A stretch of 59,442 nt of DNA, counting the filler, from Ionaspis alba (Eukaryota): NCBI GenBank assembly GCA_964255285.1. It is 2 parts of 2 records of this genome, joined end to end, with 100 filler letters (N's around TTAATTAATTAA, not from the genome) between each part and the next. Parts side by side here need not be neighbours in the genome. Positions count along the whole stretch, not along the records: positions 1 to 29,736 come from CAXUUL010000120.1; 1 more part is not named here. The stretch is one strand, 5' to 3'. Below are positions 1 through 59,442 of this stretch, one piece after another. The notes beneath the pieces are model-generated. The model ran no database searches and was not told the DNA's origin. It saw only the letters and a list, made by a program, of their open reading frames with translations. The translations under genes were made by a program, and so were the position numbers. The first letter of the stretch is position 1; every line of letters begins with the position of its first letter.

Positions 1-560
1 GTTGATGAGGAGGGGGAGGAGGATGTGCCGTCGGAGTTGGTGCTGGAGTCGCCGCCATTGAAAGGCAGGCCCGACAGGTAAACTTGGTACGTGTTGGAAC
101 CGCCACCTGGGAGGAAGGGGGATTAGGTTGTGTTCTGTCGGGAGAGGAGGGAGAAGGAGATGGGGACGGGGAGAAAGCAAGGGGATAGTGAGGGTAGGGA
201 CTTACATTGGTCGGCAGGGAAGCCTTTGCAGTTGATATTGCATTGGCTATCTGCTACTTTGTCGCTGGCGGAGGGGAGGTCGCTTCCGCAGAGGCAGTTG
301 GTGCCTTTTGTGAAGGCTAGGACGGGGAGGTTCTTTCGGACGCACCAAGGCTGGCACCAGCCCATGGCTTGGTAGGTCCAGCTCCCTTGATCCTTCAAGG
401 ATCCTGCCGATTTGTAGCATCCTTGGTAGGTCGTGCTGTTTAGTGGGGGAAGGCCTTTGAGTGGGTCGCTTTCCGGCTGGTCGGCGGTGGGTTGTTGGGC
501 GATCGCAATGGCGGAGGCGTATCCAATGGCCACCGCCGCGATGGAGAATATGGACTTCAT
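1..560 (-). CDS. WSC-domain cell-wall integrity sensor (3' end outside the window)
   Basis: Signal peptide MKSIFSIAAVAIGYASAIA and WSC Cys pattern YQGCY...C..WC...GTNCLCG...CNINCKGFPADQC|GG. Intron 205..107 (GTAAGT...CTAATC...CAG) leads into a Ser/Thr-rich stalk. Confidence 0.85.
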
Positions 561-2224
561 GTCTGGGGGGCGTAGATGATGAGTGTGAAAGTGGTCTGTG
601 TGCTGTGACCGGAGCTTGTGGTGATTGTTGTTGTGAGACGATTAAATCGTGGCTCTGCTGGAGTAGGCGCTCCTATTACATCCGACCGAGGCAATTCTTG
701 TAGAGACTGGTCACCACGAGCTTCACGAATGAGCTGAATCGATGAATCGTGATAGTGAAGTGAGCGTTGTGAAAGCCACTCAAGCCAGTTGAGTGTGAAT
801 GACTGTTGTTTGTCGCTTGTTGACTCCCTTTCGTCTTCTTCTTCTTCTGCTGAAAACGACCGTCGTGACTCGTCAATACCTCACCAACAACGCGTTCTGG
901 CGAGATGTACTGAGAGTTGTTGACAGGAAGGTCGACGAGATGGTCCGAGAGCTGGGACTACCTGAAGGATAGATCAGACGAGGAGCTGTTCTCGCTGAGC
1001 TGATGTTTCGTGTTTCAAGAAGGTGTGATCCAAGGGCAATGGCCGCAATGCAAACCGGCGTCGTCCCCCCTTCCTGTGCCAAACTTTGACGCACAAAGTG
1101 TCTCCTTTACCGCTGCGGGTCGAATAAGGAACGTGAGAAGTGTTGAAGGAGAGTACAATAGGTTCAAAGGAAGGTGATCACCTCGTACGAAGGTGGGTGA
1201 GAAGGAGAGAGAGAGAAGTTGAAGGAGGTTAGGCCGTTTGGCTGTCCACCACTACTACTACGACTACACGAACGACAGGAGCAGGAGTAGGGAGAAGGGT
1301 AAGATTAAAATTGGGGCTTCGCAGGGGCCTCTTAGGCGCAAACGAGCAGACGACGGGGAAGAAGCGCATTAATCCAAAAGCGGAACGGCGCCCGCATGAT
1401 TCCTTGTTCTCGTCCCTTGCACGCTTCCACTTTCGTCCAGGCAGGGGAACAATGGGATTATCATTATTATGCAAAAATTGATTTCCTCAATCATCCTACC
1501 AGGCACAATCGTCTTCATGCATCATCCCAATTTCACTCTCATGTCTAGGTCCTTCAGCTGCTACTCCAACGACAATGACATCGTCACTTCCAGAAAACTG
1601 GTCTCACCCTCCGCAGCAGCTCTGGTTTGAGACACACAAAACTCCGGATATCCAACCAAAAAGCACCTCAACTTCCATCTGAAGCTAAGCATGTTTAGCA
1701 AAGCCCAAACAGTCGCGCAACAACCTAAGACAAAGTGGCGCCGGCCGGGTACAACGCTACTCGACCTGTCCCATCATCCACGCTTTTAAAGCTACAACTC
1801 AAGCATGTTCGATTTCATAATCCTACTGTTCGCTTTGGCCAACAGCATTGAATCAGTTAGACGGATGATCTGTTTAGCACTACATATTGGTTATCGAACA
1901 TCAAAAGGCCTGCTTTCCCGAACAACTAAATCTCCTTCGCTGCAAGTAACCTCATGGTCGTCAACGCGGATTGACGGCCTTCTCGGCCATCGATCCTAGT
2001 TTCGAGCAAACCCGAGCTCCAACACTCGCACTCGACGGCATCTTTACCTTTCATCATGTGAATGTCTCAACAGCAAAGCCTCCGATGACGCGTTTCCATG
2101 CAACGCAACAGCTCTCCACCATGACATCTCACCTTGAACTATCTCTCACCCTTCCGTGAAACAAGCAGCGAACAAGTTCTTATCCGCGCAAGTCCCTCCT
2201 CCCTCCATAAACAAGATATAACCA

Positions 2225-4831
2225 TCAACTCCGATAAGTAATGCTCTTTCCCTCAATCTCCTTCCTCACCTTCCTCATCCCCTTCGGTGCATCCAACGAC
2301 TTCGCGTACGGATCCGCCGCCTTCTTGCCATCTCCCTTGCCATTCCGCTCAGGCTTAGCGTGCAGCACCGAAGGGGCGTTCGCATAGTCGAAGGCCTCCT
2401 CTTCATTCAGTCCGTTTCTTCTCTCCACCTCTTCACGCTTTCTTTGAGCCTTCTCGAGCTTCTTTTGAGCTTTCCGTGCTGCTTTCTGCTCGGCTTTGGC
2501 TTGCACGGCTAAAGTGGCTGCATCGGTTGATGTGTCCATGGGATCTTCATCACTGTTTGCTTCGCCAGGTTCTAAATCTACATCTCTCTTGGCTTCTGGA
2601 TCTGTCTCGACTTGCAACTCTGCTGCCTTGCGCTTTCTAGGACCTCCGAGCTCTTTGATGGTAAACACATTGTTCTCCATTGTTTGCCTGTCCTTCACAT
2701 AGCGATGCTCGGCACGAGCACCAGGTTCGGGCTGCGTTGTACTCTCTTCATCTTGATTCTTGATTGGCGTGTCGCCGCTATCAAAAATCTCGGCTGTGAG
2801 CTGTGGCAATAGAAGAGCAAGACGGAGCTCTTGTTGTGTATGGCCAGAGTCAATGCGTCTGCGCTTGACTCCGTTGACCGTAGTGCCCCAGAAATTGGAA
2901 GTTTCGCTTCGTACAGACTCCACATTTTGTACGTCGGGTAATGACTGAGTAGCTTGTGCATCAAAAGGACTCTTTGATAATTGGGATGCCTCTGGATTGG
3001 CCTTCTTGGTGATAGGTCTAACGGCTGCAGGATATGTGGCCATAAAGTCCTTCATATCTGGACCATTTTGGCCACTCGCCTTGGCTTTCCTGATAACATC
3101 AAGTAGCTGCTTGCTATTCCGTTTCAATGCTTGGGATACAGGATGAGAGCATCCGAGCAGTGCAGACATATCCATTGGCATTTCCCTTGCGATACTGAAC
3201 ACAGTATTCTTCGACATAATGAAGTGCAGACTCTCATCTTCTTTTCGTGCGAGTTCGTCTCGCCATTGGTGCACAGCTCTGAAGACTGCAAATTGCTCTT
3301 TCGTGAATAGTGCTGGTGTCCGGCTGAGCATATTGTACCAACCATTGGGACCCATGCCTCGTTCTACGTCGTAGAATGGTCTCTCATATCGCTGTAAAGC
3401 CTCCTTTTTCGACTCCTCGAAAACAGTGCTGATGAGATCTCCCTCTGGCCGAGAGACGTTCGATCTCTCAATCAATTCATTCTTCATGTTGTCAAAGACA
3501 TAGAGCAGAAAGTGCGTATCTGAGCGCGCGTACTCGAACATTTCGTCGGGTAATGGCCTGTTAGGAAGTATGTGTCAGTGCATGAATCGAACGTTTATAA
3601 GCAATTATAGGCAGACCGTATTCGCCAGTCTGCCATCTGATATTTCTTCTGTGCATCAAAATTTGCGAATCTTGAGAGCAATGAAGCAAGATTGTTTCTA
3701 GGATAGCCTAGAGATCTCGAGGCGTGATATGTATCGAACAAACCGACAACATAGAGACCCAAATCTCTCTGCAACCACATCACGTCCATGAAGGCACCAT
3801 GGAAGACCTGCAATTGAATCAGAATATCTTTCAGAACCTGGTGAGATGCCTACCTTGATGATTTTGGGATCTGCAAACACCTCGTTGAGCACTTGCAGAT
3901 CTTCTCTCCAAGGCTTCAGTGTATCCACAACCCAGTCCTTGTCTCTAGTGCTTATCTGCATCAAAGACACAAGACCTATGTATGAATGTGTATCATGATG
4001 CTCTAGATCGATGGCTATCTCCTTTGCGGTCTTCAGTTCTGCAAGCATGGCAGAAACGGCTTCAGGAGTATCGACGAAAGTAGCTTTTGTAGACTCGAAA
4101 GGTAAGAATGGGATTGGATCGGACTTCTCATACATTGATGATGGGCATTGGAATTGGGTAATCTCTGTTTCGTAAGGATGCTTGTATCTGAAGTGATCGT
4201 CAATCAGCTGTCTCATAGGCGAGGAGGCATCTCGGAAAGATAAATAAAAGCGAGTATCATACTGTTTGGAGCCGTCTTCGGAAAGAATAGGATTCATGCT
4301 TTCTTCTAGTGGGACTATGGCATGAGGTTTGAGACGAAGTAATGGCTTGAAAGCCGTAATCTCATCATTGCTTGGGACATTATTGAAGAGTAATTGAGGC
4401 TTGCTCATATTCTGGTCCCGAAAGGCTTTTGCAGGCCTGGCCTTGGGCGCAGCTGTCCCTGGCGTGGGAGTATTTCTTTGGGATGGACTGAGCCTCTTGA
4501 TGACACCAGTAAACTCATCCAGACAGGCGTCTGTCTTCTCCAAGAGATTGTCCACGACATCCACAATATTCCGCCAATTGTCCTCGACTTCTTCTGCATT
4601 GCGCATCTGTGGCGCTGGGATGTCTGTGCCCACAGTCACATTCTTAGTGAGCTTGCGAGCAAGACTGAGGAGCCGCGCATTCTGCTTGTCGAGCAGCTTT
4701 GTAGTTTCAGGGTCAGAGGAGCGTAGGAATGCTAGGTCTTCATTTGCGATTTGACCTGCAGTGCGCGTGGTCTCTACCAAGCATGTAGAGATGTCATCCT
4801 GCATGGACTTGAATGACCTTTCGGAAGTCAT
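2225..4831 (-). CDS. RRP6: Nuclear exosome 3'-5' exonuclease Rrp6
   Basis: PMC2NT N-terminus ([15 protein letters not shown]), DEDDy exonuclease motifs ([34 protein letters not shown]), HRDC domain. Introns at about 4262..4188, 3853..3808 and 3616..3558. Confidence 0.96.
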
Positions 4832-5035
4832 CGCTAGCACTCAACGCCGAAGGCAGCGTCTTGTTGGCGATGGGGGACCGTTGTAGCTCCGCTTGTAATA
4901 AACGGTTATTGACGCAAGTTTATTTTCTGCATCAAAAAATAAGGTTTGGCGATTTCCGCAGAGCCTCAAAATCTCGATATCTCATTTGTGGCGCTCTTCA
5001 TTTTGCGCCTCTCGTATTTTCTCACGTATATAAGC

Positions 5036-5438
5036 ATGTCAGCATCGTTAGCGCCTGAATGTAACGAGGTCAAAGAGTGGGTATCGTTTGTTATCAGTCT
5101 ATGAGGACTACCGCTGATGATTTTAGGCGTTATGATTCCTGCTTCTTGAAATGGTATAGCGAGAGTACGGGAAGCTTTGCTTTCCATGAAGTAAAAACAC
5201 TAATTTGCACTTTAGAATACCTTCGCGGCAACTCCGTCACTGATGAGTGCGAGCCGCTTTTCAAAGACTACAAGGCTTGCCTGACGGTAAGTGATATGGT
5301 CAAGTTTATTCATTCGATTTGGAACTCATGGCTGCCTAGAAAGCACTCAAGGACAGAGGGATCGATACGATGCTGGAGGAGGCGAGAGAAAACAACAAAG
5401 AGCACGAAGCTCAAAGTATGAGACGAGGCTCCAAATAG
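5036..5438 (+). CDS. MDM35: Mitochondrial intermembrane-space twin-Cx9C protein Mdm35
   Basis: Four exons splice to MSASLAPECNEVKERYDSCFLKWYSEKYLRGNSVTDECEPLFKDYKACLTKALKDRGIDTMLEEARENNKEHEAQSMRRGSK. Divergent from RRP6. Confidence 0.93.
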
Positions 5439-6080
5439 CTAGCATTTCTCTGGCGTGATGGAGTTCCAAGTAGTAGATTGGTAGGGAGGAGGTCATCGGC
5501 TGCAAAACGCATCCAGCATTCCACTCTTTATAGAATTGTAATAGTGGCCGTTTTCGATCGAATTTTCTCCACAATGCTTGGAGGAATATGATCGTAATAG
5601 AAACATCCTGTCCTTTCGCATGAGATCCAAGTTGACAGTCTTCCCAACCTCGAATACCATTTGCAGTGGCTTGAAAGCGGTTTCTCAGTTCCGAGGCACA
5701 CGCTTGGCCAAAAGAGCTGCCGACGCTTCAGCAAGCAAATAACCCGACCGAACCAGGGGAGCCAATCGGAGTTCGTGGAGCAGGCCGGACCAAAAGCTTG
5801 AGTGTAACAAGATACCAATAATAATATCGCGCCTCTATTTTGTTTGCTCTGATTGATCTACACAACGAGTCCAGAGACTGCGATCATTTCGAATCTAAAT
5901 AGTGCCTGCTGCCTCAAAGGCATGGCAAGATCTTATGTTACGCCGTTGAGATAGGCTCTAAATCTCACTTTCCAAGGTCTCGATCACTACGTTCCACCAA
6001 GTCGAATGATGTTCGAATGGCTAATGCAACGACAGAGATCCTCCTCTGCGTGGGCTCAGTCCAAATCATAGTACAAATTC

Positions 6081-6467
6081 ATGCACCCCTTCTCGGTTCT
6101 TACACTTGGAATCTTTGTCGCTGGCTACATTACCGCACGTTGGGATCTGGTGACAAGGCTATACGAGCTCGCCATATTCGCCTGGGATCACGGAGTTGTT
6201 GTACGTCAAATACGTTGTAATTATGTGGTTGGAAGCGAGGCGCTCATTTGGTGTAGAAAACAGATGACAAAGTATAATAAAAAAAAAAAATCTTCTTTTT
6301 CCTGTTCATAATCCCCGTGGAAAGGGTGGCGGCACGGGAGTCCACAGAGGTATTATCATTTTGTCCCCTTTCCACAAGAACATCCTACTAATGGATAACA
6401 GCACCCTAGATCGATTGAAAGTGGAATTTCCGCACGTGAACAGCTGAGGCGCAGGGGTTCCTTTTAG
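6081..6467 (+). CDS. Small (~92 aa) hydrophobic protein immediately upstream of GPI1; exon 2 has two in-frame TAA codons in an A-rich patch
   Basis: Exons 6081-6200, 6257-6349 and 6402-6467 with canonical introns. Translation: MHPFSVLTLGIFVAGYITARWDLVTRLYELAIFAWDHGVV|KTDDKV**KKKIFFFLFIIPVERVAARESTE|HPRSIESGISAREQLRRRGSF*. Confidence 0.7.
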
Positions 6468-6483
6468 TATTGACCATGATATT

Positions 6484-8770
6484 ATGGTTGACGGAGATGG
6501 GCTTTTGAGGATATTCTGGCCCTCGGATACACCTCGAACCAAGAGACAGGGAACGATTGTGGGCTGGAAGAACTCGCAGCTAGACTTTTTTGTTGTGACT
6601 GTTCTGCAAGATGTTGAGGTATCTTGGTCTTGAATTTAAGCTTCTACACTGTCTGACCAGTCCTGTTAGCCACGAAATGTCGAGAACGCATTATGCGTGG
6701 GTACCCTATATCGATATAGCCAGCATCCAATCGAGCGCATATTTCGAAGATGTGGAAAATCGTCAATGGATGTACTGGGCTCAACCAACCCACCCACCAA
6801 ACCTTCCGCATTCGACCCTTCGAAACTGCATGCTTACACCGATCCTGCATGGAAATTCCCACAAATATTCTGCCCCAGTAAAAGCAGCATTTCCATCCAG
6901 GTGATAATGTTTGATAGACCTTCTCCTATTTGGATGCAATATATGTCCTTAGATCCCATATCTCTGGCCTTGGGTAATCAGCCAGTCGACGGATTACTAC
7001 CAACTGCCGTTCCTGACGATGCTTCTAAAGCCCACCTCGTGCGCAAGCTTCGATTACACACTGTCGTCCGACATTCACCGTCTCAGATGGAACTCGTTCT
7101 ACCAGAAGTGCTGACTCAGATCAATTGTTCTTCTGAGATAGCCCAACTGCTCCAGAAGAACATCAGCCGGATTGGAAATCGTCAGAAAAGGAGTTTGAGC
7201 GTCAGTGAAAGAGTTGTCGAATCTGCGAGTACGATTTGGAGCTACATTCTTGTAGGCTTGTGGCATGTCGTGACCGTTTGGATATACCCAATTTTGACAC
7301 GAGCGTTTGTCATCGGCCTCATCTGCCATCGAGTTGTGGCGGAAATCGTGCTACAGGTGCTAGAATGGCGAATCAGCCCGGAGTCGGCTGCATTGAAAGA
7401 TGTCTCCGCCACAGCTCAGCAGGTTGATATACGACTTCAGCAGTTCTGCTACTGGCCGATTCAGTATACGACTCTGCGGAAAAGAAAGGACGACTGGGAT
7501 AGCTTCACGGATAGTCATCCAGACTATATCCGATTTTACAACAGCCTGTGGCTAGTCGCCAATGATGTGATCATCGGTATCGCCCTAGGGTCTTACATCA
7601 TTGATAATGCCGACTGGGTTGCGCTACAGATCAATGGAGTGCTCACCAATTGGACTGTAAAGGGCTTGCAAGGCATGATCGTGTGGTTGACGGATTGGCC
7701 TGCCGGTCTGAAACTAAATAACGAGCTCGCAAGTTTCCTTGGTGACTTGTTTCTCTGGGTCATCGAGTACTGGTCAAGTATACTTTTTCTGACTTGGCAC
7801 CATCAGCCGGCATACTGACCGAATACAGATTGCGTGGACAACTTTCGCCCAGTGCTACCCCATGTCATCTACTTCATAGGCTTCTCAAGCTTCGCCGGAG
7901 CCAGCATGCCAATCGCTCTCTTCTCAGACCTTCTCTCCCTTCTTACGATTCATATCTACTCGTTCTACGTCGCATCGGCTCGAATATATCATTGGCAATT
8001 GACTATAATCATTTCTCTCTTCCACCTCTTTCGCGGCAAGAAAAAAAATGTTTTACGAAACCGGATAGACTCATGCGACTATGACCTAGATCAGCTTCTG
8101 TTGGGGACTATACTTTTCACCTTGTTGTTCTTTCTATTACCCACTGTACTAGTCTTCTACTTCACATTTGCATCAGCGAGGATGGCCATCATATCTCTCA
8201 AGGCGGCCTTGGATACCTTGCTTACTTGTCTGAATCATTTCCCGCTCTTTGCATTGATGTTGAGGGTGAAAGACTCACGGCGGCTGCCAGGTAGGTTCTT
8301 GCTACATGACTGAGACTGTACCTTGCTAAGATCTCCAGGTGGTATCTGTTTCGAACTCCGTGATGCCCCTTCTCACCCATCATGGATCCTAAACAACAAA
8401 GAGAATCCTCCCACGTCCTACGTTCTTCTCAAGGTAGGCTCTATCCACGACTTCAACAACTGTCGATGCTGACTCATTACCACAGTCTGTGCCTTTGTCA
8501 CTGAGAGCCATGTTTGACCAATACTTCCAGCTCGGACAGCGACTGCGAGAGCATTACCTGTCGGCCAGAGTGGTGTATTATCTTGCCACTGGGCAATTCA
8601 TACCGCCGATACATCGAAAGAATCTCTACAGCCTTCAGTACAGCATGTTACCGGCACGCCGTGCCGAGATCAGAGAAGTATGGAATCGGCTGACCGAGGG
8701 GAAGCCACTGCCAAATGGTGGTATAGCCAAGATCCCCAACGGCCTTCCTGCTAGACACTTCCGCCGTTGA
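6484..8770 (+). CDS. GPI1: GPI-GlcNAc transferase subunit Gpi1 (PIG-Q)
   Basis: N-terminus MVDGDGLLRIFWPSD...GTIVGW. Gpi1 motifs YIRFYNSLWLVANDVIIG, WPAGLKLNNEL, LFRGKKKNVLRNRIDSCDYDLDQLLLGT. Four introns (about 6619-6669, 7778-7828, 8291-8338, 8434-8485). Confidence 0.96.
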
Positions 8771-9209
8771 GATCCAAGACTCATTTTGGTTATAATACAT
8801 GAAATACTCAAAATTACTTGGAATGGTCATCTGGATGAAAGGAGTGATCTCATTTATGGAACTTGATTTTGATTACTGTGATCCAAGTGCCAACCATGAC
8901 CAATACCACTCGAAACCAGAGAACAGCCAAGCCCAATCGTACCCGGCAAATGGCGATCCTCTCTTCCTGGCTGTTTTCTCCCTGGAATCCTGTGAGGCGA
9001 ATAAAGTCTGAAGCATCCGTTTAAGGGAAATAGCTCCGGCTGACCTTTGGCAGCTTCAAACAATTATGGCACAAACCCCAAACCGGCCTAACCAGTATCA
9101 ATGCCCTGCTGGCATCATCGCGGCAGTCCCCATCGATCCAACTCAATTCCACCAAAACCCCGTCAGTCCAGTCGCCTGTTCCGACCACCTAACGGCCAAA
9201 ATCTCTCTT

Positions 9210-10313
9210 CTACCCAGCTCCGCCGCAGCAAAACTCCCCACACCCGGCACACCTCCTTGCCGCATCCTTCCTTGCTAGATTCTCCCTGCCGCCCAGCTCC
9301 CGCAAACAAACACACATCCTCCCGACAAGCATGGCCTCGATCTTCCCTTCATTCACCCGTACACCTAGCACTCCCCGCCTGTACTCCTCTTCAATTTCCA
9401 GCTTCACGTTCACAGTCCTCAATTCTCTCAGACGACAATCAAAGCACAACCACTTCTCTTCCCGTCTCTTCCCCTCCGTCGTCGGATTGCTGACGGGACA
9501 TCGACACCCGAGGTATAGGTATAGCGTGGGATGCTGCTGCTTGGCCGTTTGGCTGCAGAGTGGGCAGAGCGGGAGCAGCGGCGACTCGAGCAGCTTTGGC
9601 CAATGTTTCTCTAGATGGTGGTGGCCAATGCAGGCGCACTCCTCGCATACCGTTGGGACTCCCTCTTCATGTGCCGCGCCATTCTCGCATGGTCGTACTT
9701 TGCCGCGGTGTTGTGATTCTGGTGAGCTAGCGCCCAGCGGCTTACGCGAAGCGCCAGTCCAGGACCAGGGTGAGGGATACAAGAAGTTGGATGGATCTTC
9801 GGTACATTGTGAGCTCTGGCTGTGCTCCATGTCTGAGCCTCGGCGAGCGACATGTTTACCGAAGCGGGCGTGATCGCAGACTGGTGGTGTCACTGGACGT
9901 TGCACCTCGGTGGCGACTGGCCGGGACGGTAGGATAGCTGGTAGTGTTGGTCGTGTTGAGCGTGTGACAGGGAGCTTGGGTGGGTAGAATTTGTGGACCT
10001 TGGGGAGGAGGGGCACAGAGAAGGTCACGGACGCTGCTTGCTGGCTTTTGAGGGCGGGGTGGAAGCTGGGAGAACGGATTGGTGAGCCGGAAGGACTGCT
10101 CAGAATTTCGTCGACCAGGGTTGCGTCCGAGCTTGGGTGGTCAGTGTTGAGGTACGGAAAGCAGGGCATTTTACGGGAGTGAGGGAGCTGGCTCCAGCTT
10201 CCTGATCTCTTCATGGTGGTATTGTGGATGGGATGGTCGAGAGTGTGTGCTAGGTGATTGCGATGTGAGTCGTTCACAGTCAACGTTTCCTGGTTTCTGC
10301 CATGATCGGCCAT
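9210..10313 (-). CDS. Hypothetical protein, Pro/Ser-rich N-terminus and Cys-rich C-terminus
   Basis: 367-aa uninterrupted ORF with clustered CxxC/CxC motifs (CEEC, CPLC, CRC, WLCFDC, CVC, CAGC). Confidence 0.55.
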   Translation of the reverse strand: MADHGRNQETLTVNDSHRNHLAHTLDHPIHNTTMKRSGSWSQLPHSRKMPCFPYLNTDHPSSDATLVDEILSSPSGSPIRSPSFHPALKSQQAASVTFSVPLLPKVHKFYPPKLPVTRSTRPTLPAILPSRPVATEVQRPVTPPVCDHARFGKHVARRGSDMEHSQSSQCTEDPSNFLYPSPWSWTGASRKPLGASSPESQHRGKVRPCENGAAHEEGVPTVCEECACIGHHHLEKHWPKLLESPLLPLCPLCSQTAKQQHPTLYLYLGCRCPVSNPTTEGKRREEKWLCFDCRLRELRTVNVKLEIEEEYRRGVLGVRVNEGKIEAMLVGRMCVCLRELGGRENLARKDAARRCAGCGEFCCGGAG

Positions 10314-10821
10314 GCAGGGTGTCAGATTCGGATGACTTCTTGCAAGTCAAGTCTATTTCACGTGTTGGATCGTTTGTGTTGAAATATCAACTTCGAGACA
10401 ATGCTGTCGTACTCGGAGACTTGTGGCAATGCAAGGCGTGTGAGATTATGTATGAACGAGAACATTTGTGACAAGGCCTTACTGAGAGCAAGATCGCAGC
10501 TGAGAAGTCACACACTGGAAGCGTTCTTGTAATTCACTTGTGTGTGAGCAATCTGAATTCATCTGGTGTTGACCCCGGATAAACAGATACAAAGGAAACC
10601 TACTACTCAACAGGTTCATAGCATTCTCATATCACAATAAATTAGTTGAACGCGAAGAGGATATCATTTCACTTCAACGTGGGTTGGTCCCAGCGCCAAT
10701 AATTTCAGTTGACTAGACATCAGATCCGATATCGCCAATATGCGCAAAGGGTATCATCGAGGCTACAATACAGCCAACCAGCAAAACTTGACGATAGTAA
10801 AACGGGTCAGCTCTATGTTGC

Positions 10822-13683
10822 TTACAGTGCTTTCACGGATTGAAAGAACGGATTGTCCAGTAGCTTCTGGTTCCCCATAACCAGCTCTTTCATCTTACTA
10901 ACCATATCCTCCTGGCTCATATTTCTGCCATCCGTTTCTTTTTTCCATTGCACCAACATCTCCTTGAGTAGAGCACTTCCCTCCTCAACATCCTTCTTTG
11001 AGTGCTTGATAGCGGCCTCATCGTGTTTCGTGGAAAAGTCTTCGAGTTCATCGGCCTTCCGTTTTGCCATGTTGACAACCTTCGGTGGAAATCGTACAAG
11101 CTCTGCTACATGTATGCCGAAACTCTGATCGCAGACTCCTTCCTCTACCTTGTACAGGAGCGTGACTTCCCGACGTGCTCTTTCGCTCGTGTCACCTATA
11201 TGAGCGACGACGTGTAGGTTCCGCACCTGAGGATACTCATTGACTAGGGCAGTGAGCTCATGGAAATGTGTGGCGAACATAGAGAAGCATCCTATCTCCT
11301 TCACTATGTGTTCCGAAATTGCCCAGGCAAGTCCAAAACCGTCGTAAGTACTCGTGCCACGACCTAGCTCGTCGATGATGATGAGCGATTCTGAGGTAGC
11401 CGACTTCAATATATTCGCTGTCTCTAGCATTTCTGCCATGAAGGTCGAGACACCCTTCAATTGCGAATCGCTAGCACCCACACGAGCAAGGATGCAATCA
11501 AAGAGAGTGAGCTCTGCTTCGGAGCAAGGCACAAAGCAACCAACCTGAGCCATCAATGCAATGACACCTATCTGCCGAATGTACGTCGACTTTCCTCCCA
11601 TGTTGGGCCCCGTGATGATCAGGAACTCTGAGTTGCCACGAACAAGCGAAACATCGTTCGTGATAAATTGGATATCATCTTGCATTTCCATGCAAGGGTG
11701 ACGGGCTTCTTTCAGTATGGTACTGCCCTCACCTCTCGGGTGCATTTTTGGGCGCACATAAGATGTTGGTGCATGGACAGAGACATGTGCAAAGCTGATA
11801 ATGACATCAAGATGAGCAAGAACACCGGCAAGTTGTTCGATGACAGGGCAGTATGAGGCTGCGACATTGACGACTTCGCTGACTAGTCCACTTTGCGTTC
11901 GATTGTAGGTCTCGGACAGCTGATCGAATTCTCGTCTCATCCTCTGCATGTTGGTATTGGTGAAATAGACTCCGTTCTTCTGTGTACCACACTCTTGGTA
12001 TTGCTTCTTGTTTCGTATACACCCTGCCTCTGTGCGGGTCAATCGGAAGCACCAGCCATATACTTTCTGGTTTTCGAGGAAAAGTTTCTTGTCGACTTCT
12101 TGGTTAAGATCTTGCCCGACTTTTGTATGTTCAACATTCATTTCATGCTTGAGCTTGTCTAGCTTCTTGCGGACTATCCGAAGGCTGTCATCGAATTCGG
12201 GTTTGATGATGAACTCATGGCGATCAAGCGCGTCAAGATCCACTGTTGTCTCCACCATCTCTTGTAGCTTTGCTAGGCTGTTGCAGTGACTGATGAGCTT
12301 CGAGGTATATTCTGCATCCAAAGTGTCCTTGTATTGCTCATCCATGACACCTTCCAAGGTACCAATAAAGCCAGGGATTCTGATCACGACTTGATAAGCC
12401 CTCACGACGTCCTCTAGATTGGCTTGCTTCCTCTGAAACCTTTTAGCCAACCGATAGAGATCTGGTATCGATCGAAGGTGTTCTTCTTGCATCGTCTGTC
12501 GAAGTTCTGTATCTACCACAAATGCTTCCACAAGCTGCTGACGTTTTTCGATTTCTTCTAAACTCATTAGCGGCTGTTTGAGCCATTGAGATAGTAGTCG
12601 GCTTCCGACAGGTGTCTTGCAATGATTCAATAGACCGTACAAGCTCATGTTCTTCGAGCCGTCCCTTGGTCCTGGCATGAGATTGAGAGCTTTAAGTGCA
12701 GAAGCATCCAGTTTCATATACTGAGATAGATCGTGTTGATACAACCGATATTGTCCGAAGTTCGATGGATCTGATAGAATACCAAGGTATTTGATGAGTG
12801 AAGCAGCCGAACCCATGGCGAGTTTCAAGTCGGTCTGTGGTAAAGTGCCTACGGCTCGCTCGTCACGAAGCAATCGGGCAAGATCTTGTTCAATGTCCCT
12901 GTTCCCGAAGTCGCCTACTGGTCGTTCGGCAATAGCGATACCGCAGCTGTCTGCAATAGATCGTAGTTTGGCAAGTTCCACGTCTTTCTTCTGGCCATCT
13001 GCCTGGACGATGCATTCTTTGACACCCAGTTGGATGAGGAGAGATTCAAAGTTTGAATAAAGATCGTTGTCCAGGAACTCGCTCACACCAAGCTCCCGCA
13101 CACTTGCATCTGCAAAACAGACACCAACATTTCGAGCTTCGGATGCCTTGGCAGAAACTTTGACCGCAAGGATGATAGGTGCTGAGTCTAAGTGTCCTCC
13201 AAGGTCCTCCTCGACATCCTGCAGATTGCCCGGCGAAGCCTGCTTCGTGACCTTCCATTGCATTCGACCAGCAGCCTCCCATATCTCAATCCTCTTCCCT
13301 AATTTGAATAGCGCATCTCTGAGGAAATTTCGGAATACAGTGACTGTCATGGTAACCGAGGGAAGTCCAGTGTCTGATCTGCCAAGCTGCCGTATGACAG
13401 AGGTGGTCTTGTAAACCTGTAGCAGTACTAGTCAGGAACGAATTGGCAGAGTTTTGAGCAGTATTCACTTACCGTTTTCGCGATGTACGCCGCGTCCTCT
13501 CCATGTGCAGTGTACCAGTCGCCACGATCGAAGATCCGTACAGTTTCGTTATCCTGGACGGGTAGGCCACGGAAGAACTTGATGAATCCCACTTCATCGT
13601 CAACCTAGATTGATGTCAGTCTCGTCTCATCCGGTTTAAAGTGCAATCGAACCACTCACCTTGAGCTCAGGGCGGGACGCCAT
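10822..13683 (-). CDS. MSH2: DNA mismatch repair protein Msh2
   Basis: [19 protein letters not shown]...[15 protein letters not shown]-terminus (2 introns). MutS ATPase motifs [39 protein letters not shown]. Confidence 0.98.
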
Positions 13684-13866
13684 AACGCTGAACGTTGATT
13701 GGAACGTGGTACAATGATTGTGCAAAGTTAGGACGAGAAAGGCATTGAGTTCCAAGGAAGAGAAATAACTTGATAGTATGTGCTGGCAAGACCGTTCAGC
13801 AACAGGAAGGGTGCCACCAATGCTGATTATGGGGAACGTTACCGCGAGTCAGAACGTTTTTAAATA

Positions 13867-13899
13867 GCGACGCGTCGCGACCTAGCTTATGCTTCGCGT
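13867..13899. promoter_or_regulatory. MCB cell-cycle box cluster in the MSH2/CDC7 bidirectional promoter
   Basis: ACGCGT at 13870-13875 within the palindrome GCGACGCGTCGC, with further CGCG cores nearby. Lies midway between two S-phase genes. Confidence 0.65.
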
Positions 13900-14092
13900 A
13901 AGCTTCCCCTTCCGTCCTAGTCTGGACGGTCACTGTGTACTGTCCCTAGACAAGGGGATTTGTTTACTTTGCGAGCGACTGCCCCACGTTAAGTCCGAAG
14001 CGCTACAAACTGCGTGCCTCTAGAACTGTTGAACCAAGACACAAGCGAGGCGGATAGTACTGAGACTAGTCTGCGCTGCAGAATCTCACTGC

Positions 14093-15791
14093 ATGGAGAG
14101 GACGCGTGATCCGTCTGTGGCAAGAGCTAAGCCTTCAGCAAAACACAGTCCCTTCAACATCCTCGAGGACGAGGAGGAGATCACGAAGGAACGGCAAAGA
14201 CGACGTCAGGCAGGAGAGATTGACGACATTGACGAAGACGATCCCATTGAAAATGAAGACGACTATTCGTCGGGCGATTCTGATGACTCAGAAGATCAGC
14301 GCAAGGCATTAGACCCGATGATTCAGGAGGATATTTCCAGATTCGAAGAGTCGTTCAAAGGCATTACCAAACGGTACAAGGTTTTGAGTCGCATAGGAGA
14401 AGGTGCCTCTCCGAGCCCATGGATCAAGGCTCAAGAGCTTCGCTGACTGAATTGGTCTTGGTAGGAACATTCTCAACGGTCTACAAAGCCGAAGACCTAC
14501 AGTACGACCAATATCGCAACGATTGGGATGTTACATCTTCAGATGCAACTGTTTGGGTCTCGCCACCGATCCGCAAAAGACAGCGGCAACGACGGAAGCC
14601 ACGCTATGTTGCCATAAAGAAGATCTATGTGACAAGCAGTCCGATGCGAATACAGAATGAGCTCGAGTTACTGCATGATCTCAAGTGGTGCAAGAATATA
14701 TCCCCACTTATTACGGCTTTCCGCTATCAAGATCAAGTCATTGCGGTGTTACCGTACTATCGGCACCAAGACTTCCGAGTGAGATCATCTGTGTTTGCAA
14801 TAAGCGTATGGATCTGACCATTCCCAGCAATTCTTTCCAGATATGCTGCCAGAACACATGCAAGTGTACTTTCGGTCTCTTTTCAGTGCCCTTGCTGCTG
14901 TACATAAACATGGAATCCTTCACCGGGACATCAAACCCACGTGAGTATAGCTCCCTTCAAAGCAACTTTCATACTGAGACTTACTTAGAAACTTTCTGTA
15001 TGACATTCACAGGCAGCGGGGCGTCCTTGTGGATTTCGGACTAGCCGAGGTAACGATCAGACCCGCCATAAAGAGGTCACTACGCTTACGATCGTGGACA
15101 GAGAGAAGGAAGTGATTGCTCTTACTGCATTTGCAGCGACACACCAGCTCGTCGAAGACTCAAAGTTGAGAATAGCTATGCAGCCCAGAATCCAAACACC
15201 ACGAATGGATATCCCAAAAATGATACTCGCCCCTCTAAAAGAGCTAACAGAGCTGGCACTCGAGGTTTCAGAGCGCCCGAAGTCCTGCTTAAATGCACCA
15301 GCCAAACTACAAAGATAGACGTGTGGTCAGCAGGCGTGGTCTTACTAACCATACTCTCGCAACGATTTCCGTTCTTCAACTCCACAGACGATGTTGAAGC
15401 CCTGATAGAGATTAGCAGCATTTTCGGGCAGCGAAGAATGAAAGCTTGCGCGCTACTTCACGGCTCCGTTTTCGAGACTACGATTCCAACGATTGGAGAG
15501 AAGGGATATCCATGGGAAAAACTCATCATATGGTCCCAAGGCAGACCAAGTGAGGCAGACGGCGGTAGCGCTCTTTCCGATGGAGAGAAGCAGGCTATCA
15601 GATTCTTGGAGCGGTGTATGGAGCTTGACCCAAGGAAGAGGATTTCTGCTAAGGAGGCTCTGGAGCACGAATTCTTGGCNNNNNNNNNNNNNNNNNNNNN
15701 NNNNNNNNNNNNNNNNNNNNNNNNNNNNNNNNNNNNNNNNNNNNNNNNNNNNNNNNNNNNNNNNNNNNNNNNNNNNNNNGCATTCTCGTAG
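14093..15791 (+). CDS. CDC7: Cdc7/Hsk1 (DDK) kinase; 3' end interrupted by an N gap
   Basis: IGEG|TFSTVYKA, VAIKKIYVTSSPMRIQNEL, HRDIKP|NFL, DFGLA, DTRPSKRANRAGTRGFRAPEVLLKC. Four introns. Confidence 0.95.
15680..15779. other. Assembly gap (100 N)
   Basis: N run. Confidence 1.
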
Positions 15792-15886
15792 AGAACACAT
15801 CATGTAGCAAAGAGCTTGATTCCTAGGCCCACACTGCCCATTTCATCTAATGCCGCAAATTGCCTGTTCCCGAAAAAAATTCTCTC

Positions 15887-16589
15887 TCATGCCACCAGCT
15901 CAACGATCCCACCCGCATCCTTGATCTTCTTCTCCGCCAACTTGCTGAAATATCTCGCCCGGACAACCATCGGTATCTCTGGTAGTCTGCCCTTGCCCAA
16001 CACTTTTGAGTAACCTAGAGGAAGAAGGTCGAGAACAGGAGCTGTGTCACTATTCTTCTCGCTAAGATATTGATCGCGCTTTTCTTGGGGTACGAGAGCC
16101 CAGAGCTGTAGTGTATTGTATGTTAGCCATCCGTTGTCACCTGCCATTCTGAACCTCTAAATCCCTTGTATCATTAAAGGACTATTGGCTCAACGTCCAC
16201 CATATTGCGTAATTGTAGGCCGTAGAGGGATGAGCGCTTGCGAAAACACACCTTATCGAGGTTGATAACGGGCTTCCAAAATTGATTCTGCAGCTTGTGG
16301 AAATACCGCATTCCGACCTTTCCAAAGTATCCGGGATGGTACTTGTCGAGATTGGTACGGTGATGATGCTGACCACCAGCCATACCACGTCCACCAGGAT
16401 GCTTGCGATGCTTGCCTACACGTCCATGACCGGCTGAGACGTGGCCGCGACTGGGATTGAGTGAGAGTTGTTAGCTTCGTTGTTCTAGACCAGTAGGGAC
16501 AGACTGTGGCTTAGAAAAAGTAGCAACGCCAAAGGAGAGGCGCAGAATGATACGTACTGCTTGCGGGTCTTTGTCAATCGAGTAGGCAT
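15887..16589 (-). CDS. RPL28: 60S ribosomal protein uL15 (yeast L28 / L27a)
   Basis: [10 protein letters not shown]...[51 protein letters not shown]...YSKVLGKG. Two introns. Confidence 0.98.
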
Positions 16590-16923
16590 GGCGATGGGTG
16601 GAAATAAGGATTTATTGCCAATTCGAGTTGTCGCGGTCGTGATTTTTCAATGTGGGATTTCGAGATTCAAATCATTGCGCTAGCGCTTGTATAGACTAGT
16701 TCTTCGCTTAGCACAGTCCCGTCTATGCCGAAGAATCCTCGAAACATTGTGAGCACAAGACCGCGCAAAGAACGGTCCAAACGATTTTCTACAGCATGAT
16801 CGGACTATGGAGGTTACGGGACTATCTCGGATGAGTCGAAGAAGAGATGTAACTTCTCACATCGGCTATTGTGCGGGCATTTCTGGGTTGGACACTTCCC
16901 GCCCCAACGATAAACCTCCTCGA

Positions 16924-19900
16924 TCAGACATCTCTCTTCACCTTGAAGAAGGCGTCAATATTACCAATCATCTGACTAAAACCCTTCTTCGCCGTATCTT
17001 GCACCAGACCCTTCTTTATCCACCCAGGCAATTTATCTTGAATGCGAGGCGTGTTGTACCTGCGATCCAGCATAACAATAGTCGCATAATCATTCCGGTG
17101 CCGAATGGCTCTTCCGATACTTTGGTTGACTGCCCTCATGCAGGCGTTTTCATAGAATTCCCTGGACGCAGCCTTCCCATCTACCGTGCTTCCGCCTCGA
17201 GCTACTGTCGCTTGTTCAATGTACTCGAGCTTCGCATTCCATTGAGCACTCTGGATGTTTGGGAACGGCAGGCCTACCACCACGACACCTCTACCCAATC
17301 GATCGGAGAAGTTGATGCCTTCGGACATCTTGCCGCCAATGACGGAGAGCAGCAAACCGCCTTTCCCTGCGTCAATCGCATTTGCGTAATGCCTGAGAAT
17401 GTCGTCCACCCCAGCCGATTCTTTGCTTTCCCGAAAGACGTTTTTCAGGCGAATAAGTAGATCGTGAATACTCGTCTTACCGTTAGTGGCTAGTCTCCAC
17501 TTCGATGTCACCTGTTCTAGATAGGCATAGCTGGGGAAGAAAATTACCACACCATCAGGAATAACTTGACACAATCTGATGAGAGTGTTCCCGAGCTCGT
17601 CGATCATGGCTGGCAAGTTTCGTTTCTCGTAGGTGAAGTCGAATTCGAGGTTACCAGGTCCTCTAGTCACTGGCCACGCCAGCAAATTTTTGTCGGGTAT
17701 TACATGACCACAGCTTAGCGTTTTCAGCCGAGAAGAATCAAGGTATGGAAACAGATGACGTGTGTAGTCTTCCATCTGAGGCGAGATCAGTGTCGGTGCA
17801 CACTACGAGAAGAATAGATAGCATACTGGTGACATGGTTCCCCCTGCAAGGATCACCGCCCGAGCTTCCTCCACTATGTCTTTGAAGTGAAACGTCGAGT
17901 CGAGGAGCATATATTGCAGGGCCACATCATGTTCCTCCAGCTTCGAGAAGAGGAAACGCCCCTCAGCTGCTGGATTTGTGAGGGTCTGGAAAAAGCTCTG
18001 GATTTGAGTCAAGACGGGAGTGGTAGAGACTTTGATGGCTATATCATTGCTTTTTGTCTGTTCGGCGCGAATGACATAACCGTCGACCTTTCTAGCAAGT
18101 TTGCTCTCTTGGAGATATCGCATGAGCTTGGAGAGATTGATCTGGTCAACTCCTTTTCCACCCATGAGATCATTGATTTTCATGATTCCATCAGAGGTGG
18201 TATTCTGTGCCGCCTTCGCCTCCAGACAAGTTGCGATTGAGTCTATAAGTCTCACGACCTGTGTGACGTAGACCCTGTTCTTGCCCTTCAGCTTATTGCG
18301 GAATTTCTGAAGGTAGATACCAAGTTGAGCTCGCGAACGTTTGAGCTGACTTAGGGTCACTGTCGCAGAGTAGATATTAGATATTGCATCCATAAGGTTG
18401 TGTGCCTCATCGATGATCACGACGTGGCCTTTCAGGGAGATGTCTAGCGCTTCTCTTGCACTCTTCTGCAGGAGCAGAGGATAAGGCAAAGTTATGATCT
18501 ATGATCGAGTTAGTATTTTGACTCGGGATGGACATCAATACCAGAGCCCACCTCGCTAGCTTTGATAGTCGACCTGGAAGCGTAATAAGGGCAAATCCCA
18601 ATCGTCTTTCCCAACTCTTCCAGGTCTTCAATGTCTCGGATTCTCGCAAGTGTATGATTCCTGAAGTCGTTGACCAGAGTCTCATTGTCTTTGTTTGGCA
18701 AAAACGAACACTTATGCTCTTGAGGCGTTCCTGATTGCTGCAATTCGAGACATCGCTCGCTGATAGCCACAGCACTTCCGCGTTTTGAGACCTGAGGATT
18801 AATACAGAGGTTCTTTCGAGAGCCCAAAGTCAGGTGCTTGATTCCCTCTTCCAGCGACGTTTCAGAGGCTGCTCCAGCCTCTATCACGGATGTAGGTATC
18901 TTGACTCGTCGCACTTCATTGGCAAATTGCGTGAGTTGTGAATGGGTTCTCGAGCAGTAGAAGATCTTGGTATTATTGAGCTCCTCCAGCTCTGCATCAT
19001 CACTGGGTGGTTTGACAATCATGCCAAGTCTATACTTTTCTCAATTGGGTTTCCGATAACTCTTACAGGTATTACGGCATGAGACTTACTTGCTCAGCAA
19101 ATCGAAGCTCGCCGCTGACAGACCACCTGTTGCCGCATCGTCACCCTCCTGGCGCTTCTGATCATGCTCTCTTTCGCTCTCGTAATCTGCAAGAACATAG
19201 GTATCGTCATCGTCTAGATCTTTTGATAAACCATTGCTGGCGTGGACTTTCTATACACGACTAAGCCCGCAATCTTTCCACAAGAATGGATGTTCTCACG
19301 GCTCTTTTACGAAAAGGTTCTCCGGTCTCGTAGCGTTGCTTCTGACGAAGCTCTTTCGCGCGAATCTTGCTAAGTTTTGCTTCCAGGTCTTGCCTCCGTT
19401 GCACGGCCCGGGCTCTCTTCTCCCTTCTCGAATGTTCGAGAACCCATTCAGGTTCACTTTCTGCTCTTGGCCATCAGTAATGTTTTGTGAGCTACGAAGG
19501 AGCAGTCACAACCATCCAGCCTGCCAGGCTCTTTTAGGAGATCATCTTGGTGCTCTCGCAACCATGTCAAAGACGCACATATCAGACTGAGGGATTTCCC
19601 CTGGACGTTGGTTAACCCCTGCTGGCGCTACAGCATAGAATCACATCATGAAGAGGGATTGTGCAGGATCGCTTGGTAGCTTGCTGACATTGACAATTCA
19701 AGGAAACAGAGGTAATACAGTTGTCAAATTTGCAAAGCATAGAAGATCTTGCGCGAGGCACGTACAGTACCTGTTTCTCAATAAGTTCTCCTTCTCTTCG
19801 CACTTGTCGTAGATGCCTACCTGTCGGAGACTCGAAGATACCGACTTGACTGTGCTCAATGCACTCGTATAGCGCAGTCATGAGCTCATTTTGTATGTCA

Positions 19901-19944
19901 TATGGCTGATAGGGGTGATGAAAGTCCCTTGTGGTAGGTTTCAT
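16924..19944 (-). CDS. CHL1: Fe-S DEAH DNA helicase Chl1 (DDX11)
   Basis: [87 protein letters not shown]. About 7 introns, including a 5-nt microexon. Confidence 0.96.
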
Positions 19945-20712
19945 TTCTTAAGAGAGTGGAAATTCTTCCAAGCCACACGCATGCTACTGAAGGTCGAGTG
20001 CAAAGGGTTGCAGCATGCCGTCGAATATCAAATCACGACCAAGGGTCTCTGTGTAAGGTCTCTGTCGAATCTCTCGTGACGCTAAATCAGATGCAACCAA
20101 GCGGCTGATATCAGATATCCGACGTGATGTTGGACATTCATTTTTAGCTGGCTGGTACCTGGCGGCGCAGCACGTGGTGAATGTTACCATGCGCAACGGC
20201 CCAAAAATGGGCCGCTCCTCAACTAAAACATCCCTAAAACACGAAGGAGGCGGTTCGATGGAAGGTGGGGATCTCACCATCCCGGCAGTAGCGACGTAAT
20301 AATATAGCTCACCAATAATGAGTTGCTCTGGCTGAAAGACATGGAACACCCTATATATGCAAGACCACCTCACGTTCTTCAGCTTCTCTACAACATTGGA
20401 TGGTCTGTTCACACCACCTGCAGCCTTCCGACGACAGGATGCTCAAAGCCTCCCAAGCTGCGCTTCCTCCAAAAGTGAATGGTGGTGGCTCATAGTTCTC
20501 CGGGGCTCATTTCTAGTCCACCAAGTTCTGCGCCGGCTTTCATTGTTTGAAAAGCTTCCCGTCTCTTCGGCATTGTTTGCGATCATCTTAAAGCAAGTTC
20601 TAGATCCTGGTTTCTGGAGCTTGCAACTTCGCTCGAAAATTCGTCGATCAGATACGCAACCTAATTTCCCACGTCTGACGTGAGTGCAGCTCGCGGCACA
20701 GTAGTAACTGCC

Positions 20713-23476
20713 ATGGACGCCTCACAGGGTGCCCAGCACGGTTCGCAACCGCACTTGGCCGCTACCTTCTACCCAGGAGGTAGTGATGACTTCTACATCC
20801 CCGAGCTGGTCTCTCCGGCACCACAAAGGTGAGTCTTGAATTGATGCTGTGGCCTCCGGTGCCTCGTGCCGTCAAAGTTGCGATTGGGCTGACTCATCGA
20901 TTAAGGTCGATGCCTGAAGTTCCCAATCAGATGCAAAACAATATAGCGCATCTCGAAATGGACGCGACTTCTCCATTGCATCGGCCTGGCTCTCAGCCGC
21001 CTGGAGCAGGCTACCATGATCAGTTTGCTGGTGGACCTTATGGGCATCAGGGTGGCCAACCACCGGCACACAATCAGAGCTACCAAAAACAGGGCAATGG
21101 ATACGAGAATCATAGAGCTGGAAGCTCGAACGATTCTCGACCATCATCTTCCCAACCAAGTCAGAGTTTGAACATCTCCGACCAACCCACCTTTTCGCCG
21201 TTCCCGGTCATACACAACCGACCAGCAAATGTGCCCCCATCCGATGATGAGAAGGAGAACATACTGGAGACAGCTCGCCAAGCAGTATTAAATTCAAATG
21301 ACCCCGAAATGCAATTGACATGGGCGCAAGACGCTTTGGGGTACGTGGAGGTGGCAATGGATAATGAGCGACGAATATCGGAAGTTCAGAAAACACGTTC
21401 AAGCACACCACGAGTGGAGCATCAGCTGCGAGTTGACGCGATCAGTGTGGTGTCATTCCTGGCAGACCAGCACCATCCAAGGGCAGAATTCATGCGCGGT
21501 ACTTGGCTTGAGTTTGGCAAATTCAACTTCCGCATGGACAAAAAGGAGGCATACCGGTGTTATTCGCGGGCAGCTCAGGGCGGTTATGCAAGAGCCGAGT
21601 ATAGAATGGGGATGCAGTTTGAGAGCTCCAATGACATAACCAAAGCTATCAAACATTATACTCTGGGGGAACAAGGACACGACTCGGCTTCATACTATGT
21701 ACGTGTGCCACAAACAATTTTCTATTGATTAGAAGGTCCATATGCTGACACAAATCTGTAGCGTCTCGGTATGATGACACTGCTGGGACAGCATGGTCAA
21801 CCGCAAGACTATCGTCGAGGTGTGGAGCTCATTAGGCTATCAGCCGAAACTGCAGACGAGAATGCGCCCCAGGGTGCATATGTAAGCTATCTCGACCAAC
21901 GTTCATTGCCAGTCTCTGACAGCTACCCTAGGTATACGGTATGTTACAGGCTCGAGAGCTACCGCAAGTCACTATACCAGATCAGTTCCTACCAATGAAC
22001 ATTGACGGGGCTTTGTATAATATCGAGAAAGCTGCATATCTGGGATTCGCGAAAGCGCAGACAAAGATGGGTGCAGCCTATGAGCTTTCTCAACTAGGCT
22101 GCGATTTTGATCCGGCACTATCTTTACATTACAATAACCTGGCCGCCAGACAGGGGGAGCCAGAAGCAGAAATGGCTATAAGCAAATGGTTTCTATCCGG
22201 TCATGAGGGTGTCTTCAAGAAAAGCGATGAATTGGCCTACAACTATGCGCAAAGAGCAGCGCAGACCGGCCTTGCAACTGCAGAATTTGCAATGGGGTAC
22301 TTTCACGAAATAGGTATTCACGTCCCTGTCAGTCTGAAGGAGGCGCAGGTGTGGTATGGAAAAGCCGCAGAACATGGCAACAAAGACGCTGCGGCTCGGA
22401 TCGAAGGAATCACTCGGTCAAAGACTCTGTCACGGAAGGATCATGAAAAGATTGCTGTTGCCAAAATCAATAACTCACGTGGATCCCAGTACGGTAACAG
22501 GCCAGAACGCTTCACACGCCCCGCACCAGCAGTCATGCCGTCTATTCCTTCAGAATCTTACAATACTGTCAGCATGCCGGAAGTGGCTCCAACCTATAGC
22601 ACTCCAGTCAATGGAATGCTATATGCCCAGCCTCTTTCCTCTGGTCCTCCCAGTTCAGCCTTCACAAGTCCAGCGATACCAACCTCTTCTACCTTTCCTC
22701 AACATCCTGGTCGTCCTGCGCCGAAAATATCGACAGGCGGATTTTCAGCAGATGGTCGTCCTCCAAGCATGCCTCCTCCACAGATGCCAGTGCAACGACC
22801 GCACTCTGCTATGAGTGATGGAAGAGCTGGTCTCGGAAGAGGTGCACCAGGGCAGCAGCCTCCTCTTTTACCAGGTCAGATTCCCCAAGGCTACAGACAG
22901 TCGTCGTTGGGACTACCACCAAGTCCAGCCAGCAGTAAGCCACCAATGGATCCACGACAAAAACCACTCCCGGCATTCGACATTGGTTTCTCGGCACCGC
23001 TGGATCCGTCGGGAGCTGATAGGAAGAAGCGCTCCCAAGCCAACGATGGCCCGAACACCAGCTACCCCCCAGCTGGGAGAGGGTACAATACTCGTCCTGA
23101 ACGCATCTCCTCGAGACCACAGATGGTACCTCACAGTAACACTTACAATGGCCCTGGTCGCGAACCAAGTCCTCATCATGGATCAGGTTCACCAGCAATG
23201 GGCAATAGGCCGCCACGACAGGAGTCACTGCCCATGCGACCTCATCCTGGCCCGAGCCAAACTATGAGCGCACCAACGCCTCCGCCAGCAAATCTTGGGT
23301 CGAACAGTCCTGCGCCTTCTGCGACCAGCAGTGCGCCAGGCAGGCGTCCTGGTAAAGGTCCAGCTACGTTTGAGGAAATGGGTGTTCCTCAGGGTAAGAA
23401 GGAGGATGACTGTGTAAGGCATTTCCAACACCTCGCAGACAAAGCAGAACTGACGACTTCGCAGATCATAATGTAG
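20713..23476 (+). CDS. Sel1-repeat chitin synthase activator (Chs4/Skt5-like) with C-terminal CaaX
   Basis: Tandem Sel1 repeats (AEYRMG, AQTKMGAAYE, AEMAISKWFLSG, AEFAMGYFHEIG), Pro-rich tail, GKGPATFEEMGVPQGKKEDDC|IIM*. Four introns. Confidence 0.88.
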
Positions 23477-23805
23477 AGTTCCGCACCTAAATTTACACCC
23501 GCAGTGATTGCATAGCGAGACGGCGTTAACACCCTCTAGATGCTTGGATTGGTTGCATGTTCATTTGTTCTTCATGTCTTCAGGTCACGAATTAGATGTT
23601 GCATGCTCTAATTAGAACTATTGTTGGATGATGGGCACCCGTTCTTTAGAAGACTTTGCAGACTTTCTATAATGTATCATCTAGTGCAGGTATAGTCTCG
23701 CTTAATTTGAAATTATTATCATGTATCACTGCACGACCACTTCGTCCTGCTCATCATAAGTCTGACTGAGATCCCTATCTATGGTCCATCTCTTCAACAA
23801 GAATC

Positions 23806-24822
23806 ATGGCGCCGCGCAAGGAAAAGATCGAGAAGACAAGTGCCGATCAAGGTTGTTGAGTGTCAGCTCCTTTAATGCTGAATTCTTACTCACCTGCATA
23901 TGATCGTAGGCAGCGCAATGATACTGGAATACCTTAGCAAGTTCCATCGATTGCGCCTGAAAACCATGGCTAACATGTTCAAATCGCAGAGAAGCAAAAG
24001 TTCGTGTCGCCTTATCGTCCATAGCCTGGCTCAAGAGGTTCCCTAACTGACAAGTCGTCTACAGCCGACCTTATTCAGTGAGCTTTTCCTCTCCACCCCT
24101 ATATGTCCGCCTTGGATTCGCGTTCAAAGCCCTTCCCTTCAGGCCATCGATATTTCCGCAAACCTCCATAATAAAGTGACCAAAACGAACACGGTCAAGG
24201 CCCTTAAGGAACTGCATGAGCAGAACCTGATAGCTGGGAAAGCTGCCGGTACAATCAAAACTCTCCTCTGAACTTCATAGTTCTCTAAATTCTTATCATC
24301 ACGACAGGTAAACAGATAGTTTACCACTCCCTCCAAGACCCCGCCGATACCGCCACTCCTGAAGACCTTGCCGCCATGGAAGCCGAGATCAGCACCCTCC
24401 GTGAGGACATCGCAGCAGCCAAAGCGGAAGAGAAGATCCTCAAAACCAACCTCATCACTCTCAATGCGGCCATGTCAACACGAGATCTCGAAGCTGGTAT
24501 CCTCTGCCTTGAGACGGAGAAGAAGGAACTCCTAGCTCGTCTTGGTCCCTTGAGATCAGGTGATGTTCAGCCTGTATCGCCGGAGGAGAAGATGGAAGTG
24601 AAGCGGGAATGGAAGATTTGGAGTCGTAATGCAAGTGTTAGGAAGGAGATCTGTTTGGAGGTCTGGGAGGTCGTGACGCAGGAGCTGCCAGAGGGGAAGA
24701 CGAAGGAGGAGCTCTGGGTATGTACGGATTCTCTTGTTGGGTGTTAGGACGGAGATACTAACTTGTTCTAGGAGGAACGAGGGTTGGAAGACGATGAGGA
24801 GAATGGAGTGCACGAAAGGTGA
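23806..24822 (+). CDS. HOP2: Meiotic homologous-pairing protein Hop2/TBPIP
   Basis: Exons 23806-23851, 23910-23936, 23990-23999, 24065-24077, 24143-24248, 24308-24717 and 24772-24822 give ILEYLKKQNRPYSAIDISANLHNKVTK...GKAAGKQIVY, a coiled coil and ELWEERGLE. Confidence 0.9.
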
Positions 24823-25517
24823 TCTGGATTTGGAAATCGAAACGTATGGCTCTATGTCGATTTCTAGGTATCATTTTCGCACAACTTCCCTGTCGCTACT
24901 CTACTATAACCTAGATGACGGGTCAAAGGTACGGCTATTGCTACAAGTCTAACCTGCGTGTCCATGGGATTTGTTCCTGCTGTGCTACAGCGAGGGTGCT
25001 CTCAAACCACGATCCCAATGCTAACATCATAGAGTGCGTGCCATACACGGTCCAGCTAGTGGTGGCCATGCTGAGAGAGACGCCCGAAAAGAGTAGATCA
25101 TCTGCCCACGACCTTTCGCCCGCGTGACGCATGTGTTCGTACTCGAAACGTCCAGAATCTGTGCTTGTATGCATAAAGATGACATCCCACTTGTAGACAA
25201 CGGTTTCATATTGATTATTGCAAAGAATAACGACTCCGTCCTTTGCATGAAGATTGAAGGACAAGGGAGGCCCAGTCGTTGGATGATTATTATAATTAGC
25301 GGAGAAACCAATTAATTTTAGGCTCCACCTCCCCACTTGCTTGACAAGGCTTTTGGGTTTCAGAACTTCTGACACTTACTATTCTTCGATCTCCATCTTT
25401 GTACGCCGCCGGCTACCGCGTCAATTCATTCACTCTCCGATTCCACTGGACACTCGTCCAAAGAGTCACTGAGAGCACTTTTCTCCACCAATACCCCTCT
25501 CATCACATCTTCCCAGC

Positions 25518-27595
25518 ATGGCAACCTACATGCCCTCCCACCAAGCCGCCCAATACCCCCACCAAGAGCTTCCAGCAAGCAGCCCACCAGAGCAGGCTAT
25601 GTTCCAGATCAACAGCGGTCCTCAGCGCAGCATTCTATCGCAGATGCCTAACGGGATGAGAAACCAGAATAGAATGTCGGGTGAGTACAGAGGCAGCGCC
25701 TTGCCGAACGGGAGCAAAGCCATACCAACCGGGCCGCAAGCGCATGGGCCCAATGGAGCGCGCAACTTTGGAGGACCAGGAGGCGGTGGAGGTTTCGATG
25801 GCCCAAGAAGTCCTCCGAATGCAAAGAGTATGTTCAAGCTGCCTTTTTGCATGAGGTCAGTACCAGATACTGAGATGCTCGAATCCAGATACCTCTCACG
25901 TGCCATGCAAGTTCTTCAGGATCGGTCAATGTCAGGCTGGGAAAGCTTGCCCATTTCTCCATACCACTGATACGTCAAAGTTCGAGACTCCTTGTAAATA
26001 CTTTGCAAAGGTACGACCACCAACCCGACTTGTGCCAAAGATGGGGGCTACTCTGGTATTCAGAAAGCATACAGCCGACTAACGGATGCTGTTAGGGAAA
26101 CTGCAAGTTCGGGCCCAAATGCGCACTCCTACATATCCTACCAAATGGAAGAATAGTCAACAGACCGAATGGTTCGATGGGTGGGCATCTGAACTTGGGG
26201 AATCGAGTGGATCCAATGGCATACCACCACCAAGAGTCTGTCCTAGGGAACTCGCTTCTAGCACAACAAGCCAACGGAAAGCCACCGCCTTTTGGTCATC
26301 AATTTCCCCCTCTACCCGATGTCGACCCTAGTATTCCATCTCCGATGCAGGCGCAACCTTTCGATACTCCTCAAGTATTCGATGCTGGATACACGTCGCA
26401 TCCGGACTCGAAATATGGCTCACCAAGAGATGATACTCGTCTACCTATGTCACCTATTATGCACCTAAGTACTCTCGATGCACCGTTACCAGCTTCTTTT
26501 GACAGTCAAGGAATATCCTACATGGCACGACATGGACCTGTTGCAGCTTCAGTACCATCGAAGTTTGGTCTCGACTCTCCGCCTTCATCGTTACCCAAGA
26601 AATCCCTTTTACCCTCAGATGCTTTGCGCCATTTACACGATTCTGCTTTCGGCCGTGAAACGCGCAGCAAAGCACCACACCTCAGCTCGTCTCCCGCAGG
26701 ACCTCCTGAAGAAGCTATTGGTCAACGTATAATGCATTCTCAACGAATAGCAAAGCCAAAGACGATGTCCGCGAGTCTTCCGAGAGCTCCACCTTCAGAT
26801 GACTGGGACGACGGGATTTTGTTTGGAGGAGAGGAGGATTATCTCCCCAGCAATCTCACACATCTTCTCAATGCCGAGGAAAAGACCCGTCGCTTCTCGG
26901 GCAAAGAGCATGATCCAAGCGGCATCCGAGAGAATCTGAGTGGCCACGGCACACCAGCTGAGCTTTCTAGCAAGTTTGGCTCTCCGAGCACGGCTAGTCC
27001 ATCACGCTTTTCGGCTTTGTTTAGCAAGCAGAAACGAGACGAAGAGGTTAGCGGCCTGACGCCTTCGAATTTTGGGCACGTTGGGTCACCCCTTCGCAAC
27101 TCCTCTCTGCATCTCGGTTCGAGTCCTAGTCTCCGGGCCGTCTCTCGACCGACTGGAGGCGAGTTTCCCCTCCACATCTCGAGTCCGCCAAGGCATGGTC
27201 CAACATCAATGCTATCCCAGCAGCTACAGCGAACCCGTCTGAGTGATGGGCCTTCGTCGTTGCACCCTGTTGGTACACGACAGACTTCAGCTTCGAGCAG
27301 TAAGCTCGACCGTGCGGTTTCCTCGTCCAGTGTCAATACCACACGGATTGATGAAGAACAACCGGAATGTGTCTTTTCGCTTGATGAGGACGATTACAAT
27401 GGAAACAAGCAGGGTAAGATGTGGAACCAGGCAAATGGAGCGCGATCACCGAACTTAGGACCCGTTGGTGGTGGACGTCAGATTTCGAATTCTCAGATTC
27501 CGACATCGCATACTCAGACTTCGGCGTCTAATACTAACATTCCCGCGTCCAAAGCTCCTTGGAGCGGCCTGACAACAAGTCAACGGCAAAAGTAG
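25518..27595 (+). CDS. Tandem CCCH zinc-finger protein (Cps3/Lee1-like)
   Basis: HVPCKFFRIGQCQAGKACPFLH and TPCKYFAK|GNCKFGPKCALLH, then a Ser/Pro-rich region with LDAPLPASFDSQGIS. Two introns. Confidence 0.85.
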
Positions 27596-28074
27596 CTGGC
27601 AATGTGTTGTTCACAAGAGGATGGAATGATACGGATTTCTTGTCGGCGCGCGTGTGCTGCATTATGCTGCTCGGCGCTGGTGGATTTTATGATGGTTATG
27701 GATCAACGACAAGATCTTCTGGGCTTGGAGCTTAAGATCACAACATTTAGCATGCAAAGGAGGACTTGGGGCGTTCTAAGTCTTATCTGATATGGCTTTG
27801 ACTCTTTACATCACTTCCATGTCACACGACTTTTGATATGTCTCGTGATCATAGTTCGAGGTCCTGAGACTAGCTTTTAGCTGAGGCACATTCAGTACAT
27901 AGGTCAGACGAACGACTACATGCTACTTCAACACCAGAGAACAAATTCATGACAAGACTTCAATCATGCATTTTCTTCAAACGAGACTCGCCTGGTTCCT
28001 AGCCAGCCTCTCGCAAACGCTTAGAGCCGCCGCCTCAGCTTTCACCAAAATAGGCGAATCACGCCAAGCCCGAA

Positions 28075-28085
28075 CCCAAGCTCCA
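28075..28085 (-). promoter_or_regulatory. GGAGCT-core putative proteasome promoter element upstream of RPN12
   Basis: TGGAGCTTGGG on the minus strand; the same 11-mer lies upstream of RPT5. Confidence 0.45.
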
Positions 28086-28166
28086 AGCTCTTCCACGACT
28101 TCTTCATCAATCAAACCACAACCACCTAACTCAGCACCCATTCATCCTCAATTTCCGCCCATAAAA

Positions 28167-29159
28167 ATGGCAACAGAGAACGACCTCACTCACCTCCTCC
28201 ACCAACTAACGACCACCCCTCCCACATCCCCTCAAACCAACACCCTCCTCACCAAAGCCAAACGCACTCTTCTCCACCTGAATGCCCTCCTCCCCACCCC
28301 CACAACATCCCCAAGCCTCCTATCTCTCGCTCGCTCCATCCTCGAAGAAGGCGCTCTTCTCTCTATCCGTGCCCAAAACCCCGACGCCTTCACACGATAT
28401 TACCAGCAACTACAACCCTTCTACGAGCTGCCCTCCTCCGCCTACCCATCCTCCTCTTCCAACTCCGAACAGAAGCACGATCGTACCACCAGCCGCAGTA
28501 AACATGACCACAGCCATACACACGGCCACAAGCACGCTCCGCACGGACACACCAGCCAAGAGAGTCGCCCGTCTCAGCGCAGCAAGATTACGGGATTGTA
28601 TCTCCTGCTGCTGTTGACGAAAGGCGATTACGCGGCTTTCCATACGGTGCTAGAGGGGCTGGAGAGCGAGGCGAAAGAGGGTCTGGATGGCAATCGCTAT
28701 GTCAGGTATCCGGTTATGCTCGAACAGTGGTTGATGGAGGGGGCGTATGATCGGGTGTGGGGAGCGACGAAGAGGGAGGGCGTGCCGAGTGAGGAGTTTG
28801 GAGTATTTTCCGAGGTATCTTTCATACCTTATCACTAACTACTGGTTGATACATGGCTCGTGGCTAATATATATCTGCAGGTCCTCATCCACACCATCCG
28901 CTCGGAAATCGCTTCGTGTTCGGAGAAAGCGTATCCCTCACTTCCGGTTACGAATGCGAAGAATCTGCTGTTTCTGGATAGTGAAGGGGCGGTTGTGGCG
29001 TTTGCGCAAGAGAGGGGATGGGTGGTAAAGGACGGGAGGATTTATTTCCCGGTGCAGCAGGCAGAGGGGGTGAGGAGTGAGAAGGATATTTTGGTGGCGA
29101 GTGGGCAGGTGATTGAGAATACGATTGGGTATGCGAGGGAGTTGGAGACGATTGTTTAA
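28167..29159 (+). CDS. RPN12: 26S proteasome lid subunit Rpn12
   Basis: LARSILEEGALLSI, FTRYYQQLQPFY, SKITGLYLLLLL..GDYAAFHTVLE, LEQWLMEGAYD, TIRSEIASCSEKAY, YARELETIV. Intron 28815-28880. Confidence 0.95.
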
Positions 29160-29524
29160 ATGGGGATGGGGTTGAGTGGGAAGGGAATGGGAGTGGACAA
29201 TATGGGAGGGCAGTGGAGGGAAGATGAGGCGACGGGCAAAAAGGAAGATTAGACTTGCTTCCAGGCATTTGGGACGGTGTTGAGGATAATAGCACCATGG
29301 ATTGGGGTACTTCGGGGTACTGAAATGCTCCAAAGACATTGTGCCATAGGACATCGTGACGTGAAAGAGGTTGGAGTGGTTCAACAGAGATTGCTAGCTA
29401 GCTCCTTTTCACGGCAAATTGGTATATCGCACCATCTACTCCATTCCATTCAAGATCCAGGACAAGCTCGTATAAAAATCGATCTTCAGCCCTTGGCCCC
29501 ATCTCTCCACTCCCATCAACTCCC

Positions 29525-29736
29525 TCACCAATCCAGCACCTCCCCAGACGAATACAAACTCGCCTTCAACCCCCACTCATTCCCTGTCCCGATCCCCAAA
29601 TGCGTCCAAGCATCACACTTAAACCAGATCTGGCTCCTCCCTCTCCCCCTCTCAACCAACCCCCTAGCCACCAATCCCTCCAAACACCTCTTGACCTCCC
29701 CTTTATCCGCAAAATCCCCTGCATAAACACAAACCA
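29525..29736 (-). CDS. DUF1917 (eIF4E-like fold) protein, C-terminal fragment truncated by the gap
   Basis: Minus frame VCVYAGDFADKGEVKRCLEGLVARGLV...IWFKCDAWTHLGIGTGNEWGLKASLYSSGEVLDW*, resembling the family C-terminus. Absent from the ORF track. Confidence 0.75.
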
Positions 29737-29836
29737 NNNNNNNNNNNNNNNNNNNNNNNNNNNNNNNNNNNNNNNNNNNNTTAATTAATTAANNNNNNNN
29801 NNNNNNNNNNNNNNNNNNNNNNNNNNNNNNNNNNNN
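29737..29836. other. Artificial contig linker: N44-TTAATTAATTAA-N44
   Basis: The 12-mer at 29781-29792 puts stop codons in all six frames and is centred in Ns, typical of concatenated contigs. Confidence 0.95.
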
Positions 29837-31239
29837 GTTACCTTCGACTTTGATGACGACCCAAAATACCCTTCTTGTCTATACTTGCACCCGGCACACA
29901 CTTATGATACGATTTGATTCTTTTTTACTTACTGCTCCTACTCGAGTCCGATAGAACGGCCTTTATTCGGCGGGCTTTTTACTTCGTCGACTACAGCGTG
30001 CTTCTTTGTCTTCTTCTCCACGGCGGGATCCAGATTCACCCAAAATTTGTACTTTGATTTTTCTTCACGACTGGGGCGCGACTGCTAGGGGAAAAGGGGG
30101 AATGTCATTCGGGATGGGGGAATCTTCGGTTGTGGGGAATTTTTTTTGTCGCATGCGCGCTTGCTTGATTCTTGCATTCGCTTCTTCAACCTTCGCTACA
30201 TTCGCTTGATGGCCTTGCAACGATCTGGCCTTGGCTAGTAAGAGGCTTGTGCTGGATTGAAGGGGCTATTTATGTGTGTGCGTTGTACACGTACTTAGCG
30301 AGGGGACATCTTGTCGGTCTTTTTCGGTAGAGCTTGGGTGGGTGGTGGTTGAGATCTTGCATGTCGGAAATCTTCTGTTGCCCGTTCGGGGCTGGGATAA
30401 AAGATTGAAGGGATGGCATTGTAGTTGTTGAGGGTGCAAACGGAATTCAGTGGTTTTGTAGGGCTCTGGATGGAGAGCATGGAGTTGAGATAGTAGATGT
30501 GGAGAGAAAATACCATTTTTGTGTACTCCACCATTCTTGTTCGATGTGCACGTGACTCATACTTGATTGTGCCTCTTTCGTCAGCGGAGTACCAAATCCT
30601 GGCCTGGCGAGTCTATTCATCAGATGAACCAGGAAGCGCTTTGGCGTCCAGCAGCTAGGCACACGAATTTCGAAATGATTGGAGCATTAGACAAGTTGTT
30701 TAGTGAAGTTATCTGCTAGAGTCCCTGAGGCGCATGGTCAGATCGTTGCCAAGCATAATCGGTGCAGCTAAGAAGGTGCCCCTGGGACTCCAGCCTGGGC
30801 TCAGCCAAAAATGCTGTCCACCCGCCACACCCTTATCATTCAGCGGCTCAGGGGGACCATTTGGATAGGCTTGGAGTATTTAGATCGCAAGTGTCCATGC
30901 AACTTTGACATCCCTCGTACCTGGAAGCCAATTATTACTAACCGCGTGCCTGATTACTGGTTCACAGATCAAAATAGCAGTCGGAAATACACTCGACTAA
31001 AACAACCGAAAGTTTTCATTTCATCTAGCGTACATGTTGGCCTTGTTCCGTGACGATCTCAAGGTCATGGTCATAAAAGGACAGCGGGAAACCGGAAGGC
31101 TACTGCGCAGGGGAAAGAAACCGAGATTTGTTGAGCAAAGGCTGAAGAGCTCGATACCGCCAGGAGAACCAAACGCACCTACGCAGGGTCGAATCTTACT
31201 GGTCTCAGAGACAGTGTTGATAGTCCTGTTTGGATCATC

Positions 31240-33916
31240 CTACTCCGGCATGACCTTCTTAATGTCCAGCACAAAAGATTCGATGATCTCTCTGTCGCCC
31301 TCCGTGACAAGTTGCAGCTCCCTCGGTACGACTTCCGTGAGCTTTTCTTTCTCTGGGTCGTACCGAAAGAGCCTTGCGGAGAGATTGACCGCAGCGATGC
31401 CAAACATCTGCTTGCAGGTGCTTTTGACAGCTCGTTTGCGCAGCTGATAAGAGGTCAACGATATGAGCAGAAGAACCGGTCGTCAGTGTAGCATACCTCA
31501 TCGTCTAGTTCAGAACGGGCCTTTTCCCATGTTGCAGCCAGATCTAATGTCCCCGTCGGTCGCTTGATCCTGACATAGCCGACCAAGTTTTCGTCGCGGT
31601 AAACGTTTTTCGTGATGAGAATCTCTCGCGTGTGTGGTGGCATGGAGATGGAATCGATGGAACAGGGTACAGTAACCTCATAGACACGAAGGAGAGCCAT
31701 CCATAACTGAAGTATGCGCCCTACGGATATCGCATCCCTCGGCCAGTCGCAGCGCCAGACGACCGAAGACCAATAATGACTTGGATCTGCCTCACCGTCC
31801 AATTCTGGAAGGGGCAAAAGTCCATCTTGGGTTGGTGAAGCTTCCTTCTCTGGAGCTTCGTTGTCAGGCTTTTGCCAGATAATTGGGACGGCGAAATTGT
31901 CGAAACAAAAGTATGAGATCAAACTTAGCCTGTCTACTTTCCCACAACAAGCCAGCCAATTTGTGGTGGTATAAGGAGGTATTGGTTTGGACGGTCTCTC
32001 TAAGAGGGCGTGATGACTCTGAAAGCCCGTGCTTTGGTCTTCAAGGACGAACTCTGCCTTGCTCAGATCCACTAGTACGACGTCAGCTCCAACGGACTAT
32101 ATCGGGTATATGCGAAATACCTGTGTTACATGCAGCCTTTACCGTCGTCGCAGCGACGACAGACTGGGATCGACCTTCTTCTGTCTTCATGCCATCGGCA
32201 GTAGCTTTCTGGTTGGAAGTAGGTGATACTAAAGCCCTAACGATAGCACCAGGAAGAATACGTAAATTCTGCAAACAATATGATCGAAACTTATGAGAAA
32301 CAAAAGCGCAGGCTTGGTATGTCTCATTGTCAACCACGGCAAGAATCATCTCGTATAGTTCGACTGGGAAGACTCCTTCTTGAATTTGTTCGGGTTTCAT
32401 GGTTTGACGAATAGCAGCCTCGAATACATGCACCATGGCAGAAAATGGTTCGAGGTTGGCCACGGGATCCGGACGACGTGGAGCAATATGGGGGTCCGGG
32501 CGTGGACCGCTATCTTCAAAATCCCTACTTTCGGTCTGATCCTGGGCAGAGGCTTCGCTCACGCATCCAGTGTCCTCGTCCTCATCGACTTCACTTCCCT
32601 CTCCATTATCGAAATTACTAAGTTCGAAAGCGTCATAACGGTCCAGAGGATTCTCAGTATAATGTATCGGAATCTGCAATAAGGGAAGAGTGCGAGTATG
32701 CTGTACATGGTTTCCAACGACACGGAGAGTGACTGCATGCTCAATTGAAATCAGAATGGCGTTGAACGCCTCTGACGGAGAACGCGTCAAGCGACCGAAA
32801 CACACCGCGCGCCTGATAGCTGCATCGACCCTTTCCTCGCGGGAGAGGTCGCTTTCTAGCGAGATTAGCACACCTAGAAACCAGTACCAGGTCTCATGCG
32901 GGGCAGATCCCGGTTCAACACCTTGCAGATGATAGCCTATAGCAAGATTCGACAACACAGTCGTATGGCCATAGGGATTGCTGTTGATGACGAGAGGGTG
33001 GCAATCAGGCTCGATGGTCCTCTTAAGGCGTCGCGTGTCCTCGAAACGAAGACCTCCTGTAAGCCCAGCGGCCAGTGAGACAATTCCAAAAGCAATCTCG
33101 CGAAAGGCAAAATCAGTAGTGGTAAGACTCTTCAGCACAAACGACATTTGTTCTTGGAGTGAACGTCTCAGGAAGACCCAAAGGTGGTCCAGAATTAGCG
33201 GACCGTGACGAAGCTTCTGTGGAAAACCTGACAGTCTCTTCGGGTTCACAATTTCCATCATGAGACCCTGCACCGAAGCAGAGGCGGCTATAGCTGTGGT
33301 GTCCAGCTTGACGGGGGTGAGAGCAGCCAGTGACTCTGGTGGAACCATGTGTGGGAGAACAAGGCGTCCGCCGGTACGGTCCAACGCTAGGCTCTCTATC
33401 CACACATCTCGAGGTATCCTGTTGAGCACGAAGTGAGCGGCGTTGTCTACGCTGAAGACTTCGTTATCAAGGTCGATGGTGTAGACCCATTCGATATAAA
33501 GATCATTAAAGGCAACGCGGTAGGAAGGGGCCATTTCTCCTTGCAATCGTTGATCAAGCTCTTTACAGTGCCGAGGCTCCAGATGATAAGGCGAGGGCTG
33601 GGTAGCCAATCCAGCGGAAGGAGGAGGTGGTAGAGCCTGAAACTCTGCAGAATCGATGCTCAGAACCCTTTCCTGAAGTATTCTATCCCATTCCGCAAGT
33701 TCTGCTCGCTTGGTTTGAAGCCATTCTTTGGTAATGTTAGCATTGCAGGCCACAAAGATTTACTCATCATCACCAAATACCCTTGTATTCCTCGGGATCC
33801 GTGGGAATAGTTGCGATGAGATCAGCACCTAAACCTTCCGGATAGCTGTCCCAATGATTGTATAAGGCATAGTAACGACCACGAAAGCGGTAGACACGGT
33901 AGCCTCTCGTACCCAT
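31240..33916 (-). CDS. Uncharacterised fungal protein with MGTRG...YNHWDSYP N-terminus and an internal F-box-like segment
   Basis: Exon 1 MGTRGYRVYRFRGRYYALYNHWDSYPEGLG, intron 33780..33726, then IEWVYTIDLDNEVFSVDN and FPVELYEMILAVVDNETYQACAFVSHKFRSYC. The 3' exon structure is approximate. Confidence 0.75.
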
Positions 33917-34294
33917 CTTGACCGGTGCTCTTGCAGCAAGAGTTCGTAAATTGGCGCAAGGTTGAGGTAGTCAGACAGCCGGCCTGCAGGAGTGAAGGAG
34001 GGAAACAGCTGTCAGGCTTACATGCAGCGCAAGATAAGCAGAATGAGATGCAGACCTTGTGCTTGAGTATGGAACTTGGCTTGGAGAAAGAAATAGTGTG
34101 ATGAAAGTGAGATCAAGATTGGACATTGGTGTAGGCACGTTATCAAGTTTATACAACTTGATCCCAGAAAAACAGCAAACAAACCCCTGCGTGGTTGCCT
34201 AGAGGTAAAATGAGAACTTGTCCAATAATGGAAGGCTTTACCATAGAGTTTTTGTCGCGTTACGGTGTTATTCAGAAATTTAATCCTTATATGG

Positions 34295-34305
34295 TGGAGC
34301 TTGGG
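34295..34305 (+). promoter_or_regulatory. GGAGCT-core putative proteasome promoter element upstream of RPT5
   Basis: TGGAGCTTGGG about 270 nt before the ATG; shared with RPN12. Confidence 0.45.
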
Positions 34306-34569
34306 GGTTTATCGCGTCACATCCCACGGCGTGTTCGCATCGTATGGACAAGGGTTACTAAGCGCGTCAAGCTTCTAGCCTTGGTGGACGAGCTCGTAAT
34401 TCAAGTTGCCTGAATACATCAACTAAGTGAATCTCAACTCTACTTAGCGCCACAACACTTCTACAAGCAGTCACACATCATCCTTGAAAACTTCACTTCG
34501 ATACGCCGCATACCCTGCAGCTTTCCATCGAACGAAGCCCTTTCCCAAATCCCTTCCACTACAGCCAAT

Positions 34570-36095
34570 ATGTCGACCCTTGAAGATCTAGATGACATGG
34601 AACGGGAGGAGAAGGACGACAAGAACAAGGATGGTGACAAGGATTCGAACAAGCGAAACCAGAATGGTGACGCTGAGATGAAGGATGCTGAGTCAAGTAA
34701 GAAAGAAGAAGAAAAGGAGGAGGATCTCATAGACACCGAAATTCTACACTCGAGTACCAGAGATATCATCATGCGGCGGAAATTGCTAGAAAACGACACA
34801 AGGATCATGAAGAGCGAGCACCAACGACTCACCCATGAGCGATCTGCAATGAAAGAGAAGATCAAGGACAACCTCGAAAAGATAGAGAACAACAGGTGAG
34901 CTGCCCTTTTCCCTTGCGCCATTCAACGTATGGCACCTAGCATTGTTGCACTGACAATCTAATACAGACAGCTACCCTATCTAGTTGGAAATGTTGTTGA
35001 GCTACTAGATCTCGATGTCGAGGCCGAAGCTGCAGAAGAAGGTGCAAACATAGATCTAGACGCAACCCGAGTTGGCAAGTCCGCAGTCATCAAAACCTCA
35101 ACCCGACAGACCATCTTCCTCCCTCTAATCGGCCTCGTCGACCATACCCAGCTCAAACCCAGCGATCTCATCGGCGTCAACAAAGACTCATATCTGGTCC
35201 TGGACACATTACCTGCAGAGTATGACAGTCGAGTCAAGGCCATGGAGGTGGACGAGAAGCCTACGGAGAAATACACAGATGTTGGAGGTCTCGATAAGCA
35301 AATAGAAGAGCTTGTTGAGGCTGTGGTCTGGCCTATGAAGGAGGCTGAACGGTTCAAGAAGATCGGCATCAAGGCACCTAAAGGTATCTATCATCTCAAA
35401 AATCTTACGTCTCTCTAGAGTTGATCTCACATCTCGCAGGTGCTCTCATGTATGGTCCTCCCGGCACTGGAAAGACCCTCCTAGCTCGTGCGTGCGCTGC
35501 TCAGACAGATGCCACCTTCCTCAAGCTCGCTGGTCCACAACTCGTGCAAATGTTCATCGGTGATGGCGCGAAGCTCGTTCGTGACTGCTTCGCCCTTGCT
35601 AAAGAAAAGGCACCGTCAATCATCTTCATCGACGAGCTCGACGCCATTGGCACCAAGCGTTTCGACAGCGAAAAGAGTGGTGATCGCGAAGTACAACGTA
35701 CCATGTTGGAGCTCCTCAATCAGCTTGACGGCTTTGCCTCGGATGACCGCGTCAAAGTGCTTGCTGCTACGAATCGTGTTGATGTCCTCGATCCTGCGCT
35801 CCTTCGCTCCGGTCGTTTAGACCGTAAGATCGAGTTCCCTCTGCCGAATGAGGAGGCCCGCGCACAGATTCTGAAGATCCATAGCCGGAAGATGACGGTT
35901 GATGAGGCGGTCAACTGGGCTGAGTTGGCTAGGAGTACGGACGAATTTGGCGGTGCTCAACTAAAGGCTGTATGTGTGGAGGCGGGCATGATTGCTTTAC
36001 GAAAGGGCCAGGTCAGGATTGGACACGAGCATTACGTGGATGCTATCAGCGAGGTGCAGGCGAAGAAGAGCAACACGGTCAATTTTTATGCTTAG
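34570..36095 (+). CDS. RPT5: 26S proteasome AAA ATPase Rpt5 (subunit 6A)
   Basis: [64 protein letters not shown]-terminal FYA. Two introns. Confidence 0.98.
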
Positions 36096-36750
36096 TTTGG
36101 AGGCTCTATGCTAGCATCCGAAATAGAAGAAGTTCTTTGGTGATCCACGGCGCTCTCTGAATATCAATACGTGGTCAATTTTCGTGTGAGACTCGTTGTA
36201 TCGGGGTGCCAAGTCTCGGTCCTTTTTCTCACAATCGACCGAGGATTCATTGCCTACCCTGATAAGTCAATGTTCTCAATACCTTACACCTTCACCGTTT
36301 CCTGATGACTCACGCTCCAATGCCCACTCAAGAGCATGCCGGCCACGTCTCACTCATAATACGATCATCCGAAGGAGCATCACATCAGGAAATAATTGAT
36401 AAAGATCAAAGCTAGCATACATAGCAACTCTACACCTTCGGGCGGAGTACAGAAGACAAGTCTTCCCAAGTACCAATCCTTAGGATTCCTACGTCCATCT
36501 GATCCCTTCAGAAAGGTTCGAGTATTGCAATCTTTGTACGCATGCACGAAAGCACCCTCTCTAGCCCTGTCATTCCACCACATTTTCCTTCGACTATTTC
36601 TCGTATGATCATGTCTTCATCTCTAATGCGCTCGAGGACGGCGGGGTTTCGGCAGGGTCTCAGTAGGGCCACGACGACAGACTCATTTCATGTAGGCGCC
36701 CCAGGCTCTGAATTCAGGTGAACAGTTCCTGTAGCGGGAGAAGAAAGACA

Positions 36751-37120
36751 TCAGAGCTGGACAACGGGACAAGAGGCATTGCAGGACATTTGACAGGTGG
36801 TATTGATAGTTTCTGAACAGCGAGAAGGAAATGCTGGAGGATGGTGGAGCAAGGAGAAAGGATCGGTATGCTGATGGGTGGAAGATATATAAGGGAAAGT
36901 GGTGCATTGCCTGCAGCAAGCACGGGACAACGACGTGATGAGGAACCTTGCAAGAGAATGAACGGGCAAGACGTCTGGATTTGAAAAGACAGAAAGAGCG
37001 GGGCATCGTGACGAACGTGCAGTAATCGTGCCCGCAGGAGGAGCACTTTCTCTGCTCTGCTTTGTTCTTGGATTTGCGACAGAGGTGGCAGGTCCAGTCA
37101 CTGGGCGGCATGGGTCCCAT
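36751..37120 (-). CDS. Putative small zinc-ribbon protein
   Basis: WTCHLCRKSKNKAEQRKCSSCGHDYCT|QC; intron 37016..36911 (GTTCGT...CAG) completes an HxxCxxC motif. The branch point is weak. Confidence 0.4.
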
Positions 37121-37417
37121 GTTGATTCGTTCTTGATGTTTGGCATGGAGCTGATAAGACTTCAGAGCTCGATTGCTCTGGTGCAAGATCCAATGTGCAA
37201 ATTGTTGAAGATGTGTGATCGTGGTGAAGTCGAAGGATGGGCTATAGAATGAGCTTTATATCCTAAGACGCTAGGGTCTCACAGTCATATTCACGGAAGA
37301 AATATCGATTGCAGAGAACCGGCAGAGTCATGTCAATGGTGTGAATCTCATTCATCGTACTCATCTGTTTCTAGTGTCTTTTGTAATTCGAGAAACTGAA
37401 AAATGCCAGATGGTTAC

Positions 37418-39345
37418 CTAGATTTTGTCCAACAAAAATTCCTTACCATAACTGAGCGTTCGCCATCTCGAAGTAAAATCGTCTCGGTTGACTGCTAGAA
37501 TCAGTTGAAACCCCTTAATTTTTACATCGTGGAGCTTACGATATCCGCCACACATCCTTCTCTTGCCAGTGAAAGCCGTTCTACCATGCAGAATCCTCCA
37601 ATTGTCAAAGACTTCAAGGACTCTGTTAGTATTGGAGATAGGAGAGCAAAGTTGTTAGCTAGAATTGCATACTTAATGGTGTCCCAGGCCGCAATTGCTC
37701 AAGATATTCGCTACTTGGACGGCGGAGAATGTCCACCCAATGCCTTGCAGCATTGTACCAGTCGTTAATATCCTCTCCACCAGGAGACATCATCTTCATT
37801 CGTTCTCGATCACTATTGTTCCAGCGTATCTGATAGACCCATTTCTTTAGCCATTGGATGCCGAGGACTGGGAGTGCTTTGTAAGGCCGAATGCAGATAC
37901 CCTCATTCCCACTAGAATGATGGACGACGTTCTGGCTGCATCTCATTTCAGTAGTGCTCAAAGTAGACAACGAGCTCGCACAGTTTACGTAGTCAAAACA
38001 TGGAATGCTTTCGGGGATTCCGTCCTTAATATACTAGCAGCACGAAAACCGTCCACAAGTAGTGAGGATCCACCGCTGCCCTCCGAATGGGAGAGTAGGT
38101 GAAACATTTGATAGCCTGCAGGATCGGAGAAATAGGCAGTATCAGTATGGGCTTCCAGAGCCATTGAGGTGTAGGCTGTATCCTTGGATGACAGATCCGA
38201 CGTAAAATCCCAGAAACCTCCTGTTACGGAAATATCAATTCTCTAGGTCGAAGAGCAGTCACATACTGAAGGTTACCATAGTGTGTATGACGAATGAAAG
38301 CAATACGTTCCAAGAGCGCTTGAGTCGCAGAAGGAGTGATAGGACATCCTTCCACATAGCAGAAGCCATATTGCATCTGTAAGGACATTAGCGGTTCTTC
38401 AATTACTGAAGCGGAGGGAAGTACAATCATCGATGTCCAGGCTCTGACAGCTTCCTCGGAGTGCATGACGTTCTCATACTGAACAACGGGTGGTTGTCGT
38501 GCAATCTCATGACCCCAAAGAACGTATCTATCGGTGGTCGGTGGAAGCACTGCCATGTACAATAAAACGTACCTATGTGACTTGTCTAGGGTAGTGCCTC
38601 CTGGTTCTATACACAATCGCAACCATCTCCAAGGGTAAAAGCTTTGATGATCACCATGTGACCCTAGGGAATCAGATTCAATTCATCAAGCAAAACACAC
38701 GACTCACAAGTCACCTGCAGACCTTGCTCCTGCTCCACAACTTCCTGGGCGGTAATGTCGCCCGGTATCTTATGGCTGTCAGCGAGCATGTGACATCGAG
38801 AGTGAGCCTCATCGGGCTGCTCTCGTTAGGACGTTACAGAGATATACACTGAAAGTGTCTAACAATCGTTGTCGAGTCTGCTCATGCCGACATTCGCTGC
38901 ATCGACAATGGTCCCTTGACCAATTGTTATCAGCGAAAGATCAGACCTTACAGAGGTCATAACATGACTGACCTTAAGTACAAATTGCTCCTGGTTGTCC
39001 TGAATCAACCTTTGTTCTCCGGAAGCAGATATAAATATTCACTGACATGTTGATCTCTCTGGTGTCCCTCCACTGAACTCTAATGGACCCTGACTCCTTG
39101 CCGTTCCACCGCACGGTAGGTCGCTCATTGTCGAACGTGTCTTTCAACTTGTTTTTCTTTCCTCCGCTACCTCCGTCCAAATAGATGCGAGTTCCAGGGA
39201 ACCTCTGTGCACCAAACGGGCCACGGCTGTCACGATACAAACGGATCGAAAGCCACACCTTGGGATTATGAAAACGACGCGAAGGACGGAGACTACGAGA
39301 AGCGACCCGCCCTACAAGCGGAAGAATCACTCGTGAAGTATTCAT
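37418..39345 (-). CDS. Trimethyllysine dioxygenase (carnitine biosynthesis), predicted mitochondrial
   Basis: Arg-rich presequence, RDHCRC..C.HEQTRQRLLDTF, FIRHTHYG, DTAYTSMALEAHTDTAYFSDPAG, QIRWNNSDR, DNWRILHGRTAFTGKRRMCGGY|INRDDF. Multi-intron. Confidence 0.9.
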
Positions 39346-39608
39346 TTCCAGAACACCAGTTACAACATCGATCTTGGATTATCAGAAAGACAACTCGTGG
39401 ATCGCCGTAGATGCCCTGCATTCCTCTAGGAGCATCCCCGCTGTTCGTGCAGTTCAATGAATTCCAAGTATGCAATCGCAAACGAGTAGCAAGCGAAAGC
39501 GCATATACCACGCTAACCTTCCGTCCGAGCCAATTAGGTGAAGTATGATTTGGTCTACATGTGTTAGGTAGAATATAAGAAATCTTAAAGCAAATTTCTG
39601 ATCTATTG

Positions 39609-39680
39609 GGCACCTTGGCCTAATGGTAAGGCGTTGCTTTCCGGTGGCAAAGATTGTGGGTTCGAGTCCCATAGGTGTCG
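39609..39680 (+). tRNA. tRNA-Arg(CCG)
   Basis: Acceptor stem GGCACCT/AGGTGTC, anticodon arm TTGCT-TTCCGGT-GGCAA, T arm GTGGG-TTCGAGT-CCCAT, followed by a T-run terminator. 72 nt. Confidence 0.95.
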
Positions 39681-40197
39681 TTTTGCTTTTTTGAGTCGTA
39701 TTCTGATGTTTAGGAATCATTCTTTTGCACGGGAAAGATCTGGTTCGTCTGGAGAATGAAAATCTGGAAAGTGGTAGGTTACTTGGGAGGGTGTTCCAGG
39801 CCAAGAGTTGGCAAACCGTAGCGGAAGCTAAACGAGTTACAGGGCTCCTCACGTCAGTCCCTGAATAGAACCTAATCTACGGGAAGATTAGCAAATGTAC
39901 TGCTTGACCTGTATACTGTTGTAGCAATTTTACCGTGACTCTTTAGTGGGGACCTAGTCGAAAAGTGATACAAGGGCTCATCTAGGGCTGTTGAGCTCTG
40001 GAATCGGCTCAAGAATCAAAAGGCACTAATCCACAAGGCAAAATACGGAACGATACCGCATGGTCCATATACCGTAAGGAATATTACTATTGACTGCCAA
40101 GACATGGATACAGGAATCTCAAAGGTTTCTTCATTAGATTCAAAATAACCACGACAAGCCAATGCTCGATGTTTCTGTCCCGCAGTGCGTCCATATT

Positions 40198-41338
40198 TCA
40201 CAGCTTGCTCTTCCCACTAATACACTTCATCAGACCCCGTCCGTTGCTAAGCACCACCTTCCCTCCTTCGACCCTCGTCACGAATCGAATCTCCTCCCAC
40301 CCATCACTATTATCTCCAGTCCTCCACATCTCTGTGACCAACTTATCTCCTGGTTTCACAGGCGCAGCAAACCTCGCCTGAAATTCCTTGATATTGGCCG
40401 GATCACTCCCACCGAGTTCTTGAAGAAGTCCATGACAGGCAGCATTCCAAGAGAATAGTCCATGCATGATAGCGCCACCAAACCCCATTTTCTGACCAGG
40501 CTCAGGAGTCGCATGGAGAGGATTGTAGTCGCCGTTGAGTCTGACTTCCATTAGTACTTGCGCATCTGAAGAGTCTCGAAGGCCTCGATACCTGTACAGT
40601 AAGGCGGACTCGGCATTTGTCTGCATAACGTGCACTGCATCCGCTTTCCTTCCCTCTGGCGGCGGATAGTTGATAGTAGGCGGTCCTGCTCTCCATGTTA
40701 GCTCTTCCCGTATTGATGAGTCAAGATTCTCATTAACCAACCTTTCGGCCCACCCCAATTGCCCTGTCCAACATAGAAGCCACTTCCAAGCGCACGAGTA
40801 TAGATATCCCCTCCTTTCTCCGCGAGCACAGTCTCCGTCTCCACCACACTGCCGGCCTTTCCTTTGTCATACACACCGACGACCTTAGTCCGTAGCTCGA
40901 ATGTCCTCCCGTGGCTCGTCGGCGGTAGAGGTTTCAGAAATTGTATCGATCGTTGTCCGTCCACTACTCTTCTCGAGTCGAATTTCGGGACCCCAGGTAT
41001 AGGTGTGGCATTAGTTCGAGCATAGAAGTCTATGACTTCTTGATCCGTCTGTTTGAAGGCTGGAGGAGTGCTTCATCAGCTAAAGGGATGCTCCGCCAGG
41101 GAAACGTGGAAGCCTCACGGAGGATAATTGAATAGGTCGGGAAGACTTGGAAGTGCGGATGGAGTTCCTGGGAACGTCAGAAAGGAGCGCTCAACAGGTG
41201 AGACGAGGCAATAAGTACGTAGAGAAAGTGAAGCTCATCGGCTTTGCAGCCAATGCTGTTTGCAAAGAGGAGGACATCTCGCTTCAGCCAAGAGACTTCC
41301 TGGCGTGGATACTCGAAGCCTGTACCTGGACCGCTCAT
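40198..41338 (-). CDS. Peroxisomal MaoC-like dehydratase (enoyl-CoA hydratase 2)
   Basis: WLKRDVLLFANSIG, VVDGQRSI, YDKGKAG, YR|LNGDYNPLH, AIMHGL; C-terminal PTS1 SKL. Confidence 0.92.
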
Positions 41339-41765
41339 AGTTGCAGCTGTCGAAGCAACAGAAGACCGCAGCTCGGGATCTGTTCAAAATCCTGGAAGAT
41401 CCTGAAAGAAAGTCCATTCGACGGAGGGCTAAAAGCGCAGGCCATCAAGGGAGACAGCCCCAATGTGGGGTAGCATAACATGTCCGAGCCGACAACCGAC
41501 CTTGCCCTGATGATTAGCGGGATGCCAAGGTGCGGGAAGATCTCGGAGCCGATGACTCGAGGATGGGCACGAACGTGACTCAAGCACTGACGCACACTGT
41601 TTTTGGATTGAACAGTAAGTAGAGGGCGCATCATGAGGGTTTGCTGAATACAAAAGGTCAAGAACCATCCCTCCTACAATTGACTTCTGCACTTTAGGGT
41701 CACAAAAACATTCATGCGATTCAATTGATTGTTTCTATAAATCTGATATACAGCACCTTTCGATC

Positions 41766-42333
41766 ATGAACCCAGTCTACTTCTGGCGCGAGTTCGAAGA
41801 CGCGCCGAATAACTTTCTCTCCCAATGGTATGGCGCAGCTTTCACCGCCCCCACACCCTCCGACCCTAAAGAAACCATGATCTTCCGAACAACCGAGCAG
41901 TATATGATGTACCACAAAGCCATACTGTTCGGCGATGAAGAAACTGCCGATAAGATCATGAAAGCTGAGACACCCAAAGAACAGAAAGCACTGGGAAGGA
42001 AGGTCAAGGGATTTGAAGGGGGAAAGTGGGATGCGAATAAAAGCCGGATTGTGGAGGATGGTAATTGGTACAAGTTCAATAACCAGACTAAAGAAAAGGG
42101 ATTGAAGGATCAGCTGCTCGAGACTGGGCAGAGGGAACTCGTCGAGGTAGAAAGTCGTATAGCACCCGCTGCTGGTGAACGCTGACTCTTCTCAGGCATC
42201 TCCCTTCGACAGGATATGGGGTGTTGGCTATTCGGCGGCAAACGCAGAAGCCAATAGAGACAAGTGGGGAGAGAACCTGCTCGGAAAAGCTCTGATGAAT
42301 GTCAGGCAGCGCTTACAAGACCAAAAGAAGTGA
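41766..42333 (+). CDS. NADAR (YbiA/DUF1768) family protein
   Basis: FLSQWY, TTEQYMMYHKAILFGD, KALGRKVKGF, GNWYKF, LLETGQRELVE|ASPFDRIWGVG, WGENLLGKALM. Intron 42147-42196; the start may lie further upstream. Confidence 0.92.
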
Positions 42334-42621
42334 GCTTCGGCTTGTGACAGTGGTGGCGGCAAGGAGGGATCGCACGTTTGTGTTTTCCGGAGAACCAAGT
42401 GTTTCAAGGTGCAACTTTCGTAGGTTTGAACCGAGAATGAAGCAGTATGGATATCTCTGACTGTAATCTGAACGTCTAAATGCAAGTCGTACATGAAAGC
42501 AAATCGCATGGTTCGCCAACGTACTCGCTATGCAAAGCATTCGACACAAACCTAATAGAAGCTCTACGCTTGTCCCGATCGAAACGCCATGACTTGTTGA
42601 AGGGACCCCCAGGTTAAGTTA

Positions 42622-43999
<1,378 letters not shown>

Positions 44000-44832
44000 T
44001 GTTACGAGGAATAGCCGGAAGTTCTGGGGGTTGGATATTGCTCGATTTCAAGCAATTTATCATAAAAGTTGACACTGCATCTTGGTAATGGTCGAGTTCA
44101 GTAGAAACTCAGGTCCGCGCCGATCATTATTTTTGCGCGCGATATCCAAGGATCTTGAAGGAAGAGAAGCTAGTAAAGTTAGCGAGGACCCTGCGCTGCC
44201 AAGGGTCCGATACTTACACAGGTCCAGACTGCCTTAAACAACACCTGTTCAACTGATGACCAGATCTTTCAAATCCCCTCACAAAATGAGGCCCACAGGA
44301 TGCATACGCTTCAGTCAATGCCCAGCAACTTCCTCATCTACCAAAATCGGAGCTGCATGTTGCAATGATCGGGTTGAGTCGGTTACCTTAGACAGCAGAT
44401 TTCCACATCCTGCCTTGATTTGATCCACTCCTCCTACTCCATGAAATCATGGTGGAAAGGTCCAATATCTTGTTCTACACAGTTGTTGGAAGAGTTGGGC
44501 CAAACCTGGCGAGATCAACTCCCTTTCTCATACTATCGCTTTTTATAATCTTTTTGCAAAATTTTATTTGTTGACGACCTCCATATCTTGATATTATTAT
44601 GAACACTCCTTGTGGAGAGTCAAACATGCCCACATGATGAATAGGAAATGCCTCGATGTGAAATAATGCTAGCAACTGATTATTCTATGGCGACTCCCTA
44701 AGACTGCTATGTTTCCTTGGATTTGACAGCAGGGTCAAAATTAAGCAAAGCCAACGAAGTTAGGTCAAAATATTGCACATCACTAACGTCATCTTCAATA
44801 TTCATTGCTGGAAGCTTTGGACCAGCTCTTTC

Positions 44833-45982
44833 ATGATCATATCAACAAGATCTCAAATCGTTGGCTCTGCTGTAGATGCAGTAAAGACACGCAGCTGGTT
44901 GTATTTCAAAGATGCCAACCTCGCATTGGCTTTTGAGCTGGCATTCACAAACAATCTGGAGGTTCTGAGAGATACTTTACGAGAAGCCCAGAAGACCCCA
45001 GAATGCATAATTGCCTTCAATGAATAGAAGTAAGTCTTATCAATCTAAGTTTAGCAGAAGGAAGCTAGCTGTTCAATAGCACCAGGACAGGCTCCTATGT
45101 GTTCGCTTTGGAGGTAATGTCAGTCGATGACTGTCAAAGTTCAGGGTATTGGATAGCTGGGGATACCAGCAATTTTTTATTGTATGTAATACCTAGCTAA
45201 TCCTTCCGTAGTTCACTAAGTCTTATTTTCTTATTTTCACAATGATTTGGACCTCTATACAATAGCTATGACTAAAGTCTACAAAGATTTCATCGCCATC
45301 GGTCAACACCCTATGATGGAGAAGAGAGCGAGGAACAAAGCGTTCTGTCTTCATCTCGCGGCTAGAATCTCGGACGAGCGAGAGGCGACAGATGAATATC
45401 TGGAAGACGAAATTGCTGGAGGAGTTGAAGACAACGAAGGAGCCGCGCTATTCAGGGTTTGCGTTGATATGACAGCTGTTCAGAAAGAACAGCTGTACTT
45501 GAAGCTAGGAAATGAATACAGTGCGGAGAGAAAGAACAGGGAAAGAAGGCTGTGACAACGAGGAAGGGTACTGGACTTGCTACCATCCTTTAGTTCCATG
45601 CGATGTAACTCTGACTGGGAGCTAGGGAGCAGGAACTCGCTCTCAGATTCCAAGTGCAACCGTGGCAAGCAGGGGAGGAGAGTAGGGACGTCAAGCAGGA
45701 GTGAGTGAAGAATCCCATCCTTCACCCTAAGCTGTGCAACGCTGATTGAACCTCAGCTACAGATCATCAGAAACCGGGCACTGCCAGCAAAGGGAATTCA
45801 ACAGAGGGGCCAAACGCTCTTCTTTGTCTGGAGATCTGACGCTACCATCTTCGCAACCTTCAGACCGGGACACTCAAGCATACAATCCAGTAGCAAAGCG
45901 AGCGAGGATAGGATCGGACAAAGTAGGAGGAAGGGCAGAGAGCAGGGTGGGCACAGCGACAATGGCAGAGCAGCATGAGTAG
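44833..45982 (+). pseudogene. Decayed three-exon gene of unknown family
   Basis: Recognisable introns 45030-45079 and 45114-45211. In-frame TAG 45025 and TGA 45553/45706. An 8-bp duplication at 45221-45236 shifts the frame. Boundaries approximate. Confidence 0.55.
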
Positions 45983-46851
45983 CTAGGGTTGGGTGTAAAA
46001 CCAATCTTGTACTTAAATCACTCTGAACTTTCGCGAAGTCTTCATGGCGATCGGACATATTACCACTGTGCTGACCTTTAGTTAGAAGTCGTTATTAGGA
46101 AAGAATATGTACGTTCTGTAGGATTCCAGGGGGTTTAGATCACGTGGAACGCTACAAATTATGTGTATACATAACCTGAGTCTTCTTTACAACACAACTT
46201 CAGTTCTCTTTCCCTACAATTCCAGCTTTGTGTCTCGAGAGTAATTGATTTCTATTTTCAACGCTCCTTCCCGGAGGTGAATCACTCAATCGTTAACGCG
46301 GTCTATGAGGCACAATGTTACAGGCTCGTAATACTCTGCAGATCCCAAGCTTGGTGGACCGTAGGTATGGGAAAATAAAATGCTGAGGGAATACCAAAAA
46401 CAACCAACTATTATTGTGGCAATTATGCTTTCGGCAACGACTTAAGTTACCCCCACACCCGGCTTGCAAAAAAATGTTGGCAAATACACATTTGTCTTAA
46501 AGGGCCTTATATTGAGTTCTCACCCTTCGGCTTGCGAAGAAAAATTGGCAAACCAAAAAAGCTTGTATTAAAATTTACGTAGAAAGTAATAGTTTTGAGC
46601 ATCTGAAGGCCGCCTTTCTCGAGGGGAAAATCCCTCGGGGGAAGTTGTGGGGTTGGAAAAAACAGGTGGGATCCTCCCTAAGGCTTCCCTGTTCATTAGG
46701 GATTATGCTAGATGTGTAGCGGCAACGAAACATGGTCATGCGTGAAGAAAATTGAACCGGTAATTCACTTTGTTGAAAAGACAAATCCATCAAAAGAAAA
46801 GAATACATTGATTCCACAATGAGAGGATGCAAAATAGAAGCCAAAAAGCGA

Positions 46852-46940
46852 TGGAGAATCGGGTGATCGAAACCCGGGCCTTCCGCATCATAGATTTGAA
46901 TACATGCAAAGCGGACGCTCTACCACTGAGCCAATTCCCC
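46852..46940 (-). tRNA. tRNA-Ala(TGC) with a 17-nt intron
   Basis: GGGGAAT/ATTCTCC acceptor stem with G3:U70, anticodon TGC at 46908-46906, intron 46904..46888 after position 37, T arm CGGGT-TTCGATC-ACCCG. Confidence 0.95.
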
Positions 46941-47440
46941 AATTCATTTTGAAAATTGTTTTAATCTGTATTGTAAACTGCAAACTTATTGATGCTTTCA
47001 TATTGATTTTCCAAAAAATCCCGGCAAACCGAAACTCGAGGCCGAGGCGCACGTGTAAAGCTCAATGCATCGCAAAATCTACCCTCCTCATACCGAGCAT
47101 AAACCATTATAATTGAGCCAATCCCGAATGCTTGGATTAACTCCTGTAAAGACTATAGCTCTACCTCCATGTTCTACAAAGGAGCTTAAGAAATTAACCT
47201 ATATTTTTGTTTAGATTTCTGTTGTGCGCGAAATTGTGAGGGTTCTAGACTGATTTGCGGTGCAGCAAATATTGCAACGCCACCCTCGGACTGACTTTAT
47301 TTGCCATGCGGCGCTAGCATTAGCCGAGGCACATCATCCGCGGATTAGCCGAAGACGCGGTGCGCCGCTTTTTACTCAGGAGGCCATTTGTGGTGTTTGA
47401 GTGCGATGTAGATTGATGTATATAGTAGTTGATCGAGAAC

Positions 47441-48602
47441 ATGATTGTTAGACAGCTTCCCAGACAGACCTTACGAGCTCTTGCCACGCTTCTTCCTGTC
47501 TATAACTTGATTGGATCTGTGTCAGGCTCTCTGGGAGATAGACTGCCAGACTTTCGGAATTGTCTTTCAGTAAAGCACGCGCACTCGAGCTTGCTTGCAT
47601 TAGCCCGCTGACAGTAGGCAGATATGCATTGAGGAGAACTGCCAGCAAGGAGACTCGGTCATTCGTGAGTTGTATCACGATTGTGGAACAAGTTATGCGC
47701 TGATCTGTGCGGTCTAGCTTTATCCCTCCGCCTTCTTCTGTGGACTTGCCCCTCCAATTGCGATTATGTCTGTCAGCATATCATCACCGATAAGCGTGTG
47801 TCGAGGGACCCGCCTATGCTGAATCCAATTGTCCAATACCATGGCAAATGGCCCTTCCATCGATTCATGGGCTTGCAAGAGCCATTCTCTGTACTATTCT
47901 CCCTCTTCAACTTCCTCGCTCATCAGCACGGGCTCAACCAGATTCGCTCGACGATTCCGAAAGACTACCCCCTTAGGAAATACTATATTGCCTTTAGCTA
48001 TTTCGGATTGGCCAGTTGGACGTTCAGCATGATCTTCCACACACGAGACTTCAACTTGACAGAAAAGCTGGACTACTTTGCGGCAGGCGCTAGCATTCTT
48101 TACGGTCTGTACTATACTCCAATCAGGATATTCCGATTGGATCAGCAGACGCCGCCGGTCAAACCCACCCTACTACGACTGTGGACACTGACTTGTGCGC
48201 TGTTGTTCATTGCTCATGTTTCATATCTTACGTTGTGGAGTTGGGACTATACATACAACATGGCGGCCAATGTTGCCACTGGGATTGTGCAAAATTTGTT
48301 GTGGAGTTGGTTCAGCGTGACCCGATACCAGAAGCTGAAGAAACCGTGGGCAGCATGGCCAGGATTGATTGTAGCATGGATTATACTTGCGATGAGTCTA
48401 GAGCTTTTGGATTTCCCTCCAATTTGGGGCATGGTTGATGCGCATAGCCTGTGGCATCTAGGAACGGTTGGACCCACGGTTTGGTGGTACAAGTAAGTAC
48501 GCCGTCGGTTTGCTTTTGGATGTCAAGCTGATATGAGATACGTGCAGTTTTCTGGTCAAGGACGCGCAGCAAGATATGGCTGGAGAGCGTCTGAAGGCTT
48601 GA
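47441..48602 (+). CDS. PER1: GPI lipid remodelling protein Per1 (PGAP3)
   Basis: SLGDRLPDF..C, LLWTCPSNCDYVCQH, QYHGKWPF.R..GLQEPFSVLFS, FHTRD..LTEKLDYF, LELLDFPP...VDAHSLWH. Three introns. Confidence 0.95.
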
Positions 48603-48963
48603 TCATGTAGCTATAAAATTCCAGACCTTCTCTGACGTGTCACGCATCATTCTCACCGCTCCTCTGGTTCTTGGTTATCAGTGTGCTTTGACGTTTTGAC
48701 AGTTGGGGAAATGTCCACCCCCACACGATTTGCGCATGGACGCGCGCATTCCGCTATCCGAAACCCATGGTCCGAGCTCACACGCTAACGATTGAGTTTT
48801 CCCGATGTGCACTAGTGATAAAAGCAAGCCGCGGGGCTGGTCAGCCAAAGGGCGTTGGTTTCGCATTGATTTTCAGGCACCAAAAACCCTCCGCCTTCTC
48901 CACTACTTTGTCTCATCAATTCGCGCAGCCTTGTCATCGTGAACAGTCCAGGCTCATTGAAGC

Positions 48964-50905
48964 ATGGCATCGAAAGACAGCATCGTCTCGGCTTCGGCCA
49001 AGTTTCCAAAGCCTGCTGAGAACACCTTTCAGTACGGAACAGCTGGTGTGAGTCTCTCACTTCCCCACAAAGTTTCGTGCCTGAGGTTGACGTGACGAAT
49101 GAAACAGTTTCGTATGAAAGCGTATGCACAACCACCTCTACCTCCACGTCCGTCGCAATACGCCCTATAATGACTATATTGAGAGCCTACAGCTAATGAA
49201 AACAATGATGGCAGCAAACTCCTCGATTCTGTTGTCTTCCGCGTTGGACTACTCGCAGCCTTGAGGTCCAAAAAGTTGAACGGGCAGATCATTGGTGTCA
49301 TGATAACGGCTAGTCACAACCCACCTGATGACAACGGTGTCAAGCTGGTCGATCCCATGGTACGTGGTCTGAATTGTCACAGAAATCTAGCTTCTGACCT
49401 TGTTGTCGTTAGGGCGAAATGCTCGAGGTACGCATACATTACATGAATGCCATTAACGGAGCTAAGGATGAAACAGTCTTCATGGGAGGTACATGCGACT
49501 AGATTGGCAAATGCTCCATCCGATGAAGCCGTGTTTGAAGTCTACGACGGCCTTATCAAGGAACTTAGCATCAAGACAGAGGTTCAACCAAGAGTTATCT
49601 TTGCTCGCGACACTCGCGCCTCTGGGCCCCGCCTTGTCACAGCTCTCACCGAGGCTCTCAAGGCCACTGACACCGATTACACCGACTACAAGATCCTAAC
49701 AACTCCTCAACTACATTACTTGACTCGTTGCCTAAACACGAAGGGAACACCCTTCGAATATGGTGAGCCTACAGAGAAAGGATACTACGAGAAGACTGCA
49801 GCTGCCTTCAAGACCGCAATGAAAGGGCGAAGGCCGGCGGGAAGTGTCACTGTCGACTGTGCCAACGGTGTTGGTGGACCAAAATTGCAAGAGCTGGTCA
49901 AATACCTGCCGTCTGCAGCTGAAGGTGGAGTTGACATCAAGGTTGTCAACGATGACGTTTTACAGCCAGACTTACTCAATCATCAGGTACAACCCAACGA
50001 CTGCTTGCATTTTGTTCAATTCTGGACGCTAAATACATGGATCTTAGTGCGGAGCCGATTATGTCAAAACAGGCCAAAGAGCACCGCCTTCATCCAAAGC
50101 TGCTAAAATGACACGATGTGCGTCTCTCGACGGCGATGCTGATCGGATAGTCTACTACTTCATTGATCAGGATGACACATTCCGTTTGCTGGACGGCGAC
50201 CGAATCGCCACCCTTGCCGCCCTGTTTATCGGCGATCTTGCTAAGAGCGCGGGGCTTTCCGAGAAACTAAAGGTGGGTGTGGTGCAGACTGCATACGCCA
50301 ACGGAGCCAGCACGGACTACATCACCTCGCATCTCAGGTTGCCTGTCGTATGTACTCCCACTGGTGTCAAGCATCTGCACCATGCTGCCACCAAGTTCGA
50401 CGTGGGGGTATACTTCGAAGCCAATGGACACGGCACTGTGGTCTTCTCTGATGTCGCCTTGAAGAGGATCAATAAGTACGAGCCTAAGTCCCCGGCCCAA
50501 GCCGAAGCACTCAACACCCTGCGTGCCCTTACACAATTGATCAATCAAACAGTCGGCGATGCGCTGTCGGATCTTCTGCTCGTCGAGGTCATCCTTGCGC
50601 ACAAGAATTGGGGACCCAAGCAATGGGATCTGACCTACACTGACTTGCCAAACCGCTTAGTCCGTATCGAGGTTCATGATCGCAACATCTTCAAGACTGT
50701 AGATGCGGAAAGGAAGCTTGAGAGCCCACCAGGCGTTCAAGGGCAGATTGATGCTCTTGTCGGCAAATACAAGAATGGCCGGAGTTTTGCAAGAGCCAGT
50801 GGTACTGAAGATGCTGTACGTGTCTACGCTGAGGCTGCAACACGCGGCGAGGCGGATGACTTGGCTAGCAAAGTCGCTGGTATTGTTAAGCAAGCTGGTG
50901 CTTAG
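48964..50905 (+). CDS. PCM1: Phosphoacetylglucosamine mutase
   Basis: [74 protein letters not shown]. Five introns. Confidence 0.97.
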
Positions 50906-51905
50906 ATTGGCGCTCGAAACGCTGCACAGCCATGGCGTTGATGTCTTATGCATATGACTGCGGATATGGTGGTGGGTGGCCGGTTTGGAAAAATTTGCTG
51001 ATTAACGGTGATTAGGCTGAAGAATTGCTTGCTGGAACAAGGAAAAGTTCTTTATTTACACACGGGATCTAGTCAACTGAAATGAATTCATGATTTCGAA
51101 ATACGTTACTTCTCGTTTGCATTCAAGGCCTCATCTTTCGGTAATGAGACATGATGACCATTCCCCAATCTGTGGGCATGAAATATCACAGTGCGATGAT
51201 ACGCGTGTCGTCTGCTAATTTTTTTCAATCAACCGAGCAATCTGCTGTTTGCGTTGGACGAAGATGGTTCTTGCCGTTTTCTTCTGTTGGATGATGTTCT
51301 CGCTTACAAGCGAATGTTGGTCGGCAGATACCGCCTTGGACGTTAACCGTAATGACCCATTGACAGCTAGTTGGTCATAACATGAGACGAAAATGGTAAC
51401 AACAACGCCACTGGCAGAGCGGAAGCTTCGTCCGATGTCATTACAACAAAGGCAGCTGGTTTAATTACTGTTTGCGACTTGCAAAGTCATTTTGGAGGCA
51501 GAGTTGCGTTGGAAGAGCGAGTTTAAGCTACAAATGAAGCTCCCCGACTCCCTGACAATCAACAGGCACTAGGGTTCGAGCTTGTATCAATCCAGCTTCA
51601 TGTCCATTCTCTCTCAGTTCTATATAGGTAACACCTTTGGAAGTGAAGAGAGGTGCTTACTTTAGCATCAGTGAAGCTTACACCGTGGACGTGTTGATGC
51701 GCAGGGTATTGGATCAACCGCTCGTGTTGAGAGCTGGAGGGCTACCTTAAATACGAAGTCTGTCTACCCTCTAATTCCTCATCTCGAGGTTACGTTCTCT
51801 TCCAAGGTAAGATCAGATCAATCCGCCTCTAGCACAGTCCCACAACTTCAGTGTCCTCTTGGTCTGCTGTTCTCGATCGATTACCATCACTTCGCCTCTT
51901 TCAAG

Positions 51906-52946
51906 ATGCTTTCGATTGATCCTAAGGGAGATGTGGTGTTGAAATTGGGGAACAAGTCCTCGACTCCTGCAGAGCCTCAAGGATCAGAGATCAGGGTATC
52001 ATCCACTGCTCTCAGCTATGTATCACCTGTCTTTGCCGCGCTGTTCGGGCCCAACTTCTTCGAGGGTCAGGCTCTGAGCTGTGAGGCTCCCACCGCTGTT
52101 TCCATGCCGGACGATGACTGCGACGGTATGGTCTTGTTGATGAAACTACTCCATCACCGATACGAAAGCGATATCAACAAACTTCCGCCAAGCGTGACCG
52201 AGCTCCAGAATCTTGCGATCGTGGCGGACAAATACGACTGTGTGAGAGCCGTGCAGCTCGCTGCTTCAACATGGTTTGAAGCTCTACAGGTACAGCTCTC
52301 GCTCAAAGAGGAGCAGAGGGACTGGACTGGTCTGGAACAAATGCTTGTTGTGGCCTACCTACTTGATCTGCCCAAGGCATTTCAAAAGATCACCAAGCAG
52401 ATCATCCTACGCTATCCCCAATCATACACGAAATTCAGCTTCAACATCGAAATGCCTGAAACGATGAAACGTGAGTAACCTCTGAAATCTGGTCTGACAC
52501 AGAGCTGCTAACACAATCCCATAGTTCTCTTTGAAGAACATAGGACGAAGCAACGACAGCGAATTGCATGCGAAATCCACTCCCTCAAGGGTATCAACGG
52601 GTATCAGCTATTCGGTCTATCATGCAGTATGTGCGGCGCTTGCCAGCCACGATCTCCAGGGTCCTCCTGTTTCAGTTGTCGCACAGAGTCACCCCCGATG
52701 AGTATCTCTGATCTCTGCAAGCACTTAAATGAGGTAGACCTCGATTTGAGGTCCGAGAAGAAAAAGCGGAACAGCCGCCCATTCATACCAACAACGACTA
52801 AGGAAGAACTGCAGAGGATCGCTGGCTATTCATTCGACTTGATTCAAGAAGAGGGGTTGTGTCTGGATTGCATCAAAGCCGGTGGTATCTACAATGAAGC
52901 CTGTCGTGTTGGGCATGAGAAAATGCAAAGGCAATTCAACACGTGA
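51906..52946 (+). CDS. Fungal BTB/POZ-domain protein
   Basis: IDPKGDVVL, RVSSTALSYVSPVFAALFGPNFFEG, LLHHR, LAIVADKYDC, C-terminal GLCLDCIK. Intron 52472-52524. Confidence 0.85.
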
Positions 52947-53636
52947 CTACGCTCCGGATCCAAGCACTTAAGCCAACAGTGACAATGATGACTGAGCAAG
53001 GCGACTGTCAAGGTCTCGTCGACATGCTCGCAGTTAGCTATCTGTTGGACAAGTCGGTCGAGTTCAAGGAGGCAACACGAGACCTGATAGTACTGTATGC
53101 GGAATCATATTCTCGATTGAAGTGTGAGATCGATATTCCGGATTTAAAGTGTATGTAGTCCAAAATCGCTTCAACATAGATACTTACCTTCACCCACAGT
53201 CTGCTTGGAGGAGCGTAGGTCCAGCCTTTGCCAGTACCTCCTGATGAAAACTCCAGGACCGGGCGGAAGCCCAAGCTTCCGAGTTCTTCGACCGTCCCGT
53301 CCGACAGAAGCTGTGCTCTATTTGGCACCTAGTAGCATATCAATAAGAGCTTGTGACGATTGGTGGCGCCTCGAACCCCACGGCAGTCAGCATTGAATCC
53401 TTGTGTGCTCAACTGAAGAATTTCGATATTGAAAGAAGTGCGATTGATGGTGGGGATAAATGTGTTGATTGTCAAGGGATTCATAACGATGAGAGCCGCT
53501 GTGTTGTCTATCGGGGACGCCGCTCGGAAACCGGCAGAAACCAATGGACGGGCTATGTTTGGATTGTATAAAGTCAGGCAACAAAAGCCGTCCGGTGTGC
53601 AGAGTAAAACACAGCGAGGTTGAGTTAGTGGAATGA
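52922..53636 (+). pseudogene. 5'-truncated, frameshifted paralog of the adjacent BTB gene
   Basis: Aligns to the post-BTB half of 51906-52946, has an intron at the same position (53151-53198) and ends GLCLDCIKSG...CRVKH in a shifted frame. Confidence 0.75.
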
Positions 53637-54093
53637 CGAAGGTGGTTGCATGATTGACCTCGATATCGGGCTTTTCTCTTATGGCTCCATGGGGCATAGA
53701 TGATTGCATATCGAGTAACCTTGATCAGGAGGATGAGTTACGAGAACAGTTGGCGAGACTCATGATTGAATTGTGCGAGGCAGAATCAGCAACATAGTTG
53801 AGTTGTCCGTAGAACACGTTGGAAATATCAATGAATCTAATCCCAAGGAAAGCTTGATGGCATCATGGACATAGAAAATGCTCGCGATTGAGTATACCTT
53901 CTTGGTTATCACCTCCACCAATTCTCGGGTCACGCATTGTCGATAATCACTGATCAACAAGGCTAGCCAATCAGCCACCATCGCTTCGCAATCCTTATGA
54001 CGTAGAGCAGGGTTCCTTGTTTGTATTCCTACGAAGGCCTGCGACCAGATTACAAAAAGAGTATACAAACTTCAGTACTGTCCAAAGGACAAC

Positions 54094-56383
54094 ATGCCAA
54101 CACCAGGCTACGTATTTAGAGATGGTGGGCCTGTACCTGACTCTGAGTTGCGAGAGTCAGTGTCTCCAGCCGCACAACAGCCTTCGACTTCTAGCAGCTC
54201 TGTTGTCAATACACCAACCTCGAGCAAGTCTGCCATATCTGCACATACGCCCGCCGAGGGACACGCGACCTTTTCCAGTGCGCCTACAGAAAGCCATGCA
54301 TTGGCAGCAGCAGACCATGATGAGAAAGGAGTTGCACAACTCGACCACGCAGAAGTCGAGGTCAAAGATCTTGGATGGAATGAAGACCCAAAGAAGGTGC
54401 CAAAACCCCTTGTGGGAGGCTTGAGCAATGAGGAATTGTGGCTACTTGTCAGACGCTTCAACAAGGTAAAGAATTTATTGTGATGTCTCGAGAAGGTCTA
54501 TTGATTGCAGTTTGCAGCAAATGTACCATGTAAAAGCGACGCCCATCCCGCCTCTAGGTGGGCTTGATCTGAATATAGCGGACGAGGATGAATTCTCACC
54601 TGATAAGCTGCGTGCTTCCCTTGAACGGCTGTACATGACAGTCATTGTTGGCATGGTCGGCTCTGGGAAACACGTTGCACGCTTGCGGTCATGGAGGGAG
54701 CCTCGACGGACGGCTGGATTTTGTGCGGTGGGTAGATCGATGAAAAGGCTTTCGGTTCACCACTGATGCTAAGTAGGCCTATTTCATTGCTTGGATATTC
54801 AACTTCATTATGCCCTTGATGCTTCTGACATTCATCGCTCTCATCGTATACCCACCCGCCCGCACTTTCCTGTTTCCTCCGGCACCAATAGCTTTAGTGG
54901 ACTCGAAGACTGGAGGCGTGCAGTCCCCAAAGGCTGGCGTGCTTGGTAGTCATGATAGTCTGACTGGCGCTCCGGAGAAACATAAGGGAGAGGCTGTCGA
55001 AAAAGAAGCTAGCAACTTTGTTTCTGGCTTCGCTTCCATTGCTTTGAGCAGTGCTACTGGCAAGCATGACCAAGGCAATCCTGAATCGGACCCGATTGAC
55101 AGTTCTGTTCCTGACCCGACGAGGATGGCAATTGCGGGGGCTGATGCAAAGGACGCAAGCGGCGGAGGAACGCCAACTACCAAACATGATAAGACAAAAC
55201 AACCAATGGAGGATGCAATGTGGAGTAAAATGAGACCTATCATGCATATCGTCGGCGACATTTCAGATATGTGGGAGCGCTTTGGAAAGTATGTCTGTTG
55301 TACCCATGTTGTCCTGGAACTTGGCTAACCTAACGGTAGTGCGCTATCACCCACTGCCCCTTTCCCGAAAGACAAAGCTCGGATTAAATTGGCTGGTCTC
55401 CTGGTGCCTGGTGTCGCCGTAGCTGCCTTAACAACTTCAGACATGTTCATGAAGATGACCACGTTCTTCATTGGCTTTGGTTTCTTCGCCGACCCTATCA
55501 TTTGGCGAGCAGCTACTTATTTGAACGAAAAGTTTCCCAATTGGAAGAAGTTGCTTGAGCTCCGAAAGTAAGACTCTTAGAGCTGCACAGGAAACCGTAA
55601 TGCTAACTTGTACTCAGCAATATACTTAAGGGTGTACCGACGAACGCTCAGCTTACCCTCACACTGTTGCGAGTAGGAGAGGCTAACAGAGCACCTATCC
55701 CGCCACCGCCGACGTCAGATCAGCCACCTCCTTCTCGACCTGCTTCACTCAATGGAGATGACCTCACTTTGGACGCGTCACACGAAGAAATTCATGATGC
55801 TATTCACGCTGACCCAACAGCCCAGACCTCACCAGACGCATCGTCAGAGAAGCCTAAAAAGCACCATGGCGCTCGTGTGTTAGGCTTCCTCAAAGGCACT
55901 ACCAAAACTGGTGTTGAGACCAAGCTTGGCGTTGACAAGGTCCGTGCTACCGTGGGTTCCAAGCACGCCAGAAATCATCTTGGTGTTCTACCCAAGCCGG
56001 ACGAGCAAACTCCATCGGGCCCAATCGATTTCAAGGCTAGGTACAAGGGAAAGAAGGGCTGGGTATATATCTCGACCACAGCAACTACACCTTGCGTGTC
56101 CTTCTCAAGTCACTCCAGTGATGGTACTGGGGAGCAGACCGCTGAAGAGCTGAAGCCTGTCTTCAGCATTCCTGTTGAGGACATTCGAGAGTTGAAGAAG
56201 ATAGGAGGATTGGGATGGAAGGCTAAGATCGTCGTTGGATGGGCTACGGATCGGAACGTGGCGGATGGCCTAGAGATCGTAGATGCGGCAGGGAATTCGT
56301 GGAAGCTGCTTGCTATGCCTATGAGAGACGAGCTTTTCAACCGATTGATTGCAATGGGAGGGCAGAAATGGGAGAGCTGGTAG
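54094..56383 (+). CDS. DUF3292-like membrane protein
   Basis: EVKDLGW, LVGGLSNEELWLLVRRFNK|QMYHVKA, FSPDKLRASLERLY, SWREPRRT, GVPTNAQLTLTLLRVGE, RDELFNRLIAMGGQKWESW. Four introns. Confidence 0.85.
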
Positions 56384-56592
56384 ATCTTTTTTAGCGCATT
56401 TGGAGACGTGTGTTTATTCGGACTGGCAAGTTCTGTTTGTCATTTCCGATCTGATCTTGGTTCTGGATTATCATCGGTCCTGAGATCATTTTCATGCAAT
56501 ACCCTGTCCTTGATATCTACTGAATCTAGCTTCATATTTGCCTTGCTGACACCGCTGATTTCTTTTCTCTAATGCTGTAGCGAAGCTTCTTA

Positions 56593-57584
56593 TCAAAGTT
56601 CCAAGGACTCCACAAACTCCCTAATACAAGCTTGGAACGCTTCCGGCTCCTCACTTGGCGGACTATGCCCTGAATTCTCGAAGATCTTCAACCTAGCATT
56701 GTCTCCAATGCCCTTACAAATCTCCTCACTACTCGCCACAGGCACGATTCGATCTTGCCTTCCAACAGTCACCAATGTCGGCACCTCGATCTCTTTCAGC
56801 CGGTCTCGCAAGTCCCATTTAGGCATGATCTGGCTGTAAGCCGCATTATGCGTCTTGTGATGAAATTGCAGGCCTTTCCCTTGCTGCTTCTCCTCCTTCA
56901 CTTCCTTCGATCCACTCTCCACATCTGGCTTCGCTTCCGTTGCTGGCGCCTCTCCCATTGCCTTCTCCGGCTGATTGGGTTTCGCAGCATACATCCCCAT
57001 AATCTCCGTGAACCCCTTCTCGAAGTCCTCATCATCACGTGCCATGCCCGTCCATAGCCGTAGCTGCCGCTCCGGGTCAGGGGTGATTCGGTCTGAGGTG
57101 AGTACTTGCATCAAAGCGTTCATGCAGCCCCAGTGACCATATGCCATGGTGTCTCGTAGTATGAGACCAGTAAGACGTTTTGGGTGAGCCAACGCATACT
57201 CGAGGGCAATGAAGCCGCCATAGGAACCGCCCGCTAGGAGGAATTCTTCGGCTTTGGCCCATGTGCTGAGTCTTGTCAGCAGTCTCCTCGACGATATCGA
57301 AAGGGAACACGGTACCGCAGCTCGTCTAGATCCGCGACCCATTGTTTATGCGTGTAAGGCGGCTGGGGATCACTGGTGCCGCTTCCGCGCGCATCATAGA
57401 CTAAGACTTGGAAGTGGTCGGAGAGAAAACCAAAGGAGGCTTCGGGCTCGGCGTGGGAGGAAATGCCAGGGGCGCCGTGGTGAACTATCAGAAGAGGCTT
57501 GCTGGGAGATGGAGACAGGATTTTTGCATAGATTGTACAGCCATCGGACATGCGCACAGGGGTTAGGGAGTTTGGTTGCGACAT
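56593..57584 (-). CDS. Alpha/beta hydrolase, proline iminopeptidase-like
   Basis: HHGAPG, YDARGSG, nucleophile GGSYGG, VGRQDRIVP, FENSGHSP. Intron 57315..57266. Confidence 0.88.
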
Positions 57585-58579
57585 GATGATTGAGCGTGAG
57601 TTTGGGCGTTGAGAGAAAGGCTTGACCAAATAGGTGAAATATGAGTTGTGGGGAGAATTTAACCTCAATGTAAGGTATGGCAATACAGGTAATGGAAATG
57701 ACCTTGAGCCCCTGGTACAAAGCCGGAGCACTCGTGATGCCCTACTAGTGCTAACCCTAAGTGAAAGCTTATTTGGTGAGATTGGCTTAGGCCACATCAA
57801 TAATGAAAACGAAGACTTGTATGAGAAGGGAAGTGTCAGTAACAGGACTGTCAGCTCACAGGAGGTTGTGGGAGACCACGAACCATCTGCGTTGCCCGAC
57901 GATGGAACCTCAAACAACCAGGATGGATCAATGACGTAGCTGGAGGATCTCAGCCTTGCAGTCCACAGCGAAATAGCCTCAAGCTCCCAATTTGGCTTGA
58001 GAACGGACCGCCTTGTGTGCTTCGTGAATGGCCCCGACTTTTGTCAGGGCTCATGTGCTCTTCTGTAGGAAGACTGCGTTTGGGTCTCTGCGAGCAGGCC
58101 ACTTACAGCTTTCCACGCGCTCAATTAAGGTACTCTAATGTAGAGATGGATTCTCTTTGGCTCATATCATTTAGAGCAAAGGCAGTGAAGAGATCATTGG
58201 TCAATGCTATCTACCCGTGGTTCTTGTCTAAGGTTTCCATGCAGATATAGAAGGGAAAGATGATACCAGAGAGCAGTGCGCAGCTACTGACACTGAGTCG
58301 TTCTCACTCGCAAAGTTTAGCCCTGTAGCTGCAATCGCGTCTTCCTGCACTCGACACGCGCCTTGGCATATGCTGTACCTAGCCTAATACTACTTTGGCT
58401 TTATATTCAAATTTGTGTTGCTCGTGTTGCGCTTTCTTTTCATTCCTTCAAATCATCAACTGTTTCTTCACTCATCAGCATCACTCGTCAACATTGGCTA
58501 GGCTCAAGATGCCAACTTCACTGAATTGAGGCATACCCTTTTAATCGTCTTCAAACGCAGTCAGACACTCATCTTCAGT

Positions 58580-59442
58580 ATGGACGAGACAGAGCTACAC
58601 CCGGTCCTCAAGCAATTCATCATCGACCCCGACGGTGATATTTACCTCAACTTCAGTGGGTATGAGGTCCGTGTCTCGTCCAAGGTGCTCTCACTCGCAT
58701 CGCCAGGCTTTAAGAAGATGTTTGGTCCTTTCTTTGCCGAAGGAGCAAGTGTAGCAGCGGACAACCCAAGCCGTGTTCATCTACGTGCCGACGACGCGGA
58801 CACCTTGATCTCCTTATGCTACCTGTTACACTTTCAAGGTCACAAGGTCTCGGATACCCCAACACTCGAATTCCTGGAGAAGCTGGCAATTCTGACCGAT
58901 AAATACGATTGTGTCGGATCTATTTCCCAGTGGACGGCTTTCCATCTCACGGATGCGGCCCGTGAGGCTGAGAAGTCAACCACGAATGGACGCCTCTTGT
59001 TTCCTGCCTATGTGTTCGACCACCCCCGTGTATTTCGAGACGTGACGAAACACTTAGTGTATTCATTGATTCCTGATGGATCCTATCGTATCCTATCGTC
59101 ATGTTCAGAATATTACGGAATTCCCAAAGATATTGCCGAAGCTTTGCCTGAAAAGTTACTAAGTATGAAACAAACTAACTCATTATCAAATGCAGTGGCT
59201 AATCTAGAAAGGCAAGTTGGCGTGCGAGGAAGCCGAACTGAAGGACCGCCTACGTGATTGTGTGGAAGATATTACTGATCCCATGATCCAAAAGCCATCT
59301 CGGGGACCTCCATCTCGAGGTGCAGACCGTCGTGATTGGGCGTCACACAGTAACACAATCTTCTCTGAATGCGATAGTAATCAGATAAGCTTTTTTCTCC
59401 GCGGACTAAGTCAGCAACGTTTGTGGCCTGCCACAAGGATCT
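58580..59442 (+). CDS. Fungal BTB/POZ-domain protein (runs off the window)
   Basis: IDPDGDIYL, RVSSKVLSLASPGFKKMFGPFFAEG, LLHFQ, LAILTDKYDC. Probable intron 59163-59211 (AAG acceptor) opens a frame that stays open to the window end. Confidence 0.85.

Follow-up and report, generated by a model that had tools for sequence, protein, structure and literature searches.

Conserved nuclear genes that are functionally bicistronic are, to our knowledge, rare in eukaryotes. The human PYURF(PreY)-PIGY mRNA is reportedly bicistronic: in the description attributed to Murakami et al. 2005, the subunit of the GPI-GlcNAc transferase (GPI-GnT) is said to be the small downstream ORF, and the upstream product to be unrelated. 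Conserved-peptide uORFs, among them the one for the fungal arginine attenuator peptide in arg-2/CPA1, have about 24 codons and no introns, and encode soluble peptides that stall the ribosome.

The PYURF-PIGY arrangement is not mentioned in PMC4599673. For the polycistronic ORF35-36-37 mRNA of KSHV, PMC3561293 describes experiments in which a short uORF beside or across the start of the first cistron lowers the use of that cistron and permits re-initiation downstream. Long-read sequencing has yielded polycistronic transcripts with two same-strand ORFs in fungi, including Pezizomycotina, according to PMC4503453 and 10.1101/2021.11.08.467853; the Fusarium screen in the latter demanded ORFs of 100 aa, which means that an ORF of 92 aa would go uncounted. 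In Neurospora, Kozak context and leaky scanning are in wide use, as described in PMC7049704. A literature search returned no paper on the peptide described here or on a bicistronic GPI1 (the supplementary tables of two Iso-Seq preprints aside), and PMC12810187 does not mention polycistronic mRNAs.

In this study we followed up a sequence-only reading of a stretch of DNA from Ionaspis alba (the window, 59,442 nt in its full length, filler included), in which a small ORF had been seen directly ahead of GPI1 and one mRNA had been proposed for both. We consider it reasonably probable that the micropeptide and GPI1 form a conserved bicistronic mRNA, the products of which are apportioned by leaky scanning together with uORF-mediated bypass.

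The locus in Ionaspis alba

The features of the locus are collected in Table 1. The micropeptide start codon at 6081, its stop at 6467, the C-terminal RRRGSF and the GPI1 ATG at 6484, all named by the sequence-only reading, were found in the sequence, and the short out-of-frame ORF that it had noticed at 6476 over the GPI1 start is likewise present, with 10 codons. The identity of the downstream gene is given by the Gpi1 domain (Pfam PF05024), matched with E 7.9e-40 by positions 6766-7815 and with E 1.6e-60 by positions 7906-8310, which together cover profile positions 1-265, and by 75.6% identity over 303 aa to the Gpi1 of Lasallia pustulata. The GPI1 introns beyond the first are placed only approximately, and the end at 8770 is taken from the last long ORF.

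Table 1. Features of the micropeptide-GPI1 locus, with positions counted along the window.
Feature	Positions	Strand	Description
MDM35/UPF0203-like upstream neighbour	5101..5421	+	PF05254, E 6.5e-9; outside the unit, used as spacing control
uORF	6006..6071	+	21 codons, with more in-frame ATGs at 6009 and 6024; closes with TAG, 9 nt ahead of the micropeptide start codon
Micropeptide exon 1	6081..6200	+	40 codons; first hydrophobic helix and amphipathic helix (predicted); 90-100% identity to relatives
Intron 1	6201..6256	+	56 nt, GTACGT...GTGTAG; position as intron 1 of relatives
Micropeptide exon 2	6257..6349	+	31 codons; second hydrophobic helix (predicted); two in-frame stops in the window copy
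Anomalous A-rich patch	6258..6289	.	21 of 32 places unlike public contigs of the same DNA
Intron 2	6350..6401	+	52 nt, GTATTA...TAACAG, with CTAAT branch-like motif; position as intron 2 of relatives
Micropeptide exon 3	6402..6467	+	21 codons plus TAG (6465-6467); basic tail with the end RRRGSF
Spacer from micropeptide stop to GPI1 ATG	6468..6483	+	16 nt
Out-of-frame ORF across the GPI1 start	6476..6508	+	10 codons
GPI1 exon 1	6484..6618	+	45 codons, reads M..LLRIFWP..; ATG with A at -3 and G at +4
GPI1 intron 1	6619..6669	+	51 nt; conserved position near codon 46 (break at codon 45-47 in relatives)
GPI1 remainder	6670..8770	+	ORFs 6766-7818, 7906-8313 and 8510-8770; ends with the last long ORF

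The three-exon ORF of about 92 codons that had been described for this locus proved right for the organism and wrong for the window as served, where the frame is not open with the exon boundaries of the family: exon 2 (6257-6349) contains a run of A and two in-frame TAA codons (6275-6280), a break in the middle exon that the sequence-only reading had passed over. An open frame is in itself weak evidence here, since 406 GT..AG models with one or two introns stay open from the ATG at 6081 to the stop at 6467. A search of public sequencing runs for this DNA listed no RNA run, and two runs that contain it as contigs. These contigs (X1 of 2855 nt at depth 120, and X2 of 256 nt) differ from the window by 21 mismatches, all of them within 6258-6289 and with zero indels, and over 5916-6700 X1 is identical to the window outside this patch. 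From window to X1, the letter changes are A>C (8), A>T (7), A>G (2), C>G (2) and T>G (2). With the contig letters, exon 2 is open by hand translation (31 codons), starts with TR.AKGF and, in agreement with the family consensus, encodes the second hydrophobic helix.

Most probably, then, the broken exon 2 reflects a mistake in the window sequence or a change made to it. That the micropeptide gene is a pseudogene in this organism, its exon 2 being truly broken as the two TAA codons and the A-run might indicate, we regard as very improbable, given that contigs of two public runs contradict the window at 21 places, that the window shows no damage to exons 1 and 3, to the splice sites or to the spacing, and that 17 of the 21 changes go towards A, which is unlike the decay of one exon.

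Conservation of the micropeptide and of its distance from GPI1

Relatives of the micropeptide in the databases number 1025 at E<=0.01, and a profile search of about 1.84 billion representatives gave 257 matches at E<=0.001, 217 of them at E<=1e-10. Fifteen of the 21 relatives that were fetched are exactly 92 aa long and have the same three parts; among non-redundant gene models the length of 92 aa is found in 45/49 and both introns in 32/49, with an intron-less peptide gene in 14/49 lineages, and the exon sizes are 120/93/66 nt in most relatives. Several genomes annotate the peptide as a separate 92-aa protein. When 14 members were aligned, the mean column identity was 84%, columns 1-40 (exon 1) being nearly invariant, while in the tail HPR and SAREQL.RRGSF are invariant or nearly so and the stop directly after F92 is kept. 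Synonymous sites are saturated (median pS 0.75), as against a pN of 0.17 overall and 0.09 in exon 1.

On these comparative grounds, positions 6081-6467 constitute a real three-exon gene for a 92-residue predicted membrane micropeptide kept across filamentous ascomycetes, and the micropeptide, as judged from its substitution pattern, is under strong purifying selection. The check on relatives and on selection proposed by the sequence-only reading gave conserved GPI1-linked homologues and a low pN beside saturated pS.

Hydropathy peaks at residues 4-18 and 47-61, and AF2 places helices at 3-18, 21-36 and 39-71 (mean pLDDT 82); the basic tail ending in RRRGSF is probably cytosolic. Known families and structures gave no counterpart. 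None of the 14 members matched any Pfam family at E<=1 (hmmscan against Pfam-A), and neither exon 1 of the window nor a 76-aa ORF gave a useful Pfam match. A profile search of the PDB with the micropeptide returned a single chance match (E 1.4), Foldseek found 0 matches to it in the PDB, and a wide structure search (VIA) reached at best Z 5.2 at rmsd 10, on generic helices and with no likeness to a solved structure; the ESM Atlas held nothing beyond the family's own clusters, which are labelled 'pig-Q'. A PDB search with Gpi1 likewise gave 0 matches. A complex prediction for the micropeptide and the Gpi1 of contig L012, made without alignments or controls, gave no usable score (0.00) and speaks neither for nor against binding.

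The micropeptide and GPI1 are both conserved at the protein level, and so is their proximity. In 73 of 80 related metagenomic loci (70 of 74 modelled loci, and in addition L063, L064 and L041) the peptide stop lies 6-63 nt before the GPI1 ATG, the other 7 ending too early to tell, and in none of the 80 were the micropeptide and GPI1 found apart. The occurrence of similar peptides beside GPI1 in other Pezizomycotina, which the sequence-only reading had put forward, is thereby established more strongly than it had been stated. The median spacer is 19 nt both in the 70 loci measured in one pass and in 47 non-redundant loci, in 46 of which it does not exceed 32 nt although its sequence and length otherwise vary freely; it shows no frame preference (length modulo 3 distributed 23/18/6). 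By comparison, the MDM35-like neighbour, found upstream in 17/32 relatives, is 615-967 nt away. These loci present two conserved same-strand ORFs so close together that no terminator and promoter would fit between them, as is expected of a bicistronic mRNA.

Among the matches listed, 64 of 120 longer database proteins fuse the N-terminus of the peptide to the Gpi1 domain, and the genera of these fused models belong to what we take to be six classes of Pezizomycotina. Such models could be read to mean that the small ORF is the true N-terminus of Gpi1, joined to it by splicing or by stop-codon read-through. We find this scarcely credible: in the 8 models that were read the junctions differ from one another and the conserved tail is skipped, whereas the tail and the stop after F92 are conserved in the family, the spacer has no preferred frame, and Gpi1 keeps its own N-terminal motif, M-x(4-8)-LMRIFWP, at its own ATG in relatives.

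Transcripts and start-codon contexts

Three contigs from relatives carry both ORFs in a form that would be expected of a transcript. The first, L022 (1811 nt), begins with a leader of 191 nt, followed by the peptide ORF, 6 nt of spacer and 446 GPI1 codons. The related genomic locus L037 has three GT..AG introns, of 60, 48 and 59 nt, and exactly these are missing from L022; the peptides of the two differ at 1 of 91 residues. The other two, L012 (2623 nt) and L027 (2868 nt), are mRNA-sized and have both ORFs uninterrupted, with leaders of 69 and 293 nt and with 49 and 104 nt after the GPI1 stop. We infer from their form that all three derive from RNA, as assembled contigs and not as single molecules. 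Among the relatives there were no near-identical (>=93%) pairs of cDNA and genomic contigs, L022 and L037 being paired at lower identity. The lack of introns in L012, L027 and L011 is not decisive, because intron-less GPI1 occurs at some genomic loci (L062, L071 and L072) and intron-less peptide genes also exist.

The start codons of the two ORFs stand in opposite contexts. At -3, the micropeptide ATG has a pyrimidine (T or C) in 49/49 relatives and the GPI1 ATG a purine (G or A) in 42/47. An ATG is present no more than 60 nt upstream of the micropeptide in 40/48 non-redundant relatives, compared with 25.6 +/- 3.2 (maximum 35) in 500 shuffles of the leaders; its commonest positions are -25 (16 relatives) and -16 (7 relatives), and in 37/40 it has a purine at -3. 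Of the 76 ATGs located between the micropeptide and GPI1 starts, 55 have a pyrimidine at -3 and 53 start ORFs that reach no further than the GPI1 ATG. The spacer itself holds an ATG in 23/47 non-redundant relatives, in the form ATGA.AT.ATGG in those closest to the window. In the window, A stands at -3 of the ATG at 6009 within the uORF; the micropeptide ATG is preceded by T at -3 and followed by C at +4.

Two overlapping but separate units could also account for the contigs. Transcription of GPI1 would then begin at a site of its own within the micropeptide gene, and the micropeptide mRNA would receive its poly(A) tail within GPI1; the spacing would stay tight for no other reason than that the upstream gene contains the GPI1 promoter and leader. 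Compact fungal genomes often have overlapping transcripts, and assembly from short reads can merge them into false polycistronic ones, according to 10.1101/2023.04.26.537486; L012, L022 and L027 are thus no proof of single molecules. We nevertheless hold this arrangement to be unlikely. It leaves unexplained why the spacer stays so short while its sequence and length vary, and why the peptide AUG, always with a pyrimidine at -3, is flanked upstream and at GPI1 by AUGs that mostly have a purine there, and it would put the 3' UTR and poly(A) signal of the peptide mRNA within conserved GPI1 coding sequence. The single mRNA for both products that the sequence-only reading had proposed gains indirect support, from the contigs of relatives (one spliced, two mRNA-sized) and from the start-context pattern. 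That both ORFs may be translated from it is likewise indicated indirectly, by the purifying selection on each of them and by the same contexts.

If the unit is indeed bicistronic, both ORFs would ride one spliced, capped mRNA and ribosomes would be divided between them by start-codon context. A short uORF in good context is located just before the micropeptide AUG or overlaps it, the micropeptide AUG is invariably in poor context, and the GPI1 AUG is the next one in good context. Ribosomes could arrive at GPI1 by either of two routes: by leaky scanning past the weak AUGs, or by translating the uORF, skipping the micropeptide AUG and re-initiating downstream. Both the 92-codon ORF and the overlapping uORFs of 33 codons are long for efficient re-initiation, which counts against the re-initiation model.

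A test for the avoidance of AUGs, as pure leaky scanning would have it, showed no depletion: the peptide ORFs hold 56 out-of-frame ATGs, and synonymous shuffling gives 58.9 +/- 5.5. At least one such ATG, which leaky scanners must pass, is found in 42/49 peptide genes.

It may further be asked whether the small ORF functions purely in cis, throttling GPI1 translation as a conserved-peptide uORF, with no role for its product as a free protein. Its place would be in the GPI1 leader, 6-63 nt separate its end from the main AUG, and the encoded peptide is conserved, all of which fits the pattern of such uORFs. On the other hand, conservation extends over all 92 residues, taking in the two hydrophobic helices and running through the C-terminal RRGSF to the stop, the gene contains introns, several genomes annotate its product as a protein in its own right, and the weak start context argues for a dosed product over a strong barrier. 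We consequently judge an action in cis only to be quite improbable.

Comparison with known systems

Should the micropeptide and GPI1 be expressed from one mRNA as we suppose, a bicistronic unit would have been kept across a whole subphylum of fungi, and the locus would make a clean natural model in which to study how two cistrons share scanning ribosomes. The locus also brings to light an uncharacterised membrane protein with no Pfam family, linked genetically to the first, essential step of GPI-anchor synthesis, a pathway relevant to fungal cell walls and to antifungal work. Many public annotations in which the peptide is fused to Gpi1, or in which 92-aa proteins are named 'PIG-Q', need correcting.

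A more far-reaching and doubtful suggestion is that the GPI-GlcNAc transferase of Pezizomycotina may have the 92-residue protein as a subunit or regulator of its own, so far unrecognised, in the position that Eri1/PIG-Y or DPM2 fills in yeasts and animals. Made from the same ER-bound mRNA as Gpi1, it might co-assemble with it during synthesis, in a ratio set by a three-tier switch of start codons (uORF, weak AUG and strong AUG). Pfam contains models for PIG-Y and DPM2, and at E<=1 the 14 members searched by hmmscan against Pfam-A resembled PIG-Y, Eri1 and DPM2 neither in sequence nor by profile. In its hydropathy and in the AF2 prediction, the micropeptide is a small protein with two membrane helices, as PIG-Y/Eri1 is. 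It resembles PIG-Y/Eri1, DPM2 and PIG-P, as these are described in PMC12182360 and PMC7125958, in having fewer than 100 residues, two hydrophobic helices (a predicted hairpin) and an ER-type topology, and its genetic linkage to a GPI-GnT subunit is in keeping with the setting of the small subunits. Unlike them, it matches no Pfam family and no solved structure, and its association with the enzyme is putative.

With the human PYURF-PIGY unit, the locus has in common that a gene of the first GPI enzyme would share its mRNA with a second small ORF and that one of the products is a small membrane protein with two (here predicted) helices. It differs in that the small ORF lies upstream, the downstream product being the large subunit Gpi1/PIG-Q, and no sequence likeness was found. 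As in the arg-2/CPA1 uORF, an ORF with a conserved peptide precedes the main ORF on the same strand, and the peptide is conserved to the degree expected of this class (mean column identity of 84% in 14 sequences); in contrast to that uORF, the micropeptide ORF has 92 codons and two introns, encodes predicted membrane helices, and appears in annotations as a protein of its own.

The layout of the KSHV ORF35-36-37 mRNA, as given in PMC3561293, is that of the upstream AUG at -25/-16, the weak peptide AUG and the strong GPI1 AUG described here. The KSHV case is viral and shown experimentally, whereas the mechanism at GPI1 is read from a conserved sequence pattern alone, and the first cistron at GPI1, unlike that of KSHV, is a conserved membrane peptide followed by a spacer of only 6-63 nt. 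The polycistronic transcripts seen in fungal long reads are, in PMC4503453 and 10.1101/2021.11.08.467853, mostly read-through products of genes that are also transcribed alone, in contrast with the micropeptide and GPI1, whose spacing of 6-63 nt is conserved across classes.

Gene layout and the anomalous middle exon

The sequence-only reading of this locus had placed a spliced micropeptide directly before GPI1, which encodes the PIG-Q subunit of GPI-GlcNAc transferase (GPI-GnT), and its coordinates proved correct: the start codon lies at 6081, the stop of ...RRRGSF-TAG at 6465-6467 and the GPI1 ATG at 6484, leaving a 16-nt spacer, while a 10-codon out-of-frame ORF from the ATG at 6476 spans the GPI1 start. 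Translation from 6484 gives the GPI1 N-terminus M..LLRIFWP.., and ORFs downstream match the Pfam Gpi1 domain PF05024 (E 7.9e-40 and 1.6e-60). As 406 distinct one- or two-intron GT..AG models are open between the ATG at 6081 and the stop at 6467, an open spliced frame alone carries no evidential weight; the exon sizes (120/93/66 nt) were set by relatives. Downstream of GPI1, a 367-codon ORF occupies the opposite strand (9210-10313, minus).

Features of the micropeptide locus in the window
Feature	Position	Strand	Basis or boundary sequence
MDM35/UPF0203-like gene, upstream	5101-5421	+	PF05254, E 6.5e-9
Micropeptide exon 1	6081-6200	+	exon structure of relatives
Micropeptide intron 1	between 6200 and 6257	+	GTACGT..GTGTAG
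Micropeptide exon 2	6257-6349	+	exon structure of relatives
Micropeptide intron 2	between 6349 and 6402	+	GTATTA..TAACAG
Micropeptide exon 3	6402-6467	+	exon structure of relatives

Exon 2 of the window contains a pair of TAA codons in frame, together with an A-run, so that the proposed 92-codon three-exon ORF is not literally open there; it is open with the letters of contigs from two public sequencing runs, X1 and X2, that include this DNA and were compared over 5900-6700. The X1 contig (2855 nt, depth 120) and the X2 contig (256 nt) each show 21 mismatches and no indels, all within a 32-nt A-rich patch at 6258-6289 where the window letter is A at 17 of the 21 sites, the X1 contig being otherwise identical across 5916-6700. 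Both runs come from a single study, possibly including the window's own source. With the contig letters, exon 2 by hand translation is open over 31 codons, with the TR.AKGF start and second hydrophobic helix of the family. Since exon 2 is open in the contigs, the patch looks like an error (of assembly or consensus) or alteration of the window sequence, and a pseudogene reading was rejected.

A conserved gene abutting GPI1

That the micropeptide gene is genuine and its abutment to GPI1 conserved can be regarded as practically certain. A search with the unspliced 76-aa ORF finds 1025 matching proteins (E<=0.01); over the first ~42 residues, most of the 120 matches listed show 90-100% identity. 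Among 21 relatives retrieved, 15 are exactly 92 aa long with the same three parts, and the remaining 6 models are either unspliced or spliced incorrectly. Mean column identity across 14 aligned members is 84%, residues 1-40 being nearly invariant. In 990 pairs among 45 non-redundant coding sequences, median pS is 0.75 (saturated) versus a pN of 0.17 (0.09 in exon 1), so constraint acts on the protein. With 257 matches at E<=0.001 among 1.84 billion representatives, 217 of which reach E<=1e-10, a search by profile points to a tight family. No Pfam family matches it, no solved structure resembles it by sequence or by fold, and the ESM Atlas returned solely the family's own clusters, auto-named 'pig-Q'. 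Both introns are lost in 14 of 49 non-redundant relatives (metagenome contigs L001, L005, L008, L012, L015, L017, L020, L023 and others) and one in 3; another contig (L041:3501-3773) encodes a 90-residue variant that has RRGSC in place of RRGSF at its end and lies 30 nt before the GPI1 ATG.

The link to GPI1, for which the sequence-only reading had suggested looking, recurs throughout. Our metagenome contig scan, recognising the GPI1 start by M-x(4-8)-LMRIFWP, retained 80 loci, of which 74 could be modelled; the GPI1 ATG lies 6-63 nt after the micropeptide stop in 70 of these and also in L063, L064 and L041 (73 of 80 in total). The other 7 contigs end inside the micropeptide gene or 18-63 nt past its stop, and in none of the 80 loci are the two genes apart. 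The spacer has a median of 19 nt and is <=32 nt in 46 of 47 non-redundant loci; its length modulo 3 is spread 23/18/6, hence no frame link is indicated. An MDM35-like gene lies 615-967 nt upstream in 17 of the 32 loci with enough flank, a distance showing that the tight spacing is specific to the micropeptide-GPI1 pair. The order MDM35 - micropeptide - GPI1 is recurrent, and in several Sordariomycetes it has also been merged into single gene models.

The ORF matches 303 proteins of more than 133 aa. Of the 120 listed, 64 have a Gpi1 domain, being models in which the micropeptide N-terminus is fused to Gpi1, and 8 an MDM35-type domain (PF05254); we place the species named among the fusions in the Eurotio-, Dothideo-, Sordario-, Leotio-, Lecanoro- and Xylonomycetes. 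Because the junctions differ in all 8 models compared and skip the conserved tail in each, the fusions are as expected of gene-predictor artefacts. Public records are thus misannotated in these variably joined entries; elsewhere the micropeptide is called 'hypothetical' or bears 'PIG-Q' as a borrowed name, and numerous 92-aa proteins and fragments of 52-96 aa are labelled 'phosphatidylinositol glycan class Q' or 'pig-Q'.

The encoded protein

Hydropathy peaks at residues 4-18 and 47-61, and AlphaFold2 with 24 sequences predicts helices at 3-18, 21-36, 39-71 and 82-88 (mean pLDDT 82). The tail (64-93) has a net charge of +3.4 and, by the positive-inside rule, should be cytosolic. Its C-terminal RRGSF is invariant and is a basophilic-kinase consensus (PKA-type RRxS); a resemblance to arginine-based ER-retrieval signals beside a C-terminal 14-3-3 site is no more than a lead. 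The yeast GPI-GnT subunit Eri1 communicates with Ras/cAMP-PKA signalling. Small two-helix hairpin subunits of GPI-GnT are described, namely PIG-Y, DPM2 and PIG-P (PMC12182360, PMC7125958). Together these make a GPI-GnT role attractive, a putative function that we hold to be possible but doubtful.

Transcription and translation of the pair

Contig L022 (1811 nt) comprises a 191-nt leader, the micropeptide ORF, a 6-nt spacer and 446 GPI1 codons. Relative to the genomic locus L037 it is without exactly three GT..AG introns (60, 48 and 59 nt), the micropeptides differing at 1 of 91 residues and the DNA being 80-86% identical; given this precise absence, L022 looks like a spliced mRNA form. Both ORFs are also uninterrupted in L012 (2623 nt) and L027 (2868 nt), with 69 and 293 nt before the micropeptide ATG and 49 and 104 nt after the GPI1 stop. 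We infer the RNA origin of these three contigs, and in some genomic loci GPI1 or the micropeptide gene is itself intron-less. Assemblies can fuse overlapping transcripts (10.1101/2023.04.26.537486), and separate overlapping transcripts for the two genes are the main rival explanation, which we judge unlikely; the preferred reading, and a probable one, is a shared mRNA whose translation is controlled by start-codon context. GPI1 introns near codons 46, 422, 576 and 612 have been gained or lost among lineages, and two contigs (L050, L051) have ~644 and ~241 nt extra inside the GPI1 coding region by tblastn with Gpi1, stretches that large introns or an insertion could account for.

At the micropeptide ATG, position -3 is a pyrimidine in all 49 non-redundant loci (T 41, C 8); at the GPI1 ATG it is G or A in 42 of 47. 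An ATG <=60 nt upstream of the micropeptide ATG is present in 40 of 48 loci versus 25.6 +/- 3.2 (max 35) in 500 shuffles. Its commonest positions are -25 (16 loci) and -16 (7 loci), and in 37 of the 40 a purine precedes it at -3. It opens a mini-ORF terminating ~10 nt before the micropeptide ATG in 26 loci, as does the window uORF (6006-6071, ending 9 nt before 6081), and in 14 an ORF overlapping that ATG and terminating at +86. ATGs between the two starts occupy a small number of set positions; of 76, 55 have a pyrimidine at -3 and 53 open an ORF ending no later than the GPI1 ATG. One, out of frame at spliced position 82-84 (codons Y28-E29, TAT-GAG), is shared by 39 of 47 relatives, its -3 base being T in every case, and overlaps the TGA that terminates the overlapping uORFs at +86; the window, with TAC at Y28, is without it. 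Out-of-frame ATGs are not depleted in the micropeptide ORF (56 observed, 58.9 expected).

This strong-weak-strong pattern fits leaky scanning, in which ribosomes would pass the weak micropeptide AUG to reach that of GPI1, as well as a uORF that would send ribosomes past the micropeptide cistron to re-initiate at GPI1. Leaky scanning is prominent in Neurospora (PMC7049704).

Neither the micropeptide nor a bicistronic GPI1 is described in the literature that our search returned. Long-read studies of Fusarium and Zymoseptoria report polycistronic transcripts and leave the GPI1 locus unnamed in their main text (10.1101/2021.11.08.467853, 10.1101/2023.04.26.537486), the Fusarium screen having an ORF minimum of 100 aa (10.1101/2021.11.08.467853). 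The micropeptide-GPI1 unit would belong to a known class, that of conserved bicistronic eukaryotic genes. In a herpesviral mRNA, a uORF has been reported to divert ribosomes beyond the first cistron so that they re-initiate at the second (PMC3561293); the bypass demonstrated there is one that we infer for the micropeptide and GPI1.
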